In this document: piece after piece, positions 1 through 64,000 of the stretch
Numbering within the stretch: the first letter of the stretch is position 1
Layout: the number at the start of each line of letters is the position of its first letter
Origin: an uncultured Candidatus Saccharibacteria bacterium
GTDB taxonomy: Bacteria; Patescibacteriota; Minisyncoccia; Minisyncoccales; Minisyncoccaceae
Assembly (NCBI GenBank): GCA_965230985.1
Contig: OZ246399.1
Coordinates: 46,564-110,563 of the forward strand
Direction: 5' to 3'
Length of the DNA stretch: 64,000 bases
Made by a program: the position numbers and the translations under genes
The notes under the pieces: model-generated
Told to the model about the DNA's origin: nothing
The model's database searches: none
What the model saw: the letters and a program-made list of their open reading frames with translations, nothing else

Positions 1-865
1 AAGAAACTCCAATTATTCCAATCGGCAAATACCTTAAATTATTAGAAAGATTGAAGATAGAAATAGCTCCGACGCCTATTCCTGAAGCAATAAGAGTAAT
101 AAAGATGAAATTGATTTGTGATGATGAAGAAGCAATTGTTCGAGGAATAATTAATCCAAAAAAATCTCTAAGAGCTGGGCTTTTAAAATCAATAATGAAT
201 TTGTATTTGTATCCGCATTTAAGGGCTGAAGGAACTTGGATTAAAAAATGAAGAAAAGAACCGATTATTACTCCTAATCCTACCCCAAAGACTCCAAGAG
301 ATGGAGAAAGAAAAACAATTCCTAAAATAATTCCTAAATTATATACAATCGGAGCCAGGGAATAAGAAACAAACCTATTAAAATAATTCAGAATCGTTGA
401 AAAAATAGAAGAAACTCCGAAAAAGAAAACGCTAGCAAAAATCAATCTCGTTAAAGCAATAGTTTTCTGAATTGAAGCTTCGTCAAAACCAGCAACCATT
501 GAAGATATTATCTGCGGAGTATAAATAATAAAAAGAATAGCTGAAATAATATAAGAAATAAAAAATATATTTAAAATATTATTAATGACATCCCAACTCT
601 TCTCTTTGTCTTTAATAAAATTCTCGGCAAACAAAGGCAAAAGAGAAACTATTACTCCCCCGGCGAACAAAATACTATAAACTAAGTCGGGGATCCTAAA
701 AGCAGCAAAATATATGTCCAAATCAGGTGAAGCTCCAAAAGTCCCTGCTAAAAGTCTGTCCCTAACCAAACCTAAGATTCGGCTCAACAAAACAGCTATT
801 GTTAAAATAACTGCTGCCCCTGTAACCGTATTTTGACTTGAATGCAAAGCTTTTCTGAAAGACAT
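1..865 (-). CDS. murJ: Lipid II flippase MurJ/MviN, N-terminal part; the 3' end runs off the window
   Basis: My own minus-strand translation from the ATG at 865 gives MSFRKALHSSQNTVTGAAVILTIAVLLSRILGLVRDRLLAGTFGASPDLDIYFAAFRIPDLVYSILF..., a typical MurJ N-terminus. It is absent from the ORF track because it is open at position 1. Confidence 0.8.
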   Translation of the reverse strand, partial: MSFRKALHSSQNTVTGAAVILTIAVLLSRILGLVRDRLLAGTFGASPDLDIYFAAFRIPDLVYSILFAGGVIVSLLPLFAENFIKDKEKSWDVINNILNIFFISYIISAILFIIYTPQIISSMVAGFDEASIQKTIALTRLIFASVFFFGVSSIFSTILNYFNRFVSYSLAPIVYNLGIILGIVFLSPSLGVFGVGLGVIIGSFLHFLIQVPSALKCGYKYKFIIDFKSPALRDFFGLIIPRTIASSSSQINFIFITLIASGIGVGAISIFNLSNNLRYLPIGIIGVS

Positions 866-940
866 AATATGAATATATAATAGCTTAAAACAAGAATTCG
901 GTAAACTATTGACCATAAATAAATATTGTTTTAGAATAAG

Positions 941-1266
941 GTGCCTTAACAAATCGGACAGTCGCCTTTAATTAGGAGGAAAGTCCGAACTTCCATTCCC
1001 GATTCGTCGGGTCTAAAAGAGTAGCGGGTAATCCCCGTCATTCGTGAGAAAGAGGTGCGAACAGAGACGCTTCAATCGAAAGAAAGAAGCACCCCTCGGG
1101 GTGAGCTTTAAGAGTAATCTTAAAGGTGAAACGGCTAAATCCTTACTTGGAAGCAAGAACAAATCCCGCAAGGGAAAAAAGTAGTTCGCTCGAGGCAAAG
1201 AGTAATCTTTGTCCCAGATAGATGACTGTTTAAAACAGAATTCGGCTTACGGGTTTGTTAAGGTAT
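941..1266 (+). ncRNA. rnpB: RNase P RNA, bacterial type A-like
   Basis: Carries the conserved P4 strands GGAGGAAAGTCCGAAC (about 975) and ACAGAATTCGGCTTAC (about 1235). The P1 helix pairs CCTTAACAAA (944-953) with TTTGTTAAGG (1254-1263). An intrinsic terminator follows. Confidence 0.85.
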
Positions 1267-1270
1267 TTAA

Positions 1271-1294
1271 AAACCGCTTGATGCGGTTTTTTTG
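1271..1294 (+). terminator. Rho-independent terminator after rnpB
   Basis: Stem AAACCGC / GCGGTTT with loop TTGAT, followed by a T-run. Confidence 0.7.
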
Positions 1295-1504
1295 TTAAAC
1301 TAATAATGATTTTAATTCCTTTACGTCTCCTTCAAGCTTCTCTATTCTTTCTCCGTGGTTAACAACAATTTTATCTAGTTTCTTTTCCATTTTATCTAAA
1401 CGTTTATCTACCCCTTCAAAACGTTTATTAACATTTTTAGTAGATTCTTCAAATTCCTTATGAACCATTATTGCTAAATTATCAATTGTGATGTTTTTTT
1501 TCAT
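1295..1504 (-). CDS. Small coiled-coil protein (69 aa), function unknown
   Basis: ORF with a heptad-like K/E/L-rich sequence. No family recognised. Confidence 0.5.
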   Translation of the reverse strand: MKKNITIDNLAIMVHKEFEESTKNVNKRFEGVDKRLDKMEKKLDKIVVNHGERIEKLEGDVKELKSLLV

Positions 1505-1566
1505 ATTTTTATTATATTCTTCGATTAAAAATTGTCAAATATTTACTAAATTAAACTTTTAATCAA

Positions 1567-1920
1567 TTAAATATCAAAATGTTTTAATAAGTAATCTTTT
1601 ACTATTTTAAAAGTTTCTTGATTTATCTTGCCTATTTTATTAACAAATCTTAAACGATCAAAAGAAACAATATTATAAACTTTTATTATTGAATCAAATT
1701 TGAGACGATTATCTTTATCGGCTTCAATAAAAATATCGTCATCGGTTTTATTATCTAAATTAGAAGTTAATGGTAAAATTGTAACTAAATTGCTTCTCAT
1801 AATTTGTCCATCCGATTCAATCACTAATGCTGGCCTTTTACCCTGATACTCGTGTCCAGAACTAGGATTAAAATCAACTAAAAATAATTCTCCGCATTTA
1901 ATTTCTGGCTCAATTATCAT
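1567..1920 (-). CDS. PemK/MazF-family endoribonuclease toxin
   Basis: GELFLVDFNPSSGHEYQGKRPALVIES...ILPLTSN matches the PemK/MazF signature. The start overlaps the upstream gene by 4 nt (ATGA). Confidence 0.8.
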   Translation of the reverse strand: MIIEPEIKCGELFLVDFNPSSGHEYQGKRPALVIESDGQIMRSNLVTILPLTSNLDNKTDDDIFIEADKDNRLKFDSIIKVYNIVSFDRLRFVNKIGKINQETFKIVKDYLLKHFDI

Positions 1921-2657
1921 AAATTTTCATAATATTCAACTTCTTCTCTTGATATATCCCCTAGGTCATCAAGAATATCCACAGAGGAGGCGTCTCTCAT
2001 TAAGGCCATCTCGTCAGGTTTTTTCATCACCCTAACAACTTTCCCACAAATCAAATAACTATCTTGATCTTTTTTGCTTATATATATAGGAGGAAAATCT
2101 TGACTTGATTCAGATAAAAGAATTATTTGATTATTAGGCTTATCAATATAAAACTTTTTAATATTCACAACTCCATCAATAATAGAAACAACACAATCTC
2201 CGTTTTTAGCGGTGGAACCCTTACTAATAATTACAAAATCTCCATCTTCAATATTTTTATTATTAATCACCGCCCTATTCATAGAATTACCGACAGCTTT
2301 TAAAACAAAAAGTTCTTTAATCTTATTAATTAAATTTTTTTCTAATAAATTACGAGATAATTTTAAATATCCTTCTATTTTTTCATCTGCAAATATTAAA
2401 GCTTGTCCACAATTAGCTGATCCTAATATAGGTAAAGATAATAACCCTGATTTACCAAGCCCTCCTTTCATTTTTTTTGTTTTCTTACCATCAGGAGTCA
2501 CAACTAACAATCCCTTACCAATTAATTGATTAATGTGGTGTTTTATTTTTTGTGGACTATTAGGTTCATGCACAAGTTCGCCTATCTTCCTTAAGGTTAA
2601 ATCTGATAGATTATAACTATCGGCTAATTTTATTAATTTTTCTTGAATAATGTGCAT
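1917..2657 (-). CDS. LexA-like repressor (N-terminal wHTH plus S24 peptidase domain) with an acidic C-terminal extension
   Basis: N-terminal LexA-type DNA-binding region. S24 motifs are GNSM (catalytic Ser) and NIKKF (Lys). About 33 extra acidic residues follow (PDEMALMRDASSVDILDDLGDISREEVEYYENL). Confidence 0.75.
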   Translation of the reverse strand: MHIIQEKLIKLADSYNLSDLTLRKIGELVHEPNSPQKIKHHINQLIGKGLLVVTPDGKKTKKMKGGLGKSGLLSLPILGSANCGQALIFADEKIEGYLKLSRNLLEKNLINKIKELFVLKAVGNSMNRAVINNKNIEDGDFVIISKGSTAKNGDCVVSIIDGVVNIKKFYIDKPNNQIILLSESSQDFPPIYISKKDQDSYLICGKVVRVMKKPDEMALMRDASSVDILDDLGDISREEVEYYENL

Positions 2658-2684
2658 ACTTTAAAATAAGGTTATATTATTGTA

Positions 2685-2713
2685 ATTATATCAATTGCTT
2701 GACGCTTGTCAAG
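2685..2713 (-). promoter_or_regulatory. Sigma-70-type promoter (TTGACA-16-TATAAT) with an overlapping palindrome CTTGAC-N4-GTCAAG
   Basis: -10 at 2685-2690 and -35 at 2707-2712 on the minus strand. The inverted repeat at 2698-2713 overlaps the -35 and is a candidate operator. Confidence 0.5.
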
Positions 2714-2790
2714 TTATTTTAATTATTGACAATATTATTTACACTGCGCCTCATTAAACTCAATAGAATATTCTACTGACTCCTACATAG

Positions 2791-2823
2791 AAAAAGACCC
2801 AATGCAACATTGCACCAGGTCTT
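2791..2823 (-). terminator. Intrinsic terminator downstream of gap
   Basis: Minus strand reads AAGACCTGGTGCAATGTTGCATTGGGTCTTTTT, a hairpin plus T-run. Confidence 0.6.
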
Positions 2824-2837
2824 CTATTAAGACTAAA

Positions 2838-3836
2838 TTACTTTCCAATTTTCTTCGCTAATTCAACTAATCTGCAAGAATAGGCCCACTCATTATCATA
2901 CCAAGCCATAAGCTTAACCATATTTCCATTAACTTTAGTATATTCTGGGTCAAAAATTGAAGAAAAAGAATTGCCTTTAAAATCAGAAGAAACCAAAGGT
3001 TCTTTTTCAACAAAGAAAACTCCTTTCATTTCCCCTTTGTTTGAATATTTATCAAAAGCTGCATTCACTTCTTCGACTGTGGTTTCTTTTTTAATCTCAC
3101 AAACTAAATCAACTAAAGAAACGACTGGTGTTGGAACTCTCACCGCGATCCCGTCCATTTTTCCTTTAACTCCTGGAACTACTTTCCCTATCGCTTTAGC
3201 TGCTCCGGTTGTCGTAGGAACAATATTCTCAGCAGCGGCCCTAGCCCTTCTTAAATCTTTGTGTGGCAGATCTAAAAGATTTTGATCATTAGTGTATGAA
3301 TGGATGGTAGTCATAAAACCCTTGACGATTCCGAATTCAGCTTCAAGTATTTTAACTACTGGCGCCAAACAATTAGTCGTGCAAGAACCCATGTCTATTA
3401 TGCTTTCATTCTTGTATTCATCAGCATTAATTCCTAACAGATAAGAAGGAATGTCATCATCTTTAGCAGGAGCAGAAATTATAACTTTTTTAGCTCCAGC
3501 AGTAATATGCTTAGTTAAACCAATTCTATCTCTAAATACTCCCGTACATTCTAAAACAACATCGATTTTTAAATCTTTCCAAGGAAGCTTTTCTGGATCT
3601 TTTTCGGCTAACATTAATATTTTTTTTCCATTAACAACCATATAATCTCCTTCGAGTTTGACTTCGCCATCAAAAACTCCATATGAAGTATCGTATTTAA
3701 ATAAATGAGCCAATGTCTTGTTGTCTGCTAAATCATTAATAGCGACAATCTCAATATCTAAATTTTCCTTAATTGCTGCTCTTAAAGAACATCTTCCTAT
3801 TCTCCCGAAGCCATTGATTGCAATTTTTGTTGCCAT
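2838..3836 (-). CDS. gap: Glyceraldehyde-3-phosphate dehydrogenase
   Basis: INGFGRIGR Rossmann start, active site SCTTNCLAP, WYDNEW near the C-terminus. Confidence 0.95.
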   Translation of the reverse strand: MATKIAINGFGRIGRCSLRAAIKENLDIEIVAINDLADNKTLAHLFKYDTSYGVFDGEVKLEGDYMVVNGKKILMLAEKDPEKLPWKDLKIDVVLECTGVFRDRIGLTKHITAGAKKVIISAPAKDDDIPSYLLGINADEYKNESIIDMGSCTTNCLAPVVKILEAEFGIVKGFMTTIHSYTNDQNLLDLPHKDLRRARAAAENIVPTTTGAAKAIGKVVPGVKGKMDGIAVRVPTPVVSLVDLVCEIKKETTVEEVNAAFDKYSNKGEMKGVFFVEKEPLVSSDFKGNSFSSIFDPEYTKVNGNMVKLMAWYDNEWAYSCRLVELAKKIGK

Positions 3837-3843
3837 ATATTTT

Positions 3844-4083
3844 TTAATCTTCTATTTTTAATAACTCACAAATCTTTTTTCTATCAAAACCAACTACGAA
3901 TTCACCGTTAATATCTATAACGGGAACTGTTGTTTGTTTTGTTTTATCAATCATTTCTTTTTGAGCCGTTAAATCAGCTGAAACATCTATTGATTCTACT
4001 TCTATTCCCTTTTCTTCTAAAAATCTTTTCAAAGCAAAACAATATGGGCAAGTGGGGGTTGAAAATATTCTTACTTTGGTCAT
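3844..4083 (-). CDS. Glutaredoxin/NrdH-like small redoxin
   Basis: 79 aa with a CPYC active site and a thioredoxin-fold pattern (VPVIDINGEFVVGFD). Confidence 0.8.
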   Translation of the reverse strand: MTKVRIFSTPTCPYCFALKRFLEEKGIEVESIDVSADLTAQKEMIDKTKQTTVPVIDINGEFVVGFDRKKICELLKIED

Positions 4084-5342
4084 TTTTTTAAAGTATTATT
4101 TATCTTTTCTTCTATTCTACATAACCTATTGTATTTTGCCAATCTTTCTCCTCGACATGGTGCTCCTGATTTAATGTAGTCAGAAGAAATGCCAACCGCT
4201 AGATCAGCAATAAAACTATCACAGGTTTCTCCAGAACGATGAGAAACTATTGTTTTAATTTTGCTTTCCTTGCAGACTTTAGCTGCTTCCAAAATTTCTG
4301 TAACTGTTCCCACTTGGTTAATTTTCAATATTGCTCCATTGCACGCCTTCTTTGCTTGAGCTTCTTTAATAATGCTTGAATTGCTAACCAATAAATCGTC
4401 TCCGATAATCATAATTTTATCACCCAATCTATTGGTAAGCTTTTCAAATCCTTTCCAATCTTCTTCAGAGAAAGGATCTTCAAGACCGATAATCGGATAA
4501 CATTTTACTAAGTCAGAATAATAATTAAGCATATCGGCGACAGAAAACACTCCCATTCTTAATCCATAATATCCCTCAGACACCTCTTTTTCTTTTTTGT
4601 AAAACTGACTGGAAGCAATGTCTAATATTATATTTGCCTTGCCTGTATATTCTGAATCATCAATTGCCTTAACCATTAAACCTAAGGCAACTTCAGGAAC
4701 TTCTATTGGAGGAACAAAACCACCTTCATCTCCAACATTAATTGCAAAACCTGGATAACTATTTTTTAAAAATTTCTTTAATTTATAATATATTTCTGAG
4801 CCCATTTGCAATGATTCTCTAAAACTTTCTCCAGTAGTAGTAATCATGAATTCTTGAAAATCAAGACCATTATCAGCATGAGCTCCGCCATTAATAACGT
4901 TAAAAGCTGGATTAGGCATTTTCAAATCTTCATTACCAAATAATTCAGCGATGTATTCATATAATTCAAGATTTTTAGCTTTTGCTCCAGCTCGACAAAC
5001 TGCCATTGAAATTCCGACAATTCCATTACTCCCTAAATTATATTTTCCACTTGTTCCGTCTAATTTAATCATTGTCTCATCAATCTCTTTCTGATTAGTA
5101 CAATCCATTCCTATTAATCTCGGAGCAATTATTTCATTAACATTTTTAATTGCTTTCAAAACTCCCCTTCCTCCATATCTATGATTATGATCCCTCAACT
5201 CATACGCCTCCCTTGCTCCTGTTGAGGCACCCGAAGGAACTGAAGCTGTAAAAACTCCTTCTTCGGTTATACAATCAACTTCAATCGTTGGATTACCTCT
5301 TGAGTCAAGTATTTCCCTAGCTTTAATGTTTTTAATCTTCAT
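4080..5342 (-). CDS. eno: Enolase
   Basis: AREILDSRGNPTIEV start and SHRSGET motif, 420 aa. Confidence 0.95.
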   Translation of the reverse strand: MKIKNIKAREILDSRGNPTIEVDCITEEGVFTASVPSGASTGAREAYELRDHNHRYGGRGVLKAIKNVNEIIAPRLIGMDCTNQKEIDETMIKLDGTSGKYNLGSNGIVGISMAVCRAGAKAKNLELYEYIAELFGNEDLKMPNPAFNVINGGAHADNGLDFQEFMITTTGESFRESLQMGSEIYYKLKKFLKNSYPGFAINVGDEGGFVPPIEVPEVALGLMVKAIDDSEYTGKANIILDIASSQFYKKEKEVSEGYYGLRMGVFSVADMLNYYSDLVKCYPIIGLEDPFSEEDWKGFEKLTNRLGDKIMIIGDDLLVSNSSIIKEAQAKKACNGAILKINQVGTVTEILEAAKVCKESKIKTIVSHRSGETCDSFIADLAVGISSDYIKSGAPCRGERLAKYNRLCRIEEKINNTLKK

Positions 5343-6253
5343 ATATTAATATATTTATATGCGTTAATCACCGCTACTGCTCCTTGCCCGCAAGCAACAA
5401 CAATTTGTTTTACTTTTTGCGAAGTAACATCTCCTACGGCAAATAATCCTGATGTTTTAGTTTCAAAAGTTTCAAAGTTAACAACAATCTCTTTTTTTTC
5501 ATTTAATTCTACTAAGTCTTTTAAAAAAGATGTAGCTGGCTGGTATCCTGCCTGAACAAAAACACCTTGAACATTTAGCACCTTCTCTTCTCCTGTTTTT
5601 CTATCTTTAAAAACAATTTGATTAACAAAGTCTTCTCCTTTTATTTCCTGCAATTCAGAAGATGTAATAACTTTTATCTTCGTAATTAAAGAAGCCTTAT
5701 CCTGATTTTCTTTTCCGCATTTAACAACGTCTCCATATTCTAAAATATATATCTTATTGGCATAATTATTCAAAAATAAAGCAGCCTCAAATCCAGCCTC
5801 TCCCCCTCCAATAATTGCCACGTCTTTATTATTAAACAAAGGGCCATCGCAAGTAGTGCAATAACTCACTCCGCGTCCTAAAAATTCTTCTTCGCCTTTT
5901 ACCTCTAGTCTTCTTGGTTCTGAACCGGTCGCTATGATTACTGTTTTTGATTGGATTGTTTTTCCTTCTTTGGTTAAAACAGAAAAAAAACCATTTTCTT
6001 TTTTTAATTCAGAAACTTCGTCGCTCAAAACTTCAATTCCTTTGTGTTTTAATTGATCTTCAAATTTAGCAATTAATTCAAAACCAGATATTTTTTCAAA
6101 TCCTGGATAATTTTCAATATCAACTGCTTTATGTCCCATTTGTCCGCCAAATTCTTTAGTTATGACTAAAGTTTTTAATTTCTGCCTAGCAGAATATATC
6201 CCTGCGGTCATTCCGGCTGGACCTCCTCCGATAATAATTAAATCGTAATCCAT
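5339..6253 (-). CDS. trxB: Thioredoxin-disulfide reductase
   Basis: GGGPAGMTAGIY FAD motif and the redox-active CTTCDG. Confidence 0.9.
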   Translation of the reverse strand: MDYDLIIIGGGPAGMTAGIYSARQKLKTLVITKEFGGQMGHKAVDIENYPGFEKISGFELIAKFEDQLKHKGIEVLSDEVSELKKENGFFSVLTKEGKTIQSKTVIIATGSEPRRLEVKGEEEFLGRGVSYCTTCDGPLFNNKDVAIIGGGEAGFEAALFLNNYANKIYILEYGDVVKCGKENQDKASLITKIKVITSSELQEIKGEDFVNQIVFKDRKTGEEKVLNVQGVFVQAGYQPATSFLKDLVELNEKKEIVVNFETFETKTSGLFAVGDVTSQKVKQIVVACGQGAVAVINAYKYINI

Positions 6254-7131
6254 TATATTTTTCCCTTTAAAAATTCTTTAGCTTTTTGTCCGAAATCAGG
6301 ATGATCTAATAATAAGGTCAAAAATGATTTAAACCAAGTATTTTTGTCTCCACATTCAAGCCAATCTCCCTTTATCTCGTAACCATAAATAACCTTGCCC
6401 TCTTCGGCCATTTGTCCTAAAACCTGACTAATAGAATAATCATTCATCCTCATTGATTTATCATTTTCAATCCTCTCAAAAACTTCAGGAGTAATAATAT
6501 ATCTTCCCAGAATAACTAAATCAGATGGTGGTTCCCCTTTTGGTTTTTCAACGACCTTTTTTATCTTAAAAACATTATTTGCTATTTTTTCTACTTCCAC
6601 TACTCCATATTGTGACAGTTTATCTCTTGGCATTCTTTTAAGGCCAATTACCGGTCTCTGGCATGTTTCATAAATTTCTTTTAATTGCTGAAAACCAGGA
6701 AGTTCTTTTGAGTAAATTATATCATCACAGAAAAAAACACCTACAGGCTCATTGCCAGCAAAATTCCTGGCCTGATATATGGCATCTACATTTCCAGAAG
6801 CTTTTTTTTGAATAGAAAAAGAAAATTTTATTTGCTTTGAAACCTCATTTAACCCTTTCACCATTTCTAATTCTTCTTTCTTATTTCTTTCTCGTAAAAG
6901 AGCCTCTAATTCAGGATTGGAATTAAAATACGCTGTTACATCTTTTTGGCTTTTTCTTGTTACTAACTGTATCTCTTTTATTCCTGACAAAAGAGCCTCC
7001 TCAACAGAATAATGAATTAATGGCTTATCAACTAAAGGAATTAATTCCTTTGAAACTACCTTAGATAAAGGTAAAAATCTAGTTCCCATTCCTGCAATAG
7101 GAAAAATAGCTTTTTTAACTGTTTTTTTCAT
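6253..7131 (-). CDS. galU: UTP--glucose-1-phosphate uridylyltransferase
   Basis: AIFPIAGMGTRFLPLSKVVSKELIPLVDKPLIHY signature. Confidence 0.9.
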   Translation of the reverse strand: MKKTVKKAIFPIAGMGTRFLPLSKVVSKELIPLVDKPLIHYSVEEALLSGIKEIQLVTRKSQKDVTAYFNSNPELEALLRERNKKEELEMVKGLNEVSKQIKFSFSIQKKASGNVDAIYQARNFAGNEPVGVFFCDDIIYSKELPGFQQLKEIYETCQRPVIGLKRMPRDKLSQYGVVEVEKIANNVFKIKKVVEKPKGEPPSDLVILGRYIITPEVFERIENDKSMRMNDYSISQVLGQMAEEGKVIYGYEIKGDWLECGDKNTWFKSFLTLLLDHPDFGQKAKEFLKGKI

Positions 7132-7137
7132 ATATTA

Positions 7138-8385
7138 TTAATTCTTTTTTGATTTTCTTAAAAAGGCTGGAATTTCAAATATCTTTTCTTCTTCCTCTTC
7201 CTTTTCCTCTTCCTTCTTCTCCGCTTCTTTTATTTCTAAGGCTGATCTTCTTACTTCCACGTCTTTTTCTACTTTTTCTACCTTCGGTTTTGTTTTTTTT
7301 GTTTTCTTAGGGATTTCTTTTTCTTCTTTTTTAATTATCTTTTTTCTTTTTGCTTTCTTTTCTGCTTCGGTTGATGTAGCCAAGATAGTTACTTTGATTT
7401 CATTTCTTAATTTTGGATTTTGCGAAAGACCAAAAATAATTTTGGCGCTAGGAGCCAATTCGCTTATCTTCTCGCTAATTTGAGATAATAATTGAAGAGA
7501 TAAATCTTTAGAAGCTTCAATATTAAACATGACATTATCAGCATTCTCAAAACGATATTCAAGGATAGGGTTCTTTAATAAAATTTTAGTAATATCTTCG
7601 GCTGTTTGATTTGATTTTCCTTTGGTAAAATTAAGATAAGCAATTTTTCTCTTTCCTTCTAGTATTGTTCTAATATCAGCCCAATCAATATTTATCAATC
7701 CAGGAGAATATATTGTTCGCAATAATCCCTCTAAAGATTCAGCTAATTTATCATTTAAAAGATTCAAGGAATCGGCAAAAGAAACCTCTTCTTTGGTCAA
7801 TGAAAATATCTTTTCATTAGGAAGAACCATAAAGGCATTAAGATTGTCTTTTATCTTTTCTAATGCTTTTACTGACATATCCATTTTCTTTTTCCCTTCA
7901 AAAGAAAAAGGTGTTGTGAATATGCCTAAGGTATTCAATCCTAATTCTTCAGCAATTTTAGTCAAAATCGGAGTAGCGCCCGTTCCTGTCCCTCCCCCTA
8001 AAGAAGAAATAAAAATATATAAATCTTTATCATCAGAGAATAAACTTTTTAATTTTTCAATATCTTCCTTAGCTGCCTTCTCCCCCACCTCTACATCTCT
8101 GCCTGTTCCTAATCCCCTCGTTAATTTATTCCCAAAAGAAATTGTTTTCAGCGCTTTAGGCAAAGATTTTAAAGCTTGATTATCGGTATTTAAAGCGATG
8201 AATTCTACTTTCTGAGCAGAAAAATCTTTTAATTTCTTTAAAAGCTCGGCAATAATATTACCTCCTCCACCCCCAACTCCAATAACTTTAATTTTGACCT
8301 TCTTTCCTACAGATTCTACTTCATTTTCTTTATTCAAAACTGCTGGTTTTTGAACTTTTTTAATTTTTGGTTTAATTTTCTTCAT
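7138..8385 (-). CDS. ftsZ: Cell division GTPase FtsZ
   Basis: GGGTGTG tubulin signature, a K/E-rich linker, and the C-terminal peptide IPAFLRK. Confidence 0.95.
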   Translation of the reverse strand: MKKIKPKIKKVQKPAVLNKENEVESVGKKVKIKVIGVGGGGGNIIAELLKKLKDFSAQKVEFIALNTDNQALKSLPKALKTISFGNKLTRGLGTGRDVEVGEKAAKEDIEKLKSLFSDDKDLYIFISSLGGGTGTGATPILTKIAEELGLNTLGIFTTPFSFEGKKKMDMSVKALEKIKDNLNAFMVLPNEKIFSLTKEEVSFADSLNLLNDKLAESLEGLLRTIYSPGLINIDWADIRTILEGKRKIAYLNFTKGKSNQTAEDITKILLKNPILEYRFENADNVMFNIEASKDLSLQLLSQISEKISELAPSAKIIFGLSQNPKLRNEIKVTILATSTEAEKKAKRKKIIKKEEKEIPKKTKKTKPKVEKVEKDVEVRRSALEIKEAEKKEEEKEEEEEKIFEIPAFLRKSKKN

Positions 8386-8402
8386 TTTTATATTATACCT
8401 CC

Positions 8403-8816
8403 TTATTCTTCTATTTTCAATTTGATAGCTATTTCCTTAAATTCTTCCGCAGAAACACTTGCCTTACTAGTAACATTAAAATGGAGATTATCATCTTTTC
8501 TTCTGGGAATAACATGTAAATGAAAATGAAAAACTGACTGCTCAGCGCTAATTCCTGAAGCATGATATAGATTAACTCCATCAGCACCAAAAACATCTTT
8601 CATCTTCTGAGCAATCTTCTTGGAAACCGAAATTATTCTTTCTAAATACTTCTCTTCAATTTCAAAAACATCTTTAACGTGTTTTTTAGGAATAATTAAA
8701 ACATGCCCCTTGCTAGCTGGGTTAATGTCCAAAAAAGCTAAAACCAAATCGTCTTCATATATCTTATAGCTTGGAATTTCGTTATTAATAATTTTACAAA
8801 AAATACAATTTTCCAT
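8403..8816 (-). CDS. HIT-family nucleotide hydrolase
   Basis: Histidine triad HFHLHVIP. Confidence 0.9.
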   Translation of the reverse strand: MENCIFCKIINNEIPSYKIYEDDLVLAFLDINPASKGHVLIIPKKHVKDVFEIEEKYLERIISVSKKIAQKMKDVFGADGVNLYHASGISAEQSVFHFHLHVIPRRKDDNLHFNVTSKASVSAEEFKEIAIKLKIEE

Positions 8817-8866
8817 ATTTTTTAAATTAATTTACTAATTCTCCGCAAAAAACATTTATTTATAAT

Positions 8867-9187
8867 TTAAAAATATTCCCTAGTTCCAAAGAAAGCAAAT
8901 AATCCAAAAAATCCTAAGAAGCCACTAAATCCTGGAATTAGTCCAATTAATCCCAACAATCCCCAAAATCCTACCTTCCATAAGTCAGTTGGTTCTTTGG
9001 TGATTATAAACTCCATTGTTGCGTAAATCAAAACAATTATAGAAATCACTATAAACAATCCCAATAAAACTAAAGAAATCCATTCTTGCTTACCCGAAAT
9101 AAAAGTTAACAAACCGTTAATAATAGCCAATATCACACTGATTAAAAATGATATATAAACTTGCTGAACCCTTTTGCTTATTGTCAT
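8867..9187 (-). CDS. Small integral membrane protein
   Basis: Three or four hydrophobic segments. No family recognised. Confidence 0.5.
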   Translation of the reverse strand: MTISKRVQQVYISFLISVILAIINGLLTFISGKQEWISLVLLGLFIVISIIVLIYATMEFIITKEPTDLWKVGFWGLLGLIGLIPGFSGFLGFFGLFAFFGTREYF

Positions 9188-9208
9188 ATATATTTTTTAA
9201 TTATTATG

Positions 9209-9279
9209 TTCGGAAGTAGGGACTCGAACCCCAATTACCAGGGCCAGAACCTGGTGTCCTACCATTAGACGACCTCCGA
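9209..9279 (-). tRNA. tRNA-Gln (anticodon CTG)
   Basis: Hand-folded cloverleaf: acceptor TCGGAGG/CTTCCGA with a U1:A72 pair, D stem GTCT/GGAC, anticodon arm CCAGG-TTCTGGC-CCTGG, T arm TGGGG-TTCGAGT-CCCTA. No encoded CCA. Confidence 0.8.
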
Positions 9280-9376
9280 ATGTGATTACTTTTTACCATT
9301 AAAAGGACTAGAAATCAATAGAAGAGATTCCTTAATTTTTAAATAATATTCAATAGAACTAAGAGATATTGTATTA

Positions 9377-10282
9377 TTAATCTCTTAAATATTTTCTTAC
9401 TGCAAAATATGAAGAAAGTAATCCTAGACCAAGACCAACTATTAATTCTAATAATATAATAATCAGAAGATTTGATTTAAAGAAAACCAAACAATCAAAT
9501 CCCATAAAGAGAGTGGTTAGTTGGGAATTAAAGAGGAAGAGAACGATGGTTAAAAGCATGAATGATATAATAGAGGCAAAGAATCCACAAAGCCCTCCCT
9601 GAACCAAAAATGGGCCTCTAATGAAACTATTCTTGGCACCGACCAGTCTCATTATTTCAATTTCTTCCTTTTGGGAATAAATACTTAGTCTTAATGTATT
9701 AAAAGTAATAATAATAGCAATTAAAGAAAGTATGGCAGTGAAAAATAATCCTAGAACCTGAACGCTTTTAGTCAGCTCACTTAATTTTTCTATCATCACT
9801 CCCCTTTTACTATCATTAACTTCACTAATCAAATCTTTATATTCATCTTTAGTCAAATATTCTGAAACTTCTTTGTATTGTGATGGTTCTTTGGTTTGTA
9901 TTCTTAGCGCTGGTAAAAATGGATTAGTTCCTAATAAACTCAAAGCTTCCATGTATTGATCTCCCGCATGGGCAGTAACAAAAGTATTATATGCATCTTC
10001 TGAAGAAATATAGTCAACTTTCTTAACTTGTTCTAAGGTTAGTAAGCTATCCTTAATTTGAAGGATAGCATCTCTTTCTACGCCTGCCTTAAAAGTAACT
10101 GATATGTCTATTTTATCTTCCAGTTGCTGAGTTAAATAAGAAACAGCTCCTTGAAAAAAGAATAATGCTGTTCCTAAAATAACTGCAATAAAAATAACTA
10201 GAGAAGTGGCAAAGGTTAAAAATCCTTGTCTCCAGAAATTATCCCACCCATTTTTAAATGTTTTTTTAAAAAAGTTTACCAT
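9377..10282 (-). CDS. ftsX: Cell division permease-like protein FtsX
   Basis: FtsX topology (one TM, a periplasmic domain, three C-terminal TMs). It sits directly downstream of ftsE. Confidence 0.85.
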   Translation of the reverse strand: MVNFFKKTFKNGWDNFWRQGFLTFATSLVIFIAVILGTALFFFQGAVSYLTQQLEDKIDISVTFKAGVERDAILQIKDSLLTLEQVKKVDYISSEDAYNTFVTAHAGDQYMEALSLLGTNPFLPALRIQTKEPSQYKEVSEYLTKDEYKDLISEVNDSKRGVMIEKLSELTKSVQVLGLFFTAILSLIAIIITFNTLRLSIYSQKEEIEIMRLVGAKNSFIRGPFLVQGGLCGFFASIISFMLLTIVLFLFNSQLTTLFMGFDCLVFFKSNLLIIILLELIVGLGLGLLSSYFAVRKYLRD

Positions 10283-10287
10283 ATGTA

Positions 10288-10983
10288 TTACAAGGAGAAG
10301 ACTCCCTTTTCTTCATCTCTAATTATTCTTCCATTTTCTATTGTTATTACTCTTTTCTCTAAAGAATTAACGGTGTCTTTATCGTGAGTTGATAAAATGA
10401 CGGTTGAACCTGATTCATTAATCTTTAAAAGTATTTTAACAATTTCTCTAGTGTGATACGGATCAAGGTTCCCCGTTGGTTCATCAGCTAAAATTACCTC
10501 TGGCCTATGAATTAAGGCTCGGGCGATTGAAACTCTCTGTTTTTCTCCACCTGACAATTCGCGAGGAAGACAATTAATTTTATTCTCCAATCCTACCAAT
10601 TCCAACACCTGCATTACTTCGTCTCTAACTAGTTTATCATTAAAATCAAAAGCTTCTAAGGCGTAAGCAACATTTTCGTAAACAGTCTTGTAAGCTAAAA
10701 GTTTGTAGTCTTGAAAAATGAAGCCGATTTTTTGCCTAATTAAATGAGCATCACTTTTTTTAACATCCAAAGTATTAATGTCATTAAACATTACTACTCC
10801 GCTCGTAGGTTTTTCTTCACAAGAGATCATTTTTAAGATTGTGGTTTTCCCTGCTCCTGATCTTCCACAGATAGTAACGAATTCACCTGGTTTTATACTA
10901 AAAGAAATGCCCTGCAAAGCAACCTTTGATTCTTTTACTAAATTAGGGGGGTATTCTTTTGAAACGTTTTTAAATTCTATCAT
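10288..10983 (-). CDS. ftsE: Cell division ATP-binding protein FtsE
   Basis: Walker A GRSGAGKTT, ABC signature LSGGEKQR, Walker B ILADEPT. Confidence 0.9.
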   Translation of the reverse strand: MIEFKNVSKEYPPNLVKESKVALQGISFSIKPGEFVTICGRSGAGKTTILKMISCEEKPTSGVVMFNDINTLDVKKSDAHLIRQKIGFIFQDYKLLAYKTVYENVAYALEAFDFNDKLVRDEVMQVLELVGLENKINCLPRELSGGEKQRVSIARALIHRPEVILADEPTGNLDPYHTREIVKILLKINESGSTVILSTHDKDTVNSLEKRVITIENGRIIRDEEKGVFSL

Positions 10984-12057
10984 ATTTTAATTTCTGCTTC
11001 TATGAATTCATCTAATTCTCCATCTAATACCTTGTCTGGCTGGGTTGATTCAACTTCAGTTCTTAGGTCTTTAACCATCTTATATGGATGTAAGACATAT
11101 GAACGAATTTGATTCCCCCAACTAGCTGAAATATGCTCTCCTTTTATCTTCGACATTTCCTTATCTTGCTTTTCTAAATTATACTGGTATAGCTTTGACA
11201 TTAACATCTTCATGGCTCGTTCTTTGTTCTTTCCTTGCAACCTTTCTGATTGGCAGGTAACAACTATGTTTGAAGGATTGTGGGTTATTCTAACCGCTGA
11301 TTCTCTTTTGTTTACATATTGTCCTCCTGGCCCTGAAGCTTTATAATAATCAACCCTTATATCATCTGGCTTTATTTCCACTTCTCCTTCTTCTATTTCT
11401 GGCAAGACTTCAATTAAAGCAAAGGAAGTGTGTCTTAATTTCTGAGCGGAAAAAGGCGATATTCTTACTAATCTGTGCACTCCGTTTTCTTTTTTTAATA
11501 ATCCGTAAGCATACTTTCCAGAAATAGATAAGGTGGCTGATTTAATTCCTTCTTTTCCTTCGCTTCCTCCTCCTTCGCCAAATGATTCATCCAATACTTC
11601 AACTTTGAATCTTTTTCTTTCGCAATATCTTTCAAACATTCTTAAAAGCATCGCCGCCCAATCCTGGGCGTCTTGTCCTCCCGCTCCGGAATATACCGAC
11701 AGGATTGCATTTCCCTTGTCGTATTTTCCGCTGAAGAAAGTTTCGTTTTCTTTTTCTTTTAATTTCTTGTCTATCTTTTCTATCTCTTTATACAATTCTT
11801 CTTCATCTAATATTTCTATCAAATCAGGAAGATCATTAATGCTTTCTTTTAATTCTTCAATTGAATCAATTATCTCCTTGTTGTCTGATAATTCTTGAGA
11901 AAGCTTTTTTGCTTTTTCCTGATTATTCCAAAAGTCTGGTTTCTCTACTTCTTTCTCTAATTCAGCTATTCTTTTTTGAATTTTTGATAAGTCAAAGACG
12001 GTCCTCTAGGGCGAGGATTCTTTTATTCAAGTCTTCTATTGTCTTTTCTTTTTCCAT
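10980..12057 (-). CDS. prfB: Peptide chain release factor 2, requires a programmed +1 frameshift
   Basis: ORF0 is MEKEKTIEDLNKRILALEDRL followed by TGA. The +1 frame continues DLSKIQKRIAELEKEVEKPDFWNNQ... into the tracked ORF, which contains SGAGGQ and SPF. Confidence 0.9.
11992..11997 (-). promoter_or_regulatory. prfB +1 frameshift site CTT TGA C
   Basis: Minus strand reads GAGGACCGTCTTTGAC. An SD-like GAGGA lies a few nt upstream of CTT-TGA. Confidence 0.85.
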
Positions 12058-12119
12058 GTTTGTATTATATCAAAAAATTAGAATTAATAAAATGCCTTAT
12101 TAGGGTTATTGTTTCTCAT

Positions 12120-12140
12120 AGTATACAATAATTGTATACT
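12120..12140. promoter_or_regulatory. 21-bp perfect palindrome AGTATACAAT-A-ATTGTATACT in the prfB promoter region
   Basis: 10-bp arms read directly. It overlaps a possible TTACCA-17-TATACT promoter about 63 nt upstream of the prfB ATG. Confidence 0.45.
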
Positions 12141-12182
12141 ATTGGTAATAAATACCGCACTATATATCAATTAAAACTCTCT

Positions 12183-12214
12183 TTTACTGTTTACTCTCAA
12201 TAGTAAACAGTAAA
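12183..12214 (-). terminator. 13-bp perfect hairpin downstream of the ATPase gene, a possible terminator
   Basis: TTTACTGTTTACT-CTCAAT-AGTAAACAGTAAA. Only a weak T-tract follows on the minus strand. Confidence 0.4.
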
Positions 12215-12238
12215 CATACAACTACTTCATAAATATTA

Positions 12239-13627
12239 TCAAAAATTAACAGGATCTCCTTCTTTCACTAAAAATACCTTCTCTTTTTTTGCCAAAGCAA
12301 TCATTTCTTTGGTAAATCCACTTTTACTAAATATTATAAAATACTCTTTCCTTCGTTCGTTGTTCCATTTTACTTCAACTGATTTTCTTTTTAAATCGTA
12401 AAAAATCGATTTATCAACAAGATTATTTGACCATTTACATTCACCAAAAATAATTTCTTTTGTTTTTTTGTTGACCCCAACAATATCTATTTCTTCTTCT
12501 TTTTTCCACCATCTACCTATTCTTTCAAAAGAAAATATTTTATTTCTAAAATCAGATAATAATTCTCTACAAACTTTTTCGTAAGTATTAGCTTTTATCG
12601 CTCCAAATGTTTCTTCTATCTTTCTTGAGACCTCATCATATCTTTCTATTTCTAAATCACTCTTATAGGGGAAAACGTACTGAAACCAAAATCTTAAAAA
12701 ATTATCTGATATTTTATATATCCCCTGTTTTGATTTTTGTAAATTTTCTTCTGTAACAGGCACTTCTTTTTCCATTAATTGCAATTTAACAAGTACATCG
12801 ATATATTTGGTAAGAATATTTTTTTCAAGTCCAGTATCATTAGATATTTCTCCAAATTTTGTTTTGCTCCAAGAAATAGCCCTTAAAATAGATAAATAGC
12901 TTTTAGGCTCCCTTAATTCTTCTTTTAAAATAAATTCTACCTCGTTATATAAAAAAGATGTTTTTTTAAAAATATTGGTTTTAATATTTTCATCAAGAGA
13001 TATTTCTTTTTTAATCTCTAGGAGATAAGCAGGCATTCCCCCGCAAATAGTGTAAATACTTAAAAAATCATCAAAACTTTTTTCAGGAAAAAACTGCCAT
13101 GCCTGCTTAAAAGTTAAAGGATTTATCTGAGCCTGTCCAGTTCTTCTTCCAAAAAGAGGAGATTTGTAAGATAATACTTCAGACTCCATCATAGAAATAC
13201 TTGATCCAGACAAAATTAAAAATATTTTACTTCCTTTTAAATACTCTTCCCACCCTTTTTGAAATAAAGAACTAATAGATTTATTTGTTTCAACAATATA
13301 AGGATATTCATCTACAGCAAAAACAAATCTATCTTTAGTCTTTTCTTTCAAATATTGAAAAAGATCAAGCCATTCGTTAAAACCATTTTTAACTAATAGC
13401 TTATCGTTAAAATAATTCCCAAAAAGCATTCCAAGTTCCTTTAGTTGATCCCTATCAGATCTTTTATCGGCTACAAAATAAATAGAAGGCTTGTTTTTAA
13501 TAAACTGCTTAATTAATTCTGTCTTTCCAACCCTTCTTTTTCCATAGATTATAAAAAACTCAGAAGAATCTTCTTTCCATCTTTTGTTTAATTCATCTAA
13601 TTCTGATTGACGATTTATAAATTTCAT
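12239..13627 (-). CDS. AAA-type ATPase of the archaeal-ATPase / DUF234 family
   Basis: Walker A GKRRVGKT near the N-terminus, a Walker B-like FVFAVDEYP, and a C-terminal wHTH-plus-DUF234-like tail (EIDIVGV...FGECKW). Confidence 0.7.
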   Translation of the reverse strand: MKFINRQSELDELNKRWKEDSSEFFIIYGKRRVGKTELIKQFIKNKPSIYFVADKRSDRDQLKELGMLFGNYFNDKLLVKNGFNEWLDLFQYLKEKTKDRFVFAVDEYPYIVETNKSISSLFQKGWEEYLKGSKIFLILSGSSISMMESEVLSYKSPLFGRRTGQAQINPLTFKQAWQFFPEKSFDDFLSIYTICGGMPAYLLEIKKEISLDENIKTNIFKKTSFLYNEVEFILKEELREPKSYLSILRAISWSKTKFGEISNDTGLEKNILTKYIDVLVKLQLMEKEVPVTEENLQKSKQGIYKISDNFLRFWFQYVFPYKSDLEIERYDEVSRKIEETFGAIKANTYEKVCRELLSDFRNKIFSFERIGRWWKKEEEIDIVGVNKKTKEIIFGECKWSNNLVDKSIFYDLKRKSVEVKWNNERRKEYFIIFSKSGFTKEMIALAKKEKVFLVKEGDPVNF

Positions 13628-13775
13628 ATATTTACCTACTTTAGATAAGTATACTCACGAGTAGGTTTTATGTCAAGGCTTCCCTTTTTCTTTTATAAAA
13701 ACCTTATTATCATTTAATTTAATTTTAAGATTACAATCCTATGATTACATTCAATTTTAGGATTGCTAACATTCC

Positions 13776-14075
13776 TTATTTCCCCTTCTTTAATAATATC
13801 TTATAAACCCCATCAAGGAAGTCTCCTCCGGCATATCCGATGATAAAGGCAGTGGCTGAAGAAATATATTTAACTCCTTCAAACGAAATGAATGAGTTGT
13901 TTATCGCTAACGCAACTAATAATCCGACTATTCCTGACAAAAACATCATTACGAAAAAATACGGGAGATTGAATCCAGTATTCTTATAATCATATTGATG
14001 TTTTAAAAATCCAATTAGACCCCTTACTACTCCTCCTCCGAATCCGGCGATTAAGATAGAAATGTAAAATGCCAT
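13776..14075 (-). CDS. Small 3-TM membrane protein
   Basis: 99 aa with hydrophobic segments. It starts 10 nt after the stop of the upstream secreted protein gene. Confidence 0.5.
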   Translation of the reverse strand: MAFYISILIAGFGGGVVRGLIGFLKHQYDYKNTGFNLPYFFVMMFLSGIVGLLVALAINNSFISFEGVKYISSATAFIIGYAGGDFLDGVYKILLKKGK

Positions 14076-14085
14076 GTTATTTTAA

Positions 14086-15546
14086 TTAAAATTTTAATTT
14101 GCCTTGAGAGACAAGATAAATAATTACTCTTAATAAAACTATTAAAAGTTCCTCCTTATTCATTTGGTTTAATGGCTTTTCAATCGTAAAAGGAAGCTTG
14201 ATTGTATTATTGTCGGTTTCTACTTGATTTTCTTTGGCATAGGTATTAGCAGTCATAGAATAAAAATAGGTCTGACTGTCTGATTCTTTATTATTATCAC
14301 TAACTGATGGAATTACAGTAACTGAATATATGTCTTTCCCTATATTAGAAATAACTAATTCTGATTCAAAATTTTTATCTAATCTCGTAAAACCAATGCT
14401 CATTTCTCCAGAAATACTTTTAATAATATGTGGTATTTGCTTAATTGTCCCCGAAGGATTAGAAATTTTAATCTTTAAATCTCCACTTCCACCAGTAAAC
14501 TTTTGCCAATGAGATGAATAATTATTTAAAAATTGACCTAAATACAAAGTACTGTCTCCTGAAAAAGGAAGGAAGTTACTAAAAGGAATAACATGTAAAT
14601 TTATTAAGTTCTTATCTTTAAAACAATATCTTGCTCCCATTGAACAATCATTAAGATATGTGGCTATTGTCCAATCAGAAAAAACATCAGAAAATGTTTC
14701 TTTGTGTCCATTTTTTAACAATGCCTCATTGATACTTTCGATTCCATTTTTATCTGATTTTAAAGAATCTGTTAATATCACTAATCCATATTGATCCACC
14801 AAGTAATGAATAAAAGAATTAATTACTCCGTAATCATATGAAGAATTATTCCATTCGGTTAAGGAATCATATGGTTTTTCTAAAAAACTATTCAATCTTG
14901 ATTTAAGATAACTATTTTCACCGTCATTATAACCCATTAAAGTAATAGTATACTCAGCCCTAGCCTCATTAAGCCATACAGCCTCACTGGTTCCATTTTT
15001 TAATTCTTTTTGATTTAGGGTTATTAAATGGGTAAATTCATGAGCTAACGTTTCTTTAAGAAATTGTCCAGTAAGCAAACTGACATTAATGTAAGCCATT
15101 TCCCTTTGATTAGATAAAGGATTAACTGTTTTTTCGTATTCATCAATATTCCTAACATACCCTTTAACATTACTATTGGTTTGATAGAATAAAACCGTTA
15201 TTCTTCTGTCTTTATCTACTCCAGGAATAGCTTCAGTTCCAAAAGTTGAAGTCAGCTTAGGGTAGATATTTAAATTAAATTCACTTCCCAAGCTTTCCAT
15301 AACAACACCGATTTGGTCTTTTTCTGTCTGAGTTTTTGAATTCCACCAATCAGTTTCGACATAAAAATACAATCTGTCTGGAGATTTAATTAGGGTAGCT
15401 GAGACCTGACTTTTGTTATTGGGAGTAAATCCCTGTTCGACATAAAAATTAGTCTTATCCCCGGTATTATCAGCCATTACAAAAAATGGCATAACAAAAA
15501 ATATTGATAAAATAAAAATATATAATTTAAAATTAGTTAATTTCAT
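14086..15546 (-). CDS. Secreted HExxH (zincin-like) protein with a conserved C-terminal helix motif
   Basis: N-terminal signal/TM segment and a HEFTHL motif. The C-terminus is KPLNQMNKEELLIVLLRVIIYLVSQGKLKF. Confidence 0.65.
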   Translation of the reverse strand: MKLTNFKLYIFILSIFFVMPFFVMADNTGDKTNFYVEQGFTPNNKSQVSATLIKSPDRLYFYVETDWWNSKTQTEKDQIGVVMESLGSEFNLNIYPKLTSTFGTEAIPGVDKDRRITVLFYQTNSNVKGYVRNIDEYEKTVNPLSNQREMAYINVSLLTGQFLKETLAHEFTHLITLNQKELKNGTSEAVWLNEARAEYTITLMGYNDGENSYLKSRLNSFLEKPYDSLTEWNNSSYDYGVINSFIHYLVDQYGLVILTDSLKSDKNGIESINEALLKNGHKETFSDVFSDWTIATYLNDCSMGARYCFKDKNLINLHVIPFSNFLPFSGDSTLYLGQFLNNYSSHWQKFTGGSGDLKIKISNPSGTIKQIPHIIKSISGEMSIGFTRLDKNFESELVISNIGKDIYSVTVIPSVSDNNKESDSQTYFYSMTANTYAKENQVETDNNTIKLPFTIEKPLNQMNKEELLIVLLRVIIYLVSQGKLKF

Positions 15547-15623
15547 TATTTTTTATTCTAACACATGGAAATAAAAAAACAACTAGATACGATTTTTATC
15601 ATGTTATGTCTTATGCTTTTGAA

Positions 15624-15654
15624 AAATCAAAAACCTCCCAAAAGGGAGGCTTTT
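15624..15654 (-). terminator. Intrinsic terminator (CCTCCC-AAAA-GGGAGG) after the 547-aa surface protein gene
   Basis: GC-rich hairpin flanked by A-run and T-run, so potentially bidirectional. Confidence 0.75.
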
Positions 15655-15665
15655 AAATTTTCTTT

Positions 15666-17309
15666 CTATAGATGAGTTAATTTTCCTTGTACTATTAAAG
15701 TTAAAATTAATCTTAATACTGTATTAATAAGCTCATCTTTAGTCATTTCATTTAACGGTTTACTTATAGTTATCGGTCCAAGCTGTTGAGTAGTTGTAGT
15801 CGTTGGGGTGGTTGTAGTAGTGGTAGTTGGAGTAGTTGTAGTCGTTGGGGTGGTTGTAGTAGTGGTAGTTGGAGTAGTTGTAGTCGTTGGGGTGGTTGTA
15901 GTAGATCCTCCACTAGAACCTGAACCACTTCCTCCGCCATAAGAAATTTCAAAAGGAGAAATTGCAAGAGATGTGCTAGCATTTGAATAAACATCAGTAA
16001 CGATAATGCTGCAATTGCTGTATCTTGCTGGACTCATAGAAACAAAAGTAATGGTATTGTTTCCGGCTGTCGCTGATGTTGTTGCACTACTACATGCTCC
16101 GCTATAAGCGATTGTACCAGCTTCAGTAGCGCTAAATACATAGCTCGGGGTTAGCGTATTTGCTGTTCCAACTGCAGTAACCTGAGCTAAAACAGGGGCA
16201 AGATTGTCAGTAATGGTTTTAGCTGTCGAAGCATCTGCATTGGTGGGAACATCAGTTACTGTTGCGGCAGGATTTAAAGTATCTCCACTAGCAACAGTTG
16301 TACTTGCACCCAATGTAACTGTTAAAACTGTATTGCTAACAGTCCAACCTACGGTTACGCTATCAAAAGTATGACTACCACTTAACCCTAAGTCGGAATC
16401 TAAATGAGCCTTAGAATCAACCCTAACTGTGGCTGTAGCTATTGGTTCACTAAAAGTCAAAACTAATTTATCAGTACCATCAATAGTTGTATTACTGTTG
16501 CTATCGGTCCAAGTAACGGTTAATACTTTCGGACCAACATTATCAGTAATAGTTTTGGCTGATGAAGCATCTGCAACACCTGCGATATCAGTTACTGTTG
16601 CGGCAGGATTTAAAGTATCTCCACTAGCAACAGTTGTTCCTGTTCCTAAAGTTATTGTTAAAATTTTGCCTGTAGCATCCCAAGAAGCAACAACCGCTGC
16701 TCCACCAATTGTATGTCCACCGCTTAATCCAATATCTGTATTTAAATTAGCAACTGAATCAGTCCTTACTGTTGCTGGATCTATTTTTTCACTAAAAGTT
16801 AAAACTAAAGTATCTGTAGCATCAATCTTTGTACTGCTATTTGTATCAGTCCAAACAACAGTATTAAGAGTAGGAGCAACAGTATCGGCAGCAGGAATAG
16901 CTACTGGCGCGAGAGTTAAATCTCCTGCTCCCCCAGCATCGGTAACAGTATCATCTGGATCGCAGGTATCAGCCGCGGCGACAGTTGCGTCAGTACCCAA
17001 TGTAACCGTTAAAATAGTATTAGTTGGTCCATTCCAAGCAATGGCTAATCCTGCAGCTGACGTACCGAAGGTATGAGCACTTAGACCTAAATCACTATCT
17101 AATTGAGCCAAGCGCACGGTTGCTGTAGCCATAGCTTCACTAAAAGTGAAAGCTATCGTGTCCCCTGTATTATAAGTACCACTGCCGTCAATATCGTTCC
17201 AAACAATAGTATTAAGAGTCGGCTCTCCAGCAGCGAATACTGTAGACAATCCTGTAATCACCATTGTTATAGCAATTATCAGTCCGAATATTTTAAATTT
17301 TGAATTCAT
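15666..17309 (-). CDS. Secreted repeat protein: three roughly 112-aa Ig-like repeats, a Thr/Pro linker and the conserved C-terminal helix motif
   Basis: Signal peptide, three repeats of (TLNTVVWTD...LTFSE...TVTLG...GDTLNPAATVTD), a TTTTPTTTTT linker, and the C-terminus KPLNEMTKDELINTVLRLILTLIVQGKLTHL. Confidence 0.7.
   Translation of the reverse strand: MNSKFKIFGLIIAITMVITGLSTVFAAGEPTLNTIVWNDIDGSGTYNTGDTIAFTFSEAMATATVRLAQLDSDLGLSAHTFGTSAAGLAIAWNGPTNTILTVTLGTDATVAAADTCDPDDTVTDAGGAGDLTLAPVAIPAADTVAPTLNTVVWTDTNSSTKIDATDTLVLTFSEKIDPATVRTDSVANLNTDIGLSGGHTIGGAAVVASWDATGKILTITLGTGTTVASGDTLNPAATVTDIAGVADASSAKTITDNVGPKVLTVTWTDSNSNTTIDGTDKLVLTFSEPIATATVRVDSKAHLDSDLGLSGSHTFDSVTVGWTVSNTVLTVTLGASTTVASGDTLNPAATVTDVPTNADASTAKTITDNLAPVLAQVTAVGTANTLTPSYVFSATEAGTIAYSGACSSATTSATAGNNTITFVSMSPARYSNCSIIVTDVYSNASTSLAISPFEISYGGGSGSGSSGGSTTTTPTTTTTPTTTTTTTPTTTTTPTTTTTTTPTTTTTQQLGPITISKPLNEMTKDELINTVLRLILTLIVQGKLTHL
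15792..15904. repeat. 42-bp tandem repeat, about 2.7 copies, encoding the Thr/Pro linker
   Basis: The unit AGTTGTAGTCGTTGGGGTGGTTGTAGTAGTGGTAGTTGGAGT repeats head to tail, identical by eye. Confidence 0.85.
16197..17222. repeat. Three diverged intragenic repeats of about 335 bp (protein-domain repeats)
   Basis: For example ACTGTTGCGGCAGGATTTAAAGTATCTCCACTAGCAACAGTTGT occurs near both 16258 and 16593. Confidence 0.7.
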
Positions 17310-17345
17310 ATTTAATTTTTATTTTATTATTTTAATAACAAAAAA

Positions 17346-17388
17346 CCGCTAAAGAAACAGCCTGTCGACCCGACAAGTTCTTTAACGG
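17346..17388 (-). promoter_or_regulatory. Structured 5' leader hairpin of the 547-aa surface protein mRNA
   Basis: CCGCTAAAGAAAC...GTTCTTTAACGG is the outer stem, with one mismatch. The inner hairpin is TGTCG-ACC-CGACA. Confidence 0.5.
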
Positions 17389-17472
17389 TCTATTTATGTT
17401 TATAACTTTTGTTATCATTTTACTAACAAATAATATCAGGATAAATAACAACAAAATAAATTATATATTTAT

Positions 17473-17500
17473 ATTTTAGCCTTATTACAATTATTGTCAA
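17473..17500 (-). promoter_or_regulatory. Sigma-70-type promoter TTGACA-16-TAAAAT
   Basis: Read on the minus strand. It predicts a leader of about 155 nt before the ATG at 17309. Confidence 0.55.
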
Positions 17501-17526
17501 GAATTTCTTTCAATTAAAAACAAGCA

Positions 17527-18135
17527 TTACTGCTTGTTTAACTTATTAGCTAAAATTTCTGAATAAGGAACCGCTTTGTCTCCCTCTCCTTTCTGCTGAT
17601 AATAATCAATTATCCATGAAAGAAGATCTGGATTATTATTAGTTTTGGCCAAACCATCATCGATTAATATTTTAATCTTTGCTTCATCATCATTAAACCT
17701 ATATTCATACAAATAGGCAAGCATCCTATATCCTTGAATAAAATCGGGATGAGCAACTAATAATTTTTTATAATACTCCTCAGCCTTAGCCCAATTACTT
17801 AAATCAGAATAAGCATCAGCCGTATTGTTTAAAAGTAATAAATTATCAGGATTATCTTTTAATAAAATTAAGTATCCATCCAAGGCCTCCTGGACCTTAC
17901 CCTGATTAGCTTTTTCGACTAATTCTAATATTTTTTCTTTTATTTTTTTATCAGCCTCAGTTTCTGTATTGTTTTCTGGATTAATATTTTGGTTCTGTTC
18001 TTGATTTTGATTCTTGTTCGGTTCTTCGCCTCCTTTATTTTTATTAAAATAAAAAACGAAAATTATTGCTAAAACTATTAACAACGCCAATATAGAGAAA
18101 ATGTATTTTTTATTCATTTTTTTGATATTAAACAT
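17527..18135 (-). CDS. Membrane-anchored TPR-repeat protein
   Basis: N-terminal TM, an N/Q/E-rich linker, and TPR-like repeats (AYSDLSNWAKAEEYYKKLL). Confidence 0.65.
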   Translation of the reverse strand: MFNIKKMNKKYIFSILALLIVLAIIFVFYFNKNKGGEEPNKNQNQEQNQNINPENNTETEADKKIKEKILELVEKANQGKVQEALDGYLILLKDNPDNLLLLNNTADAYSDLSNWAKAEEYYKKLLVAHPDFIQGYRMLAYLYEYRFNDDEAKIKILIDDGLAKTNNNPDLLSWIIDYYQQKGEGDKAVPYSEILANKLNKQ

Positions 18136-18175
18136 ATGTTTTATATCTTAGCACAAAAATTAATGAAAGCAAGAA

Positions 18176-18201
18176 CTGAAAAACCTCCCCGAAGGGAGGC
18201 T
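18176..18201 (-). terminator. Intrinsic terminator (CCTCCC-CGAA-GGGAGG) after the giant surface protein gene
   Basis: Same stem sequence as the terminator at 15624-15654, with a T-run on the minus strand. Confidence 0.75.
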
Positions 18202-18230
18202 TTCAGTCTAATTACTAATCACAAGGAATA

Positions 18231-21200
18231 TTAGTAGGTTAGAGTATTTCCGTTAACAGGATAAGAATCTGCCTGAGTCTTGTAAGAGGCTAAACCGCCA
18301 GATGCAAGAGGTGTGTAATTCCAGTCTAATCCACCAACAGTTGATGTTAAAGGACCCTTTGCACCAGGAATAGAGGCGCTAAATCTTACGTTTCCACTAG
18401 TTACACCTGTCTTAACAGCTGTTGTGTCAGCCTTTACTGTAATGGTCATTGTTTGACCAGCAGTAATGCTTGGAGCAACTGATAAAGCAGTGTCGCCAGT
18501 ATCACCCTGTGTAGAATTGAAGTGTACTCTGTTGTTCCAGATAGTTACAGTCTTGTCCTGACCAATAGCGGGAGAAGTACTAAATACTATTGAAGGATCG
18601 TCATCACCGGCGCAAGCACTAATTGTGTCACCAGTAATGCTTAAGATTGTAGCTGTAGCTGTTACAGCTGAACCATCATAGAATGTTAGAGTATCACCAA
18701 CTGCCCATTTGTCAAATTCGTCTTGAGAAATAGCAGCTAACTCATTAGCTTGTGTATTATTAGCACCAGAACATACTGTTACTGTTACACCACTAATGGT
18801 TGTGGCACCGCCAGCACCATCATCGGTTGTACCAGCAGCAGATGTGTTAGCAACCTCAGCTAACATATTGCTACCATTCCAAATAGACATCTTTGTGACG
18901 TATCTGAAAGGAGAGTTATCTCCACCCTTCTCAACAGTCAAGCTGTCAAAAGTCATATCTCTACTTCCAGCAGCCTTAATGTCGAACTTAGCAACTTCTT
19001 CATATGAATTAGTACTGCCAGGGCTAACTTTGCTGTCTGCAGCTAAAGTAATAGTTGGTTCAACTTCTTCGAACCTCATAATGTTACCAACTAAAGCGTT
19101 AGCAATACTTGCGTTAGCAAATTTAGCAATACCATCATCAGCATCGATAGTAACATTAGCTCCGTCTAATACTATAACGGCTCCACTATTAGCAGTGTAA
19201 GCAGTTGTTACTACGTGCCATCCTGTTGAAGCTGAATTATCTGTACCATCTACGTCACCGTAGAAGTATACAACATCACCAACAGCTAAGGCATTGTTTG
19301 AATCTGTATCAGCATCGATTTCAACAGATGTAGGTGTTAACATTGTTACAATTTGTCCAGCTGTCCATTTTGTAATAGTAGCTCCACCATTTAATCCCAA
19401 ACCATTATCTGTTAAGCCTTGACCACCACCACCGGGTTGTGTTGTAACCATGTAGTAGCCAGGTGTTGTGTTTGTACCAGAAGCAGCTGTGGTTGTGAAG
19501 TAAATAATATTACCAACTGCGATAGCTTCTGAGCCATCATCGGCAGACGCTGTATAAGATGTACCTGTAACAGTGTCTTGAACTATAGCACCAGAACCAG
19601 AACCGATAGCATTCAATGTTCCGAATCCGATTGTTCCTAGCGTACCAGCTGTTAATGTACCAATATTTGTTGTATCAGCAGCGACAGTTAATACCTTAGA
19701 ACCATAAGCAGGAACGATTATTTCACTACCAGAAGCAAATGTGAATACTGCTGTTCCAGCAGTTACTGCAGCAGTTGGATCTGAAGCTAAACCTGTTCCT
19801 AAAAGTTTGACTTGAGCAATGTTACCATCACCCTTAATTGATCTTATTTCTAAACGATCTATTTTCATGTCTTCAACTGTAGCAGCTAACTTTACTTTAG
19901 CTAATTCAACACCAGCTAAGCCAGTTGTTAAGAATTGAGCTGAAGCTGCACCAGATGTTTCCATAGCAACAGTCAATGTACCACCTTCAACTATAGCAAT
20001 AGTTTGACCTGTGATACCAGCAGCAGCTGAAGGTCCAGCAGCAGTAGCGCTTGAAGTTGCTCCTGTTCCTGAAACACCATTTTGAAGAATCTTCGTTACT
20101 AGTGTGTCAGCAGAACCACCATCGGCAGCAGCTGTTGTTATATCAATGTATACATCAATTTGTGCAGTTGTATTTGCTGCAATGTTCAATTCTCCAGATA
20201 CTGTAAATGCATTTGCAGTAGCTCCGTCAATTACTGGAGATGTTACAGCTGATCCAATTTGTGTGCCATCAGCTTTCTTTAGTTTCAAATTCTTGAAACT
20301 TGCATCTACATCAGCAGCGTCAGTACCAGTTATAGCGATACCAATACTTGATACGTTAACACCCTCTGTTGAGTTTGTTTGTAATAAGTATGAACCGATC
20401 TTAACTTCTGATTGACCTTCTACTTTTGTACTGCTACCTAAAGAACCATTCTTTACTACAGTCAATGTACCAGCAGAAGCGCTCAATTCATTACCTGTAA
20501 TATATGCAGAGGCTGAATATGTAGCGTATGCATTGCTAGTTAATTTCTTGTAATAAATATCTGAAATTCTTCCATAAATAGTATCAGTTGCATCCATTGC
20601 GCTACCTGTGTCTACGACAAGGCTGATCTTCTTTGTTGTACCAGCAGGAATTGTGTAGTAAGTGCTCAATGTGTAAATATTTGCAGCTGTACCAGCGGCT
20701 GTATTAGCAACTAAACCAGTAGATGTAGGAGAAGCAGACCACAATGTCTGACCGTCTTCAGTTACTAATCTTACTGTTCCAGCAAGCTCATCATTTGCTA
20801 ATCCTGAACCATTGATATTAATAAATAATTTCTGAATTTCGAGAGCCTCGCCTCTAGACTCAAAATTAAATGTTGCAATGGTTGCAGTAGATGCACCAAT
20901 GCTGATTGTTCCAGAAGGAGATGTTGTAGCTTTTGAAACATACAAACTTCCAGAAGCAATAGTCATGTGGTTGAATCCAGCATTACCAGTAGCGATATCA
21001 CCGATTGGGAAGCTAGAATCGACAGAAGCTCCAGCAGTAGGAATAACATTTAATCCTGTAGAAGCTCCAGTGGCTACAACATCGTAGTCGTTCTGGATGA
21101 TGAATTGAGCGGTTCTTGAAGAACCGTTAACAACATCTACTTTAACTGATAGATCTTTTGTTAAACCTTTTGCAATCTTATAAGGAGCAGCTGTTAGATC

Positions 21201-22385
21201 AAATGTTACATATTTATTAGTTGCAGAAGCAACAGTAGATAATACTGTTCCATCTGGAGCAACTAATTTAATGTTTGTAATATCTGCATCAGCAACTGTT
21301 CCGTTCTGATAAATCTTTAAAGATTTTAAATACATGTCTTCATTGGCACCAGCAACGAAACTGAATCTCTGAATTTCGTATCCAGTTGTTCCAATGTCCT
21401 TAGAAACAGTAGCTGTTGTCAAAGATTTGACATCGGCTGTTAATGTTCCCAAGGTTGCGGTTGTGTCAACCATAGAGAAAGTATTACCGATTAGAGGTAA
21501 TCCAGTAGGTGTTCCTGACATTGCTGTCAAGTTAGCACCAACTGTTCCTGCTAATCCGTTAACACCACTTACCATGTTGAACTGAACCTGAATTACTTTT
21601 GTTGTTCCGGCAGGAACTGTAATTGGGTCATTAGCGAAAGTTACTGTAGCTACGCCATTAGCGAAAGTTACAATATTTCCATGCCTTACACCGTTTTCAT
21701 CAGCAACTACTACTCCAGCAACATTTGTGTCTATTGAAAGACCTGTTTTCTGGACTGTTAAACTTGTAACAGTTTGAGCTGTAGCTCCGGCTGAAACATT
21801 AATCTTTAATACTGGGTTGTAAGCTGAAGCTTCACCTAATGTACCAGAAGGCTGACTAGCAGCTAAAGATACAGTGTAGGCTCCTGTAGCAGGAGTTGTG
21901 GTTGTAGTAGTTGTTGAACCACTAGCAATCATAGCATTAGCCTTTGCTCTTGAAGCTGTTCCGAAGAATCCTGTTCCTGCGGCTAAGCCGTAAGGAGTTA
22001 GAACTTCAGAAGCATACTTATTTTGGAATTTTACTACTGCAGCTTTTGTCATGGCACCAAAGTAAGTTGTTTCACTTCCTTTGTTTCCGACAGAAGTTGC
22101 TGTGTCTGAATTTAATAGAATCTGTAGGTATTTTACGTTGCTACCTGTAGAACCTTGCGCTAAGTTAGTAGTAAATGTAAAACCAGCAGGAATGCCAGTT
22201 ATTGTTCCAGTTCCTGTTTGTGTGCCTGTCTGTGAACTACCAAGTAATTGGACGATCAAGGCCATAAGACCTGTAGAATCACATTCACTTAATGTAGTTA
22301 AAGAGCAAGCAGCAAAAGCTGGACTTACTACTACTGATAGAGTCAAGACTATACCAGCAACAATACCGAATTTTTTTGTACTCAT
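18231..22385 (-). CDS. Giant (1384 aa) Ala/Thr/Gly/Val-rich surface protein with an N-terminal peptidoglycan-binding domain; candidate S-layer or cell-envelope protein
   Basis: Signal peptide ending in AFA. PG_binding_1-like segment (GSNVKYLQILL...FGAMTKAAVVKFQNKY...LTP). The remainder is low in charged residues and looks beta-rich. Confidence 0.7.
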   Translation of the reverse strand: MSTKKFGIVAGIVLTLSVVVSPAFAACSLTTLSECDSTGLMALIVQLLGSSQTGTQTGTGTITGIPAGFTFTTNLAQGSTGSNVKYLQILLNSDTATSVGNKGSETTYFGAMTKAAVVKFQNKYASEVLTPYGLAAGTGFFGTASRAKANAMIASGSTTTTTTTPATGAYTVSLAASQPSGTLGEASAYNPVLKINVSAGATAQTVTSLTVQKTGLSIDTNVAGVVVADENGVRHGNIVTFANGVATVTFANDPITVPAGTTKVIQVQFNMVSGVNGLAGTVGANLTAMSGTPTGLPLIGNTFSMVDTTATLGTLTADVKSLTTATVSKDIGTTGYEIQRFSFVAGANEDMYLKSLKIYQNGTVADADITNIKLVAPDGTVLSTVASATNKYVTFDLTAAPYKIAKGLTKDLSVKVDVVNGSSRTAQFIIQNDYDVVATGASTGLNVIPTAGASVDSSFPIGDIATGNAGFNHMTIASGSLYVSKATTSPSGTISIGASTATIATFNFESRGEALEIQKLFININGSGLANDELAGTVRLVTEDGQTLWSASPTSTGLVANTAAGTAANIYTLSTYYTIPAGTTKKISLVVDTGSAMDATDTIYGRISDIYYKKLTSNAYATYSASAYITGNELSASAGTLTVVKNGSLGSSTKVEGQSEVKIGSYLLQTNSTEGVNVSSIGIAITGTDAADVDASFKNLKLKKADGTQIGSAVTSPVIDGATANAFTVSGELNIAANTTAQIDVYIDITTAAADGGSADTLVTKILQNGVSGTGATSSATAAGPSAAAGITGQTIAIVEGGTLTVAMETSGAASAQFLTTGLAGVELAKVKLAATVEDMKIDRLEIRSIKGDGNIAQVKLLGTGLASDPTAAVTAGTAVFTFASGSEIIVPAYGSKVLTVAADTTNIGTLTAGTLGTIGFGTLNAIGSGSGAIVQDTVTGTSYTASADDGSEAIAVGNIIYFTTTAASGTNTTPGYYMVTTQPGGGGQGLTDNGLGLNGGATITKWTAGQIVTMLTPTSVEIDADTDSNNALAVGDVVYFYGDVDGTDNSASTGWHVVTTAYTANSGAVIVLDGANVTIDADDGIAKFANASIANALVGNIMRFEEVEPTITLAADSKVSPGSTNSYEEVAKFDIKAAGSRDMTFDSLTVEKGGDNSPFRYVTKMSIWNGSNMLAEVANTSAAGTTDDGAGGATTISGVTVTVCSGANNTQANELAAISQDEFDKWAVGDTLTFYDGSAVTATATILSITGDTISACAGDDDPSIVFSTSPAIGQDKTVTIWNNRVHFNSTQGDTGDTALSVAPSITAGQTMTITVKADTTAVKTGVTSGNVRFSASIPGAKGPLTSTVGGLDWNYTPLASGGLASYKTQADSYPVNGNTLTY

Positions 22386-22411
22386 TTTTGTATTGTTTAT
22401 TTATTATAACT

Positions 22412-22510
22412 GTCGTTTGTCGACCGTTATGTCCGATATTACCCTTTGTCACTCCGCTTTGCTTTGTTGGGCAAAGCGGAATGACAGTGAGATAATATGG
22501 AACAAACGAC
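22412..22510 (-). promoter_or_regulatory. Long-range structured 5' leader of the giant surface protein mRNA
   Basis: GTCGTTTGT (22412-20) pairs with ACAAACGAC (22502-10). The inner hairpin at 22448-22485 is GTCACTCCGCTTTGC / GCAAAGCGGAATGAC. Confidence 0.5.
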
Positions 22511-22668
22511 TATTTTCTTTGCGAACCCCTTTCCTAAGGCTCATCCTCAAAGCATTAGCTCTGAAGATGAACCTCTTAAAGAATGGATCCGCAGAAGATT
22601 CTTATTTATTCACCTCTTTCGTATCTATTCTTTATTCACTAAAAAAATGAACAAAGAATAAAAGCGAA

Positions 22669-23421
22669 TTATTCAGTTGGTTGGATCTGATACAATATTT
22701 CTATTGCTTCACTGTACTTCGAAACGTCAAAATTCTCCTTTGCTTGTTGTAGGAGACTCTTCTGGTCTATTGTTAAATTGTTGATGTTAGCTTCAAATTC
22801 TTTAATTTCACTTTCGGCAAGAATCTTATAGAAAGTTTGATAATCTTCACTCTCATTACTCATGATTGATGCATTAGTTGTTTCTTCGATCTTTGAAATT
22901 TTAGAAACAATACTTTGAACCAATTCTGCTTTCTGACTCTCCGGAAGTTTTGATAGTTGACTAGACGCAACTGACAAAGCTTTTTGCACTTCAACTATTC
23001 CGGCAGCTAATTTCTTTCCCTGATTTTCGCTTACTTTAGAAATCCTGTCAAGTTCACTTAATCTTTGATCTGCTTGTTCAACTTTAGCAATAGCCTGAGC
23101 CTCGGGTGATAACAAGGAAATCCTCACTGATTCATATGCTTGTTTCAAACTGTATAATCTGTCTCCTGGTAAAGTTCCTTGGGCAGTAATCATGGCGAAT
23201 CCAAAAACAGCAACAATTAAACTTGATAACACTGGCATCAATACTTTAGGAGTTTCAAAGACTGTTCCAATAGTATTAAAAAATGAAGCAAAGATTGTAG
23301 CTGTTGAATTCTCTTCAAACTGCTTAGAAAGAATATTTCTCTTACTAAAAGAAACCCACTCTGAATTGGGTTTCACTGCTTTCAATGCTTCTAAGTTTTT
23401 TATAATCTTTATTTCCTCCAT
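22669..23421 (-). CDS. Single-pass membrane protein with a coiled-coil ectodomain (DUF5667-like), possible anti-sigma partner
   Basis: Cytoplasmic N-terminus, one TM (VLMPVLSSLIVAVFGFAMI), then a helical domain. It is preceded by an ECF-type promoter. The family assignment is tentative. Confidence 0.5.
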   Translation of the reverse strand: MEEIKIIKNLEALKAVKPNSEWVSFSKRNILSKQFEENSTATIFASFFNTIGTVFETPKVLMPVLSSLIVAVFGFAMITAQGTLPGDRLYSLKQAYESVRISLLSPEAQAIAKVEQADQRLSELDRISKVSENQGKKLAAGIVEVQKALSVASSQLSKLPESQKAELVQSIVSKISKIEETTNASIMSNESEDYQTFYKILAESEIKEFEANINNLTIDQKSLLQQAKENFDVSKYSEAIEILYQIQPTE

Positions 23422-23438
23422 AGTGTCTCTTACTAATG

Positions 23439-23466
23439 TAGACGTAAAAACAAGAGTTTTGTTACA
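23439..23466 (-). promoter_or_regulatory. ECF-sigma-type promoter TGTAAC-N16-CGTCTA (copy X)
   Basis: Minus strand reads TGTAACAAAACTCTTGTTTTTACGTCTA. It lies 18 nt upstream of the ATG at 23421. Confidence 0.6.
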
Positions 23467-23473
23467 GTTTGAG

Positions 23474-23704
23474 CTATTTAAGCCATTCCCCTAAAGATAT
23501 TCCAGATTGTTTGACTATTGCCTTGAATGTTCTAGGTTTTAAGGTTTTAGATCCATGAAAGGGAACCTGGACGATTCTTGGCTCATGATTACGGTTACCA
23601 GTATAGAAATAATGACTTCCTTTGGTGTAAGAATAGATAAAACCGTTTTCCTTTAAAAAGTCCTTTACTTCTGAAAATGTCCAGTTAAATATTCCTTTTG
23701 TCAT
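23474..23704 (-). CDS. hicA: HicA-family toxin
   Basis: GSHYFYTG...IVQVPFHGSKTLKPRTFKAIVKQSGI. I prefer the internal start MTKGIF at 23704; the tracked start at 23746 overlaps hicB. Confidence 0.8.
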   Translation of the reverse strand: MTKGIFNWTFSEVKDFLKENGFIYSYTKGSHYFYTGNRNHEPRIVQVPFHGSKTLKPRTFKAIVKQSGISLGEWLK

Positions 23705-23708
23705 AATT

Positions 23709-24041
23709 CTAGGCAAATACTGGAGTATTAAACGGAGCGTGCCCAAAGCTATAAACCTGTTTTAACTTTGAATCCTTTTCCGTCTTATCTTTTTCTAATC
23801 CTTTCCACATTTCCTCATATTCCTTATCAGGCTTTTGATTCAAAGGCATGGGACGCATTTTTAATCTTTGAGCAGTCTCAACATATCCTTCTATCGCTTG
23901 AAACAAAGAAGCCATTACCTCTACAGGATTATCCCCTTCTTCCACAATATTAAATTCTAATGCTACTCCATACCAAACACTGTCCTCCTTAAAGATTATA
24001 TATCTTACAGAGCCTTTATTTAATGTGTTTTTGTATTTCAT
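23709..24041 (-). CDS. hicB: HicB-family antitoxin
   Basis: WYGVALEFNIVEEGDNPVEVMASLFQAIEGYVE is HicB-like, and the gene is directly upstream of hicA. Confidence 0.7.
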   Translation of the reverse strand: MKYKNTLNKGSVRYIIFKEDSVWYGVALEFNIVEEGDNPVEVMASLFQAIEGYVETAQRLKMRPMPLNQKPDKEYEEMWKGLEKDKTEKDSKLKQVYSFGHAPFNTPVFA

Positions 24042-24110
24042 ATTTGTAGGTAGATTATACTAAAAATACTGCTAAAAGTCAATAAATCAATTAAAACTTC
24101 CTATTTAGTT

Positions 24111-24138
24111 TAGACGTAAAAACTAAACTTTTGTTACA
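24111..24138 (-). promoter_or_regulatory. ECF-sigma-type promoter TGTAAC-N16-CGTCTA (copy Y)
   Basis: Minus strand reads TGTAACAAAAGTTTAGTTTTTACGTCTA. The -35 and -10 blocks and the spacing match copy X. Confidence 0.6.
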
Positions 24139-24149
24139 TTTTTAAGATA

Positions 24150-24176
24150 TAAAAAACAAGGATTCTTTTCCTTGTC
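24150..24176 (-). terminator. Intrinsic terminator after the sigma factor gene
   Basis: ACAAGGA / TCCTTGT stem followed by a T-run on the minus strand. Confidence 0.65.
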
Positions 24177-24178
24177 TT

Positions 24179-24685
24179 TTATGCTTCTAGTATTTTCTTT
24201 AATTGCTTCATTCCTCTGGAAACTAATACTCTAGTTGCTCCTTGGGATTTATTCAGTGCTTTAGCCACTTCAGAATATGGCTGTTGCTCAATGTAATACA
24301 TGGAAACAGCAATTCGGCAATCTTCGCTCAATTGTCCCAAAGCAGCAGTAACCATTCTCATGTCATCGTTCTGGACAGCTTGTCCAGCAAGGTCTTGGCT
24401 TTTGTCCAGAATGTTTTCAGGATTGTCCAGAATAACTGGATTCTGGTCTTTGGTCCTATAATGATCAATAATCAGGTTCTTAGCGACGCGAAACAAAAAG
24501 CCTGATGGACTCTTCACTTCTTTATCAAAAGAAATCTCTTTCCAGAGCCTGGTAAAAGTTTCCGAAGTGATGTCTTGAGCTAATGCTTCATTGCTAACCT
24601 TAAAAAAAACAAAGCGATAGACTTTATCTATATGCTCGTCATATATCTGTGAAAAAAATTGTTCTTTAAATTCAGTCGATTGCAT
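24179..24685 (-). CDS. Sigma-70 family (ECF-like, regions 2 and 4) RNA polymerase sigma factor
   Basis: 168 aa. Region 2 is VYRFVFFKV..AQDITSETFTRLW...FLFRVAKNLIIDHYR. Region 4 has the HTH YSEVAKALNKSQGATRVLVSRGMKQL. Confidence 0.85.
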   Translation of the reverse strand: MQSTEFKEQFFSQIYDEHIDKVYRFVFFKVSNEALAQDITSETFTRLWKEISFDKEVKSPSGFLFRVAKNLIIDHYRTKDQNPVILDNPENILDKSQDLAGQAVQNDDMRMVTAALGQLSEDCRIAVSMYYIEQQPYSEVAKALNKSQGATRVLVSRGMKQLKKILEA

Positions 24686-24705
24686 TGTTCTTTTTAAACT
24701 ATTAA

Positions 24706-24862
24706 TGTCCAGAACCTTATCGTTCGTGTCCTAAACTGTCCTGATTGATTGTCCACAATTGTCCACGATTGTCCAGAAGTTGTCCACATTGTCCAGAACC
24801 GTGTCCAGAATGTCCAGAATAATGTCCACATTGTCCAGAACCGTGTCCAGAATGTCCAGAAT
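24706..24862. repeat. Array of 14 same-orientation TGTCCA(C/G)A-type repeats with spacing of about 10.5 bp
   Basis: TGTCC cores start at 24706, 24727, 24737, 24750, 24760, 24770, 24781, 24790, 24802, 24811, 24823, 24832, 24844 and 24853. The last 84 bp is a 42-bp unit repeated twice. Confidence 0.9.
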
Positions 24863-24871
24863 AACTTTCTA

Positions 24872-25546
24872 TCAGGACTCGCTAATTTTATAGGCCGTCA
24901 TCTTGCCTCCACCCATACAAGAAATAATTTTCATTTCCTTTAATCCTTTCAGTTCTCTTCTGATGGTTCGGGGATTCATTTCTGGGAAACATTCACTAAT
25001 TTGATTGGCCTTTAATTGACCCTTACTTTGAAGAATCTCTAAAACCTTTAATTGAACTGATGAAAGCTCTTCATAATTAAGATGTTTGACTTCCCTTTTT
25101 ACCATTTCTACTTTTTTATCTTCTTTTGCCTTTTCTTCCTTTATATTCCCCATGTTAGCAAAAACAGCAACCGATTCTTCTTTTTGTATCTCAACAGCGA
25201 TAGGTTTTTTTACTTCCTTGTCCTTTATTACACTTAGACCAAGAGAATCTTTCAAAACTTCGTATTCCCTCTCCAAAACTTCAAAGTTTCTTTCAGCTAC
25301 CCATTCCTGTTCTTTAGCAATGCTAAAATAGGTCTTAATCAGTTCTATTTTTGATAATACTTTATCCAAATACTGCTCCTTTTCTTTTGGAGTTGATGAG
25401 AGAGATTTACCCTTTACAAGGTTCGAGAAAAACATTACATCAAGGCCCTCTTTACGAATCGCAAACTTAAGGGGCTCCTCTTTAGGAAAGAGGTCGGTCA
25501 CCTTGTATAAGGCGTTTGTCAATTTAATGATGTTTTCCTCTGTCAT
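24872..25546 (-). CDS. Putative DNA-binding protein with a C-terminal winged-helix HTH
   Basis: The C-terminus LKVLEILQSKGQLKANQISECFPEMNPRTIRRELKGLKEMKII is wHTH-like. The N-terminus LYKVTDLFPKEEPLK resembles four-helix-bundle (S23-IVS-like) proteins. I prefer the start at M13. Confidence 0.55.
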   Translation of the reverse strand: MTEENIIKLTNALYKVTDLFPKEEPLKFAIRKEGLDVMFFSNLVKGKSLSSTPKEKEQYLDKVLSKIELIKTYFSIAKEQEWVAERNFEVLEREYEVLKDSLGLSVIKDKEVKKPIAVEIQKEESVAVFANMGNIKEEKAKEDKKVEMVKREVKHLNYEELSSVQLKVLEILQSKGQLKANQISECFPEMNPRTIRRELKGLKEMKIISCMGGGKMTAYKISES

Positions 25547-25619
25547 AGTCCATATTATATGGTAATGAAAAAGAAAAGTCAAACCAAATAAAAAACGGCC
25601 TAATTATTTAAAAAAGTCG

Positions 25620-26138
25620 TTATTTTTTGCTGACATCAACGAAGAAATATTCCTTCCCGCCAATAGTAATTTTTTCGACCTTGGTTTTGTCGATTTTACC
25701 AACAGGACAATAGCCGGCCAGAGGAATACCATTGCCCTTTTCTAAAACACACATTCCCCTAGCTCCTCCACCGCCAGAAATTTCTGGTCCGCAGATAAAT
25801 CTTCCTTGGCTGCTCCGATTAAGAAATTTACAAAAAGGATATTTCACGATAATTCTTTTTTCGTCAATCCAGATAGCAGGATGTTCTCCTCTGGCTTCTT
25901 TCTTTTGAAGAAACATCGTTATCGCTTCTTCTAAAGAATTAACCCCTAAGACAAGGTTTGTGTCGACAATAGGACAAGAATCAGTTTTGATTTTTTCTAG
26001 AATCAAATTCCTTTTTTTGTCGTATTCAACAATAACCCCAATCCCACCAACCTCAACAAATTTAGTATGAAGAAAAGAAGAACTCTCTCCTTCAAAAATT
26101 CTTGTGAGTCTTTCTTTTACGGGTATGTCAATATACAT
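25620..26138 (-). CDS. Hypothetical Cys-containing protein (172 aa)
   Basis: ORF with its own promoter-like TTGACA and SD (GGAG). No family recognised. Confidence 0.5.
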   Translation of the reverse strand: MYIDIPVKERLTRIFEGESSSFLHTKFVEVGGIGVIVEYDKKRNLILEKIKTDSCPIVDTNLVLGVNSLEEAITMFLQKKEARGEHPAIWIDEKRIIVKYPFCKFLNRSSQGRFICGPEISGGGGARGMCVLEKGNGIPLAGYCPVGKIDKTKVEKITIGGKEYFFVDVSKK

Positions 26139-26280
26139 CCATAATCACTCCAAAATGTTGTTTTTTGTCAAAGTTCAAACACAATCCTCCTTGTTTTTAA
26201 TAAGAATAAATTGCAATCGTGAGTATATAACAAAATTATAGGTTGTCAATAAAATAACTCAAAAAATTTAAACAAAAATA

Positions 26281-26556
26281 CTATTTATATAAATTATTAT
26301 GATTCCCTAACGTTAAAAAAACAACAACATTTCCGTCGTCTCTAAAAATAGCACGCCAATCACCTGTTATATTTATACTTCTGAGTTGAGAATACTTTCC
26401 CCTTAAAGAATGATTATTAAGCAAAGGATTGAATTTATTAACCAAAAAAAGATTAAATTTGTCTTCGAAATTTCTTTTAATTAATAATGGCGAAGAATTA
26501 AAACGTTTAATAAAATTTTTATTAAATTTGATTTCCATACTTCCTGTTTTTGTCAT
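26281..26556 (-). CDS. RelE/YafQ-type mRNA interferase toxin
   Basis: LNNHSLRGKYSQLRSINITGDWRAIFRDDGNVVVFLTLGNHNNLY fits the RelE/YafQ pattern. Confidence 0.7.
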   Translation of the reverse strand: MTKTGSMEIKFNKNFIKRFNSSPLLIKRNFEDKFNLFLVNKFNPLLNNHSLRGKYSQLRSINITGDWRAIFRDDGNVVVFLTLGNHNNLYK

Positions 26557-26815
26557 TCAGCCATTTTATAGCATCTTTAGCATTATTAAAAGATGGGGAA
26601 ATATTTCCCTCCTTAGCTTCTTTATCAGCCTCCTTGAGCTCATTAATTAGCCAATCTGATGGTTCTTCTAAAGAAATATGTATTTCTTTTTCTATTATAA
26701 ATTTCCTTAAATAAACATTTAAAACATCACTTAAATTAAGACCCATCCGATTAGCTATTTTTTGAGCTTCGCCCTTTACCTTTTTATCTGTCTTAAAATT
26801 AACTATTGTGGTCAT
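26522..26815 (-). CDS. RelB/DinJ-type antitoxin
   Basis: MTTIVNFKTDKKVKGEAQKIANRMGLNLSDVLNVYLRKF is a DinJ-like RHH. I prefer the start at M19 of the tracked ORF. Confidence 0.7.
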   Translation of the reverse strand: MTTIVNFKTDKKVKGEAQKIANRMGLNLSDVLNVYLRKFIIEKEIHISLEEPSDWLINELKEADKEAKEGNISPSFNNAKDAIKWLNDKNRKYGNQI

Positions 26816-26834
26816 ACGCTTTATATATACTTTA

Positions 26835-26851
26835 TATATACATTGTATATA
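26835..26851. promoter_or_regulatory. Palindrome TATATACA-T-TGTATATA overlapping a TTGACA-16-TACAAT promoter of the dinJ-like operon
   Basis: 8-bp arms read directly. The -35 lies at 26864-26869 on the minus strand. Confidence 0.5.
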
Positions 26852-26956
26852 TAAATAAAAATTTGTCAAGCTGTAAAAGAAAACGGCCTAAGCCGTTTTA
26901 AATATCTTTATTGATAATTTTTCTTAAATATTATTAAGATATTCAATATCTAAAAA

Positions 26957-27304
26957 TTATATCAACCCAAAACTTATCTCTAATGCTCTATCAACTTTTT
27001 GCATCGATTTTAAATTTAACTCTCCAATTTTTTTAACAAGCCTTTTCTTATCTATTGTTCTTACTTGATTTAAAATAATAACTGATTTCTCGGATAAACC
27101 TCCTTCAGGGGGGATAATTAAAACTTCTGTTGGATAAATAGTATCATCAAAGTGAGAACCAATAGCTGCAACAATCGTTACTGGACTATAATGATTACCA
27201 ATATTATTTTGTAAAATAAGAGCTGGTCTAGTTTTACTAATTTCTGAACCAACAGTTGGATCAAAATTAACAATATATATTTCTCCTCTCTTAGGTGTTA
27301 ACAT
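26957..27304 (-). CDS. PemK/MazF-family toxin (second copy in the window)
   Basis: GEIYIVNFDPTVGSEISKTRPALILQNN...VRTIDKKRL. Confidence 0.85.
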   Translation of the reverse strand: MLTPKRGEIYIVNFDPTVGSEISKTRPALILQNNIGNHYSPVTIVAAIGSHFDDTIYPTEVLIIPPEGGLSEKSVIILNQVRTIDKKRLVKKIGELNLKSMQKVDRALEISFGLI

Positions 27305-27546
27305 GCTTCGTCAATCAAAAACCAATCTTCAGCAACCGATAAATCTCTCTTAGAACGAATAATAGCCCCTTCGCGAAGTTGTTTTTTTAAATTAGCTTGT
27401 CCAACCCCTTCAACATAGAAACGCACTGCCTGATCAACAAATGAACTTCTGGTTCCCTTTTGAGCAATATTATCAAGAAGTTGAATAGTTTTATTAGGCA
27501 AAGTAATATTTATCCTTTTATATTTTGTAGATGTGTTTATTTTCAT
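27298..27546 (-). CDS. Ribbon-helix-helix (CopG/MazE-like) antitoxin
   Basis: RINITLPNKTIQLLDNIAQKGTRSSFVDQAVRFYV. It overlaps mazF by 7 nt. I prefer the start MKINTS at 27546. Confidence 0.7.
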   Translation of the reverse strand: MKINTSTKYKRINITLPNKTIQLLDNIAQKGTRSSFVDQAVRFYVEGVGQANLKKQLREGAIIRSKRDLSVAEDWFLIDEAC

Positions 27547-27552
27547 ATTTTC

Positions 27553-27581
27553 ATGATACACACTATCAATGTGTAAGTCAA
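27553..27581 (-). promoter_or_regulatory. Promoter TTGACT-17-TATCAT placed 6 nt before the antitoxin ATG, which predicts a leaderless mRNA
   Basis: Hexamers read on the minus strand. No SD lies between the -10 and the ATG. Confidence 0.5.
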
Positions 27582-27619
27582 GGGAGTGCACTTAAGAGAC
27601 TGTGCACCCCCACAATAAA

Positions 27620-30600
27620 CTACTGAAATACATCTATTTTATACACCCGCTGTGTATCAGAGAAAAAAGTTTCATTATCACCGATAGAGATAGAGTCACC
27701 ATAATAACTACCTGGGGAAACATAAAACATTCTATCTTCCATCTTTTCAGGCATATTATTAGAATCATATCCAAAGATACCACCAATCTTAGTAAAATAA
27801 ATTCTATTTAATGAATCGGAAACTACAAAATTAACACCACTAAAAGTTCTTTCCCATTTTGTTTCTCCATTAGATATGTTGGCCGCGCCTAAATACCAAA
27901 TCATTGGATAAGAACCTGCTAATATTTTCGAATAATAAAATTCGTCCTCATTAAAACCTAGTGGACCATGATAATCATCTTTAAACCACAATATTTGAGA
28001 AAGATTGCTATCTACGGCATATAGAACTGGATAAGTTTCTCCCAATTTTACATTTCTTCCATTACTTAAACTTAATAATAATATTCCTTCAAAAGAAATA
28101 CTTACCCGATCGATTATAGCAATGGTATCAATCGGACCAGAATATGTTTTTTCGTATTTAGGAAAAAACTGTTGCTTTATTATTTCCCCGTTGCTGTACT
28201 TTATTACAAAATCATTGATTGAAAAATATATATTGTCTGAATCGTCAATAACTAACTCCGTAAATGAAGCTGGATTGAGACCTTTTAATATCTCCTGATC
28301 ATTATATAGCTCTATTTCCAATCCATTTTTATCAATTGAGATTAAACTCGGTCCAGTTGCTTCTTTGGTAGCTAAAAAGTATATTTTTTCTTTAGAATCA
28401 ATTATTATTGACCTAGTAAACACTCTTGTGTAGTCTTTTTTCCATACAATCTTACCTGAAGGACTTAAGGCATAGATAGAATGCTCGCTCGAAAGATATA
28501 TTGTTCCATCTTTACCCAGCGAAGGATAAAAACCACAAGCATCAGAGCAATGGATACTCCACTTCTTTTGAAGATGATTGTAAGCGTAAAAATCATATGA
28601 TTTGTTATTACTTCCCCAGAAATATAATGTTCCGTTTTCATCGATCACTAAGCTTGAAGTAAAATCATTATTAAAAGTAAATTGCTGATTTCCTTCAATT
28701 AAAATATCAGGAACAAAAGATGTTCCTATCGGTCCATCAAATTGGCTATGACCACTTCTTCTAAAGTCATAATAAGGAGCTCTTTTTTGATGATTAGCTT
28801 CGGCTATTGAAAAAGAAACTCCTTCTGACAATGGAGAAATATTATTTTCTGGATCTTTAGCTATTATCTTAAAATGATATTCTGAATCATAGAAAAGATC
28901 TTTAATAACAACGCTTCTTTTATTACTTTCTCCTAAAATAATATCTATATCGGTATATTCTTTAATATTAACAAGATTATTATCATCTATTTGATTATTG
29001 CGAGAATAATATATCTCATAATCAAGATTTTCAGCAGCAGTATCTTCATCAAAAGGAGCTGTCCACGACAATACTACTGAATTTTTTTGTTCTTCGTCTA
29101 TTAAAGCAACTAAATCTTGTATTTTCTCAGGAATCTTGGGGACATGATTTCTCGGGCTCGAATTTTCAGATTGAAAATCATTTAAATTATTATCTGTATC
29201 TCTATATTTTCCATTAGACCATTTTCTTCCTATGACCTTGTCTGATTCAGAGATAAGAAACGATTCACTTTCTTTAACAATTGGGCTGATATCATCGCTT
29301 CTCCAAGAAACCGTATCTATTTTAAGAGCAATCGTGTTGACTGTCTTTTCTTCATTGGTTGGTTCAACCACTTCTTCTCCTTCTTTAAATTCAGTCTTTA
29401 CGTATTTAGGATTATTAGAAAATATAGAAATAGATCCGGACGAATTTCCTATTTGTCCTGTTTCGTAATATTTGTCTTCCATAGATTTAACCTTCCAATC
29501 AGCCCCATTTCCCATCATTGCATCACCGCTATCTCCAAATATATCTATAATATAGTAAGAATTTGAATTTATAATAGCTCCCTCTGGAAATTTCCAATTA
29601 CGATAAGGATTATACCATTCAGACGCTGGAGAATAATAAGAAAGATAAAAACAGTTTTCTTCGCTTGGGCACAAATCTATTGGATTTTCTGTTTGATTAT
29701 ACATTTCTATATATTCTACTCCTCCACTCTCTCCTGTTTGAACTTCGGTTATTAAAAGATGATTGCTATTATCAATTAATTGCTCATCTTCTTCGGGTTG
29801 TTTTTCTTCTTCTGGGTCTTCAACAGCTGTTTCAATGGTATTATCAGCTTTTGGTGTTCCCCATAATCCACTTAAATTATCAACTGATTCTGAAAAATAA
29901 GTATGCCAACCGTTTAAGTCATTATTTCTCTCCATTGTTTTCCTCTGCTCGTTATCTCCAGCTGGCCAATCAGGATTAGCTAAAACTTCGTCCATTAATT
30001 GACAATTTGAATTAAATAATCTTAATGATTCGTTATTATTTGATAATCCCCCAGAGTATTCTTTATCCATCTGAATATTAGAGACAGAATCATCATCGGT
30101 TCTCTCAAGAAGATAAAATCCTTGAGGACTAATAATAGCAGAATTGTCAAAAACAATTTTAATATTATCTGCGTCTAATAGTTGCCAATCGGCTAAATTA
30201 ACTGTTTCATCAGAAATATTCTTTAATTCAATCCATTCGTCATTTGCACTGTTTTCACTTCCCATCCAGGCTACTTCATTGATAATAACCTTGCTATTGT
30301 CAGGAGCAGATAGATTTAATTGAGAACAATAAGTAATTACGGGAACGCTCGAGCTTCCTCCATAATTTACGGTTGAGGATAAACTATTTGTCGAAACAGC
30401 AACTGAAGCCGTGGCTTCTTGCTTTAAGCTACTATTAGTTTCCTTTGGTGTTCCCCAAATATTATTATTTTCACTTCCAGAATAGGTGTGCCATCCGTTT
30501 AAATCGTCATTCCTTTCCATTGTTTTTCTAGTAGAACTATCTCCAGCCAGCCATTTAGGATTACCAGAAACAAAATCTTTTAATTGACAAAGGCCATCAA

Positions 30601-32044
30601 AAAGATATAGTTCTTCTTCAGAATTAGACAATGAACCCTTATAAATTAAATCTGCAACTTTAAAAGGGACAGAATCATCATCAGTTCTTTCTAATAATAA
30701 AAAACCGTCCTTCGGCACGGTAATATCTTCAAAAATAATGTTTATCTGGTCTTCCTTGTCTCGCAATGTCCATCCCTTTAAATTAATATCCGAAGCAGAA
30801 ATATTCTTTAATTCAATCCATTCGTCATTTGCACTGTTTTCACTTCCCATCCAGGCTACTTCATTGATAATAATATCACGAGAAGAAACATATTGAGATG
30901 CATTTGAACAGACTACGGGAATTACTTTTTCTTCGGTTTTCTTTTCAACTTCCTTGATTGCTTCTTTCTCTTTGTTTATTTTGCTATCCTTTTCGTTTAT
31001 TTTTTCTTTTTCAACAACATCTTTCTTGATTTCCTTCACAGGATAGTCTTTTTCTAGTGTATCGTTTTCACTCATCGACTCGACTTCTTTGTTTATAGCT
31101 TCCTTATTAGTCGTATCTTTAAAAATATATTCTGTTAAATCTCCTGTATTATTTCCAGTTAAAAAGTTAAAAACATCAGAAAAGTTATTAATCGTATTTT
31201 TTATAGGATTAATAATATATTTTTCCTGCCAAGTCTTAGGTTTTAGTCCAAAATCAGGAACCACCTCTGGAAAAATAGTTTTAATTGTTGTATTTTTTTT
31301 ATCCCAAAAATACGATCCAAATAATCCATCTTCCATTATCCCATTAATTTCAACAATAAAGGGAGAGATATTCTGACCATATTCAAGGCTATTTGAAAAA
31401 CCCCTGACTCCACCAATAGAACCTCTACTTGCAGGAGGAACAATTTCCTTCGGGGAATATATTCGAGCAACAACCTTACTTCTATTATCGTCAATCCGCT
31501 TATACATGATTATGTATTGTAGTGGACTATCAACCTCTCCGGATTCAGTCTTATACTTCATTTCCATCGCTCCAAAAGAAACTTTAATTTGATCTTTAAA
31601 AAAATACTCCTTGAGATAATTAACTGCCATGCTAACTGTTCCTTTTTCTAATTTTCCTATCATTCCAGAAGTATCTTCTGTTCCAATAAGTCTAGCTATA
31701 TCTAATGATTCCTTGACGACATTAAAAGAAGCGTCTAATGGAAGATCTTTGAAAAAATAATTCCACATACTCAACATATAAATATGCTTAAGTAATGATA
31801 CAACGGTTGTTTCCATTGGATTAGAATAACCATCAGATTTTGATAATATCCATTGGCTATATAACAAATCTGGAAAATTTTGTAATATTCTTTTACTTTC
31901 AAATTCAGAAAGAACCTGATAGTTGTCTTCTTCAACGAAATTAAAAAAATTAAAATCTATAGCAAAAACTTTTTGTGGTACGGCTAAAAAACATACAAAC
32001 AATAATGTTAATACCGCACTGTCTAATAAATTGTAAAGTTTCAT
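27620..32044 (-). CDS. Giant secreted protein (1474 aa): unknown N-domain, three lamin-tail domains (LTD), FN3-like domain, C-terminal beta-propeller-like (PQQ-type) repeats
   Basis: Signal peptide. LTD signatures appear twice as IINEVAWMGSENSANDEWIELKN and once as LLITEVQTG...EYIEMYN. The C-terminal part is W/Y/G-rich and repetitive. Confidence 0.75.
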   Translation of the reverse strand: MKLYNLLDSAVLTLLFVCFLAVPQKVFAIDFNFFNFVEEDNYQVLSEFESKRILQNFPDLLYSQWILSKSDGYSNPMETTVVSLLKHIYMLSMWNYFFKDLPLDASFNVVKESLDIARLIGTEDTSGMIGKLEKGTVSMAVNYLKEYFFKDQIKVSFGAMEMKYKTESGEVDSPLQYIIMYKRIDDNRSKVVARIYSPKEIVPPASRGSIGGVRGFSNSLEYGQNISPFIVEINGIMEDGLFGSYFWDKKNTTIKTIFPEVVPDFGLKPKTWQEKYIINPIKNTINNFSDVFNFLTGNNTGDLTEYIFKDTTNKEAINKEVESMSENDTLEKDYPVKEIKKDVVEKEKINEKDSKINKEKEAIKEVEKKTEEKVIPVVCSNASQYVSSRDIIINEVAWMGSENSANDEWIELKNISASDINLKGWTLRDKEDQINIIFEDITVPKDGFLLLERTDDDSVPFKVADLIYKGSLSNSEEELYLFDGLCQLKDFVSGNPKWLAGDSSTRKTMERNDDLNGWHTYSGSENNNIWGTPKETNSSLKQEATASVAVSTNSLSSTVNYGGSSSVPVITYCSQLNLSAPDNSKVIINEVAWMGSENSANDEWIELKNISDETVNLADWQLLDADNIKIVFDNSAIISPQGFYLLERTDDDSVSNIQMDKEYSGGLSNNNESLRLFNSNCQLMDEVLANPDWPAGDNEQRKTMERNNDLNGWHTYFSESVDNLSGLWGTPKADNTIETAVEDPEEEKQPEEDEQLIDNSNHLLITEVQTGESGGVEYIEMYNQTENPIDLCPSEENCFYLSYYSPASEWYNPYRNWKFPEGAIINSNSYYIIDIFGDSGDAMMGNGADWKVKSMEDKYYETGQIGNSSGSISIFSNNPKYVKTEFKEGEEVVEPTNEEKTVNTIALKIDTVSWRSDDISPIVKESESFLISESDKVIGRKWSNGKYRDTDNNLNDFQSENSSPRNHVPKIPEKIQDLVALIDEEQKNSVVLSWTAPFDEDTAAENLDYEIYYSRNNQIDDNNLVNIKEYTDIDIILGESNKRSVVIKDLFYDSEYHFKIIAKDPENNISPLSEGVSFSIAEANHQKRAPYYDFRRSGHSQFDGPIGTSFVPDILIEGNQQFTFNNDFTSSLVIDENGTLYFWGSNNKSYDFYAYNHLQKKWSIHCSDACGFYPSLGKDGTIYLSSEHSIYALSPSGKIVWKKDYTRVFTRSIIIDSKEKIYFLATKEATGPSLISIDKNGLEIELYNDQEILKGLNPASFTELVIDDSDNIYFSINDFVIKYSNGEIIKQQFFPKYEKTYSGPIDTIAIIDRVSISFEGILLLSLSNGRNVKLGETYPVLYAVDSNLSQILWFKDDYHGPLGFNEDEFYYSKILAGSYPMIWYLGAANISNGETKWERTFSGVNFVVSDSLNRIYFTKIGGIFGYDSNNMPEKMEDRMFYVSPGSYYGDSISIGDNETFFSDTQRVYKIDVFQ
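30211..30873. repeat. 78-bp direct repeat (30211-30288 and 30796-30873), identical by eye, inside the LTD gene
   Basis: CAGAAATATTCTTTAATTCAATCCATTCGTCATTTGCACTGTTTTCACTTCCCATCCAGGCTACTTCATTGATAATAA occurs twice, 585 bp apart. Confidence 0.85.
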
Positions 32045-32673
32045 TTTTTAATATTAACTGTTGTTAAGAAATTATTAAATTCTTGAAGGCATACCTCTTT
32101 ATCCTGTCCAAAAAGATAGGAATGGAAGCTATAGATTATATTATTGTACGGAATGCTAAAACTAGTAAAAATGCCCTGATTTTCTCCTTCATTTTTAAAA
32201 TCATTTTCTTCAAGACCGTTTAATCCGGAAACTTCTCTAGTTTCACATATTTTTTGCTCATCGTTCTGATATCGAGAGCAATAATTACTAGCTATCTTAT
32301 CTTTCAAATAACTATAATCTATGTCGTAATTGCTTCCTTCTTTTTGTAATTCAGCATAAACTTCAATCCAACATCCCTTTTGGGGAATAAAAAATGAGTC
32401 TTTTTCAAGAGGAATAAAGTCGGAGCTATGTATAGATAATCCTATGCTATCTTTTTTTATTTCCCACCCATCAGGAACAGCAAATGTTAACCCAACCTCC
32501 TTATTCTCTATATACTTTTTGCCATCAATTTCCTGCTCTAAAACTTTTTCGAAAGAAACAAGGCCCATTTTTGATTCCTGCCATTTATTATATAAAAAAT
32601 ATCCAGTAGTAATTAAAATCAAAGTTAAAACTGACAGAATTATTATTTTGCTAATTTTATTCATTTTATTCAA
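32041..32673 (-). CDS. Membrane-anchored hypothetical protein (210 aa)
   Basis: N-terminal TM. It overlaps the LTD gene start by 4 nt, so the two are likely cotranscribed. Confidence 0.55.
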   Translation of the reverse strand: MNKMNKISKIIILSVLTLILITTGYFLYNKWQESKMGLVSFEKVLEQEIDGKKYIENKEVGLTFAVPDGWEIKKDSIGLSIHSSDFIPLEKDSFFIPQKGCWIEVYAELQKEGSNYDIDYSYLKDKIASNYCSRYQNDEQKICETREVSGLNGLEENDFKNEGENQGIFTSFSIPYNNIIYSFHSYLFGQDKEVCLQEFNNFLTTVNIKK

Positions 32674-32771
32674 TTATTAATTCATCTTATTAATCTAACA
32701 AAAAGAACTGTATCTTTTAAAAAGAACTATTTAAAGAACTTATCGCTAACTATTTAAAAATTTAAAAGAGA

Positions 32772-33125
32772 CTATTCCTGTCTCTTTTTTAACAAATCAC
32801 TACCCATTCCAAATAATTTACCACCCGCCCACAACATGAATGATGCAAAGATAATCCAAGATGTCATGTTCAATAATTGCGTTACTGTATTTTCTGGAAT
32901 CATTTGGCTAATTTGATCTTTTACGATATTTCCTATTTGATTCTGAATGTCTGTTCCTGTTGTAGCACCGTTGCCTGTCGTGGTCGTCTGATTATTAACA
33001 AATACCTGTGGAAATTCCTTCTGAGCAGAAAAATAATAATAGGACGTAGTAATATCCCAAAAAACTACAAATAACCCTGCAGTTATTAAAACCGACGCAA
33101 GAAATTGTCTGATAGTAAATTCCAT
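32772..33125 (-). CDS. Two-TM membrane protein with a Thr/Gly/Asn-rich loop
   Basis: Hydrophobic N- and C-terminal segments. No family recognised. Confidence 0.5.
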   Translation of the reverse strand: MEFTIRQFLASVLITAGLFVVFWDITTSYYYFSAQKEFPQVFVNNQTTTTGNGATTGTDIQNQIGNIVKDQISQMIPENTVTQLLNMTSWIIFASFMLWAGGKLFGMGSDLLKKRQE

Positions 33126-33147
33126 AGAATATTTTTAATTTGATAGA

Positions 33148-33363
33148 TTATATGTCTTTTTTAATTTCGATTCCCGCAGAATTTAAAATGCTTTTTATTG
33201 TTCCTAATGGTAAATTTTTAGAATGATACGGGACCACTGCTCTCTTTTTTGTCTTATTGTTATAAAAAACGTAATGACTGCCCGTTGTATGATCTATATA
33301 AAAATTATTACTCTGTAATAATTTTATTAATTCTTTTGAGGTAAAACGGGGAATCTTAGGCAT
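33148..33363 (-). CDS. hicA: HicA-family toxin (second copy)
   Basis: GSHYVFYNNKTKKRAVVPYHSKNLPLGTIKSILNSAGI. Confidence 0.85.
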   Translation of the reverse strand: MPKIPRFTSKELIKLLQSNNFYIDHTTGSHYVFYNNKTKKRAVVPYHSKNLPLGTIKSILNSAGIEIKKDI

Positions 33364-33592
33364 AAATAATCTCTAGTGTAGCAAATAAATTATCTTTATC
33401 GCTAAGTATGTGTCCTCCATGCTTCTTCACGCTTGCCAGATAAGCACCAATTGCATCATAAGCCATTTCTTTAGCTTCTTTTAAGTTCTTTCCATAAGTT
33501 ATACATCCAGGAAGGGCAGGAACAACAACAGTAAAACCACCTTCTGGCTCAGGTCTTAAAATAATATTATATTGAAGAATTTTCTTTTTCAT
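33356..33592 (-). CDS. hicB: HicB-family antitoxin (second copy)
   Basis: ILRPEPEGGFTVVVPALPGCITYGKNLKEAKEMAYDAIGAYL. It overlaps hicA by 8 nt. Confidence 0.85.
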   Translation of the reverse strand: MKKKILQYNIILRPEPEGGFTVVVPALPGCITYGKNLKEAKEMAYDAIGAYLASVKKHGGHILSDKDNLFATLEIIYA

Positions 33593-33635
33593 GTTTAAAT
33601 ATTAACATTGCCCAAAATACTTGTCAAACAATAAT

Positions 33636-34556
33636 TTAATATTTTCTTTCTAAAATATCTAAACCGTTATTAATTGCATCACAAATAAAGTTTTGAAGTT
33701 GAGTAAAGTCATCACTCAACTGAGACTTTTCTAAATAAACATAATAAAGATATTTTGTTCCCTGTTTAATAACTGCTGGAACTAAATTTTCTCTTAGAAG
33801 TATTGCGGTTAAGAGAAGCCTACCCACTCTTCCGTTACCATCAGAAAAAGGATGTATCTTTTCAAAAGAACTATGCACTTCTGAAGCAAAAGCTATCACA
33901 TCGTTATTCTTCTTTTTATTAAATAAATCGGATATTAATTCGGGAATTTTTAAATAATTAGCTGTCGGAACGCTTGTACCCAATATTCTTACTGGATGAA
34001 CCCTATATCTTCCTGCGTCATTTATTATTCCATTCATTAAAATGCTATGTAATTTTAAAACTAAAGATTCATCAATTTCTCCTTTATTAAGAATGAAATC
34101 AAAAAGATAATTAAGGGCAGTCTGATGATTTTTTGCTTCAAGTTGTTCAGATAGTGTTTTTTTAGAAAAAGAAATATTATCAAATATAATCGAAGCTGTT
34201 TCTTTTTCGCTTAAGGTGCTTCCCTCTATTTTGTTTGAATGGTAAGTTAGTTTAAGAATAAATTCTTGTTTAATGTCCGGACTTGAAATAATTTCTTTTA
34301 AAATATTGCTATGCTTCTTGCTTCTTTCTTTTATTTGTTCTTTTTTATTTTTTAAATATTCCTCTGTTATCTGTTTTTGTCCTGTTAATTCTAAATAAAA
34401 GCTTCCTATTAAATTTTGCTTATCAATCCTTGGTTTTGATTTTCCATTATACCAAGCATTTAGTGTAGCAAAAGAAACTCCAAACTTTTGGGCCATTTCT
34501 GTCTGTTTTAAACCAGATACTTTTTGAATAATTTTTAATTTCTCCGATATTGTCAT
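33636..34556 (-). CDS. Fic-family protein with an N-terminal XRE-type HTH
   Basis: Fic motif HPFSDGNGRVGRLL. An inhibitory-helix-like SNKIEG fits (S/T)xxxE(G/N). The HTH is LKQTEMAQKFGVSFATLNAWYNG. I prefer the start MTISEK at 34556. Confidence 0.85.
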   Translation of the reverse strand: MTISEKLKIIQKVSGLKQTEMAQKFGVSFATLNAWYNGKSKPRIDKQNLIGSFYLELTGQKQITEEYLKNKKEQIKERSKKHSNILKEIISSPDIKQEFILKLTYHSNKIEGSTLSEKETASIIFDNISFSKKTLSEQLEAKNHQTALNYLFDFILNKGEIDESLVLKLHSILMNGIINDAGRYRVHPVRILGTSVPTANYLKIPELISDLFNKKKNNDVIAFASEVHSSFEKIHPFSDGNGRVGRLLLTAILLRENLVPAVIKQGTKYLYYVYLEKSQLSDDFTQLQNFICDAINNGLDILERKY

Positions 34557-34567
34557 AACTTTATATA

Positions 34568-34609
34568 ATAATAACAAACTATATAAAGTTTGTCAAACTA
34601 TATAAAGTT
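34568..34609 (-). promoter_or_regulatory. Fic promoter TTGACA-17-TATTAT flanked by two 15-bp direct repeats AAACTATATAAAGTT
   Basis: Repeats at 34576-34590 and 34595-34609. The -35 (34591-34596) sits in the 4-nt gap between them and overlaps one base of each. Confidence 0.5.
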
Positions 34610-35267
34610 ACAAACCGGAAAAAGATTTAATCTTTGAGACAGGAATAATGTTTATAAAATCATTAATATCCCTATATCCTATTCCCAAAACTTCCCCCTT
34701 AATATCGAAAACAGGAGCACCATTAATTTTTTCATTTTCGATAATATTAGTTTTAATTAAATTTTCATCAAAAGTTTTAACAATTCCTTCGTTTACGCTA
34801 TTTGATAAAATAAAAACTCTCGTTCCTATTTCCAATTTAGATAAATCAAAAAATCCTTTAGCTTGAAGATTATTTTTATCAAGCTTAATTAAAGCTAAGT
34901 TTTCATTTAGGTCTCTTTTTAAAACCTGATAAGAAATACTGCTCCCTCCGTTAATTGTAATATTTACTTTAGATCCTTGGGGTACATTTTCAGCAAGAGT
35001 AATAATTAATCCATCGACAGTTAAAACTAAACCAAAACCTTGAATTTCTTTTTTATTATATTCAGTCTTTAAATTAACGACCGAATCTTTTACATTTTTG
35101 ATAGCGCTTGTTAAGGCTGTGTTTTCCTCAATATATACCCTTTCCTCCTTATTAACTAGTTGAACAAAGGCTGATTGATTTTTAAAAACAAAAAGCCAGG
35201 CGATCGTTCCACCTAGTGTTCCCAAAAGAATAACTATTATTACTTTTAAAAAATTATTTATTTGCAT
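34608..35267 (-). CDS. Membrane-anchored trypsin/HtrA-fold protein lacking the catalytic triad (pseudoprotease)
   Basis: HtrA-like layout, but TNAHV is replaced by TLAENV, DLALIK by NLALIK, and GNSGGP by INGAPV. Confidence 0.55.
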   Translation of the reverse strand: MQINNFLKVIIVILLGTLGGTIAWLFVFKNQSAFVQLVNKEERVYIEENTALTSAIKNVKDSVVNLKTEYNKKEIQGFGLVLTVDGLIITLAENVPQGSKVNITINGGSSISYQVLKRDLNENLALIKLDKNNLQAKGFFDLSKLEIGTRVFILSNSVNEGIVKTFDENLIKTNIIENEKINGAPVFDIKGEVLGIGYRDINDFINIIPVSKIKSFSGL

Positions 35268-37977
35268 TAACTTTCGCTAAAGGTTTTTTAGTTTTCTTAT
35301 TAGATATTGTTTTTAAAAAAATATCATCTTTATCAGCATCTATTGAGATGGTATCTCCATCTTTTATCTCATCGGTTACAATCTTTAAAGCCATGGGATT
35401 TAAAATCAATTTCTGGATTATTCTTTTTAGGGGACGAGCTCCTAAATTAGGATCAAATCCTTGTCTCGCTAATGATTGCTTAGCTTTTTCAGAAACAATA
35501 ATTCTAATATCCTTTTTCCCTAATCTCTTTTGAACCTTATTTAACTCTAAATCAACAATTTGTTTGATTTCTTCTGCTCCTAAATAGTCGAAGATAACAA
35601 TTTCATCGACCCTGTTAATGAATTCGGGCTTGAATTTTTCCTTCAATGCTCCTTGAATTTTTTCTTTTAGCCCTTCTTTCTGGCTTAATTTTCCATTATC
35701 AATAAAACCCAAAGGAGCTTCTTTGGCAATAATATCAGAACCTATATTCGAAGTCATAATTAAGATAGTGTTCTTGAAAGAAACTACTCTTCCCTTAGAA
35801 TCGCTCAATCGTCCATCTTCTAAAACCTGAAGTAAAATATTAAAAACTTCGGGATGAGCTTTTTCAATTTCGTCTAAAAGAATAACACTATATGGCCTTC
35901 TTCTTACTTTTTCGGTTAATTGACCCCCCTCATCATAACCAACGTATCCTGGAGGACTACCAATCATTTTTGATACATCAAACTTTTCCATATATTCAGA
36001 CATATCAACTCTAATCATGGCATTCTCATCATTAAACAAGAACTCAGCTAGAGCTTTAGCAGTCTCTGTTTTTCCAACTCCTGTTGGGCCTAGAAACATA
36101 AAGGAACCTAGAGGCCTTGATTCTTCAGATATACCAGCCCTAGAACGCCTAATAGCATTAGAAACAGCCTTAATTGCCTCTTCTTGGTCAATAATTCTTT
36201 TGCCCAACTCTTTCTCCATATTCTCCAATTTAAAAGCTTCTGATTCCATCAGTCTAGTTACGGGAATTCCTGTCCAACGCGAAACAACTCGACTTATTTC
36301 TTCTGGCCCAATCTCTTGTTTTAAAATAGGATTCTGTTTTTGCAATCTAATTAGTTTATTCTCCTGTTTTTTTAATTTAGCAAATAAATCAGGCAAGGTC
36401 CCATATTTTATTTCCGCAACTTTTTGCAAATCACCTTCTTTTAATAGTTTCTCTAGTTGATATTTTTCCCTATCAATATTCTCTTTTAAACTTTTAATAT
36501 TAGACATGGTTTCTTTTTCGGTTTTCCATCTAACTGAGAAAGTATTAGCTTTTTCCGAAAGTTCGGCTAATTCACGACTAATAACTTTTTCTCTTCTCTC
36601 TATATGTTCTTTTTCTTTATTGTTAGCATTTAAAATTTCTTTCTTTAAAGCTTCTCTTTCAATTTCTAATTTCTGAATTTCTTTTCTTAAATCTTCTAAT
36701 TCAATCGGGTTAGATTCTATTTCTAATCTTAAGGCTGAAGCAGCCTCATCCATTAAATCAACTGCCTTGTCTGGTAAAAATCTATCAGTAATGTATCTGG
36801 CTGATAATTCGGCGGCAGCAATCAAAGCTGAATCTTTAATTTTTAATCCATGATGTAGTTCGTACTTCTCTTTGATTCCTCTTAATATGGAGATTGTGTC
36901 TTCAATGCTCGGCTCGGTAACAAAAATTGGTTGGAATCTTCTTTCCAATGCTGCATCACTCTCAATATATTTATGATATTCTTTAATTGTTGTCGCTCCA
37001 ATAGCTCTCAATTCTCCTCTTGATAACGCAGGCTTTAAAAGATTAGAAGCATCAACCGCACCTTCAGCTGAACCAGCTCCAACTAAAGTATGTAATTCGT
37101 CTATAAATAATAAATATTTTCCTTCTCCTTTCTTGATTTCTTTCAAAAGCATTTTGATTCTCTCTTCAAATTCACCTCTAAATCTTGTTCCAGCAATCAT
37201 TGCTCCTAAATCAAGACTAACTAATTCCTTATCTTTTAAACTTTCAGGAACATCTCCTCTAACTATTCTTTGAGCTAGACCCTCAACTATAGCAGTCTTT
37301 CCAACTCCTGGCTCTCCAATTAAAGCTGGATTATTTTTGGTTCGACGAGATAAAATCTGCATTAGTCTTCTAATTTCGTCATCTCTTCCAACCACAGGAT
37401 CAAGTTTTCCCTTTTTAGCTAAAGTAGTTAAATTTCTGGTATAATTTTCTAATATCTTATATCTAGCTTCAGGATTGGGAGTAGTAATTTTTTCGCCTCC
37501 CCTTATTTGTCCAAATACTTTTTGAGCAGAAAAATAGTCTAACTTTTCTTTTTGCTCTTCGCTGCCCAATGTCCTCAAATATGTAACTCTTTTCAAAATG
37601 TCTCCAGCAAGACTACTTGTATTTAAAAGTGATAAAAATAGATGCTCCAATGAAACAAAATCATCTCCCATGTTTATCGCTTCATCTTTTGCTCCATTTA
37701 AAACTCTGTCCATATCTTGAGTAAGATAAAACTGCCCTACTATTTTATTGTTTGTTATAGTCGGAATTTGGCCTAAAGCACTTCTTATCTTTTTCTGTAA
37801 ATCTTCAATATCAACATTTAGCTTGTTTAAAAGGGTAAAAACAATATTGTCATTGTCCGATAATATAGCAAAAAGTAAGTGCAAGGCATCAATATGCTGT
37901 TGCCCCATATCTCGGGCCAAATTTTGTGCTTGCATTACTATTTTTTGAGCTTTATTTGTAAAATTTATTCCTTCCAT
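35254..37977 (-). CDS. clpB: ATP-dependent chaperone ClpB
   Basis: Clp N domain, two AAA modules (GEPGVGKT and GPTGVGKT) and a long middle coiled coil. Confidence 0.95.
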
Positions 37978-38078
37978 ATTTTTTAAAAATGATAAACTTT
38001 ATATATCAATCTTACCCCGAAAGTGATAAAAATGCAATAATAAAACCCGCAAAATCTTTTGTTTAAAAGAATGCGGAT

Positions 38079-38420
38079 TTACTTTAAAGTGATTGCTTTA
38101 ATGGTGATGATAAGCGCTAATCCACAGACTGTCTCGTTGATAAAAATATCCCTATGATCAACTTCTTTAAATGCAAGATAAATCCTACGGAAGATGCCTA
38201 TCTTTTCAACTTCGACTAAAGCTTCTTGATAAGAATAATCTCCTATCTCAACCGAAGCTTTAACCAAAATTTGTTCCACCTCTTCGTCCTTGTTTAATTT
38301 TTCATGAACTAAGTTGGCGATCTGTACATTATGCTCTCTTACGAAGGTTTGGAGTAAAATTCTTGCCACGTCCTCTTTTGCCTTCTTAAGATATGTATAT
38401 TTAGAATCACATGTGAACAT
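38079..38420 (-). CDS. Hypothetical protein (113 aa)
   Basis: ORF with an SD (GGAGG), a TTGACA promoter-like element upstream and a hairpin terminator downstream. Confidence 0.45.
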   Translation of the reverse strand: MFTCDSKYTYLKKAKEDVARILLQTFVREHNVQIANLVHEKLNKDEEVEQILVKASVEIGDYSYQEALVEVEKIGIFRRIYLAFKEVDHRDIFINETVCGLALIITIKAITLK

Positions 38421-38522
38421 AAAAATGCCTCCATAAATCTTACAACTGTTGTGTATTTTGTCAATAATTAATCAACAGTAAATAAAAACCCACCTATCTT
38501 GAATTTTTCTCAAAAAGATGGG

Positions 38523-38756
38523 TTATGAAACTGAAAGAACAGTATCTGAACAACTGTTCACAATGAACAGAAATTTCTTGATGGTATCTCCCTTTCCAAA
38601 GAGATGGATCCGAAGAACGCCTTGAGAAATATTTCTGCCTTCTTTTATCAGTTCCCTTTCTTTGACTCCTATAATGAAGTCATGCTTAATGGTAGTTGCT
38701 GCTCTGCTTAGGGCCTTTGCTGGCCTTAAGCTTTTCCTAACTAACACAGTTTCCAT
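38523..38756 (-). CDS. Hypothetical small basic protein (77 aa), probably leaderless
   Basis: I prefer the start METVLV at 38756, since the TATAAT ends 6 nt upstream. Confidence 0.45.
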   Translation of the reverse strand: METVLVRKSLRPAKALSRAATTIKHDFIIGVKERELIKEGRNISQGVLRIHLFGKGDTIKKFLFIVNSCSDTVLSVS

Positions 38757-38762
38757 AATTAT

Positions 38763-38790
38763 ATTATACAACATCTATATATTTTGTCAA
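38763..38790 (-). promoter_or_regulatory. Consensus promoter TTGACA-16-TATAAT
   Basis: -10 at 38763-38768 and -35 at 38785-38790 on the minus strand. Confidence 0.6.
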
Positions 38791-38816
38791 ACAAAATAAA
38801 AACAGGCTATATTTTG

Positions 38817-39536
38817 TTAATATAGCCTGTATGCACCATTAGGAATACAGATTTCAAATCTTGCTCCTTTTCCATATATCCCCTTTTCAGCGATTTCGAA
38901 TCCTGTCATTTTTAAAATTTGCTTCGCTAAAAATAAACCCATACCAGTATGCTTCCCAAACCCTTTTTTAAAAATTAAAGATTTTTGAGAATCAGGGATA
39001 CCCACGCCATTATCTTCATAGATAATGGTGATACCGGTGGAAGTTTTTTGCCAGTCAATATTGATTTCAGTTACTTCTTCTCCTCCATGTGCAACTGTAT
39101 TGTTGATCATGCTGTACATGACTAATTTGAAGGCAGGGATGCTGATGATGGATATGTTATCGTTGATGATATTAATTTTTATTTTTGAATGAAAAATACA
39201 TCTTTCAAAAATTTCCGACAAAGTCTGCTCTTGCATTTGGTAACCAGCCCTTTGGAGGCTAGACCATTCATTCAATAAGTTAGTCATTTCATCTAAAGAA
39301 GCAGACATCTTCTCAAGCATGTCCAACCTCTTTTGTTCATCTTTCGTCTCCTTAAGAAGATGGGTGTAAGAATTAATTACCAACTGGCAATTTATAATTT
39401 CATGCATGAATAATTGATGCATGAAATTCATATATCCTATCTCCTTATTCTTCTCATTAATGATGTTTTGGGGATTTTTAATTACCCCTACTAAATCATT
39501 AAGAATTTGCTTAAGAGCTTGCTTAATAACCATCAA
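38817..39536 (-). CDS. Soluble orphan histidine kinase (DHp plus HATPase_c only)
   Basis: H-box-like FMHEIINC, N box NNTVAHGG, G1 DNGVGI, G2 GKHTGMGLFL. No TM or sensor domain. An 11-bp hairpin terminator overlaps the stop. Confidence 0.75.
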   Translation of the reverse strand: MMVIKQALKQILNDLVGVIKNPQNIINEKNKEIGYMNFMHQLFMHEIINCQLVINSYTHLLKETKDEQKRLDMLEKMSASLDEMTNLLNEWSSLQRAGYQMQEQTLSEIFERCIFHSKIKINIINDNISIISIPAFKLVMYSMINNTVAHGGEEVTEINIDWQKTSTGITIIYEDNGVGIPDSQKSLIFKKGFGKHTGMGLFLAKQILKMTGFEIAEKGIYGKGARFEICIPNGAYRLY

Positions 39537-39650
39537 ATCATCCTTTAGACTGATAAACAGCCTAACTTAAAAAGACTAAATCGTCTTAAGTTAAGCTGTT
39601 AATCAATCTTAAATTGTTAATGTCCAAATCTTTTATATTTTATATAATAT

Positions 39651-40184
39651 TTAATTGATTTTGTCAACAAAAACTTTGAATTTATTAATTGCCTCTCTTC
39701 GCATAAAATTCCCTTCTTTTTCTTCAGAAGTTATTTCAGCAAAGGTTTGACTGTATCCTTCGGGCATAAAAATAGGATCCCAACCAAATCCATTTGTTCC
39801 TTTTGGCTCTTTGGCTATTTCCCCTCTTGTTTCCCCTTTAAATATTTTTAATTCTGCCCCATTAAAATATGCAATACAAGTAATGGCTATTGCTTTTCTG
39901 TTTTCTTTAATTAAAGAACAAATTTGTTTTAATGTTAATTTTTTTAAAAAAAATTTAACTAATGCTCCAGGCAAACCATTCAGTTCTTCAAAATATAATC
40001 CAGTATCTTCAACAAATACTGGTTCTTTTAATAATTCATAAGCTTGCTTTACTTTGTGAATCGCCACCTCTTCAACATCAACCGACTGAATCTCGTCCAA
40101 ATCTAAATCTGAATGGCTTAGTTTGATTTCTAAAATCGACTCAAACTCTTTAAGTTTTTGATGATTACCAGTTACGAAAATCAT
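39651..40184 (-). CDS. rdgB: Non-canonical purine NTP pyrophosphatase (RdgB/HAM1)
   Basis: FVTGNHQKLKEF start and a GFGWDPIF motif. Confidence 0.9.
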   Translation of the reverse strand: MIFVTGNHQKLKEFESILEIKLSHSDLDLDEIQSVDVEEVAIHKVKQAYELLKEPVFVEDTGLYFEELNGLPGALVKFFLKKLTLKQICSLIKENRKAIAITCIAYFNGAELKIFKGETRGEIAKEPKGTNGFGWDPIFMPEGYSQTFAEITSEEKEGNFMRREAINKFKVFVDKIN

Positions 40185-40339
40185 TATTTTTTGGTCACTA
40201 AATTATATGCAAAAAATATAAACAAACAAGATGAAGCTAGGATGATTGAAATTATTGCATTAAACATTGAAGAAACAAGAACAAAAAGGGCGGTTATCAC
40301 CAAGACCCCTTCCTCTGTTTTTGGATTTAGTTTATTCAT
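40184..40339 (-). CDS. Possible 51-aa membrane peptide translationally coupled to rdgB (TAATG overlap)
   Basis: My own translation gives MNKLNPKTEEGVLVITALFVLVSSMFNAIISIILASSCLFIFFAYNLVTKK. It is below the ORF-track length cutoff and has no clear SD. Confidence 0.3.
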   Translation of the reverse strand: MNKLNPKTEEGVLVITALFVLVSSMFNAIISIILASSCLFIFFAYNLVTKK

Positions 40340-40451
40340 TAATAATATTATATATTAATTGAGGATAAAAAGCTAGAAAATTTCGGTTTAATTCTACAAG
40401 ATGATATAATTTTTAATAAATTACATCGAAAACATTAAAGATATTTGGACA

Positions 40452-41258
40452 TCACCATACTTGTTGATCAGAAACACTAACATCATCTATGTACCAAGCA
40501 GTTTCGGCATCAGAATCCGATGAAAATCTTAATGTTTGCAAACCATCAAAAGAAGAAGTGTCTATATCTATCCGAGAATATTCTAAAACTTCATAAGAAG
40601 ACGACCATGCTTCCGTTCCTCCAATCAAAATTGATCTAAATCCAAAAGGAGCAAGTTCCCAGAATGTTAAAGTGTTTACATTAGTAAAGTCAATAGTCTG
40701 TTCAATATATGTTGTTGCTGTCCCATCAGTATATACATATGCAAAATATGAACCAGAACGAGCATACTCAGAGTCAGAATAAATACCTGCATCGCTATAT
40801 GTTGTCCATCCAACATTTCCCAACTCAAATCCTCCATTGATTAAAATTTCACTTCCTCCTCCTGTTTCACTCGCAAACCCAGTTGTAGAATTATAAGAAT
40901 AAATCGTTGAATCGGATAAAGTAGAACTAATGGTAAAATCAGTTCCGTCTGAGGCGTAAGTATAGTAGCCAGAGACAGGATCAACTGGAAAATTAGGAAT
41001 GATTGAAGTAATAACAGTGCAAGGAGTAGTTCCTCCACCAATAGTACACACATCTTCCTCGACTGGATATAATCCGTCTACACTTTGAATTTTGTAATAG
41101 ATAACTGCTCTTCTTATCGTATCAATATCCGTTCTTCTCCTAGCATCATTAGCAGAATTAATTGCTCCATTTACACTAACGATAATTATGCCAGAAAGAA
41201 TTCCAATGATAGCAATGACGACTAACACTTCAATCAAAGTAAAACCTTTTTTGTTCAT
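40452..41258 (-). CDS. Type IV pilin-like protein with a C-terminal jelly-roll (carbohydrate-binding-like) domain
   Basis: Prepilin leader and methylation motif KKGFTLIEVLVVIAIIGIL. The C-terminus has a NGGFELGNVGW motif typical of CBM-like domains. Confidence 0.8.
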   Translation of the reverse strand: MNKKGFTLIEVLVVIAIIGILSGIIIVSVNGAINSANDARRRTDIDTIRRAVIYYKIQSVDGLYPVEEDVCTIGGGTTPCTVITSIIPNFPVDPVSGYYTYASDGTDFTISSTLSDSTIYSYNSTTGFASETGGGSEILINGGFELGNVGWTTYSDAGIYSDSEYARSGSYFAYVYTDGTATTYIEQTIDFTNVNTLTFWELAPFGFRSILIGGTEAWSSSYEVLEYSRIDIDTSSFDGLQTLRFSSDSDAETAWYIDDVSVSDQQVW

Positions 41259-41320
41259 TGTTTTAATTTATTATTTTTATTTAATATATTTTAACAAACA
41301 AAAAGAAAAAAGAAAAGACT

Positions 41321-41355
41321 AGGAGTGATGGAACGACACTAGAATTTGTTTGAGG
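41321..41355 (-). repeat. tRNA 3'-half-like remnant, copy A (degenerate)
   Basis: AGGAGTGATGGAACGACACTAGAATTTGTTTGAGG aligns with copies B and C. Confidence 0.45.
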
Positions 41356-41385
41356 TTAAATTAAACATACTTGACGAATTTACCA

Positions 41386-41414
41386 TTGTCAAGATCGTTA
41401 ATTTGTGTTAGAAT
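41386..41414 (+). promoter_or_regulatory. Promoter TTGTCA-17-TAGAAT, with the palindrome CTTGAC-N12-GTCAAG at 41370-41393
   Basis: Hexamers read on the plus strand, 40 nt upstream of the glycosyltransferase ATG. Confidence 0.5.
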
Positions 41415-41453
41415 ATAGAAAAATAATGACCATTTGGTCTTTTTAAAATACTA

Positions 41454-42599
41454 ATGAAAGTTGCTATAAATATTACTAGAGAGCCATTGGGCGGAATAAC
41501 TTCTGTTAATTTAAATCTTTTAAACTATCTCCACGGATCAAATATATCTTTCTTGGGTATAGAGTTAAATGCTTTCAGAAAATTTAAATCACCGAAAGTA
41601 TATAGGCATTTATCTCCTAATTGGTTCGACCATCAAATTATTAGTATTTGCGATTTTTCAATAAATGAAATAACAAAAAACGCCAATTCTCTTAAAGATG
41701 TTGAAGAAAAATTTAAATCAATAATAGAAATAGTAAGAGATATTTTAAGAAAAGAAAAACCTGATATTTTTTTAATAAATGGAACGTATTATATTCCATG
41801 GATACTATCAATAGCGGCTCGCAAAGAAGGAATTCCGATTATTTTGTGGTACGCAGGAGTTCTTGCAAAAGAGACTGCTCATTTTAAGCAAAACCAAAGA
41901 AATATTTTCTTGGAAATGGAAAAAAATATTATTAAAAATTCTTCTTCAATAATTTTTCCTTCTCAAATATGTAAAGACCTGGTTTTAAACGAAATATCGA
42001 ATTTTAAAAAAGTAAAGGATGGATGCGTTATTCCTAATCCAATATCGCCCGTTTTTACTAAAGAAAAAAAACAAAGCAAATCACGAACAAATAAAATAGT
42101 TTTTATTGGTAGAGATGCTCCTATTAAAAATATAGAAGCCTTCATTTCTCTTCATTTATTATTAAAACGAAAAGGATGGAAGCATGAGGCTACGATAGTA
42201 AATGGAAAAGAATATAAAGCCATTAAAAATATGCCTAGCGATATAAAGATAGTCCCAATGATGTCTAATGGAGAAATGAGTTCTTTTTATCAAAAACAAG
42301 GGTTAGTAATAAGCCCATCCCATTTTGAAACATTTGGCAATGTTCCAGTTGAAACAGCTTGTACGGGAACCCCCGTATTGGTAAATAAAAATATGGGCTG
42401 CTCGGAAGTATTTTATCGGGCAGGATTAGAAGAAATGGTTGTAGATTTTGATGATTTAGAATTGGTGGCCAACAAAACCATTAATTTTTGTGGTAAAAAA
42501 TTAGAATCTTCAAAGGTAAAAAATCTTAAAAATTTAGTAGATTGTGAAAATGTTTCCCAAAAAATAATTAAAATCTTAAAAGATTTCTCTAAAAAATAG
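41454..42599 (+). CDS. Glycosyltransferase, GT4-like (GT-B fold)
   Basis: C-terminal E-x7-E region SHFETFGNVPVETACTGTPV. Confidence 0.75.
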   Translation: MKVAINITREPLGGITSVNLNLLNYLHGSNISFLGIELNAFRKFKSPKVYRHLSPNWFDHQIISICDFSINEITKNANSLKDVEEKFKSIIEIVRDILRKEKPDIFLINGTYYIPWILSIAARKEGIPIILWYAGVLAKETAHFKQNQRNIFLEMEKNIIKNSSSIIFPSQICKDLVLNEISNFKKVKDGCVIPNPISPVFTKEKKQSKSRTNKIVFIGRDAPIKNIEAFISLHLLLKRKGWKHEATIVNGKEYKAIKNMPSDIKIVPMMSNGEMSSFYQKQGLVISPSHFETFGNVPVETACTGTPVLVNKNMGCSEVFYRAGLEEMVVDFDDLELVANKTINFCGKKLESSKVKNLKNLVDCENVSQKIIKILKDFSKK

Positions 42600-42697
42600 T
42601 TTATTAATTTTGAAGTTACAGGGTGATTATTAAAAAATATTAAAACTTAATTGAAGTTAAATTATGTATAAAAAAAGACCTACACATTGGTAGGGTT

Positions 42698-43036
42698 TTA
42701 AAACTGTTGAAGTTCTGGTCTGTTCAACTCGCCATAACGGTCCCGAACAACACATTGTTTTTGAGGAATGACGCAAGTGCACATACACTTTGCTCCGTTG
42801 GCCGAGCAGTACTGGTCTCCCTTCTCAAAGGAGTAGAATTTGCATATCCCGAAGTCTAGGCCATGGTTAAGGTACAACTGGTAAACCAGCCACCTTGCAG
42901 GTAATGGACTCCAAAATATACTTTCTGGAAAGAGCTCCATTAATTTCTCAAATCGTTTCTCAAGATTCGAGCATTTCGCCAAAATCTCAATATATTTCTC
43001 TTCAATAATCGGAAGAGCTTCTTCTGGGGTCATCAA
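42698..43036 (-). CDS. Hypothetical Cys-rich protein (112 aa)
   Basis: CKFYSFEKGDQYCSANGAKCMCTCVIPQKQC. GC looks higher than in neighbouring genes. A 10-bp hairpin sits in its leader (43058-43084). Confidence 0.5.
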   Translation of the reverse strand: MMTPEEALPIIEEKYIEILAKCSNLEKRFEKLMELFPESIFWSPLPARWLVYQLYLNHGLDFGICKFYSFEKGDQYCSANGAKCMCTCVIPQKQCVVRDRYGELNRPELQQF

Positions 43037-43162
43037 AACAAACGCCTCTTTTTTGTTAATCCTGATTAGGGATTAACAAAATAATAACATATTACAATAT
43101 TAAGTCAATGACAAGAAATAATGAGACAAACTCTAAACCTTTTTAAAGAATATTTTTATAAA

Positions 43163-44248
43163 TTAAGGCTTAATTTTCTTTAATTGATCTAATGAATTTT
43201 TTATGAATTTTCCAAATTTACGATCTTTTCTTCTTTTTTCAATATCGGTCATTTCGTAATGCTCAGCTTCTTTTTTTAATTTAATATAATTTAGATATTT
43301 TTCTTCGTCTATTTTTTTTGTTCTGACAGCTTCTAAAACAGCACAGCCGGATTCTTGTGTGTGAGTACAGTCGGCGTATTTACAATCTTTGGCCAAAGCA
43401 ACGATTTTGTCAAAAATATTATCTATTCCGGTATTTGCTCCCGCGACTCCCACCTCTCTTGTTCCCGGATTATCAATGACAATCCCGCCATTTTCTAGAA
43501 AATACATTTCTCTAGTTGTGGTTGTATGCTTGCCCTTATGGGTTGAAGAACTTATTTCGTTTGTTTTAATTTTATTTTTTCCGATCAACTTATTTATTAA
43601 AGATGATTTTCCTATACCAGATGAACCCAAAAAACAATACGTCTTTCCTTTTTCTATGTAATACATTAATTCATCTAATCCTTGCTCAGAAATCGTACTG
43701 GTTGAAATAATATCTATATTATTAAATCTGTTTTTTATTTTATCTATTTTTTGATTTAATTCTGTTTCTAAAATTAAATCAATTTTATTTAGTATAATCA
43801 TCGGTTTAATTTTGCCCTCATTTGCCAAAACAAGATATCTCTCAAAGCGATTAAGATTATAATCCCTATCAACAGATTCAACAATGAAAGCTGTGTCAAT
43901 ATTAGTAGCAATGATTTGAATATCTTGCTTATTGCTATATTTTTTATAAAGTATGGTTTGTCTTGGTAGGATTTCATGAATAATTGCCATTTCTTTATCA
44001 GGCATAGTTACAGCTACCCAATCCCCAACCGCCGGATAATCTTCTCTTTTTGTAGCATTAAATATCTTTTTTCCGGTTACTCTTGCCAAATACTCACCAT
44101 TTATATCCTTTACTTTGTATGCTCCTTTATATTCAGAAATAACCCTAGCAATTGAATATTTTTCCAATTTTAAAAAATTTCTTTTCGATTCGAAAAAATC
44201 ATTATAGCCTAAATCTTCAAATTTCATTTTTATTGTCTCATTAGACAT
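43163..44248 (-). CDS. rsgA: Ribosome small-subunit-dependent GTPase A
   Basis: Circularly permuted GTPase motifs (NKIDL, GSSGIGKSSLIN) and a zinc knuckle CKYADCTHTQESGCAV. Confidence 0.9.
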   Translation of the reverse strand: MSNETIKMKFEDLGYNDFFESKRNFLKLEKYSIARVISEYKGAYKVKDINGEYLARVTGKKIFNATKREDYPAVGDWVAVTMPDKEMAIIHEILPRQTILYKKYSNKQDIQIIATNIDTAFIVESVDRDYNLNRFERYLVLANEGKIKPMIILNKIDLILETELNQKIDKIKNRFNNIDIISTSTISEQGLDELMYYIEKGKTYCFLGSSGIGKSSLINKLIGKNKIKTNEISSSTHKGKHTTTTREMYFLENGGIVIDNPGTREVGVAGANTGIDNIFDKIVALAKDCKYADCTHTQESGCAVLEAVRTKKIDEEKYLNYIKLKKEAEHYEMTDIEKRRKDRKFGKFIKNSLDQLKKIKP

Positions 44249-44349
44249 ACTTTTATTATACTTATAAAATTAGAAAGTACCAATAAAAAGCTCCAAAATC
44301 ATATCATGGTTACTTAAAAAGCCTTACAAAATAAGGATTCTTATACTGA

Positions 44350-44386
44350 CAGGGGCGATGGGACGAACTCGGAACCTTTTTGAGGG
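44350..44386 (-). repeat. tRNA 3'-half-like remnant, copy B
   Basis: CAGGGGCGATGGGACGAACTCGGAACCTTTTTGAGGG. On the minus strand it resembles a T-arm plus acceptor 3' strand, and a small hairpin with a T-run follows. Confidence 0.55.
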
Positions 44387-44452
44387 TAGCTATACATAAT
44401 ATTTGACTTTTATAATAAATATGTTATTCTATGGAAAGATATTAGTGGGGGC

Positions 44453-45004
44453 TTGAAGTTGAACTGCAGAGAATTTCTAGATGAATTTAGTTTCACAGAG
44501 TTTAGGCTAAGAATTCTCATATATCTTTGGGAAATAAGACCTAAAAGCTATGAGACAATTAGGGGGGTATCAATTCCCTACCTAAAGGTATCGCCGTTCC
44601 TTTTAAGGAAAAAGCTATTCCATTCAAAGTATTCAAGAGGATCGGTGTGGCTTCACAAACTTGATGGACCCTTAATGATATTCATTACTGGTCCAGATAA
44701 GTTTTGGAGATATACTATCTTCCATGAATATTGGGAAGGAAAATTACTCAGAGAGAAAAAGAGTAATGAGCAGATCTTTGAAACTGTATTTTCCAAAATA
44801 CGGTTAATAAGAGAAGCCCTAGATGCTCCCTCTCCAGAGTTCGTTTCTGAAGAAATAAAAAAAGCTGTCGAAGCAATGGTAAATAATTATCATCCGGCAG
44901 CTCATGTCGAAGCCATCTTCGAAGAGCTACTATTAGCTAAAGAAGAATTGGCCCCTGATGACTTTATTATTCTTCGGAAAAATATTATGGATCGTCTTAA
45001 GTAA
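44453..45004 (+). CDS. Hypothetical protein (183 aa), TTG start
   Basis: ORF preceded by GGGGG and followed by a clear terminator. No family recognised. Confidence 0.5.
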   Translation: MKLNCREFLDEFSFTEFRLRILIYLWEIRPKSYETIRGVSIPYLKVSPFLLRKKLFHSKYSRGSVWLHKLDGPLMIFITGPDKFWRYTIFHEYWEGKLLREKKSNEQIFETVFSKIRLIREALDAPSPEFVSEEIKKAVEAMVNNYHPAAHVEAIFEELLLAKEELAPDDFIILRKNIMDRLK

Positions 45005-45023
45005 AATTAAGACGACTTTTTTA
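44993..45023 (+). terminator. Intrinsic terminator (CGTCTTAA-GTAAAA-TTAAGACG plus T-run)
   Basis: 8-bp perfect stem that includes the stop codon, followed by TTTTTT. Confidence 0.75.
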
Positions 45024-45033
45024 TTTAGTAATT

Positions 45034-45064
45034 TGCAGGGGAGAAAGGATTCGAACCTTCAAAA
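45034..45064 (-). repeat. tRNA 3'-half-like remnant, copy D
   Basis: TGCAGGGGAGAAAGGATTCGAACCTTCAAAA. GGATTCGAACC is the exact complement of the T-loop consensus GGTTCGAATCC. I found no matching 5' half. Confidence 0.6.
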
Positions 45065-45147
45065 TATAACTAATTCTGAGCGGTGTAGTCGGGTTAAGTA
45101 CCCGAGGTTACAAGTGTTATAAGGGTATTTTAGCATGAATTTAGGTC

Positions 45148-45549
45148 TCACTTCAATGTATGTGGCTCTGTAACATTTTCGGTAATAGTCCAAATTGTAT
45201 AAAAACGACTGTATTGGCGTCTGATTAAAACAACTGTCTTGTCGGATGATTTATAAAAATATCCTGATCCCATTTGATCCGTATATTCATATCCACGATC
45301 TTTCATAAACACCTCAACAGCCATTGGTCCACCTTGGCTTTTTGTTAGATATTTATTATCCGAGCCAGACAATTTTACAATATCCGACTTATCAAAAGTT
45401 AGTTGGGTAATGCCTTTAATTTGTGGCCAAGGATTACCTTCTTGGAAAATTACTGAGGAATATAAAGATAGAAAAACCCCAACAATCAAAATAATTGCAG
45501 AGACAAGTAATAATATCTTTTTATTTTTTGAATAATGTTCAAAAATCAT
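45148..45549 (-). CDS. Membrane-anchored hypothetical protein (133 aa)
   Basis: N-terminal TM plus a small extracytoplasmic domain. Confidence 0.5.
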   Translation of the reverse strand: MIFEHYSKNKKILLLVSAIILIVGVFLSLYSSVIFQEGNPWPQIKGITQLTFDKSDIVKLSGSDNKYLTKSQGGPMAVEVFMKDRGYEYTDQMGSGYFYKSSDKTVVLIRRQYSRFYTIWTITENVTEPHTLK

Positions 45550-45580
45550 AAGCTATTAATATTACATCAAGAAAACGCTC

Positions 45581-45772
45581 TTATGATAGAGAAAATAATT
45601 TGTCAATTGGAGTTTTTAACTCCTTCGCAATATTAAGCGCTAATTTAAGAGAGGGATTATATTTTCCTTGTTCAAGAAAAACGATAGTCTCTCGTCTTAC
45701 TCCAACTTTCTCTGCCAGCTCCTCCTGAGTAATACCGAATTTAATTCTATTTTTTTTAATCTCGTTTTTCAT
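45581..45772 (-). CDS. XRE-family HTH transcriptional regulator (63 aa)
   Basis: [43 protein letters not shown]. Confidence 0.85.
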
Positions 45773-46154
45773 CTTTAGGGTTATGTTTACTGTAATATTT
45801 AAAAATGAATGAGTAGGTAATCATCAGGATACAAACTGAAAAAGCCAAAGTCATAGCAATAGGTTGATAAAAAGGGTTTGCGTTACTAAGGGCGTACAAG
45901 ATGAACATAATAATTACTCCAATCCATGATGTCAGTTGGATAGCAAGCAGTGCCGATTTTCCCCCAATTTGGTAATCTCTCTCATCCGCTACAACTTCGA
46001 TTACTTTTTTCCTTAAATAAAAGAGTGTAAAGGATGATAAACCCAAAACCATGATCGGAATGAAAAAATTACGAAGAACCAAAAACTGACTAAATATAAA
46101 AGTCGTGATAACAACTATTCCCAACTTTATTTTGTTGTATGTTTTTAATGTCAT
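45756..46154 (-). CDS. Four-TM membrane protein (DUF2178-like), commonly paired with small XRE regulators
   Basis: Four hydrophobic segments. It overlaps the downstream XRE gene by 17 nt. The family call is tentative. Confidence 0.55.
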
Positions 46155-46258
46155 ATTATTTGTTAATTATTTCTAACTATTTATATGTTAGAAAAACATA
46201 ACATTATTGTCAAGTAGGCATAGATAAATGGGTTGACTCCGATAATAAATTGTCTTAG

Positions 46259-46343
46259 CGGAGAGGGAGGGATTCGAACCCTCGGTACGTTTCCGCACAC
46301 AGTCTTTCCAGGACTGCCAATTAAGCCACTTTTGTACCTCTCC
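46259..46343 (-). tRNA. tRNA-Ser (anticodon GGA), class II with a long variable arm
   Basis: Hand fold: acceptor GGAGAGG/CCTCTCC, anticodon arm CAGTC-CTGGAAA-GACTG, variable arm GTGCG-GAAA-CGTAC, T arm GAGGG-TTCGAAT-CCCTC. Confidence 0.85.
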
Positions 46344-46346
46344 TAA

Positions 46347-47249
46347 CTAAATCTTCATCCCCCTCAAATTAGCCACCCTTTCTTCTACTGGCGGATGAGT
46401 TAAAAATAACTTATTAAACCAGCTCTTGCTTTCTTTTCCTCTAAAAGGAGAAGAAATAAAAAGATGGGCATTGGAACTATTAGCTGTTCTTAATCGACTA
46501 TCGTCTGAGGCAATCTTTTCTAAAGCACTTGCTAGTCCTTCTGGATATCTAGTTAATAATGCTCCTGAAGCATCGGCTAAAAATTCTCTTTTTCTAGAAA
46601 TTGATAATTGAATTAAAGTTGCGGCAATTGGAGCTAATATCGCCACAGCAATTCCAACAACCATCATAATGGCATTAGAATTAGAGTTATCATCATTATC
46701 CCTGTTCCCTCCCCAGAAACTTATTCTCAAGAAAAAATCTGTAATAATAGAAATCACTCCCACCAAAACAACGACCACCGTTTGCAAAAGCATGTCTTTG
46801 TTTTTAATGTGAGACAATTCGTGAGCAATAACTCCTTCGATTTCTTTCTTTTCTAATTTTCCTAAAAGACCCTTAGTTACTGCAACTACTGCATGTTTTT
46901 CGTCCCTACCTGTAGCAAAAGCATTAGGCTGAGCTTCATTTAGAATATATATTTTAGGCATAGGAATACCAACCGTAATACAAAGATTTTCAACAATTCT
47001 ATATAGTTCTGGATTATCGCTTTTTTCAATCGGCTTTGCTCCTGTAGACATCAAAACAATCTTATCTGAATACCAATAAGAAGAAATACTAGTTAAAACA
47101 CTAAAAATAACTGCAATGTATAATATTGCCGAGCTATTCATGATATAACTGAAGAGCCAGCCTAAAAGAATTACAAAAACAAGAAAAAAGGTTATCAAAA
47201 ACCATGTTTTCCTAACATTAGAATCAGCTATATTATATAGCGTTGGCAT
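46347..47249 (-). CDS. htpX: Zinc metalloprotease HtpX (M48)
   Basis: HELSHIKN motif, four TMs, and the C-terminal THPPVEERV. Confidence 0.9.
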   Translation of the reverse strand: MPTLYNIADSNVRKTWFLITFFLVFVILLGWLFSYIMNSSAILYIAVIFSVLTSISSYWYSDKIVLMSTGAKPIEKSDNPELYRIVENLCITVGIPMPKIYILNEAQPNAFATGRDEKHAVVAVTKGLLGKLEKKEIEGVIAHELSHIKNKDMLLQTVVVVLVGVISIITDFFLRISFWGGNRDNDDNSNSNAIMMVVGIAVAILAPIAATLIQLSISRKREFLADASGALLTRYPEGLASALEKIASDDSRLRTANSSNAHLFISSPFRGKESKSWFNKLFLTHPPVEERVANLRGMKI

Positions 47250-47380
47250 ACTATTTCTTTTTATCGAGCCCCCTCCTCTTCGTATCCCTTTCGGTGAGCT
47301 TATTGAATTTTCTTCTTAGTCTTTTTTTCTGCTTTAAAATACACTTAGAAATATTTTTCATAACTTTAAAATTTAACTTA

Positions 47381-47932
47381 TTAAAAACTGACCTTTGGTG
47401 TTATTTTCTCCCCCTCTTCAGCTACAAAAAATTCAGAAGCCTTGAATCCGAACATCTGTGCAATCATATTACTGGGGAACATTTCCAGTTTAGTGTTGAA
47501 ATCCATAACATTGCCATTGTAAAATCTTCTAGCTGCCTGAATCTTGTCTTCAGTATCTGTTAATTCCTTTTGTAACTCAAGAAAATTAACTGAAGCTTTC
47601 AAGTCAGGATAACTTTCTGATAAAGCGAATAAACTCTTTAATGTTCCTGATAAAGCATTTTCCGCCTCTCCTTTTTCTTTTAAACCAGTTGCGGACATAG
47701 CTTTGTTTCTTGCTTCAATAACCCTATCAAAAGTTTCCTTTTCGTGAGAAGCATATCCTTTTACTGTTTCAATAAGATTAGGAATCAGATCATATCTTCT
47801 CTTTAATTGAACGTCAATATCTGACCAGGCTTCTTTTACCCTGTTTCTTAAAGTAATTAGTCCGTTATATGCCACCATGACATATAATAAAACAACAAAT
47901 ATAGCGGCTAAGATGATAACAATTGTTGACAT
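47381..47932 (-). CDS. lemA: LemA-family protein
   Basis: N-terminal TM and YNGLITLRNRVKEAWSDIDVQLKRRYDLIPNL. Confidence 0.9.
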   Translation of the reverse strand: MSTIVIILAAIFVVLLYVMVAYNGLITLRNRVKEAWSDIDVQLKRRYDLIPNLIETVKGYASHEKETFDRVIEARNKAMSATGLKEKGEAENALSGTLKSLFALSESYPDLKASVNFLELQKELTDTEDKIQAARRFYNGNVMDFNTKLEMFPSNMIAQMFGFKASEFFVAEEGEKITPKVSF

Positions 47933-47933
47933 A

Positions 47934-48491
47934 TTATTTTTTTTTATTTTTAATTATTCTTTTTTTAACTTTTTTGACTTTTTCATTAACAATCTTAGTC
48001 TCCTTCTTGAATAAATCATATATTACACCAAATGGCTTGGTTTTCAAGAGCTTCTTTACTGCTTCAATTAATTCTTGAAATAAACTCTTTAATGAATCTA
48101 CTCCCTCCTCTATTTCATCAATTTCTCCCTTAAGTTGTTTTAATTTTTGAGAAACTTTTAACTCTGGATACTTTTCCGAGGCAGCAAAAGCAGCTCTCAA
48201 AACAATTGATAAAACACTACCAGCTTCTTTTTTTTCTTTAACTGTTGTTGCTTCTTCTGCCCTTCTTTTCGCTTCAGAAATGTTCTTCACAAAATCTTTT
48301 TCATAAGAAACATATTTTGATATTTCTGAAAGAACCTGATTAGCTAGTTCAATTTTTCTTTTTAAATAATTATCTACTTCTTTAAAAGCCTTAACTGTCT
48401 GTTTTTTAACTCTTATTAAAAACAAAAAATTTCCTAAAATGAATAAAAAGAAAAGAATAATTATTATTAATAAAACGTATAGGGTTTGCAT
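47934..48491 (-). CDS. Divergent LemA-like protein
   Basis: Same architecture as the adjacent LemA, with weaker motif conservation (SEKYPELK). Confidence 0.6.
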   Translation of the reverse strand: MQTLYVLLIIIILFFLFILGNFLFLIRVKKQTVKAFKEVDNYLKRKIELANQVLSEISKYVSYEKDFVKNISEAKRRAEEATTVKEKKEAGSVLSIVLRAAFAASEKYPELKVSQKLKQLKGEIDEIEEGVDSLKSLFQELIEAVKKLLKTKPFGVIYDLFKKETKIVNEKVKKVKKRIIKNKKK

Positions 48492-48520
48492 ATTTATATT
48501 ATATCAGAAAAAGAAACAAA

Positions 48521-48790
48521 TTAAAGGTTCTTATATATATCGTGCTTGCCGATAGAAATAAAAACCGCGTTATTATCTTCCAATTGAAAAATAATACGGT
48601 ATTGCATATTTACACTTATTGACCATAAGCCCCTAAGCCTCCCCTTAAGCGGATGCAACCTTAAAGAAGGATGAAATGGACTTTCTTTTAATATTTTTTC
48701 TTTTTTAACCGCCAAATCAACGATTTCCCGAGGAAGATCCTCTATATTGTTTAAAAAATCAGAAGCGTAGATAATGCTCTTAATTGTCAT
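48521..48790 (-). CDS. RelE/ParE-superfamily toxin
   Basis: HPSLRLHPLKGRLRGLWSISVNMQYRIIFQLEDNNAVFISIGKHDIY. Confidence 0.75.
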   Translation of the reverse strand: MTIKSIIYASDFLNNIEDLPREIVDLAVKKEKILKESPFHPSLRLHPLKGRLRGLWSISVNMQYRIIFQLEDNNAVFISIGKHDIYKNL

Positions 48791-49046
48791 TTAATTGAGC
48801 TCTATATTTATCAGCATTTTTAACAAGATCAGCAATAGATTTAGCTCTAATAATTTTACCCTTCTTATAATCTTCTCTTGCCCTTTTTGAACATTCCAAT
48901 AATTCTTCTTCTGAAATCATATCGTCATTCATGGAAAATAAATAGTTGACATACTGACTAACATTACTAAAACCATTTTTTTTAGCATTACGTTTTGCCT
49001 TTTTTTCCATTGCTTCTGTTGTTGAAATACTTAAAACTTTGCGCAT
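48780..49046 (-). CDS. Cognate antitoxin, family not assigned
   Basis: 88 aa. It overlaps the toxin gene by 11 nt and has a palindromic operator upstream. Confidence 0.6.
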   Translation of the reverse strand: MRKVLSISTTEAMEKKAKRNAKKNGFSNVSQYVNYLFSMNDDMISEEELLECSKRAREDYKKGKIIRAKSIADLVKNADKYRAQLNDN

Positions 49047-49066
49047 AGTTTTATATTTTTATTTTA

Positions 49067-49082
49067 TAATACAATTGTATTA
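49067..49082. promoter_or_regulatory. 16-bp perfect palindrome TAATACAATTGTATTA upstream of the antitoxin gene
   Basis: Read directly. It lies 21 nt upstream of the ATG at 49046. Confidence 0.55.
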
Positions 49083-49102
49083 CAGGATATCGAATCTGTC
49101 AA

Positions 49103-49396
49103 CTATTCTTCAATTATTCCCAAAACATCTTCTTCTTTTAAAACCAAACAATTTTTATCTCCTATTTTAATTTCATGAGAAGTATATTTACTAAACAAGA
49201 TTATATCCCCTTTCTTTATCTCCATTGGTATTGCCTTTCCTTGAGAATTTCTTTTACCAGGACCAACAGCAATCACTTTTCCCTGCTGTGGACCATCCTT
49301 TTCGGTTGATTGAAGAAGTAATATTTTTCCTTTATTTTTTTCTTCTGCTTTTAATTGTTCGATGACAATATTGCTTGATAACGGTTTTATCTTCAT
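49103..49396 (-). CDS. groES: Co-chaperonin GroES
   Basis: MKIKPLSSNIVIEQ...GKVIAVGPG...KKGDIILFSKY is the canonical GroES pattern. Confidence 0.9.
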   Translation of the reverse strand: MKIKPLSSNIVIEQLKAEEKNKGKILLLQSTEKDGPQQGKVIAVGPGKRNSQGKAIPMEIKKGDIILFSKYTSHEIKIGDKNCLVLKEEDVLGIIEE

Positions 49397-49493
49397 ATTT
49401 TTGTTTTGATTATATCAAAAAATCATCCAAATAGCGAACCTAAGTTGTGTTAAATTTTGTACAAAAAAATAAGAAAATGTATCACAGTTAAGT

Positions 49494-49525
49494 AATAATG
49501 GGACGAACTTGGAACCTTTTTGAAG
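49494..49525 (-). repeat. tRNA 3'-half-like remnant, copy C
   Basis: AATAATGGGACGAACTTGGAACCTTTTTGAAG. About 26 of 28 nt match copy B across ATGGGACGAACT(C/T)GGAACCTTTTTGA. Confidence 0.55.
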
Positions 49526-49966
49526 CTAAGTGTTTCTTTTTAGGGACGACATTAAGGCTTCTTTTATTCCATCTCTGATGGGAGCGTCTTTTTCTAAAAG
49601 TTTTATTTCTTCAAGAGATACCCATCTGTATAATTGATGTTCTTTACTTAACTCAATTTTTTCTAAATTAGATTCTACTTTATAAAAAACTAGAAGAAGG
49701 TCTATATCCTCAACCGTATCTAATCTATGTACAGCATCAACATTAAGAATATTTTTAACTCGAAATTCTTTAATATTAGGAATCTCTTCTCTTAATTCCC
49801 TATCCATGGTTTGTTTTATTGTTTCCCCCTTTTCCATTCTTCCTCCAGGAACGTCCCAAAACGTTTTTCCATTAACAGTTTTGAGCATAACCAGAGCTTT
49901 ATTTTTGGGATTAACTATAACTCCTTTTATTCCTACCTGATATATTTGTAGTTTTTTTTCGTCCAT
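49526..49966 (-). CDS. NUDIX hydrolase
   Basis: Nudix box GGRMEKGETIKQTMDRELREE. Confidence 0.85.
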   Translation of the reverse strand: MDEKKLQIYQVGIKGVIVNPKNKALVMLKTVNGKTFWDVPGGRMEKGETIKQTMDRELREEIPNIKEFRVKNILNVDAVHRLDTVEDIDLLLVFYKVESNLEKIELSKEHQLYRWVSLEEIKLLEKDAPIRDGIKEALMSSLKRNT

Positions 49967-50003
49967 ATTCTTTTAAAAAGTTTTACAGAGTTATCATATC
50001 ACA

Positions 50004-50030
50004 AAACAAAAACCGACAGAAGTGTCGGCT
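50004..50030 (-). terminator. Intrinsic terminator (CCGACA-GAAG-TGTCGG plus T-run on the minus strand)
   Basis: It lies just downstream, in the minus sense, of tRNA-like remnant E. Confidence 0.7.
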
Positions 50031-50036
50031 TAATTT

Positions 50037-50069
50037 TGCAGGGGCGGTGGGATTCGAACCATCTCAAAA
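50037..50069 (-). repeat. tRNA 3'-half-like remnant, copy E
   Basis: TGCAGGGGCGGTGGGATTCGAACCATCTCAAAA. It shares TTGCAGGGG and GGATTCGAACC with copy D. Confidence 0.6.
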
Positions 50070-50112
50070 CTCTAAGAAAAAAAGAAGTAAATAAAATGAA
50101 AGAATTTTGTGA

Positions 50113-50745
50113 TTATTTTATTTTCTGATATTCAAGATATGAGTAAATAAATAGATAAACAATCGAAATGATTAAGGGAACAAACATAAACCATATTGCG
50201 TATTGACTAAAAAAAACTCCTAAAAGTGTACTCAAAGCGGTTAGTTTAAACAACTTTTCTCCTAGTTTATGCGTTTTATCCCATACTGTTTCGCTAGCTA
50301 ACGTCCAAGGTAACTTAATTCCAATCGTATAATTCATTTTAGCATTTTTAAGCAAATCTCCACAAAAATAGAAAAGAAATGCAAATCCGGGCATCAAAAC
50401 TACATTCATATTCATATTAAAACCCCTATTCCAAGCAATAGTTATAGAATAAAGATAAAGAAAGAAAATATTAAAAGCGAGAATAAAGTTATCGTAAGAA
50501 TCATAAAATTTCTCGATATTTTTCTTTTGTGGATCTATTTTGGGAATAAAATAGAAAAGAATATTTACAAAAATCATTAAAAAAGGAAAAAAGAAAAGAG
50601 CTAAATTTTTATTCATATATCCATCGACATTCCCCTGCCAATTCCAATGCGAAGCCATTTTTGTTGGCATTATGGGTTGAAAATATATAGCAATGGCAAA
50701 AGCTAATAGAACCGTAATTATGTTTAAAATTTGTCTTTTATTCAT
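50113..50745 (-). CDS. SdpI/YhfL-family membrane protein with an N-terminal DUF1648-like region
   Basis: MASHWNWQGNVDGYM motif and multiple TMs. Confidence 0.65.
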   Translation of the reverse strand: MNKRQILNIITVLLAFAIAIYFQPIMPTKMASHWNWQGNVDGYMNKNLALFFFPFLMIFVNILFYFIPKIDPQKKNIEKFYDSYDNFILAFNIFFLYLYSITIAWNRGFNMNMNVVLMPGFAFLFYFCGDLLKNAKMNYTIGIKLPWTLASETVWDKTHKLGEKLFKLTALSTLLGVFFSQYAIWFMFVPLIISIVYLFIYSYLEYQKIK

Positions 50746-50788
50746 AAAACTAGATATTTATAATCTGTATAAATATCATATCACGCTG

Positions 50789-50816
50789 TTGACTTTTAAC
50801 GCAAATCTGATAATAT
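50789..50816 (+). promoter_or_regulatory. Promoter TTGACT-16-TAATAT, 8 nt before the ATG at 50825
   Basis: Hexamers read on the plus strand. No SD, so a leaderless transcript is predicted. Confidence 0.5.
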
Positions 50817-50824
50817 TGCTATAT

Positions 50825-51172
50825 ATGAATAGTTTGATAGCCAAACTAATCTCGGGAATAATAGGGATAGGAATATCAGCATATTTTCTTCCTGGCGTAA
50901 CCTATGATGGTAATTTTAAGACCATAATACTTGTTGGCCTAGTTATCGGATTACTAATGTATTTTGTCAGACCAATTCTTTCACTAGTCACCCTGCCCTT
51001 AAGGATAATAACATTGAATCTTTTCTCAATTATTATAATGATGTTTCTGGTCTGGCTAGTTGATTGTTTATTCCCTGCCGATATGTTCGAAATATTCGGA
51101 ATTAATAATATCTTTTTTACAACCCTAATCATCTGGGGAACTGAACAAATATCCTCAATGGCTTTTAAATAA
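50825..51172 (+). CDS. Four-TM membrane protein of the phage-holin-4 (PF04020-like) family
   Basis: MNSLIAKLISGIIGIGISAYFLPGV...VRPILSLVTLPLRIITLNLF. I prefer the internal start at 50825. Confidence 0.6.
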   Translation: MNSLIAKLISGIIGIGISAYFLPGVTYDGNFKTIILVGLVIGLLMYFVRPILSLVTLPLRIITLNLFSIIIMMFLVWLVDCLFPADMFEIFGINNIFFTTLIIWGTEQISSMAFK

Positions 51173-51173
51173 A

Positions 51174-51389
51174 ATGAACAATAATTTACTTATCGCACAA
51201 TCAGTAGTTTCGATTTTAATTGTTATCGCTATTCTTCTTCAGCAGAGAGGAACCGCTTTAGGTTCTGCTTTTGGAGGAGGTGGAGAAGTTTACAGCACAA
51301 GAAGAGGCATCCAAAAAAATCTTTTATGGGCAACTATAGTCTTGACCATCGCTTTTCTAGCTCTTACCGTGCTAAACTTGGTATACTAA
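51174..51389 (+). CDS. secG: Preprotein translocase subunit SecG
   Basis: 71 aa with two TMs and a Gly-rich loop LLQQRGTALGSAFGGGG. Confidence 0.8.
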   Translation: MNNNLLIAQSVVSILIVIAILLQQRGTALGSAFGGGGEVYSTRRGIQKNLLWATIVLTIAFLALTVLNLVY

Positions 51390-51393
51390 TTTA

Positions 51394-53400
51394 ATGAATT
51401 TAAAAAATAACAATACTCTTTCCGTCGGCAAGTGGCCGTCGAAAAAGCAATGGCTGCACTTCTTTAAGGTTCTAGAAAAGAAAGAAAAAATTGCCTTTGG
51501 CATTCTTTTAACGTTATTTATCTCTTCTCTTATCTTTCTTGTCTCATCATTCTACATTAAAAATACTAATGTAGTTCCCGCAGACTACGGAAGGATAAGA
51601 GAGGGGGTATTAGGACAGCCTCAGTTTATTAATCCCCTTTACGCTCCCTTATCAGATATTGATAAAGATTTAACTGAGCTAATCTTCTCTTCTTTAATGA
51701 CTTTCGATAATAATGGAAACATTGTTCCCGACTTAATTAATGATTATTCTATTGAAGACGATGGAAAAACTATTAATTTTTCCATTAAAGAAAATGCTAA
51801 ATGGCACGATGGAGTTCCCTTAACAATTGATGACGTTATTTTTACTATTGATTTAGTTCAAGATCCTGAATACTTATCCCCATTAAGAACTAATTGGCAA
51901 GGAGTTGAAATTGAAAAAATTTCTGATTACAAAGCACTTTTTAAATTAAAACAAGTTTACAGTGGATTTGAAGAATCTTTAGTTAACTTAAAGATATTAC
52001 CCAAGCATATTTGGAAAGATGTAAGTGTTCAATCAATAACATCAAATACTCAATTGAATGTTTTATCCCCCATTGGAAGTGGACCATATATGGTTAGTAA
52101 AACACTTCAAAGAAACGATAAAAGTATAAAGTCAATGATACTTAATGTAAATAAAGATTATTACGGTAAAGTTCCTCACATTCAAAGAATTGATTTTTAT
52201 TTCTATAACAACGAAAAAGATTTATTGAATAATCTAAAAAAAGGAAATCTTGATTCAGGAAATATTGAAATCAGTAATTACACAGACAAAAATTTCAAAA
52301 AATACAATTTGTATTCATTAGATACTCCTAACTACTTTGCTATATTTTTAAATAACGAAAAGAAACCTTTTGATTCAAAGGAAATAAGACAAGCCTTATC
52401 ATACATAACTAACAAGCAGGAAATAGCAGACAAAATTTTGGATGGTAAAGGAGAAATAATTGATTCTTTCCTTCTTCCTTCTTTCTATGGATTAAGCGAT
52501 CCCACCAGTGTATTATCTTACGATGAAGCTAAAGGACAAAATCTTTTAGATAAAAATGGATATACATTAAAAGATGGATTGAGAAAAAAAGTTATAGAAA
52601 AATCTAGCGGCTTCAAATTCAGTCAAACCCTACAGATTGGAAGCAACAATGCTGAAGTCAAAAAACTTCAAGAATGCTTGGCTAGTGATTCAGAAATATA
52701 CCCATCGGGAACGATTTCTGGAAAATTCGGACAAGAAACTAAAACAGCAGTCATTAAATTTCAAGAAAAATACAAAGACGATATTCTTACTCCTAATAAT
52801 TTAACTGAAGGAACTGGCAAGGTTGCCGGAGCAACAATTAAAAAATTAAATGAAGTTTGCTTCGTTGTCCCTAATGAAGAAATACCATTATCGTTCGTTT
52901 TAAAAACTACGGACAATCCAATATTGATTGCAACCGCTAATTTAATAAAAGAACAATGGGAAAAACAAGGAATAAAGATAGAAATACAAACAATGAATGA
53001 AAACGATATTAAAAAAGTTATTAGAGAAAGAAACTTTGATATTCTTCTTTTTGGAGAAAAATTAGGAGGCATCCCTGATCCAATTCCCTTCTGGCACTCT
53101 TCACAAAGAGTTGACCCAGGACTAAATCTTTCTTTATATCAAAACACTAAAGCTGATCAATTAATGGAGAAAGCTAGAAAATATTCTAACTTTGAGGATA
53201 ATAATAGAAAAAAGACATTAGAAGACTTACAAAATATTATAATCGATGATGCTCCAGCTATTCCCCTTTTCACAACTAATTACTTGTATTTGATAAATAA
53301 GAACGTGAAAGGATTTTTAACTCAAAAAATTATTGAATCATCAAAAAGATTTGTTGATATTTCAAATTGGTATATTAAAGAAAAAAGAGTATGGAAATAG
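51394..53400 (+). CDS. Membrane-anchored family-5 (peptide/nickel type) solute-binding protein with an inserted peptidoglycan-binding domain
   Basis: SBP_bac_5-like regions (WHDGVPLTIDDVIFT) and an inserted PG_binding_1-like block GSNNAEVKKLQECL...FGQETKTAVIKFQEKY. Confidence 0.75.
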   Translation: MNLKNNNTLSVGKWPSKKQWLHFFKVLEKKEKIAFGILLTLFISSLIFLVSSFYIKNTNVVPADYGRIREGVLGQPQFINPLYAPLSDIDKDLTELIFSSLMTFDNNGNIVPDLINDYSIEDDGKTINFSIKENAKWHDGVPLTIDDVIFTIDLVQDPEYLSPLRTNWQGVEIEKISDYKALFKLKQVYSGFEESLVNLKILPKHIWKDVSVQSITSNTQLNVLSPIGSGPYMVSKTLQRNDKSIKSMILNVNKDYYGKVPHIQRIDFYFYNNEKDLLNNLKKGNLDSGNIEISNYTDKNFKKYNLYSLDTPNYFAIFLNNEKKPFDSKEIRQALSYITNKQEIADKILDGKGEIIDSFLLPSFYGLSDPTSVLSYDEAKGQNLLDKNGYTLKDGLRKKVIEKSSGFKFSQTLQIGSNNAEVKKLQECLASDSEIYPSGTISGKFGQETKTAVIKFQEKYKDDILTPNNLTEGTGKVAGATIKKLNEVCFVVPNEEIPLSFVLKTTDNPILIATANLIKEQWEKQGIKIEIQTMNENDIKKVIRERNFDILLFGEKLGGIPDPIPFWHSSQRVDPGLNLSLYQNTKADQLMEKARKYSNFEDNNRKKTLEDLQNIIIDDAPAIPLFTTNYLYLINKNVKGFLTQKIIESSKRFVDISNWYIKEKRVWK

Positions 53401-53966
53401 AATTAAAAAATCCTGATATTAGAAAAATAAAAGATATTGAAAGCGTTCTCTTTGACGAAAGAACTGCCAAGGCTATTCCTGAGCAAGAATTATATTACAT
53501 GTACCGTGGAGTCAAAGAAGAAAAAGGATTAAGATATGATATCACCGTTATCCCTCCATTTTTAATGGGCGATGAATTTGTTAAAACTAAAGGACATTAT
53601 CACAGTTCGGGAAATTCTGAATTATATATTGTTCTTGAGGGAGAGGCCATCTTTTTAATGCAAAAAGGTGCTGATGAAGTAGAAGATGTTTACGCAATCA
53701 AGGCTACAGTTGGTGATGTTGTTATTATAAACAAAGAATATGGACACATAACAATTAATCCTTCGGCTAAAGAAACTCTTAAAATGGCTAATTGGGTAAG
53801 TGATAAATGTTGTTCAGACTATGCACCCTTTGAAAACAAAAAAGGTGCCGCCTATTTCTATACTATAAAAGGTTGGATTAAAAATAATAATTACAAAGAT
53901 GTTCCAGAAATAAGATTTGAAGAACCATTAAAAGAGGTTCCAAAAAATCTCGATTTTTTAAAATAA
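53391..53966 (+). CDS. Cupin-type (archaeal-type) glucose-6-phosphate isomerase
   Basis: 191 aa with cupin motifs TKGHYHS...ELYIVLEGEA and YGHITINP. Confidence 0.7.
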   Translation: MEIELKNPDIRKIKDIESVLFDERTAKAIPEQELYYMYRGVKEEKGLRYDITVIPPFLMGDEFVKTKGHYHSSGNSELYIVLEGEAIFLMQKGADEVEDVYAIKATVGDVVIINKEYGHITINPSAKETLKMANWVSDKCCSDYAPFENKKGAAYFYTIKGWIKNNNYKDVPEIRFEEPLKEVPKNLDFLK

Positions 53967-53967
53967 T

Positions 53968-55029
53968 ATGCAAGAAAAAACTATTCTCATAACTGGAGGC
54001 TGCGGATTTATTGGTTCAAATGCTTCTAATTACTATTCTAAAAAAGGATATCGGGTTATCGTCTATGATAATCTTTCAAGAGTTGGCTCAAAAGAAAATC
54101 TTAAATGGTTAAAAAAAGACAAAAATATCATTATTATTAAGGGAGATATTAGAAATAATAAAAAATTAGAAGAAACTTTTAGAAAATACAAACCTGAATT
54201 AGTTTTACATTTAGCTGCTCAAGTAACGATGGTTACTTCGGTCAAAAAACCAAGAGAAGATTTTGAAATTAATGCCCTAGGAACCTTTAACGTCTTAGAA
54301 GCTTTAAGAAAAGAAACTCCTAATGCTTCACTACTTTATACTAGTACTAATAAGGTATATGGAGAGATGAATGATTTAGAAACAATAGAAAAAGAAAAAA
54401 GATACGAATACAAAAATTTTAATGGAATTTCTGAAAATAGAAATCTTGATTTCCATGGGCCATACGGCTGTTCGAAAGGAACCGGTGATCAATATACTCT
54501 TGATTGGGCAAGGATATATGGTTTAAAAACTATTGTCTTTAGACAATCAGGCATATATGGTCCTCATCAGTTCGGAATCGAAGAGCAAGGCTGGCTAGCT
54601 TGGTTTATCAATTCCCTACTCTTTAAAAGGCCTGTAACGATATATGGCGATGGAAAACAAGTTAGAGATGTCTTATATATCGATGATGTTTTAGAAGCCT
54701 ATGATGCAGCATTAACAAATATTAACACTACCAGAGGAAAAGCATATAACATTGGGGGAGGATTAGATTATTCATTATCAATCTGGGAATTATTCGAGAT
54801 TATAGAAAAACTAGATAAAAATAAATTTAAATATTCATTCGGAGAGTGGAGGCCAGGAGACCAAAAAGCCTACATTTCCGAAATAAGCAAAGCAAAAAGT
54901 GACTTTAATTGGTCACCCAAGGTCTCACCACAAGAGGGAGTGGAAAAACTATATAATTGGATTAATGAAAATAAAAAATCCATTATTAAATCGGGTGTTT
55001 TCCCTCAAAATTATCCGATAGTAAAATAA
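53968..55029 (+). CDS. NAD-dependent sugar-nucleotide epimerase/dehydratase (SDR, CDP-paratose-2-epimerase-like)
   Basis: GGCGFIGSN Rossmann motif and catalytic YGCSK. Confidence 0.8.
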   Translation: MQEKTILITGGCGFIGSNASNYYSKKGYRVIVYDNLSRVGSKENLKWLKKDKNIIIIKGDIRNNKKLEETFRKYKPELVLHLAAQVTMVTSVKKPREDFEINALGTFNVLEALRKETPNASLLYTSTNKVYGEMNDLETIEKEKRYEYKNFNGISENRNLDFHGPYGCSKGTGDQYTLDWARIYGLKTIVFRQSGIYGPHQFGIEEQGWLAWFINSLLFKRPVTIYGDGKQVRDVLYIDDVLEAYDAALTNINTTRGKAYNIGGGLDYSLSIWELFEIIEKLDKNKFKYSFGEWRPGDQKAYISEISKAKSDFNWSPKVSPQEGVEKLYNWINENKKSIIKSGVFPQNYPIVK

Positions 55030-55031
55030 AT

Positions 55032-56840
55032 ATGATAAACGAAACACAAACAGAAACAAAAAAACACACACAACACGCTCGGCATAATGATGGAAGAAAA
55101 CAATACCACCATAAAAGACCGACTGTAAAAAAGAACTACATTAAACAACCACAGCCTAACGATGAATCAGTAAGAATTATTCCTCTAGGAGGATTAGGAG
55201 AGGTTGGTAGGAACATGATGGTTTTAGAATATAAAGAATCTATATTAATTATTGATGCTGGTTTCCGTATGCCTGAAGAAGACATGCCAGGAATCGATTA
55301 TATTATTCCAGATATTTCATATCTTTTAGAAAATAATAGATATAAAAAAGTTGAAGGAATAGTAATAACCCACGGTCACTACGATCACATTGGAGCAATT
55401 CCATATGTTGCCCACAGAATTGGCAATCCTCCCATTTATGCCGCTCCTCTAGCTCGTGGAATTATTATGAAAAGACAGGAAGAATTTACTGACCATCCTA
55501 AGCTAGACATTAATGAAATCAAAAATGGTTCTATTGTAAAACTAGGAGAATTTGAAGTAGAATTCTTTAGACAGAACCACAACATTCCTGACAATATGGG
55601 ATTATTTATCAAGACTCCCGTCGGAAATTTTGTCCACACTTCTGATTTCAAATTTGACAACTTCCCTGTTAATGAAGAACCAACTGATTTTAAAAAATTA
55701 GAAGAAATGGGAAGAAGAGGAATCACTCTTTTAATGTCTGATTCAACTGGAGCCGAAGAAGAAGGGCACTCTTTATCAGAAAAAGAAATCTTTGAAAACA
55801 TGAATAAGATTTTTGAATCTGCCAAAGGAAGAATAATTATGGCCACCTTCTCTTCTCTTGTTAATAGAGTCCAGCAAGCTATTACCATTGCTGAAAAGCA
55901 TGGACGCAAGGTTGGTTTTATCGGACACAGCATGAAAAGCAACGTAGAAATATGTAAAAAGCTAGGATACTTAAAATCTCAAAAAGGAACTATTTTAAAA
56001 AAGGTAGCAGATGCAAACACATTGCCAGACAAAAATGTTGTTATTCTTTGTACTGGAGCTCAAGGCGAAGAAAATGCTGGACTAATGAAAATAGTAACCG
56101 GAGAACATCCTTCAATTTGCATTAAGCCGGGAGATACAATCATCTTCTCATCTTCAGTTATTCCTGGAAACGAAAGGACTGTTCAAATGCTTAAAGATGA
56201 TCTAATGAGACAAAAGGCTAATGTGTTCCACTATAAGATGATGGATATTCACGCTGGAGGCCATGCCAAAAGAGATGAATTAAAGCAAATGATAAAATTG
56301 ATGAACCCTAAATTCTTTATGCCGGTTCACGGACAATTCTCTATGCTTTTCGCCAACTCAAGATTAGCTCAAGACGAATGCGGAATGAAAGAAGAAAATA
56401 TTATTCTTGCTGATAATGGACAAATAATAAATATTACTCCAGAAAAAGCTTACATTGAAAAAAGAGTTGTTCCATCAGAATATATTATGGTTGATGGTCT
56501 TGGAGTTGGAGATGTTGGAGAGATTGTTTTAAGAGACAGACAAATGCTAGCAAAAGACGGTATCTTTGTTATAATAGCAGTAGTAAATAGGAAAACAGGA
56601 AAAGTTCAAGACTCTCCTGATATTATTTCCCGTGGTTTTGTTTACTTAAGAGAATCAAAAGATCTTCTCTATCAAACAAGAAAGAAAATTGTTCAGACGA
56701 TTGAAAAAGCAACTGACTCAGGACAGGTTGTTAATTGGACATACATAAAAGACAACGTCAGAAATACTTTAGGAGATTTCCTTTTCCAAAAAACAAAAAG
56801 AAGACCGATGGTTCTACCAGTAATAATCGAAGTGGGATAA
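55032..56840 (+). CDS. rnj: Ribonuclease J
   Basis: Metallo-beta-lactamase motif HGHYDHIG with a beta-CASP and C-terminal domain layout. The N-terminal extension is basic. Confidence 0.9.
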   Translation: MINETQTETKKHTQHARHNDGRKQYHHKRPTVKKNYIKQPQPNDESVRIIPLGGLGEVGRNMMVLEYKESILIIDAGFRMPEEDMPGIDYIIPDISYLLENNRYKKVEGIVITHGHYDHIGAIPYVAHRIGNPPIYAAPLARGIIMKRQEEFTDHPKLDINEIKNGSIVKLGEFEVEFFRQNHNIPDNMGLFIKTPVGNFVHTSDFKFDNFPVNEEPTDFKKLEEMGRRGITLLMSDSTGAEEEGHSLSEKEIFENMNKIFESAKGRIIMATFSSLVNRVQQAITIAEKHGRKVGFIGHSMKSNVEICKKLGYLKSQKGTILKKVADANTLPDKNVVILCTGAQGEENAGLMKIVTGEHPSICIKPGDTIIFSSSVIPGNERTVQMLKDDLMRQKANVFHYKMMDIHAGGHAKRDELKQMIKLMNPKFFMPVHGQFSMLFANSRLAQDECGMKEENIILADNGQIINITPEKAYIEKRVVPSEYIMVDGLGVGDVGEIVLRDRQMLAKDGIFVIIAVVNRKTGKVQDSPDIISRGFVYLRESKDLLYQTRKKIVQTIEKATDSGQVVNWTYIKDNVRNTLGDFLFQKTKRRPMVLPVIIEVG

Positions 56841-56841
56841 T

Positions 56842-57243
56842 ATGAAAGTTAAAAAATCAATAATTGCTGGAGGAGTCGTTATCAACGAATACGATGAAGT
56901 TATTGTCGTTAGCCAAAAAGGAAATAGCTGGTCGCTACCTAAAGGACATATTGAAAATAATGAAACAGAATTAGAAGCGGCGATAAGAGAGATTTATGAA
57001 GAATCGGGAGTTAAAGGTTTGAAATTAATAAAAAATCTCGGACAATACGAAAGATACAGTATGGACAATCAATCAGAAATGAAATTAAGAACCTTTTTCC
57101 TTTTCAAAACTTTGAAACAAAAATTATGCCCAATTGATCCTGAAAACCCAGAAGCAATATGGGTCGATAAAAACAAAGTTAGTGAAACATTAACGCATCC
57201 AAAAGATAAAGAATTCTTTTTAAAAATATTAAAAGAAATATAA
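56842..57243 (+). CDS. NUDIX hydrolase
   Basis: Nudix box LPKGHIENNETELEAAIREIYEESG. Confidence 0.8.
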   Translation: MKVKKSIIAGGVVINEYDEVIVVSQKGNSWSLPKGHIENNETELEAAIREIYEESGVKGLKLIKNLGQYERYSMDNQSEMKLRTFFLFKTLKQKLCPIDPENPEAIWVDKNKVSETLTHPKDKEFFLKILKEI

Positions 57244-57247
57244 AAAT

Positions 57248-58225
57248 ATGAAAGTATTTTCGGGAATTAGGCCTACGGGCGAAATACATTTAGGAAATTA
57301 TTTAGGAGCAATCAAACAATGGATTAGTCTTCAAGATAAAGAAGACTGCCTTTTCTGTATTGTTGATTGGCACGCTATTACTACTCCCTATGATGAAAAA
57401 ACTCTTCAAAAGAAGATGTTTGATTTGACTACCACATATTTAGCGGTTGGCTTAAATCCTGACAAATGTAATCTCTTTATTCAATCAGACGTTAAGGAGG
57501 TTGTTGAATTGCAATGGCTATTAGGAACTATTACTCCCTTCGGAGAATTAAGTCGCATGACCCAATTCAAAGATAAATCAAAAAAACATCCTGAATATAT
57601 TAATGCTGGATTATTCAATTACCCTGTTTTAATGGCTGCTGATATCCTTCTTTACGACACTGATATTGTTCCAATTGGAAAAGATCAAACTCAACACGTT
57701 GAATTAACTAGAAATATTGCTGAAAAATTCAATAAGAAATATGGCAAAGTCTTTAAATTACCAAAAGCTTTCGTTCCAGAACAAGGAGCAACGATTATGT
57801 CTCTTCAATTTCCTGAAAAGAAGATGTCAAAAACTGATGACGTAAAAGGATGTATTGGTTTATTCGATACGCCAAAAGAAATAAAAGAAAAGATAATGTC
57901 AGCAACCACTGATTCGGGAAAAGAAATTAAATACGACACAAAAAACAAAAAAGGAATTTCTAATTTAATGACCATCTATTCCCTATTCTCTGATAAAACA
58001 TTCAAAGAAATAGAAAATGAATTTAAAGGAAAAGGATACGGTGACTTCAAAAAATCTCTAGCTGATTTACTAATTGAGAAATTAGAACCGATAAGACAAA
58101 AAAGAAAAGAACTAGAAAATAATCCTGAATATATTAATAGAGTTCTAGAAAAAGGAGCGAAAAAGGCTAGAAAAATCGCTGAAGAAACAATGGAGAAAAT
58201 TAGAAAGAATATGGGATTGAAATAA
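57248..58225 (+). CDS. trpS: Tryptophan--tRNA ligase
   Basis: HIGH-like GEIHLGNY and KMSKT motifs. Confidence 0.95.
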   Translation: MKVFSGIRPTGEIHLGNYLGAIKQWISLQDKEDCLFCIVDWHAITTPYDEKTLQKKMFDLTTTYLAVGLNPDKCNLFIQSDVKEVVELQWLLGTITPFGELSRMTQFKDKSKKHPEYINAGLFNYPVLMAADILLYDTDIVPIGKDQTQHVELTRNIAEKFNKKYGKVFKLPKAFVPEQGATIMSLQFPEKKMSKTDDVKGCIGLFDTPKEIKEKIMSATTDSGKEIKYDTKNKKGISNLMTIYSLFSDKTFKEIENEFKGKGYGDFKKSLADLLIEKLEPIRQKRKELENNPEYINRVLEKGAKKARKIAEETMEKIRKNMGLK

Positions 58226-58274
58226 TTTAATATTGTGTATAAAAAAGAGGACATATTTAACATTGTGTCCTTTT

Positions 58275-58826
58275 TTATTTGAATACCTCTTGTTTTGATT
58301 TTCTACCAACCACCTTAAACAAGGGTCTATTGTTGGCGATAAAAAATGCCTCATTTGTCAACTTTCTTTGGATAGACAATTTTAATCTTCTGCCGTTGGA
58401 TTTATTATTATTTTCCATCGGAGGAATATATGATTTTATCAGTTTTTGCTGAAAAATATTTACTCCCTCTTTTATTTTTCCAAAAAATCTTAAGATGCAA
58501 ATGCAATAATATTTTTTAGAAAAATCATCATAGGCAGATATAGAACCAACTAAAAAGCGTGCAGTTCCATTGAAAACTGCGTTAAGACTTTTTTCAATCG
58601 CCTCACACTCTTTTGTTTTAATTGGAAAAGAGCGTTTTTCTCCATCGTATTCGATGATCAAATACGATTTTTCGGTACATATATGCAGGTCTCCGGCCTT
58701 AAAAGCCCTATTGATTTCCCTGCAAAAACGTCTATCTTCAATTCCCTCAAGGCTATCTTCAATTCCCTCAGGGATTAAATCCAGACCCATGAAATCTTCT
58801 TCGAATTCGATAAAATCCAATTTCAT
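58275..58826 (-). CDS. Hypothetical protein (183 aa from my preferred start)
   Basis: I prefer the start MKLDFIEF at 58826, which has a GGAGG SD. It contains a short internal repeat (EGIEDSLEGIED). Confidence 0.5.
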   Translation of the reverse strand: MKLDFIEFEEDFMGLDLIPEGIEDSLEGIEDRRFCREINRAFKAGDLHICTEKSYLIIEYDGEKRSFPIKTKECEAIEKSLNAVFNGTARFLVGSISAYDDFSKKYYCICILRFFGKIKEGVNIFQQKLIKSYIPPMENNNKSNGRRLKLSIQRKLTNEAFFIANNRPLFKVVGRKSKQEVFK

Positions 58827-58889
58827 ATGTCCAGACCTCCTAAGGACGAACAACTCTTGTATATTATAAATAAGATAAAAAATCAAGCC

Positions 58890-60233
58890 CTACTGGGCTT
58901 GAATTATCTCTTCTATTTCTTTTAATTTTTCTTCCATTATTTCTTTAGTCTTCCCTTCAACAATTAATCTCAGTATTGGTTCAGTATTAGAAGCTCTAAT
59001 AGAAAACCACCAATCATCAAAATCTATTCTGACCCCATCAATTGTTAATAATTTTCCATCAATATATTTTTCTTTTACTTTATTGATAATCTCTTCTTTA
59101 TTGTCAGCCTTAAAGTTAATTTCTCCAGAGTGATAATATTTCTCAAATGGCTCTATTAATTCTGATAATTTCTTTCCTGTCTTTTTAATTTCTTTAAGTA
59201 TTGTAAAAATTACAAAATAAGGAGCTTCGTAATAACTACCACTTTGTCTTAAATAGTAATGACCGGCATATTCTCCTCCAAAAATGATATCCTTTTCCTT
59301 CATTAAAGCTTTAATAAAGGAATGTCCCACTTTACTTATTATCGCTTCGCCTTTCAGACTATTAATTGTTTCTCTGACAACATTACTGCAACGAATATCG
59401 TAAAGGATTTTATTGTTTGGATTATCTTTAAGAATTAATGAAGACATTAAAGATAAAATCATATCCGAAGGAATAACATTTCCTTTTTCATTAATAAAGA
59501 AAACCCTATCTCCATCTCCATCAAGAGCTACCCCAAAGTCAGCCTTGTCTTCAATAACTTTTTTTTGGAGCTTTTCTATATTTTCTTTTTTATGCGGATC
59601 AGGCTCATGATTAGGAAAATCACCGTCAAGTTCACTAAAAATATGCGTAAGATTAACTTGATTAAACATTTTAGGAACAAGAACACCTGAAACACTGTTA
59701 GCTGTGTCGACAATCATTTTTATATCAAAACTATCTTTTTCTTTATTGATAGAGATATAATCGTCTGAAACATCTTTTCTAATAATTTTTCCAATCTTTT
59801 CAACCTCGATAAAATTATTAGAAAGAACTAATTCTTTTATTTCTCCTATCCCAGAATCCCCGCTTAAAGGAATAGCTTCTTCTCTTACCATTTTAAATCC
59901 GTTGTATTGTTTGGGATTATGACTGGAGGTAATGTTAATCCCTCCATCATATTTATAGTTAGCAACTGAAAAATAAAGCGTTGGCGTGGCCGACAAACCG
60001 ATATCAATAACATTAGCTCCTTGGCCGATTATTCCTTTTTTTAATTCATTAAAAAGAGAATCTGAAGATTTTCTATTATCACGCCCTACTACTATCTGTG
60101 GATTATCCTTATTCGAAACTTTTTTAATAAATACCGCAAAAGCAGCCCCTATTTTATAAGCCGTTTCTTCATTAATTTCTTCAGGATAGATACCCCTAAT
60201 ATCGTATGCTTTAAATATTTTTTGATTTAACAT
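58890..60233 (-). CDS. Phosphomannomutase/phosphoglucomutase
   Basis: Active-site loop TSSHNP and metal loop DGDGDR. Confidence 0.9.
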   Translation of the reverse strand: MLNQKIFKAYDIRGIYPEEINEETAYKIGAAFAVFIKKVSNKDNPQIVVGRDNRKSSDSLFNELKKGIIGQGANVIDIGLSATPTLYFSVANYKYDGGINITSSHNPKQYNGFKMVREEAIPLSGDSGIGEIKELVLSNNFIEVEKIGKIIRKDVSDDYISINKEKDSFDIKMIVDTANSVSGVLVPKMFNQVNLTHIFSELDGDFPNHEPDPHKKENIEKLQKKVIEDKADFGVALDGDGDRVFFINEKGNVIPSDMILSLMSSLILKDNPNNKILYDIRCSNVVRETINSLKGEAIISKVGHSFIKALMKEKDIIFGGEYAGHYYLRQSGSYYEAPYFVIFTILKEIKKTGKKLSELIEPFEKYYHSGEINFKADNKEEIINKVKEKYIDGKLLTIDGVRIDFDDWWFSIRASNTEPILRLIVEGKTKEIMEEKLKEIEEIIQAQ

Positions 60234-60323
60234 GTAAATTACATATTAATTTTACATTAAAATTGGAATTGCTGCAATAAAACAAAAACCCGAGAATAAA
60301 ACCTCGGGTAGGGAAAAATAATT

Positions 60324-61958
60324 CTAATAACAACCTCTTGCAGTTATGTACGCGTGACAATTATGATTCGGATAATCCATACAACCTTCATATATCAGAC
60401 TGCCACAATTATCACATGCAGTACTACCACATCCAGTACAACAAGCCCAATTATAATTATCACCCGTCATATAAGGCATAGACTCAATAGCATGATTACT
60501 CCAACTATGAGATCCAGCAGTATATGGAATACTATACCCAGCATGCGAATTATGAGTAGTAGAACCACAATAACCACCATATATTGATCGATCAGCAGTT
60601 GTAGTCCAATTTTGATATTGTGTCCATCCAGAAGGACAATCTGGGTAAAGACCATCAACCTGAGTACCAATATCAGTAGTAACCGACCAACTGAACTTAC
60701 AAACATAACACGAACTAACCCAAGTTAACGTTCCGCCAGCACTAGTACATTCATTAAGAGTATGGACATTATTGCATATAATAGGCGGACTTAACTTTAA
60801 GGCAGTACAAGTCTCACTAGTCGTTCCATCGTTCACTCCAGCACAAGTCCAAGTCCAGGGACCGGAACCAGAAACAGAAGAAGCAATTCCAGCAGAACAG
60901 AGATCTGTTGTCGGAACAGAAGAATAATACGAACCATCAGCTGAACCACAGACACCATCTACAGATTTATTAGCAGTACAAGTCTCACTAGTCGTTCCAT
61001 CGTTCACTCCAGCACAAGTCCAAGTCCAGGGACCGGAACCAGAAACAGAAGAAGCAATTCCAGCAGAACAGAGATCTGTTGTCGGAGTAGTATATGAATT
61101 GGTGCCATCAGCTGAACCACAGACACCATCTTCAGTTTTGTTAACGGTACAGGTAGGAATATCCCCAACATATTTTCCTTCACAAGTCCAAGTCCAGGGA
61201 CCGGAACCAGAAACAGAAGAAGCAATTCCAGCAGAACAGAGATCTGTTGTCGGAGTAGTATATGAATTGGTGCCATCAGCTGAACCACAGACACCATTTA
61301 AGGCTCTGTAGGCAGAACAAAAAGCTCTATCTCCACGATCTCCGTCACAAGTCCAAGAGACTGAGGCTCCTTCTTCTGGAAAAACAGGAGTTGTACCATC
61401 AAGCGTTCCTGCCGAACAAAAACTTGTAGCGGTAATAGTAGGCCAATCAGTAGCGCTAGAATTGTTATATCCATTTGTAGAAGTATATTCAGAAAAATCA
61501 CCGCAAGCTCCGTTAACAATAGTACCGATAGTATAATTATCAGTATCACAATTGTATGCATATATATCATTAGGAGCAGGAGTAGAGAGTTTGGCGTAAA
61601 TTTGGCAACTCTTTCCATCTGTTGAAATATAATAATAATAGGTTTCGGGATTAGGATCTGTTGGAAGATTTGTTAAATATTTTTTTAAAAAATCTTCAAC
61701 AACAGAAGAGCAACGAGTAGCCACGTCTCCTCCTCCAATTGTACATCCATTTTCGCCTGTAATAGGCTTGAGGGCATAATTTTCAGAAGAATAAGTAGTA
61801 ACGGCATTGGCTAACAATTCAATGTCTGATTTCCTTTTAACATCTTTTCCAGCATTAACAGAATTATTTAATTGAACAGCTATAAAACCAGAAAGAATAG
61901 AAATAACAACTATTACTATTAGTAACTCAATCAAAGTAAAAGCTTTTTGTTGCGACAT
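60324..61958 (-). CDS. Type IV pilin-like protein with 3-4 Cys-containing roughly 57-aa repeats and a Cys/Trp/His-rich C-terminal domain
   Basis: Prepilin motif QKAFTLIELLIVIVVISIL. Repeats read GVCGSADG...LCSAGIASSVSGSGPWTWTC.G...C. Confidence 0.8.
   Translation of the reverse strand: MSQQKAFTLIELLIVIVVISILSGFIAVQLNNSVNAGKDVKRKSDIELLANAVTTYSSENYALKPITGENGCTIGGGDVATRCSSVVEDFLKKYLTNLPTDPNPETYYYYISTDGKSCQIYAKLSTPAPNDIYAYNCDTDNYTIGTIVNGACGDFSEYTSTNGYNNSSATDWPTITATSFCSAGTLDGTTPVFPEEGASVSWTCDGDRGDRAFCSAYRALNGVCGSADGTNSYTTPTTDLCSAGIASSVSGSGPWTWTCEGKYVGDIPTCTVNKTEDGVCGSADGTNSYTTPTTDLCSAGIASSVSGSGPWTWTCAGVNDGTTSETCTANKSVDGVCGSADGSYYSSVPTTDLCSAGIASSVSGSGPWTWTCAGVNDGTTSETCTALKLSPPIICNNVHTLNECTSAGGTLTWVSSCYVCKFSWSVTTDIGTQVDGLYPDCPSGWTQYQNWTTTADRSIYGGYCGSTTHNSHAGYSIPYTAGSHSWSNHAIESMPYMTGDNYNWACCTGCGSTACDNCGSLIYEGCMDYPNHNCHAYITARGCY
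60802..61314. repeat. 171-bp tandem repeat, three copies, with a mosaic identity pattern
   Basis: Copies start at 60802, 60973 and 61144. Copies 1 and 2 share an identical first 113 nt or so. Copies 2 and 3 share an identical last 120 nt or so. Both comparisons are by eye. Confidence 0.85.
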
Positions 61959-62021
61959 ATTTTAATTTAAAAAATAATATTATATTAATTATATATAAAA
62001 AATAATGAGAAGTAAACAACC

Positions 62022-62050
62022 TTGACCAAAACCCTTTAAATTGCTATATT
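62022..62050 (+). promoter_or_regulatory. Promoter TTGACC-17-TATATT of the rpsF-ssb-rpsR operon
   Basis: Hexamers read on the plus strand. A leader of about 55 nt with a CCTTA...TAAGG hairpin follows. Confidence 0.5.
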
Positions 62051-62109
62051 ATTAATACCTTAAATTGCCTTCGCTAAGTAATATAAGGAATAATAATTAA
62101 TACAAACAA

Positions 62110-62571
62110 ATGCTATTTTACGAAATAAATTTGCTGATTTCTCCCAATTTTACCGAGGATGAAATCTCCACTTTCATTGCTAAGATGGAAGCGGATCTGC
62201 AAAAATACGGAAAAATCGTCAGCGATAAGAAGGCTGAGAGAAAGAAACTGGCCTACTCCGTAGAAAAACAAATAGAGGCATGGTTCTACTTTTTACAGCT
62301 TCGTCCTGAGATTCAAAACAAAAAAGAAATGCTTGATTCAATAGAAAAACTATTGAAAGAAGAAAAAGAAATTATCCGTTTCTTAATCATCAAGAAAGAT
62401 ACTAAAAAAACAGAAGCTCCGGCCAAACCTCAAAGGACAAGACCTCATAAAGAAGAAAAAATTGAAGAGATTGTTCCGACAGAAGAAACTGGGGTAGAAG
62501 AAAAACCTAAAAAGCAAAAAGTTCAGCTTGAAGAAATCGATAAAAAGCTGAATGAAATGCTAGGAGAATAA
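62110..62571 (+). CDS. rpsF: 30S ribosomal protein S6 with a K/E-rich C-terminal extension
   Basis: YEINLLISPNFTEDEI...KKLAY pattern and its position before ssb-rpsR. Confidence 0.85.
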   Translation: MLFYEINLLISPNFTEDEISTFIAKMEADLQKYGKIVSDKKAERKKLAYSVEKQIEAWFYFLQLRPEIQNKKEMLDSIEKLLKEEKEIIRFLIIKKDTKKTEAPAKPQRTRPHKEEKIEEIVPTEETGVEEKPKKQKVQLEEIDKKLNEMLGE

Positions 62572-62606
62572 ACACTTAAAGCTAAATATAATAAATTAGC
62601 AAAAAT

Positions 62607-63053
62607 ATGAATCTAAATAAAGTGTTTCTAATAGGAAGAATAGCTACAGACATTGAAATGAAAACTACTTCTTCTGGGCAAAGCGTTTGCACTTTCTCTC
62701 TCGCTACCAATAGAACTTGGAAAGGTAAAGATGGACAAAAACAGGAAGAATCACAATTTCACCGTATTGTTCTCTGGCAAAAACTAGCTGAAATCGCTTC
62801 ACAGTTTCTAACTAAAGGATCTCTTGTTTTAATTGAAGGAAGAATACAAAATAGAAGCTGGGAAGATAAAAATGGAGTCAAAAGATACACCACTGAAATT
62901 ATCGGCGAAGGGATGCAAATGGGTCCAAGAATGCAAGGAGGTAGTAGCGATCCAGCTAAAAGCTTCTCTGCTCCCAAAAAACAAACTGAAGATGAAGATA
63001 TTCCAATAATTGAAGACGGAGACGAAATCGACGTCAAGGATATCCCCTTTTAA
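62607..63053 (+). CDS. ssb: Single-stranded DNA-binding protein
   Basis: OB-fold start MNLNKVFLIGRIATD and an acidic tail ending in DIPF. Confidence 0.95.
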   Translation: MNLNKVFLIGRIATDIEMKTTSSGQSVCTFSLATNRTWKGKDGQKQEESQFHRIVLWQKLAEIASQFLTKGSLVLIEGRIQNRSWEDKNGVKRYTTEIIGEGMQMGPRMQGGSSDPAKSFSAPKKQTEDEDIPIIEDGDEIDVKDIPF

Positions 63054-63074
63054 TATACTAAATTAAGAAAAGAT

Positions 63075-63272
63075 ATGTATTGTTATTTCTGCAAAAAAAA
63101 CTTACAAGAAATCAATTTCCACGATACAGAAACTCTTTCAAGATATGTTTCTAAGTCAGGAAAGATTAAACCTAAAGATAAAACTGGCGCTTGCGCTAAA
63201 CATCAAAGGGAATTAACTACCGCCATTAAGAGAGCAAGAATAATGGCATTGATGCCCTTTGTAGCAAAATAA
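63075..63272 (+). CDS. rpsR: 30S ribosomal protein S18
   Basis: CYFCKK...LSRYVSKSGKIKP...QRELTTAIKRARIMALMPF. Confidence 0.9.
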   Translation: MYCYFCKKNLQEINFHDTETLSRYVSKSGKIKPKDKTGACAKHQRELTTAIKRARIMALMPFVAK

Positions 63273-63300
63273 AAAACAGCCCTAACTAGGGGCTGTTTTT
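63272..63300. terminator. Bidirectional intrinsic terminator between rpsR and recA
   Basis: ACAGCCC-TAACTAG-GGGCTGT hairpin flanked by an A-run and a T-run. Confidence 0.7.
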
Positions 63301-64000
63301 AATTACTCTTAGCAATAATTTCTTTTTGAAGATCTTTTAAAATCTTTGGATTTTCTTTTAAGAACTCTTTAGCTTTTTCTAATCCTACTCCTAGCTTTAT
63401 TTCTCCATATTGTAAACTTGCTCCCGATTTCTTAATCAGCTCTTCCTTTACTCCCAAATTTATTGCTTCAGACATCCTAGAAATTCCTTCATTGTAATAA
63501 ATATCGAATTCGGCTGTCTTGAATGGAGCTGCTACTTTATTTTTAACAATTTTGGCTTTCACCCTATTACCAACAATGTTCTCCCCCACTTTGATTTGAG
63601 CTATTCTTCTTAATTCAATTCTAACCGAACTGTAAAACTTTAAAGCCAAACCACCGGGAGTGGTTTCTGGATTACCAAATAAAATTCCAATCTTCATTCT
63701 AGTTTGATTTAGGAAAACAATTATTGTTTTTGTTTTAGAAACAATTCCCGACAATTTTCTTAAAGCTTGAGACATTAATCTAGCTTGTAACCCAATCTGC
63801 ATTTCTCCCATCTCCCCAGCTACTTCTGCCTTGGGAACCAAAGCTGCTACGGAATCAATAACTATTACATCCACCTCTCCAGACCTAACTAGGCTCTCGA
63901 CAATCTGTAATCCCTGTTCTGCTGAGTCTGGCTGAGAGATTAAAAGATCGTCAGTATTAACTCCTATTCTTTTAGCGTAATCGGGGTCTAAAGCATGCTC
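63299..64000 (-). CDS. recA: Recombinase RecA, C-terminal two thirds; the 5' end is beyond the window
   Basis: [14 protein letters not shown]...[12 protein letters not shown]...[10 protein letters not shown]...[17 protein letters not shown]. The frame stays open upstream of the tracked Met as far as position 64000. Confidence 0.95.

Follow-up and report, generated by a model that had tools for sequence, protein, structure and literature searches.

Closest described systems

In MazE-MazF (ChpA) and Kis-Kid/PemI-PemK, the gene of a PemK-fold endoribonuclease is coupled downstream of the gene of a dimeric DNA-binding protein, and the operon is presumably autorepressed. In canonical MazE, it is the acidic C-terminal segment that neutralises MazF. 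The lexA-mazF locus analysed here follows the same plan to a large extent, with a PemK-family gene coupled downstream of a gene for a putative DNA-binding protein, an acidic C-terminal segment proposed to bind the toxin, and presumed autorepression. The difference from MazE lies in the protein that carries this segment, which has no AbrB/SpoVT or ribbon-helix-helix domain and contains instead a 213-residue LexA core with a predicted self-cleaving S24 domain. The MazE-type domain PF04014 gave no Pfam match to the LexA-like protein at E <= 1; this protein is outside the MazE family, although it is proposed to work alike.

LexA proteins of E. coli, T. maritima and Patescibacteria share with it, as judged from the sequence and the predicted structure, the S24 fold, the Ser-Lys dyad and the Ala/Cys-Gly site, and a winged-helix domain and the autoregulated promoter with repeated half-sites are probably common to them as well. 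In contrast to them, the protein carries a C-terminal extension of 33 residues, which has no counterpart in solved LexA, and its translation is coupled to that of a toxin. Several arrest effectors and toxin-antitoxin loci are under SOS control, such as lexA-sulA operons, yafNO, tisB/istR and higBA of Caulobacter. They too involve a growth-arresting protein controlled by LexA, sometimes in the lexA operon itself, but there LexA is only a transcriptional repressor beside a separate antitoxin or protease, whereas here LexA is proposed to be a stoichiometric inhibitor as well. We found no published account of LexA as a MazF antitoxin; the lexA-mazF adjacency is possibly mentioned in Sanchez-Osuna et al. 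2017, which reportedly deals with LexA and the SOS network of Patescibacteria.

A precedent for the tail is a Panacea antitoxin, in which two added C-terminal helices are predicted to neutralise the toxin (PMC10440598). In PanA/NetFlax (PMC8832971, PMC10440598), as proposed here, the neutralising part is a C-terminal two-helix add-on and the scaffold itself stays off the toxin; besides, the tail seen here also sits on Xre-Panacea proteins beside the same MazF subfamily. LexA or S24 scaffolds have zero occurrences in these two papers, and the scaffold here, unlike those of PanA/NetFlax, is a putative chromosomal global regulator with predicted signal-dependent self-cleavage.

Organization of the operon

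The window, which means the whole stretch of DNA that was analysed (64,000 nt), contains the following features of the operon.

1917..2657, minus strand: lexA-like gene, 246 aa (ORF list); proposed antitoxin with predicted winged helix-turn-helix, S24 domain and C-terminal tail
1567..1920, minus strand: mazF/pemK-family toxin gene, 117 aa (Pfam PemK_toxin)
1917..1920, minus strand: ATGA, in which the lexA stop overlaps with the start of mazF (ORF coordinates); translational coupling
2463..2657, minus strand: predicted N-terminal winged helix-turn-helix, residues ~1-65 (AlphaFold model and Foldseek)
2406..2411, minus strand: predicted self-cleavage site Cys83-Gly84, inside A-N-C-G (conservation)
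2034..2432, minus strand: Peptidase S24 domain, residues 76-208 (Pfam)
2283-2285, minus strand: Ser125 (GNSM), S24 catalytic residue
2157-2159, minus strand: Lys167 (NIKK), S24 catalytic residue
1920..2018, minus strand: C-terminal tail, residues 214-246 (PDEMALMRDASSVDILDDLGDISREEVEYYENL); proposed portable MazF-neutralising module

The two genes named in the original prediction, which was made from the letters of this DNA, are both present on the minus strand, and the stop/start overlap that it described is kept in relatives, the gap being -4 in most of the loci. It had also seen no separate small antitoxin ORF, and the coding strand of the operon indeed holds no further antitoxin-sized ORF. 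The layout is that of a type II system: the antitoxin gene comes first, is co-oriented with the toxin gene and coupled to it, and one promoter with palindromic half-sites precedes both, which suggests that the operon is autoregulated. We regard it as probable that the locus is best explained as a two-gene type II operon, in which a LexA-type SOS repressor is the antitoxin and no small MazE is involved.

LexA-like core and cleavage site

Pfam Peptidase_S24 (PF00717) covers residues 76-208 of the LexA-like protein (E 2e-18; 66.6 bits, cut-off 23.3), and NCBIfam lexA (TIGR00498) reaches 81.7 bits over residues 32-213, which is under its cut-off of 110.95. HMM searches had been suggested as a check on the original prediction, and it turned out that Peptidase_S24 and PemK match while Pfam LexA_DNA_bind has no match to this protein; a match to LexA_DNA_bind is on record for two homologs. 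The protein belongs to a divergent, lineage-specific LexA family.

In the AlphaFold model (mean pLDDT 79.8), the N-terminus is formed by three helices (residues 3-14, 22-28 and 35-47) plus a hairpin (strands 51-53 and 60-62), and the secondary structure of this predicted domain is compatible with a winged helix. The best PDB matches found by Foldseek are full-length LexA structures (3k2z, 3jso and 1jhh; E about 1e-9 to 4e-10), aligned over ~220 columns with the N-terminal domain included.

More than 750 homologs of the protein were collected in Patescibacteria. The catalytic Ser in GNSM and the Lys, both claimed beforehand, correspond to Ser125 and Lys167 and are invariant in the 99 unique homologs examined; Cys83, Gly84, Ser125 and Lys167 together are invariant in the 57 unique tail-bearing ones. 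The tail-less homologs (n=38) have Cys or Ala at position 83, followed by Gly. The motif A-N-C-G at residues 81-84 is invariant, so that a scissile bond is recognizable at the sequence level, presumably a Cys-Gly site as in UmuD. Since the cleavage site, the Ser and the Lys are all invariant, self-cleavage has probably been retained. By sequence comparison, the tail-bearing proteins are orthologs of the tail-less LexA of Patescibacteria.

MazF toxin

The downstream ORF matches Pfam PemK_toxin (PF02452) with E 6.3e-23 and 81.5 bits (cut-off 23.1), and its sequence matches in the PDB are 18 MazF/Kid/EndoA entries (E 1e-8 to 1e-5). The Arg of KRPA and the Thr of PLTSN align with the catalytic residues of MazF from E. 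coli (Arg29 and Thr52) and from B. subtilis. The homolog search returned 41 close relatives, and both residues are nearly invariant across the MazF subfamily. This MazF has a pI of 5.3 and is not basic overall; there is thus no simple charge complementarity between tail and MazF, which speaks against the proposed neutralisation.

C-terminal tail

Of residues 214-246, 11 are acidic and 2 are basic (pI 4.05), while the core has a pI of 9.5. About 33 extra acidic C-terminal residues had been predicted, and this part stands; the label "disordered" was not established, because AlphaFold gives two helices of lower confidence (pLDDT 64-70). In ~38 species, LexA orthologs without the tail end at about residue 213, and MazF is absent within 4 kb of them. 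The 33-residue tail is no feature of LexA itself, and it is likewise not general on toxin-less LexA homologs; its presence on such homologs had been named as an objection to its antitoxin role.

The tail may resemble the C-termini of MazE, Kis and ChpS. A tail profile compared with PDB sequences gave only chance-level matches, to a cytochrome b5-like and a ribosomal protein; neither MazE nor Kis nor any other antitoxin was among them, so that homology to the MazE tail is unsupported. A search with a 45-column tail alignment of mixed scaffolds, which is not a census, gave 38 candidates, and 15 of 15 matches were small proteins. A tail-only protein of 66 aa has a PemK gene directly after it. The tail-only mini-ORFs L164, L168 and L170 have no adjoining MazF, which counts against the antitoxin role of the tail.

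Co-occurrence of the tail and MazF

On the LexA side, we surveyed 80 loci of GTDB species, the best 80 of 267 GTDB matches. Among these best 80, 37 LexA homologs bear the tail, and MazF lies directly downstream of 34 of these; it follows none of the ~40 homologs which are tail-less or have a basic tail. Of the three exceptions, one is at a contig end and two had a recent MazF loss. Such a survey of lexA-like/mazF adjacency had been called for, and the adjacency is found to track the tail. It persists across lineages down to ~47% identity.

On the toxin side, a metagenome scan with an alignment of 7 close MazF sequences collected 115 loci of this MazF subfamily, 110 of which were testable. In each of the 110, the ORF whose end meets the start of mazF bears the tail motif (..D-I-L-K-x-L-G-P-I-S-K-E-E-x-D-Y-Y-E-N-L), which is common to the partner ORFs, and no MazF of the subfamily without the tail was found among them. 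The scaffolds that bear it are LexA-like (68 loci), Xre-HTH with SocA_Panacea (36; the Panacea domain matches Pfam SocA_Panacea at 1e-17), Phd/YefM-like (2) and small proteins of unknown family (4). By this sequence comparison, the tail motif is carried by at least four unrelated scaffolds.

In the MazF tree, the scaffold types are intermixed. For pairs across scaffolds, tail distance correlates with MazF distance at a Spearman r of 0.30, a value that was reached in 0 of 1000 permutations. The tail and MazF seem to move jointly between scaffolds, that is, the cassette appears to hop. Because the tail peptide accompanies one MazF family everywhere, LexA is very likely its antidote here. The proposal that a LexA-like protein replaces MazE, with a tail that deals with MazF, is strongly supported by the comparison (110 of 110 loci, four scaffolds): the tail is very likely a module that neutralises MazF and can be carried from one scaffold to another, and hence the LexA-like protein is the likely antitoxin. 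That the last ~30 residues of LexA form a portable peptide which binds and neutralises the MazF of the overlapping gene is the part of our reading in which we have high confidence.

The tail without MazF was seen at L010 and L005. After MazF loss, the tail is absent, diverged, or intact where the loss is apparently recent; one MazF-less clade is nested in the tail group (197 of 200 bootstraps, neighbour-joining), and there the tail sequence has become basic by divergence. These losses follow the logic of a toxin-antitoxin pair. The tail-less sequences are grouped as a clade in 9 of 200 bootstraps only, and with such weak support the tail/no-tail split is counted as at most one event. Besides this event, the history would comprise the basic-tail clade within the tail group and the two losses of recent date, and the class with tail and MazF may differ from the class with neither by a single evolutionary event.

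Neighbouring genes

63299..>64000, minus strand: recA, which runs off the window

As had been claimed, recA is present at the other end of the window, as a partial gene whose promoter falls beyond the window. Near the lexA-mazF pair, no third conserved ORF was found in 34 related loci. The 69-aa coiled-coil ORF at 1295-1504, which the original prediction had named as a protein that might neutralise MazF instead, was considered as an antitoxin and rejected: it has no homolog in the 34 related loci and is preceded by a 12/12 promoter of its own. In MazF-less loci, DinD-like and RhuM/Bro-N-like cargo genes were observed downstream of lexA.

These neighbours bear on a reading in which the tail is specific to LexA (a degradation tag, or a contact with RecA or the clamp) and MazF is SOS cargo neutralised by another factor, such as the 69-aa protein or an unlinked antitoxin. 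That MazF-less lexA genes have other cargo downstream would fit it, as would the orphan tail peptides. It conflicts with the tail being missing from the tail-less LexA orthologs and with its presence on non-LexA scaffolds only beside this MazF subfamily (the three tail-only mini-ORFs aside), as well as with the 69-aa ORF being unconserved and having its own promoter, and with no other neighbour being conserved. This reading is largely refuted by the distribution data, and we consider it very improbable.

Promoter and candidate operator

2685..2712, minus strand: lexA-mazF promoter, with -35 TTGACA at 2712..2707, a 16-nt spacer and TG-extended -10 TATAAT at 2690..2685
2698..2731, no strand: probable operator region (candidate), three GTCAA/TTGAC half-sites

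The promoter equals the sigma-70 consensus at 12/12 positions. The palindrome predicted over the -35 box was recovered as CTTGAC-N4-GTCAAG at 2698-2713, and an outer inverted repeat, TGTCAA-N13-TTGACA, lies at 2707-2731; each is the sole exact copy in the window. The palindrome is lineage-specific, and the element common to the promoters of relatives is the GTCAA/TTGAC half-site, which is ~9-fold enriched upstream of lexA in tail-bearing and tail-less relatives alike. Elsewhere in the window, the direct repeat TGTCAA-N4-TGTCAA has no more matches than expected by chance; no regulon members can thus be assigned in the window.

Several half-sites in one promoter could be bridged by LexA2-(MazF2)2 assemblies, and co-repression by the toxin is established for type II systems, classical MazEF among them. 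Both points lend some weight to a mainly regulatory role, in which tail-bound MazF is a co-repressor, or a modulator of LexA cleavage that sets the SOS threshold, and toxicity is secondary or lost. Yet MazF has kept its catalytic Arg and Thr as well as its entire fold, the subfamily also pairs with ordinary small antitoxins as an active toxin would, and the tail is present wherever MazF is, a pattern that marks a harmful protein. We therefore regard a mainly regulatory MazF as quite improbable.

Proposed mechanism

In the neutralisation reading that we prefer, the tail peptide of LexA would bind and neutralise the MazF endoribonuclease from the overlapping downstream gene. If the complex is built like MazE2-(MazF2)2, each LexA dimer would bind a pair of MazF dimers. 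LexA, possibly aided by bound MazF, would repress its own promoter through the GTCAA/TTGAC half-sites, and probably the remainder of the small SOS regulon of Patescibacteria too. The least certain step is the response to DNA damage, in which RecA filaments may stimulate self-cleavage at Cys83-Gly84 and so derepress the operon. Cleavage there is predicted to remove the DNA-binding domain and to leave the tail on the S24 C-terminal fragment. With the tail still on the S24 domain, MazF is not necessarily set free by cleavage as such, and release of the toxin, which we infer, would require an additional event, for instance the breakdown of this fragment. The fragment might become a substrate of housekeeping proteases, as the fragments of E. 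coli LexA do. With the antitoxin drained, stable MazF would build up and cause a reversible growth arrest by RNA cleavage during repair, which would fill the role that SulA-type checkpoints have elsewhere. When the RecA filaments vanish, intact LexA would re-accumulate, bind MazF again and restore repression.

The steps differ in certainty. The full chain (the tail neutralises MazF, LexA represses, and RecA-stimulated cleavage leads to MazF action) falls slightly short of an even chance in our judgement. Somewhat more tentative still is the broadest statement, that the SOS master repressor of many Patescibacteria is a stoichiometric antitoxin whose RecA-triggered self-cleavage would both derepress and unleash MazF, with a tail that has moved among at least four scaffolds.

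It is also conceivable that the tail neutralises MazF while LexA is only the DNA-binding and dimerising scaffold of a selfish cassette, damage and cleavage having no role. The tail-MazF cassette is found on scaffolds without a protease as well (Xre-Panacea, Phd-like, tail-only peptides), it appears to hop among them, and the tail is not detached by cleavage, all of which would suit a mere scaffold. Nevertheless, 57 of 57 unique tail-bearing proteins keep the cleavage site, the Ser and the Lys unchanged, these proteins are orthologs of the tail-less LexA of Patescibacteria, with which they have promoter half-sites in common, and the association with MazF is maintained across lineages to ~47% identity, so that the scaffold still behaves like a working LexA. 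Besides, any cleavage necessarily alters expression of the operon and probably the half-life of the antitoxin. For these reasons, we consider a pure scaffold role unlikely.

The physiological activation of chromosomal type II toxins has long been disputed, and stress-induced proteolysis of antitoxins is contested. Because the antitoxin proposed here carries its own cleavage domain, predicted to be signal-dependent, activation of the toxin by RecA filaments is directly testable with simple mutants. If the broadest statement is true, the trigger for inactivating an antitoxin would be encoded in its own polypeptide, independent of Lon or Clp, and LexA as an antidote could make growth arrest a direct consequence of DNA damage, in a checkpoint based on RNA cleavage by MazF. 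It would show how the reduced-genome, episymbiotic Patescibacteria could have a DNA-damage checkpoint without SulA-like proteins. Furthermore, a global regulator would join the list of antitoxin scaffolds, and the tail would be a small, transferable peptide inhibitor of one MazF subfamily, possibly of use as a tool. The arrangement of tail, LexA and MazF is widespread in lineages of Patescibacteria: tail-bearing LexA with MazF occurs in records labelled Paceibacterota, Magasanikbacteria, Buchananbacteria, Portnoybacteria and Altimarinota.

The lexA-mazF pair

The pair consists of two overlapping ORFs:
1917..2657, minus strand: LexA-like ORF, 246 aa
1567..1920, minus strand: MazF/PemK ORF, 117 aa

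The lexA stop and mazF start overlap in ATGA, as the original prediction had read them and as the ORF coordinates bear out. The HMM searches confirmed both families: Pfam places Peptidase_S24 at residues 76-208 of the LexA-like protein (2e-18) and PemK_toxin in the 117-aa protein (6e-23), which also matches 18 structure-solved MazF, Kid or EndoA sequences. Against the NCBIfam LexA model (TIGR00498), residues 32-213 of the LexA-like protein score 81.7 bits, under the 110.95 cut-off. In its AlphaFold model (mean pLDDT 79.8), the N-terminal domain is predicted as three helices plus a hairpin and the S24 core as beta-rich, while the acidic C-terminal tail (residues 214-246) is predicted with lower confidence (pLDDT 64-70) as helices 216-232 and 237-245. 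Among solved structures, the model comes closest to the full-length LexA of Thermotoga and of E. coli (E about 1e-9 to 4e-10). Close homologs of the LexA-like protein carry the names Paceibacterota or Minisyncoccales, and the source organism is a Patescibacteria (CPR) bacterium.

Distribution of the tail among LexA homologs

It had been proposed that this LexA replaces MazE and that its acidic tail neutralises MazF. Among more than 750 homologs, all of the best 120 (54-100% identity) keep the full length, with the tail consensus KKPDEL...RDASA.DILKDLGPISKEE.DYYENL. We scanned GTDB with one genome per species and sorted the loci of the best 80 of 267 hits into three C-terminal classes. The acidic-tail class contains 37 complete loci, and the lexA-like/mazF adjacency was found there, MazF lying directly 3' in 34 of 37. 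Within this class, the contig of L015, where MazF was not seen, stops 83 nt past lexA, L010 has a DinD-like gene in place of mazF, and in L005 mazF is reduced to its last 45 codons. In the tail-less class (about 38 loci) the protein ends near VIKKPK, and no MazF was found within 4 kb of lexA. The possibility that toxin-free LexA homologs bear the same tail thus did not hold for these 38 or so MazF-less proteins, and LexA proteins do not in general carry the tail.

The third class has a basic, diverged tail (DSSAGEILKYGKPI.KVDY..KKKK; 4 loci), and MazF is absent at all four. In a neighbour-joining LexA tree built on the common 212 residues, 197 of 200 bootstraps placed this clade inside the tail-plus-MazF group; MazF was therefore lost here independently, and the tail diverged afterwards. 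One event may account for the large split of tail-bearing from tail-less proteins. Loci with a tail and no MazF exist, and MazF without a tail was not seen; such an order of loss, MazF going first and the tail remaining, would be expected if the tail guards against MazF.

When MazF is absent, the slot 3' of lexA holds DinD-like (DNA-damage-inducible protein D), RhuM-like or Bro-N/KilA-like genes, and the position seems to be a hotspot of damage-inducible genes. Non-MazF genes 3' of lexA in homologous loci:
L010: 4748-5563
L032: 4744-5793
L034: 4654-5841
L035: 4485-6391

The tail on other scaffolds

From the toxin side, we scanned metagenomes with a MazF alignment and obtained 80 more loci, some contigs of which duplicate the GTDB set. 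Taking both sets together, in all 110 loci with enough DNA 5' of mazF, the ORF whose 3' end meets the start of mazF encodes the C-terminal tail motif. The protein body is LexA-like in 68 of them, about 285 aa with an Xre-type HTH (PF01381, about 1e-12 to 6e-15) and SocA_Panacea (PF13274, about 1e-17) in 36, an 83-aa Phd/YefM-like protein in 2 (PF02604, 5.6e-5, under its cut-off), and a small protein without a family in 4.

In the MazF tree, toxins linked to LexA and to Panacea interleave many times. Tail distance and MazF distance correlate over cross-scaffold pairs (Spearman r = 0.30), a value attained by 0 of 1000 permutations (mean 0.01, sd 0.06). For instance, a Panacea locus (L159) and a LexA locus (L037) share 75% identity in MazF and 79% in the tail. 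The tail and MazF therefore behave as one unit attached to differing scaffolds, and this is the strongest evidence for the tail as a putative MazF-neutralising element. They occur together, move together between scaffolds and covary; the tail very probably serves as the MazF antidote, and we infer that it does so by physical binding.

Three LexA-like loci (L095, L099, L104) have a distinct core-to-tail junction (NSSFKEL...), and in tail and MazF they most resemble L102, a locus of the Panacea type, which suggests more than one independent cassette fusion to lexA. Besides, a tail-profile search found tail-only proteins of 35-79 aa: one directly 5' of PemK, three without adjacent MazF, and another at a distance of 360 nt 5' of a LexA-tail/PemK pair. 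The free-standing ORFs among them, 35-60 aa long and with no MazF next to them (e.g. MVKNLSKNKIYNLSPKDLAAMQDAAGRDILKEIGPISKEEYDYYKNLK; L164:2395-2541, L168:3001-3147, L170:3001-3180, L166:3001-3108; P0162-P0176), include one just upstream of NrdR-NrdD; they may be remnants or serve as spare antidote peptides. One MazF of the lexA-linked subfamily (L014:1178-1735, 185 aa) has a C-terminal Cys-rich, zinc-ribbon-like extension.

Other antitoxin candidates in the window

Further toxin-antitoxin candidates are:
1295..1504, minus strand: coiled-coil ORF, 69 aa, with its own 12/12 sigma-70 promoter at 1538..1511
26957..27304, minus strand: second MazF, of the canonical type, 115 aa; matches B. subtilis EndoA at 1e-29
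27298..27591, minus strand: ribbon-helix-helix-type antitoxin, 97 aa, overlapping the second MazF
26281-26869, minus strand: RelE/YafQ-like (91 aa) and RelB/DinJ-like (115 aa) pair, adjoining the second MazF

The coiled-coil ORF had been named as a protein that might neutralise MazF instead. It has its own promoter, and none of 34 related loci contains a homolog of it; it was ruled out and does not belong to the lexA-mazF system. No other neighbour family of the pair is present in more than 6 of the 34. This small genome has several toxin-antitoxin loci. The second MazF and the RelE-like toxin each have an ordinary antitoxin; thus the ordinary systems keep theirs, and the lexA-linked MazF is without one.

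Promoter and probable operator

The operon promoter region contains:
-35 at 2712..2707 and TG-extended -10 at 2690..2685, minus strand: promoter, 12/12 consensus match
2698-2713: palindrome CTTGAC-N4-GTCAAG, overlapping the -35 box as predicted
2707-2731: outer inverted repeat TGTCAA-N13-TTGACA

The palindrome has no second exact copy within 64 kb, and its arrangement is seen in 14% of the tail class, among close relatives only. GTCAA/TTGAC half-sites 5' of lexA reach 2.1-2.4 per 130 nt in tail-bearing and tail-less classes alike, against 0.24 in control windows; this points to one common, putative operator type. According to a paper that cites the primary study, Patescibacteria LexA recognises a direct-repeat motif.

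Many Patescibacteria have exact DnaA-box-like sequences (TTATCCACA / TGTGGATAA) in the promoter region of lexA, within 130 nt 5' of lexA at L004, L005, L030, L032, L034, L040, L044, L045, L048, L052, L055, L060, L071, L078 and L079; these hint that DnaA influences lexA expression or that a replication origin is near. Tandem TTGTCCAC repeats (TGTCCACAATTGTCCACGATTGTCCA) at 24750-24775 (plus strand) resemble degenerate DnaA boxes and may mark an origin or have a regulatory role.

A possible route from DNA damage to toxin

It had been proposed that RecA-stimulated autocleavage could free the toxin. The ability to self-cleave is probably retained: none of the 57 unique tail-bearing proteins departs from Cys83-Gly84, Ser125 or Lys167, and in tail-less proteins Gly84, Ser125 and Lys167 are also invariant, with Cys or Ala at position 83. 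But predicted cleavage at 83/84 would take off the DNA-binding domain and leave the tail on the S24 fragment, so toxin release would need faster degradation of that fragment or some conformational effect. Accelerated degradation of LexA fragments is known in E. coli. As long as RecA filaments last, derepression together with ongoing cleavage of newly made LexA would still tip the balance towards free, stable MazF. A DNA-damage link to MazF is a step further than binding, and we hold the complete chain from damage to toxin only tentatively, at slightly less than an even chance.

For the tail there is a published precedent: for a Panacea antitoxin in the NetFlax study, toxin contact was predicted for two C-terminal helices, not the Panacea domain (PMC10440598). 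LexA or S24 is not mentioned in the Panacea and NetFlax papers (PMC8832971, PMC10440598). One in-silico paper points out that in TADB a predicted Xre/HipA antitoxin of Campylobacter is listed with an S24-LexA-like domain, and terms this a prediction only. Full-text searches on LexA/S24 with antitoxin/MazF, in a literature that did not cover the 2017 Patescibacteria SOS paper, turned up no account of an antitoxin built on a LexA scaffold, and we therefore take the pair for a previously undescribed form of type II toxin-antitoxin system.

Other features of the window

A bacterial class A RNase P RNA (120 bits) lies at 946-1265 (plus strand), followed at about 1268-1293 by a hairpin and T-run that could be a terminator for both transcription directions. 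In a 544-aa protein (60324-61958, minus strand), the N-terminus (FTLIELLIVI) resembles that of type IV pilins, and a Cys-rich repeat (GVCGSADG..TTPTTDLCSAGIASSVSGSGPWTWTC) occurs in three nearly identical copies.

Follow-up and report, generated by a model that had tools for sequence, protein, structure and literature searches.

A conserved C-terminal module of exported Patescibacteria proteins with a probable role in surface retention or docking

Introduction

LPXTG/sortase and PEP-CTERM/exosortase signals lie at the C-terminus of several signal-peptide proteins per genome and consist of a short motif followed by a hydrophobic stretch. A different arrangement is found in PBP5 and PBP6, in which C-terminal helices tether the protein at the membrane in-plane. 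In the dockerin-cohesin logic of the cellulosome, many secreted enzymes that are unrelated to one another carry a small conserved module behind a linker. Substrates of type I secretion carry a C-terminal signal and have no N-terminal signal peptide, and the C-terminal domain of type IX secretion is a beta-sandwich of ~80-100 aa.

The Patescibacteria, or CPR, account for a large part of the diversity of bacteria and have a host-attached lifestyle, and to our knowledge almost nothing is known of how their surface proteins are retained and organised. In relatives that parasitise methanogenic archaea, secreted proteins with peptidoglycan (PG)-binding domains are among the most abundant transcripts (PMC10936435). 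Here, we describe a C-terminal tail shared by two neighbouring exported proteins of an ultrasmall bacterium of this group, encoded within the window, the whole 64-kb stretch of DNA that was analysed. The tail resembles the LPXTG and PEP-CTERM signals in this order of motif and hydrophobic stretch and in being present on several signal-peptide proteins of a genome.

Results

An earlier note on this DNA had described a common C-terminal pattern in the HExxH protein (protein A) and the Ig-repeat protein (protein B), and both C-termini consist of exactly the residues it gave (Table 1). The motif is L-[PG]-x-x-I-x-KPLNxM-[NT]-K-[ED]-EL, followed by a hydrophobic helix of ~18 residues and QGK, and both proteins stop 3-4 residues past QGK. 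The tail of protein B is preceded by a Thr/Pro-rich linker. The two tails are identical at 18 of 33 residues, with 19 invariant columns in an alignment of 40-42 columns. When the six-frame translation of the window (833 segments) was scored in full with the tail HMM, only A and B matched clearly and the next-best segment reached 8.2 bits (E 0.1), so the window holds exactly two copies of the tail. No PG-binding coding sequence was found downstream of either tail. Third-codon positions differ at many sites between the A-tail and B-tail DNA, so the two copies do not stem from a recent duplication. The body of protein A gave weak family matches to Peptidase_MA_2 (E 1.2e-3) and MXAN_6640 HExxH (E 1.1e-4). 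Orthologues of protein A were found in ~45 loci, and those of protein B are P0002 and L044.

Table 1 Features of the gene cluster and of the tail module in the window.
Feature	Position	Strand	Description
99-aa protein	13776..14075	(-)	three membrane-spanning segments; starts 10 nt past the stop of A, same strand
Protein A	14086..15546	(-)	486 aa; signal peptide, HExxH (HEFTH) MA-clan-like peptidase body, tail
Tail of protein A	14089..14208	(-)	residues 447-486, NTIKLPFTIEKPLNQMNKEELLIVLLRVIIYLVSQGKLKF; tail HMM 90.9 bits
Terminator-like hairpin	15627..15656	(-)	13-bp stem and T run, between B and A
Protein B	15666..17309	(-)	547 aa; signal peptide, Big_5-like Ig repeats, T/P linker, tail
Tail of protein B	15669..15788	(-)	residues 508-547, QQLGPITISKPLNEMTKDELINTVLRLILTLIVQGKLTHL; tail HMM 75.2 bits
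Membrane-anchored TPR protein	17527..18135	(-)	202 aa; between giant gene and B; candidate receptor (speculative)
Giant surface protein	18231..22385	(-)	1384 aa; gene upstream of A, same strand, in 15 of the loci examined
CPR-variant PG_binding_1 domain of giant	21921..22193	(-)	residues ~65-155; predicted pLDDT above 92
Helix at giant protein N-terminus	22227..22292	(-)	LSECDSTGLMALIVQLLGSSQ / SECDSTGLMALIVQLLGSSQ; homologous in register with tail helix

The distribution of the tail was derived from an exhaustive search of protein representatives and from a degenerate DNA pattern; a word-indexed profile search gave almost only short fragments. Among 1.84 billion protein representatives, the two-tail profile recovered 26 protein clusters, in each of which the match stops at most a few residues short of the C-terminus. 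The DNA-pattern scan yielded 38 C-terminal and three internal copies across 29 genomes at species level. Almost all of these genomes bear a Patescibacteria label, and the eight matches in genomes labelled otherwise were weak, internal and chance-like. The carriers, several per genome, belong to Paceibacteria/Minisyncoccales-type Patescibacteria. Wherever the N-terminus of a carrier is intact it resembles a signal peptide, with the exception of L034 (start codon ambiguous), and the passengers are unrelated to one another (HExxH, Big_5, fn3/CHB_HEX_C, Kazal, chagasin I42, Ice_binding, DUF5018+PG_binding_1 and LTD+PG_binding_1). These searches show the motif recurring in many genomes and confined to signal-peptide proteins with unrelated passengers, a point that the earlier note had proposed to check. 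Restriction to the C-terminus holds for the 38 copies but not for the three internal ones, which lie between domains and indicate that the module does not need a terminal position to function.

The two copies in the window could, taken by themselves, reflect a chance match or a local duplication limited to the A and B genes, the latter having been named earlier as counting against the motif. This reading is refuted by the dozens of independent carriers in these genomes and clusters, by the divergence of the A and B tail DNA, and by the A tail being 83% identical to the tail of its orthologue from another sample (P0001) and 49% identical to the B tail of the same genome. No Pfam or NCBIfam model covered the tail; for Pfam this applies to A, to B and to at least 20 further carriers. 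The earlier note had not recognised it as a named signal. Literature searches returned no described signal that matches it, and among solved structures no relative was found (best E 0.2, a loop of FKBP51).

The tail opens with a short lead-in of extended conformation, L-[PG]-x-x-I-x-K-P-L. The start of the helix is fixed as M-[T/N/S]-x-x-E-L, a pattern of hydrophobic staple and capping box, and its end is fixed as Q-G-[K/R]. Read from the sequence, the invariant M-[TNS]-x-x-E-L is a helix N-cap. The helix of ~18 residues is 67% Leu/Ile/Val/Met/Phe/Tyr/Trp, and a narrow conserved polar stripe runs along it at a spacing of 3-4 residues (E20, R/K27, Y/T31, Q35). Its mean hydrophobicity is 0.46 and its hydrophobic moment 0.43, and K/R is conserved at alignment positions 11, 18, 27 and 37. 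Near the tail end there is a single K/R and no basic cluster. The best 19-residue tail windows had apparent insertion energies of +5 to +10 kcal/mol, compared with -5.4 and -3.0 kcal/mol for real membrane-spanning segments of neighbouring genes, and a transmembrane anchor was ruled out on this basis. In 36 comparisons against the A tail of the window, codon differences were 339 synonymous versus 207 non-synonymous, and the invariant Leu21 and Leu22 were each encoded by six different codons. The tail is under protein-level purifying selection. It is an autonomous module of ~40 residues that is attached via low-complexity linkers to the C-termini of Sec-exported proteins.

A related stretch had also been noticed at the N-terminus of the giant surface protein. 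The tail HMM gave no match to that stretch, and the resemblance holds at the profile level. The giant helix aligned in register with the tail via intermediate sequences (MAFFT), and profile-profile comparison of the tail with the helix that precedes PG_binding_1 (PF01471) was likewise in register (hhalign E 1.2e-4, probability 55%). On this pre-PG-binding helix the tail HMM scored 34.4 bits in P0042, 27.6 in P0037 and 16.4 in P0052, with four others weaker; the maximum for 1200 shuffled sequences was 6.3 bits. L034 is the sole carrier in which the full tail motif is followed by a PG_binding_1 domain. Where carriers have such a domain, it ends ~12 residues ahead of the tail, and in five carriers a PG_binding_1 match to profile positions 1-40 lies directly ahead of it. 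The tail was also considered as the third helix of PG_binding_1, but hhalign places it on the pre-helix and not on helix 3, and this assignment is kept only as a distant option. Structures were predicted as single chains. The PG_binding_1 domain of P0042 has the same fold as that of the giant and matches solved PG-binding domains, and its pre-PG-binding helix was predicted with a pLDDT of ~90. The giant's own helix was placed by AF2 at residues 12-24 of the fragment, with a pLDDT of only ~65.

As judged from these alignments and profiles, the tail is related to the helix preceding the CPR-type PG_binding_1 domain, the giant's N-terminus included, and reads as a hydrophobic stand-alone version of the pre-PG-binding helix found in hundreds of 'peptidoglycan-binding proteins'. 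Both have a K-P-x-x-x-M lead-in, a [TNS]-x-x-E-L cap, a helix and a Gly-rich end (in the pre-PG-binding form, lead-in and cap read (KP[ILV]S[QE])M-T-x-x-E-L and the helix has 18-25 residues), and both occur in the same lineage on the same kind of exported proteins. They differ in that the pre-PG-binding helix is usually Ala/Gln-rich and amphipathic and lies upstream of a PG-binding domain, often right after the signal peptide, whereas the tail ends the protein, usually has no PG-binding domain in the chain and is far more hydrophobic (large hydrophobic residues, 67% versus 41% in typical pre-PG-binding helices). In giant proteins, the homologous helix begins ~10 residues after the Cys of a lipobox-like ..A-A-C, read by eye. 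Sequence variation among 15 giant/tail pairs was too small for a co-variation analysis of the giant helix and the tail.

The order of the giant, A and 99-aa genes is conserved on one strand. The hairpin between B and A suggests separate transcription units; no terminator-like site was found between A and the 99-aa gene, which lies directly downstream of A on the same strand, as the earlier note had it. The 99-aa protein gave weak holin matches below curated cut-offs (Phage_holin_3_3 in Pfam, E 1.7e-3; phrog_785 in PHROG, E 3.5e-3). There was no phage context around its gene, and a phage origin was dismissed after a viral scan yielded two chance hits. A co-occurrence of the tail with this membrane protein, which the earlier note had proposed to check, was not borne out. 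The occurrence of the 99-aa gene matches that of the HExxH (A) family alone. It is syntenic with this family in many relatives, and it was not found in the DNA fetched around carriers without an adjacent A gene (Kazal, PG-binding and others). Near 99-aa homologues of <=68% identity no tail gene was found, except at L087 (some loci were covered for 10 kb on each side). This synteny rules out the 99-aa protein as a tail-specific partner.

The giant gene is the sole gene of the cluster that was strongly represented in metatranscriptomes (contig depth 45-51) and is its dominant transcript, as PG-binding-domain proteins are among the most abundant in the archaeal parasites (PMC10936435). Mapping of PMX.50_00411 and PMX.50_00413 from the same study onto the cluster was dropped; the A locus of PMX.50 (L011) differs in context.

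Discussion

We regard the tail as a probable module for surface retention or docking that has not been described before. Our preferred reading, to which we give a probability of roughly 0.4, is that it serves as a helix-helix docking or oligomerisation tag that retains exported proteins on the envelope. This reading is supported by the tail being general, C-terminal, restricted to signal-peptide proteins, under selection, related to the pre-PG-binding helix and without a transmembrane segment; the conserved gene order, the internal copies and the confidently predicted helix of P0042 also speak for it. The low pLDDT of the giant's own helix and the greater hydrophobicity of the tail helix speak against it. 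The tail would pair with like helices, either those of wall-bound or membrane-tethered PG-binding proteins or those of other tail carriers. Proteases, protease inhibitors and adhesin-like proteins that have no wall-binding domain of their own would in this way be held on the envelope as complexes. Of the sorting, anchoring or oligomerisation tag first suggested, oligomerisation or docking is plausible and preferred, and the logic of LPXTG and PEP-CTERM fails. A narrower version, which we consider doubtful, is that the tail acts in trans by zipping up with its cognate helix at the N-terminus of the abundant giant, a protein that is apparently lipid-tethered and binds PG. If that were true, the Patescibacteria cell would show a cellulosome-like scaffold loaded with proteases, inhibitors and adhesin-like proteins at the host interface.

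The main rival to docking is an in-plane membrane anchor, in which the amphipathic C-terminal helix would lie in the outer leaflet of the cytoplasmic membrane after Sec export. We regard it as possible, if rather unlikely. The tail helix is far more hydrophobic than the pre-PG-binding helices, so a lipid environment fits it equally well; its content of large hydrophobic residues, its hydrophobicity and moment and its four conserved K/R positions are all consistent with this, and the homologous helix of the giant, close behind the lipobox-like Cys, would itself sit at the membrane surface. An anchor of this kind is harder to reconcile with the three copies located between soluble domains, and most of the homologous pre-PG-binding helices, being Ala/Gln-rich, are not membrane-seeking. 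The best conserved residues are moreover those of the cap and the KPL lead-in, and they form no basic or aromatic interfacial belt.

It is improbable that the tail is a true sorting signal that a dedicated factor, for instance the 99-aa protein or another enzyme, recognises and may cleave or attach. The near-invariant KPLNQM ahead of a hydrophobic stretch, the several carriers per genome and the position of the 99-aa gene, 10 nt 3' of A and syntenic with it in many relatives, would suit such a signal. Helix capping, however, accounts for the invariant residues, the tail has neither a transmembrane segment nor a basic cluster, and internal copies exist. The 99-aa gene tracks the A family only, and its weakly holin-like product falls short of the size of known sorting enzymes; none of the window ORFs that were scanned proved to encode a sortase, exosortase or rhomboid. 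C-terminal peptides are common ligands of TPR domains, and a specific form of docking would make the tail a ligand of the membrane-anchored TPR protein of the cluster. In addition to the window, eight loci have a clear TPR homologue in the same cluster. It lies immediately upstream of A in L007, L010, L037, L044, L069, L072 and L099, whereas in L063 it separates the giant gene from a tail protein. We nevertheless hold this to be very improbable, given that the TPR gene is absent from many A loci (e.g. L031, L040, L049, L060 and L061), was not found in the DNA fetched around carriers without an adjacent A gene and was undetected in metatranscriptomes.

As a tag common to exported proteases, protease inhibitors and adhesin-like proteins and related to the helix of PG-binding-domain proteins, the tail makes docking a concrete and testable hypothesis. 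With the tail HMM, the surface proteome of this lineage can be listed in a simple way from sequence, and the tail is a candidate surface-display tool in Patescibacteria/CPR organisms.

Compared with known systems, the analogy to LPXTG and PEP-CTERM breaks down on architecture. The tail has no transmembrane helix, a single K/R in place of a basic tail, conserved capping residues, internal copies and no cognate enzyme in view. The LPXTG pentapeptide was absent from 28 aligned tails, in which the motif is KPL[NS][QE]M, as were the PEP motif, transmembrane helix and Arg-rich end of PEP-CTERM from the tails. Unlike type I substrates, complete tail carriers with a clear start codon all have a signal-peptide-like N-terminus. 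In contrast to the type IX domain, the tail is 40 aa long and predicted to be helical from its capping motifs, and its homologue, the pre-PG-binding helix, is likewise predicted as a helix. The PBP5/PBP6 anchors resemble the tail as amphipathic helices at the extreme C-terminus of Sec-exported enzymes with no transmembrane segment; they have no sequence relation to it and no conserved motif common to unrelated proteins, and the tail, unlike them, is also found internally. Dockerins are Ca-binding duplicated F-hand modules of ~70 aa with no sequence or fold relation to the tail. They share with it the logic of one small module, conserved and set behind a linker, that recurs on many secreted proteins of unrelated kinds, and by this parallel the tail could assemble enzymes on a wall-anchored scaffold.

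Two neighbouring exported proteins share a C-terminal tail

Protein A, the HExxH protein, and protein B, the Ig-repeat protein, end in a common helix element of about 40 residues, here called the tail. Both C-termini read as reported in an earlier note, with 18 of 33 residues identical. When the two tails were aligned, 19 of about 40 columns were invariant, and the underlying DNA differed at many third codon positions. A tail HMM run on every six-frame segment of the window recovered these two copies only (90.9 and 75.2 bits; next best, 8.2 bits). An alignment of 28 tails gave the consensus L-P/G-F/I-x-I-x-K-P-L-N-Q-M-[NTS]-[RK]-[ED]-E-L-L-x-V-L-L-[RK]-L-I-I-Y-L-x-x-Q-G-K-x-x-x, with K11, L13, M16, E20 and L21 invariant. 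We read M-[TNS]-x-x-E-L as the textbook hydrophobic staple and capping box at the N-terminal end of a helix, and Q-G-K as the C-cap. E20, R/K27, Y/T31 and Q35 share one polar face of the helix, and the other positions are Leu, Ile or Val.

Across 37 A-type tails, with the window tail as reference, 339 codon differences were synonymous and 207 non-synonymous, and the invariant Leu21 and Leu22 were each encoded by six different codons. This synonymous excess and variety of codons show that selection acts on the tail peptide. The A tail shared 83% identity with the tail of an orthologue from another sample (P0001), as against only 49% with the B tail of its own genome. The A-type and B-type subtypes are old.

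Features of the window and their coordinates
Feature	Coordinates	Strand	Remarks
Giant surface protein, 1384 aa	18231-22385	minus	first in cluster order
TPR protein, membrane-anchored, 202 aa	17527-18135	minus	second in cluster order
Protein B, 547 aa	15666-17309	minus	third in cluster order; weak Big_5 Ig-like matches
Protein A, 486 aa	14086-15546	minus	fourth in cluster order; weak HExxH metallopeptidase family matches
99-aa protein, three membrane-spanning segments	13776-14075	minus	last in cluster order
ATPase_2/DUF234 gene	12239-13627
Release factor 2 gene, stretch with frameshift site	11822-12110	minus	programmed +1 frameshift site CTT TGA C (CTTTGAC at 11991-11997)
SBP_bac_5 solute-binding protein	51394-53400		CPR-variant PG_binding_1 inserted at residues ~404-492

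The window belongs to a low-GC bacterial chromosome, encodes enolase, FtsZ, ClpB, RNase J, FtsEX and RF2, and is identical in sequence to a 612-kb contig of GCA_035404185.1 and to metagenome contigs, one labelled activated sludge. Programmed +1 frameshifting in release factor 2 is a classical phenomenon; here a short upstream frame precedes the site and the PCRF/RF-1 frame follows it.

Distribution and carriers of the tail

A two-tail profile searched against 1.84 billion representative proteins gave 26 matches with E <1e-3 (13 of them <1e-10), all ending at most a few residues from the protein C-terminus. One genome per GTDB species was then scanned with the degenerate DNA pattern K-P-L-x-[QE]-M-x-x-[DEN]-E-L-h-x-x-h-h, which returned 44 loci; HMM-checked loci held 38 C-terminal copies (0-8 residues before the stop) and three internal ones in 29 assemblies. 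Both counts are lower bounds, given a profile made from only two sequences and a strict DNA pattern. Nearly all tail-bearing assemblies were labelled Patescibacteria, Paceibacterota or Minisyncoccales, including Ca. Microsyncoccus archaeolyticus PMX.50. Eight loci in genomes without a Patescibacteria label, used as a chance control, were weak internal matches in other proteins. Chance resemblance, or a local duplication confined to two genes, is refuted by the 26 matches and the 29 assemblies. Like the window, six other loci (L009, L021, L032, L044, L048 and L063) had two tail genes side by side. Genuine tail genes on contigs binned as Lutibacter sp. (L005) and a Pacearchaeota archaeon (L043), one contig being 3.2 kb, probably reflect binning errors rather than transfer.

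Every carrier with an intact N-terminus had a basic n-region, a hydrophobic core and an A-x-A-like site, except at locus L034, where the start codon is ambiguous. Of the three internal copies, one belongs to a Gly_rich_2 protein, one to a subtilase in which the motif is followed by a PG_binding_1 domain, and one is N-terminal to TSP_1 and Peptidase_C25. Since it is placed after linkers and can be internal, the module is autonomous. Its passengers are unrelated: HExxH proteins form the majority, and others carry Big_5 repeats, fn3, CHB_HEX_C_1 and Fn3_assoc, Kazal domains, chagasin I42, Ice_binding, or DUF5018 or LTD, either with PG_binding_1. Several carriers had no Pfam match whatever. Extracellular proteases (HExxH, subtilase S8, C25) and protease inhibitors (Kazal, chagasin I42) were enriched among carriers (L014, L026, L036, L041, P0025, P0026, L034, L042), which suggests an exported toolkit for proteolysis and anti-proteolysis.

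The 99-aa membrane protein accompanies protein A

At many loci homologues of the 99-aa protein followed the A family, either directly or within a few kb, and none was found in the DNA examined around tail carriers without an adjacent A gene. Some A-family loci (including L010, L017, L020, L043 and L048) had no copy within the downstream DNA examined (at least 5.6 kb). Distant homologues (at most 68% identity) had no tail gene in the flanks examined, some of 10 kb on each side, except at L087. The 99-aa protein is therefore a partner of the A gene and not of the tail; at the loci examined it follows the A family by synteny. It was weakly holin-like in two libraries, its Pfam match falling below the curated cut-off.

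In several relatives (L049:6158-8926; L051:4898-8161; L055, L069, L037), the 75-80 nt that encode the tail at the end of the A gene occurred as three direct repeats of 95-60% identity, the third degenerate, and the entire 300-nt 99-aa gene stood in three to four tandem copies. Inserts of 1.0-1.9 kb between copies encoded AAA/DUF4143-like ATPases and, judged by eye, NYN-like and DUF3800-like proteins as well as a nucleotidyltransferase and HEPN-like pair. The pattern resembles repeated site-specific integration of accessory cassettes where A meets the 99-aa gene. The window had no repeat copies of the tail-coding DNA or the 99-aa gene; its ATPase_2/DUF234 gene is the orthologue of one L069 cassette.

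The tail is related to a helix preceding PG_binding_1

At the loci examined, CPR-variant PG_binding_1 domains were preceded, 20-25 residues upstream, by a helix (the pre-helix) in every case but the insert of the solute-binding protein. The pre-helix of L034 bears the complete tail motif (KPFSQMTREELISLILQIIISLQ). A search with a helix-plus-domain alignment returned 327 proteins, many named 'peptidoglycan-binding protein' and from Parcubacteria or Paceibacterota; most had the pre-helix, typically (KP[ILV]S[QE])MT[IV]AELQAQI..L..QLQ.QL. The tail HMM scored 34.4, 27.6 and 16.4 bits on the pre-helix of three proteins and 7.7-9.8 bits on four more, against a maximum of 6.3 bits in 1200 shuffled sequences. 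In hhalign the tail aligned with the pre-helix and not with the PG-binding domain (E 1.2e-4), placing SECDSTGLMALIVQLLG of the giant opposite QMNKEELLIVLLRVIIY. This register and E-value support, at the profile level, the earlier remark that an N-terminal stretch of the giant is related to the tail.

AF2 with alignments predicted the PG-binding fold confidently (pLDDT >92), and the pre-helix at about 90 in P0042, a pre-helix protein, and about 65 in the giant. Foldseek returned solved PG-binding domains only (5tv7, 1lbu, the SleB N-terminal domain 6tci, CtpB and phiKZ gp144). By eye, signal peptides of the giants (window 22300-22385; L007, L012, L031, L040, L049, L052, L060, L063, L067, L072, L074, L075, L099) end in a lipobox-like ..[AFIS]-[AS]-A-C, with a second Cys 7-8 residues further; these proteins may be lipoproteins, or may form a disulphide loop just N-terminal to the helix.

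Transcription of the cluster

A strong terminator-like hairpin lies between B and A, and none between A and the 99-aa gene. In three activated-sludge metatranscriptomes the giant gene was represented by a full-length contig of depth 45-51, far above neighbouring genes, with contig ends at the gene borders. B yielded fragments of depth 2-10 and A a single 200-nt piece, while neither the TPR gene nor the 99-aa gene was represented. This agrees with a report on PMX.50 and PMX.108, relatives that parasitise archaea, in which genes for secreted PG-binding-domain proteins rank among those with the highest expression (PMC10936435).

Possible roles of the tail

The tail is real and specific to its lineage, a C-terminal module not described before. 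It is covered by no Pfam, NCBIfam or PHROG model and resembles no PDB sequence. Its helix is sharply bounded and too hydrophobic to remain single in water, it belongs to a helix family linked to wall-binding domains, and its carrier genes adjoin that of a wall-binding giant with a helix of this kind. The most parsimonious reading, to which we give a probability of roughly 0.4, is helix-helix association, by docking onto helix-bearing PG-binding proteins, by homo- or hetero-oligomerisation, or both, which would keep exported enzymes and inhibitors on the envelope.

Anchoring in the plane of the membrane is less likely but the main rival; in its favour are the hydrophobicity of the tail and the giant's helix, which follows a lipobox-like A-A-C and would lie close to the membrane. 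A membrane-spanning anchor was ruled out: the best 19-residue tail windows had apparent insertion energies of +5 to +10 kcal/mol, compared with -5.4 for the TPR protein anchor and -3.0 for the 99-aa protein. That the tail is a recognised or cleaved sorting signal seems improbable, and docking onto the TPR protein of the same cluster slightly more so.

The analogy with LPXTG and PEP-CTERM drawn in the earlier note does not extend to architecture, because the tail lacks their membrane-spanning anchor and basic end, having no terminal cluster of basic residues, and in short variants the sequence ends after 12 hydrophobic residues. Tags for surface retention or docking are already known as an idea; the tail, whose relatives have now been found, would be a further kind of them.

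Follow-up and report, generated by a model that had tools for sequence, protein, structure and literature searches.

The locus and its promoters

Within the window, meaning the whole 64-kb stretch of DNA that was analysed, four genes form a module in the order four-helix-bundle/winged-helix protein, ECF sigma factor, DUF5667 protein and large surface protein, an arrangement which is deeply conserved. The features of the module are listed in Table 1; the sigma gene (24179–24685, minus strand) begins and the winged-helix gene ends (24872) where an earlier note on this DNA had placed them, and both calls were correct. The genes neighbouring the repeat array that lies in this module encode a 172-aa protein without assignment, the winged-helix protein, the ECF sigma factor, HicBA and the DUF5667 protein. 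The locus is chromosomal, occurring on contigs of 211–656 kb with gene order conserved across species. The host is an ultra-small CPR/Paceibacterota bacterium.

Table 1. Coordinates of genes and cis elements of the module in the window.
Feature	Position	Strand	Basis or detail
Surface protein, 1384 aa, conserved fourth module gene	18231–22385	-	Comparison with distant loci
DUF5667 membrane protein, 250 aa, conserved third module gene	22669–23421	-	Domain search, promoter position
ECF-type promoter copy 2, TGTAAC-N16-CGTCTA	23439–23466	-	18 nt upstream of the DUF5667 start codon
ECF-type promoter copy 1, TGTAAC-N16-CGTCTA	24111–24138	-	Motif
Intrinsic-terminator-like hairpin, ACAAGGA-AAAGAA-TCCTTGT then TTTTTT	24150–24175	-	Directly 3' of the sigma stop codon
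ECF-type sigma factor gene, 168 aa, sigma-70 regions 2 and 4	24179–24685	-	Domain searches
Four further sites in sigma2–sigma4 linker codons	24369–24432	-	CDS +257, +278, +300, inverted +308
GGACA array, 14 same-orientation sites, (T/A)T(C/G)TGGACA on the gene strand	24706–24861	-	Sequence reading, phasing, conservation
Winged-helix gene, 224 aa, proposed array binder	24872–25546	-	Domain, homologue and structure comparison
Winged-helix gene promoter, sigma-70-type TTGACT-N17-TATAAT	25554–25582	-	Promoter scan

The start of the winged-helix gene is most likely the ATG at 25546, as in all homologues. This codon lies 7 nt after the -10 hexamer of the promoter, so that the mRNA is probably leaderless; promoters of the same TTGACT/TATAAT type were also found upstream of the homologues in L031–L039 and L162/L163. 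No terminator was found between the winged-helix and sigma genes.

A different motif accompanies the genes downstream. In nearly all loci a single strict match to TGTAA(C/T)-N16-CGTC occurs upstream of the DUF5667 gene and downstream of the sigma gene, and the predicted promoter of the sigma factor is TGTAAC-N16-CGTCT, distinct from the GGACA motif. The DUF5667 gene is the probable target of this ECF promoter, and its product may be, by inference, an anti-sigma factor. At positions homologous to that of the 1384-aa surface protein, distant loci carry large PG_binding_1 proteins. An ECF-type -35 (..AAC) / -10 (CGT..) pair was looked for upstream of the sigma gene and none was present in the array; with the ECF promoter motif located elsewhere in the loci, the idea that the array consists of ECF -35 elements was rejected.

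A phased array conserved in relatives

The gap between the winged-helix and sigma genes (186 bp, 24686–24871) is filled by the array. Its cores, which read TGTCC on the plus strand and GGACA on the gene strand, start at 24706, 24727, 24737, 24750, 24760, 24770 and 24781, followed by 24790, 24802, 24811, 24823, 24832, 24844 and 24853, giving spacings of 21, 10, 13, 10, 10, 11, 9, 12, 9, 12, 9, 12 and 9 bp. Re-reading of the sequence agreed exactly with the earlier note, both in the 14 same-orientation copies and in the listed spacings. The TGTCCA(C/G)A form it had given for the units applies less widely: 11 of the 14 match it strictly, while TGTCCACG is found in one and degenerate forms, TGTCCTAA and TGTCCTGA, in the other two. 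This 8-mer occurs 18 times in the window, compared with 1.9 ± 1.3 times in shuffled sequences; 11 of these occurrences fall in the 186-bp gap, and the sigma coding sequence contains three more. A duplicated 42-bp unit, also reported before, was recovered in the distal part of the array by Tandem Repeats Finder (24760–24864, 2.5 copies, 92% matches).

Phasing over all 14 sites gave a resultant of 0.88 at 10.5 bp, where the 99.9th percentile for random phases is 0.68 for n = 14. The placement of the sites on one helix face, which had been proposed for the last ten intervals, is thus true of the entire array. Array and phasing were computed directly, as were the conservation, the exclusive link to the module, the DNA-level selection in the coding sequence and the differing sigma promoter motif. 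The array was also considered as translated sequence, its frame being open and in frame with both flanking genes in the window. In relatives this frame differs or carries stops, and its openness here is therefore a coincidence.

Arrays at the same position, between the winged-helix and sigma genes, were found in 23 species-level relatives with 4–16 GGACA sites each, a conservation that reaches down to about 41% identity of the regulator and 57% of the sigma factor. When seven close relatives were aligned, the TTCTGGACA cores showed no variation at all, while the spacers differed, as did the number and order of units. The best period was 10.2–10.5 bp in 21 of the 21 arrays tested (resultant 0.82–0.98, against the same null percentile of 0.68), and the histogram of spacings peaks at 9, 12, 11 and 20–21 bp. 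The arrays of L001 and L002 are identical, as is the part present on the cut contig L003, and all three come from separate metagenomes. The earlier note had named absence from relatives as the outcome that would tell against a function; the array is kept, and it is no neutral repeat.

Of 37 loci retrieved by way of the regulator, 35 carried the regulator–sigma gene pair, as did every distant family member that was sampled. Every GGACA/TGTCC cluster in the module-carrying loci falls within the module, and the same holds for the 64-kb window. The position inside the module shifts between clades: clusters are located in the gap between regulator and sigma gene, ahead of the ECF promoter (L019–L023, L035) or ahead of the regulator's promoter (L033–L039), so that a single roadblock mechanism cannot hold everywhere. 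The sites of these other clades take either orientation and are also found upstream of promoters, and the most distant members have three to six (A/T)AGGACA sites between the regulator and sigma genes, including inverted pairs such as TAGGACA-N6-TGTCCTA. Two family members, L022 and L165, have no GGACA cluster, which is therefore not obligatory for the module. In a metagenome scan with the pattern TGGACA-N3-6-TGGACA-N3-6-TGGACA, the matches listed were mostly unrelated high-GC or coding tandem repeats, and among them only L158 carried the module.

Further sites occur within the sigma gene itself. The four copies reported previously, one of them inverted, were all found (TGTCC at 24381, 24403 and 24424; inverted GGACA at 24373), together with a weaker fifth, GGGACA, at about 24333–24338. 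The last two of the four (+300 and inverted +308) make up the palindrome CTGGACA-AGC-TGTCCAG. Species with the array have three to six GGACA at +257 to +348 of the sigma coding sequence, with the exception of L019, which has none; species lacking the array have none or one. Leu-Asp pairs are encoded as CTGGAC in 35 of 42 cases in the sigma genes versus eight of 124 in the remaining ORFs of these loci, and in this window in both cases in the sigma gene (2/2) versus 0/64 in the other ORFs. The coding-sequence sites are hence written with rare codons and are under selection at the DNA level. They are in phase with the upstream array in the five closest loci tested (L001–L009), but not across the clade.

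The winged-helix protein and the proposed operator

The 224-aa protein consists of an N-terminal four-helix bundle resembling Avd and the 23S-rRNA-IVS protein (residues 1–112, predicted at a pLDDT of about 90), a disordered Lys/Glu-rich linker (residues 113–154) and a C-terminal winged helix of DeoR/HTH_11 type. The best structural matches of the bundle by Foldseek were 2gsc and 2rld, with target-normalised TM scores of 0.73–0.83. Both crystal entries contain chains A–E, and by analogy the 224-aa protein possibly forms a pentamer. The fold of the bundle is that of this group over about 110 residues, but the curated sequence threshold is not reached: the bAvd score (PF22296) is 18.7 bits, below the Pfam cut-off of 40, and seven of 22 members match at E ≤ 0.01. 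The Pfam/NCBIfam matches of the protein are bAvd-like, HTH_DeoR, HTH_11 and Penicillinase_R only. With the DeoR family it has only the HTH type in common, its HTH being C-terminal and the DeoRC domain not having been found. AspA and TubR were among the weak winged-helix fold matches of the C-terminal domain. The family of the regulator comprises about 1,500 clusters at 50% identity, and an informal comparison of protein lengths with site counts gave no obvious correlation between linker length and number of sites.

With moderate confidence, we read the array as a DNA operator, phased to the helix, at which the neighbouring winged-helix regulator would gate expression of the sigma factor. Among the four readings offered in the earlier note this is the one favoured by comparison; those of a DnaA cluster, an iteron or centromere-like site and an RNA sponge were not supported. 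We infer that the winged-helix protein is the binder, that it binds as an oligomer and that it represses rather than activates. In support of the regulator as binder, a four-helix bundle tethered to a winged helix by a disordered linker suits multi-site binding, and the motif predicted for the sigma factor, besides which the module has no further protein that reads DNA, is not the GGACA one.

Under this operator model, one winged helix would occupy each 9-bp (T/A)T(C/G)TGGACA site, and the 21-bp unit (9 + 12) would align all sites along the same helical face. Cooperative binding of many oligomeric regulator copies would then coat or wrap roughly 150 bp before the sigma gene, and the bound regulator may also touch the extra sites in the sigma2–sigma4 linker codons. 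Given the regulator's own strong sigma-70-type promoter and the lack of a terminator before the sigma gene, a bound array would block read-through and local initiation. Binding would in this way set the amount of ECF sigma factor made, which in turn would drive the TGTAAC-N16-CGTCT promoter before the DUF5667 and surface-protein genes. A more specific version, which we put forward as tentative, is that an Avd-like core, oligomeric and perhaps pentameric, uses the winged helices tethered to it to wrap the 10.5-bp-phased array of up to 16 repeats and, with the linker-codon sites, forms a gate over an envelope ECF sigma gene.

Direct-repeat arrays coated by small autoregulating proteins are known from ParR-parC of plasmid R1, TubR-tubC and the heptads of the pSM19035 omega repressor. 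The present array resembles these in having at least 10 short direct repeats of one orientation near one helical turn apart, in adjoining the gene of its putative binder while overlapping the regulatory region of a downstream gene, and in cooperative coating as the likely mode of binding. It differs in being chromosomal and conserved across a bacterial class, with no partition NTPase, with an ECF sigma gene downstream and with extra sites in coding sequence, and its proposed binder is a winged helix fused to a four-helix bundle where the known systems have a ribbon-helix-helix protein or a bare winged-helix dimer. Phased direct repeats beside the gene of a small DNA-binding protein are thus shared with partition centromeres but a partner NTPase is not, and the resemblance is one of mode of working, not of membership.

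Proteins of the OmpR/PhoB family also place winged helices head to tail on direct repeats, as in pho boxes and the ToxR heptads upstream of ctxAB, these repeats being phased at 10–11 bp upstream of the regulated gene. Common to both are phased direct repeats before the presumed target gene and a repeat number that varies between strains or species; the 224-aa protein, unlike OmpR/PhoB, has neither a receiver domain nor a Trans_reg_C winged helix, and the array is several-fold longer. With MecI/BlaI and ArsR/SmtB, which are structural neighbours of the C-terminal domain, the regulator shares the fold of its DNA-binding domain and, in distant family members, inverted site pairs typical of dimeric operators. 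Those proteins, however, bind as dimers to one or two palindromes and dimerise through a C-terminal domain, whereas here there is an N-terminal Avd/IVS-like bundle and a long direct-repeat array. For the ECF130 and ECF201 groups, Casas-Pastor et al. (2021, PMC7826278) describe an HTH protein encoded beside the ECF sigma gene, with a proposed role in controlling transcription of that gene. The likeness to our module lies in this neighbouring HTH gene; a repeat array is not mentioned in the paper, from which the term "tandem" is absent (PMC7826278). Apart from this remark, nothing relevant was found in the literature on the motif, on CPR sigma factors or on ECF groups in CPR.

Alternative readings and wider significance

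Phasing and conservation show a function at the DNA level without naming the protein, and the array might instead be read by an unlinked global regulator or nucleoid protein or, in a weaker form of this idea, serve as phased repeats of intrinsically curved DNA. A core variant, TGGCCA instead of TGGACA, occurs in L031, L032 and L037, and a comparison of the GGACA/GGCCA variant with the residues of the winged-helix recognition helix and of sigma region 4 gave no correlation; since the variant tracks no residue change, the binder is not nameable by covariation, which leaves room for an unlinked protein. We nevertheless regard such a binder as unlikely. Neither in the 64-kb window nor in any module-carrying locus do clusters occur outside the module, they stay with it across very distant lineages, as a local co-inherited binder predicts, and, the sigma factor aside, the module has no conserved DNA-binding protein other than the winged-helix one.

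It is improbable that the array acts as a stack of weak, overlapping sigma-70-type promoters (TGGACA-N17-GACAAT) recruiting RNA polymerase for the sigma gene. The promoter scan did find six TGGACA-N16/17-(G/A)ACAAT matches in the array, each at 9/12; the 21-bp unit sets GACAnn exactly 17 bp past TGGACA, and genuine promoters here are TTGACT/TATAAT-like. The -10-like reading is nonetheless lost in relatives, because the AT after GGACA is not conserved (A 40% and T 48% in clade A; A 73% and T 0% at the second position in clade B). The TGGCCA variant has two mismatches to TTGACA, inverted copies and clusters far from any start codon are found in other clades, and promoter-like matches in the region (11, versus 6.8 ± 2.5 in shuffles) are not above expectation.

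Still less probable is a role in the transcript, where the UGGACA run, as an intercistronic or 5'-UTR element, would titrate or recruit an RNA-binding protein as a CsrA-like sponge or in translational control. The array is probably transcribed, as no terminator separates the two genes; all 14 copies have one orientation, each unit contains GGA, and copies run into the coding region of the mRNA. A 10.5-bp phase over 150 bp in 21 species would be meaningless in single-stranded RNA, however, and the sponge reading of the earlier note looks unlikely in view of this duplex-DNA phasing, a predicted fold no better than shuffles (z = -0.33, centroid unpaired) and the mixed orientation and sites upstream of the operon promoter in other clades. 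A search against Rfam gave no family match at E ≤ 1 except two chance matches far below the gathering scores; the GGA in hairpin loops of a structured RNA and the curated family match that mark sponges of the CsrB/RsmZ type are thus both lacking.

Very little weight is given to readings of the array as plasmid-type iterons, as a centromere for partition or as a minisatellite that expanded neutrally. The spacing of the array does resemble that of iterons and of the parC and tubC centromeres, whose direct repeats lie one or two helical turns apart. The RepA-type iterons of P1, F and pPS10, which winged-helix domains recognise, likewise have a single orientation, and their super-period of about 21–22 bp (two turns) is comparable to the 21-bp unit found here. 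Against this, the array has 9-bp sites, two per 21-bp unit, it lacks an initiator gene and an AT-rich unwinding element, and none of the genes beside it is a Rep, ParA, ParM or TubZ gene; the iteron or centromere-like site suggested earlier is at odds with a locus that is chromosomal, not extrachromosomal, and of conserved synteny on the long contigs noted above. A minisatellite would account for the variation in unit number between species, but the cores are invariant as the spacers drift, the same array recurs in separate metagenomes (L001, L002 and, in part, L003), and phasing and codon override point to selection.

Least credible is a DnaA-box cluster (a replication origin, a datA-like titration site or a DnaA-regulated promoter), which would need this organism's DnaA to bind TGTCCAGAA with box-like affinity: only two of the 14 units are TTGTCCACA, which the earlier note gives as the actinobacterial DnaA-box variant, the other 12 have at least two mismatches to TTATCCACA (two of 14 being within one mismatch, counted from the sequence), the (C/G) position before the final A, a DnaA-critical base, is mostly G in the window's clade, where oriC/datA-type sites would conserve CCACA, cumulative GC skew is monotonic through 24.7 kb with no switch, no dnaA was among the ten window ORFs scanned, the flanking genes are a regulator and a sigma factor, and the array tracks the regulator–sigma module in dozens of species, not an origin.

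Transcription control has hardly been characterised in CPR/Patescibacteria, a group with very few regulators that accounts for much of bacterial diversity. The result obtained here is a conserved four-gene module with two cis elements, the phased GGACA array and the TGTAAC-N16-CGTCT sigma promoter. If the array is indeed a wrapped multi-site operator reaching into the coding sequence, it would be an unusual addition to the known ways of controlling alternative sigma factors and may bear on surface remodelling by these episymbionts; an oligomeric wrapping gate, if true, would represent a new architecture of sigma control in which operator sites override codon usage inside the regulated gene. 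These predictions are testable because the cultured relative Minisyncoccus archaeiphilus (L034, genome NZ_AP038758.1) has the same module, at which a TCTGGACA cluster is found.

The array and the genes around it

Direct reading of the window, which derives from a Paceibacterota/Minisyncoccales (CPR) bacterium, bears out the basic description in the earlier note. There are 14 TGTCC cores on the + strand at 24706-24857 (GGACA on the - strand, the gene strand), all in one and the same orientation, with successive spacings of 21, 10, 13, 10, 10, 11, 9, 12, 9, 12, 9, 12 and 9 bp. Together they occupy the 186-bp gap from the stop codon of the winged-helix regulator gene (24872) to the ATG of the sigma gene (24685). 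Strict matches to TGTCCA(C/G)A account for 11 of the 14 copies, another being TGTCCACG and two degenerate. This 8-mer occurs 18 times in the 64-kb window, against 1.9 expected, with 14 of the 18 found in the regulator-sigma gap or the sigma coding sequence, and the additional copies described within the latter were likewise confirmed (see table). The proposed 42-bp unit was recovered by Tandem Repeats Finder (2.5 copies, 92% matches), and the proposed helical phasing holds for all 14 sites, with a resultant of 0.88 at a 10.5-bp period compared with a 99.9th percentile of 0.68 for 14 random phases.

Features of the module and of related loci (L handles: loci of relatives or metagenome contigs)
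Feature	Locus	Position	Strand	Remarks
Regulator promoter	window	25582-25554	-	TTGACT-N17-TATAAT, near-consensus sigma-70-type; ATG 7 nt after -10 hexamer
Regulator gene	window	ATG 25546, stop 24872	-	224 aa; start as in all homologues
ECF-type sigma gene	window	24179-24685	-	168 aa; Sigma70_r2 and Sigma70_r4_2; TIGR02937, 1e-27
Further sites in sigma CDS	window	24369-24432		four copies, one inverted
Weaker further site in sigma CDS	window	near 24333
ECF promoter, copy 1	window	24138-24111	-	TGTAAC-N16-CGTCTA
ECF promoter, copy 2	window	23466-23439	-	TGTAAC-N16-CGTCTA
Cluster upstream of ECF promoter	L019-L023, L035	80-440 bp upstream
Cluster upstream of regulator promoter	L033, L034, L036, L039	40-490 bp upstream		mixed orientation
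TGGCCA-variant cluster	L031, L032, L037	within module
AACGTATTATCAAC block, with variants	L033; L034; L036; L039	~255-275; ~3805-3825; ~3620-3660; ~3625-3650
GC-rich spacer hairpin	L020; L021; L022; L023	4709-4807; 4736-4808; 4742-4829; 4733-4800
Clusters of low-GC contigs	L070; L151; L064; L090; L053	1865-2592; 2-183; 25-66; 2163-2514; 858-1429	both

The AlphaFold model of the regulator shows two confidently predicted domains, a four-helix bundle (residues 1-112) and, after it, a winged helix, joined by a Lys/Glu-rich linker (113-154) that is disordered. Structural matches to the bundle are 2gsc and 2rld of the S23/IVS-protein family (target-normalised TM scores 0.73-0.83), both of which were deposited with chains A-E. 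By structure comparison the winged helix matches DsrD, MecI/BlaI and ArsR-type repressors, with the centromere binders AspA and TubR as weaker matches, and all Pfam matches (bAvd-like, HTH_DeoR, HTH_11, Penicillinase_R) are sub-threshold. No terminator-like site was found on the gene strand between the regulator and sigma genes; directly after the stop codon of sigma comes a hairpin with a T-run.

The surroundings of the module are rich in toxin-antitoxin genes (window 26281-27591; 1094-1538 and 7140-8405 in L001 and L002, loci of the same species), comprising PemK, RelB/YafQ and two HicAB pairs, and a Fic protein is also present.

Conservation of the sites and of their phasing

A profile search with the regulator, taking one genome per species, gave 37 loci, in 35 of which an ECF sigma homologue directly follows; the next gene in most loci encodes a DUF5667 protein homologous to window 22669-23421. 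Absence of the array from relatives, which the earlier note would have taken as a refutation, was not observed: in 23 of these species the gap between the regulator and sigma genes contains 4-16 GGACA sites, down to ~41% regulator and 57% sigma identity. The sites share the orientation of the genes, save for an inverted copy or two in L015-L017 and L019. Aligning the seven closest arrays shows no variation in any TTCTGGACA core, while the arrays differ in their spacers and in how many 21-bp units they have and in what order; the site logo is (T/A)T(C/G)TGGACA. Two independent metagenome assemblies have exactly the window array, and a third contig, cut inside the array, agrees over the portion it retains; the array is thus not hypervariable within the species.

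Pooled site spacings were 9 bp (64 cases), 12 (59), 11 (38), 10 (19), 13 (10) and 20-21 (34), the alternation of 9 and 12 giving a 21-bp unit of two helical turns. When periods from 9 to 12 bp were compared in 21 arrays, the best was 10.2-10.5 bp in every one, with resultants of 0.82-0.98 over spans of 51-168 bp. That the phase is kept over 150 bp in many species, despite reshuffling of the arrays, points to a role on double-stranded DNA in which the sites all lie along one face.

The sites extend into the sigma gene: with the exception of L019, species that have the array also have 3-6 GGACA in the sigma coding sequence, at conserved positions (+257, +266, +278, +290/293, +300, +348) that fall mostly within the linker joining regions 2 and 4; array-free species have 0-1. 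Whole array units often lie within the linker DNA, such as GGACACGGTTCTGGACA in the relative L008. In the window CTG makes up 2.7% of Leu codons and GAC 23% of Asp codons, and CTGGAC is used for both Leu-Asp pairs of the sigma linker but for 0 of the 64 found in 48 other ORFs. Across 21 species it encodes 35 of 42 such pairs in sigma genes versus 8 of 124 in neighbouring ORFs. The sites in the sigma coding sequence are selected as DNA. A neutral microsatellite is excluded by the invariant cores, the retained phasing and this override of codon usage.

The window array (24686-24874) can also be read through without a stop (KVILDILDTVLDNVD...), in the frame shared by the regulator ORF, after TGA TAG, and the sigma ATG. 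This was rejected as a meaningful reading and is a coincidence, because the frame relation is lost in relatives; the similarity of its peptide to the sigma linker (NLDNLDTVLDK in L008) stems from array units within the linker DNA.

Loci with a short gap that lacks the array have GGACA/TGTCC clusters at other places in the module; one of them is L034, the cultured Minisyncoccus archaeiphilus. No module-carrying locus has such a cluster outside the module. Other clusters occur only in L040 and L041, as coding-region repeats, and these loci have only a partial regulator match. In the most distant members sampled (28-32% identity, or reached by profile search only) the gene order is regulator, sigma, a protein of 221-311 aa and, where the contig is long enough, a large surface protein. 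Four of five distinct distant members have 3-6 (A/T)AGGACA sites between regulator and sigma; some of the distant sites are paired in inverted orientation (for example TAGGACA-N6-TGTCCTA), and sites of L162/L163 adjoin the -35 box of the regulator promoter. No cluster was found in L022 and L165. The regulator family as a whole comprises 1,529 clusters at 50% identity (E<=1e-10).

In distant clades, the clusters preceding the regulator gene have the conserved AACGTATTATCAAC block immediately upstream of their first TCTGGACA; the block possibly holds a -10-like CGTA/TATTAT. In the array-free L020-L023 a different element takes the array's position, namely a GC-rich hairpin (CGCTCCGCCATCCGCC...GGCGGATGGCGGAG in L020), followed in three of the four by GATTATTATG. 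Very low-GC metagenome contigs also carry intergenic clusters of the core (TTGGACAAA in L070, L151 and L064; TTTGGACAT in L090 and L053), with no regulator or sigma homologue in these five at E<1e-4; they may represent another operator or iteron system, unrelated but with a similar core.

A candidate operator and its alternatives

The array could be taken for a set of ECF -35 boxes, but this was rejected because the ECF promoter is a different motif, downstream of sigma. Nearly all loci have a canonical TGTAA(C/T)-N16-CGTC(T), closely following sigma and closely preceding the DUF5667 gene; beyond this, the strict form matches at most once more, in three loci. No ECF promoter was found in front of the sigma gene itself. 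The window has two copies (region 23437-24138), which flank a toxin-antitoxin cassette of HicB-like and HicA genes (23474-24041); the cassette is served by a separate TTGACT-N17-TATAAT promoter. The HicBA insertion seems to have duplicated the ECF promoter, since several relatives that lack the insert (e.g., L005, L010, L011) have just one copy, immediately preceding the DUF5667 gene.

We consider it somewhat probable that the array is a DNA operator array, its predicted reader being the one conserved DNA-binding protein of the module besides sigma. Winged helices tethered flexibly to a four-helix bundle that oligomerises would be well matched to numerous sites along one face of the helix. Given a strong regulator promoter, no terminator before the array and an array end only 7-24 nt from the sigma ATG, we infer that the bound array may block read-through or local initiation. 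The regulator would thereby limit synthesis of the sigma factor, which would itself drive the DUF5667 and surface-protein genes from TGTAAC-N16-CGTCT. The operator proposed by the earlier note for the winged-helix protein thus fits as an array, while we infer which protein binds, that it does so as an oligomer, and whether it represses or activates. As cluster positions differ between clades, no single detailed mechanism can apply to all of them.

Binding by an unlinked protein is a rather unlikely alternative, kept in view because an A/C variant of the core does not covary with regulator or sigma residues and because the survey of clusters covered the window and the sampled loci. Tandem sigma-70-type promoters are improbable: the promoter scan gave six TGGACA-N16/17-(G/A)ACAAT matches, but the -10-like bases vary among relatives and total promoter-like matches do not exceed shuffles. 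Still more doubtful is the suggested RNA-level protein sponge, which leaves the phasing unexplained; the array RNA is unstructured (z = -0.33) and has no matching Rfam family, and other clades have their sites in both orientations and ahead of promoters. The suggested DnaA-box cluster has hardly any likelihood, with TTGTCCACA in only two array units, the critical C mostly G in the window's clade, no GC-skew switch at the locus and no dnaA among ten ORFs scanned. Plasmid iterons or a partition centromere, also suggested, are not supported, the context being chromosomal and syntenic and no Rep or partition NTPase having been found.

A multi-site direct-repeat operator for a winged-helix protein is already a known kind of element, and direct-repeat multi-site arrangements include ParR-parC, TubR-tubC, omega heptads, Rep iterons and pho boxes. 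What appears undescribed is the protein architecture of the regulator, an array of this length and strictness of phasing, its continuation in the codons of the regulated gene, and an ECF sigma gene in CPR bacteria as its target. A search of one paper library found nothing on the motif, the regulator family or sigma control in Paceibacteria; in the ECF reclassification paper only the HTH neighbours of groups ECF130 and ECF201 are of relevance (PMC7826278).

Tandem repeats also occur in other coding sequences of the window. ORF 60324-61958 (-; 544 aa) has a 171-bp repeat at 60802-61297 (2.9 copies, 90% matches), and ORF 15666-17309 (-) a perfect 42-bp repeat at 15788-15904 (2.8 copies, 100% matches). 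For the latter gene, which probably encodes a surface protein, the products called in L001 (533 aa) and L002 (547 aa) differ by precisely one 42-bp unit, suggesting copy-number variation between two metagenomes.
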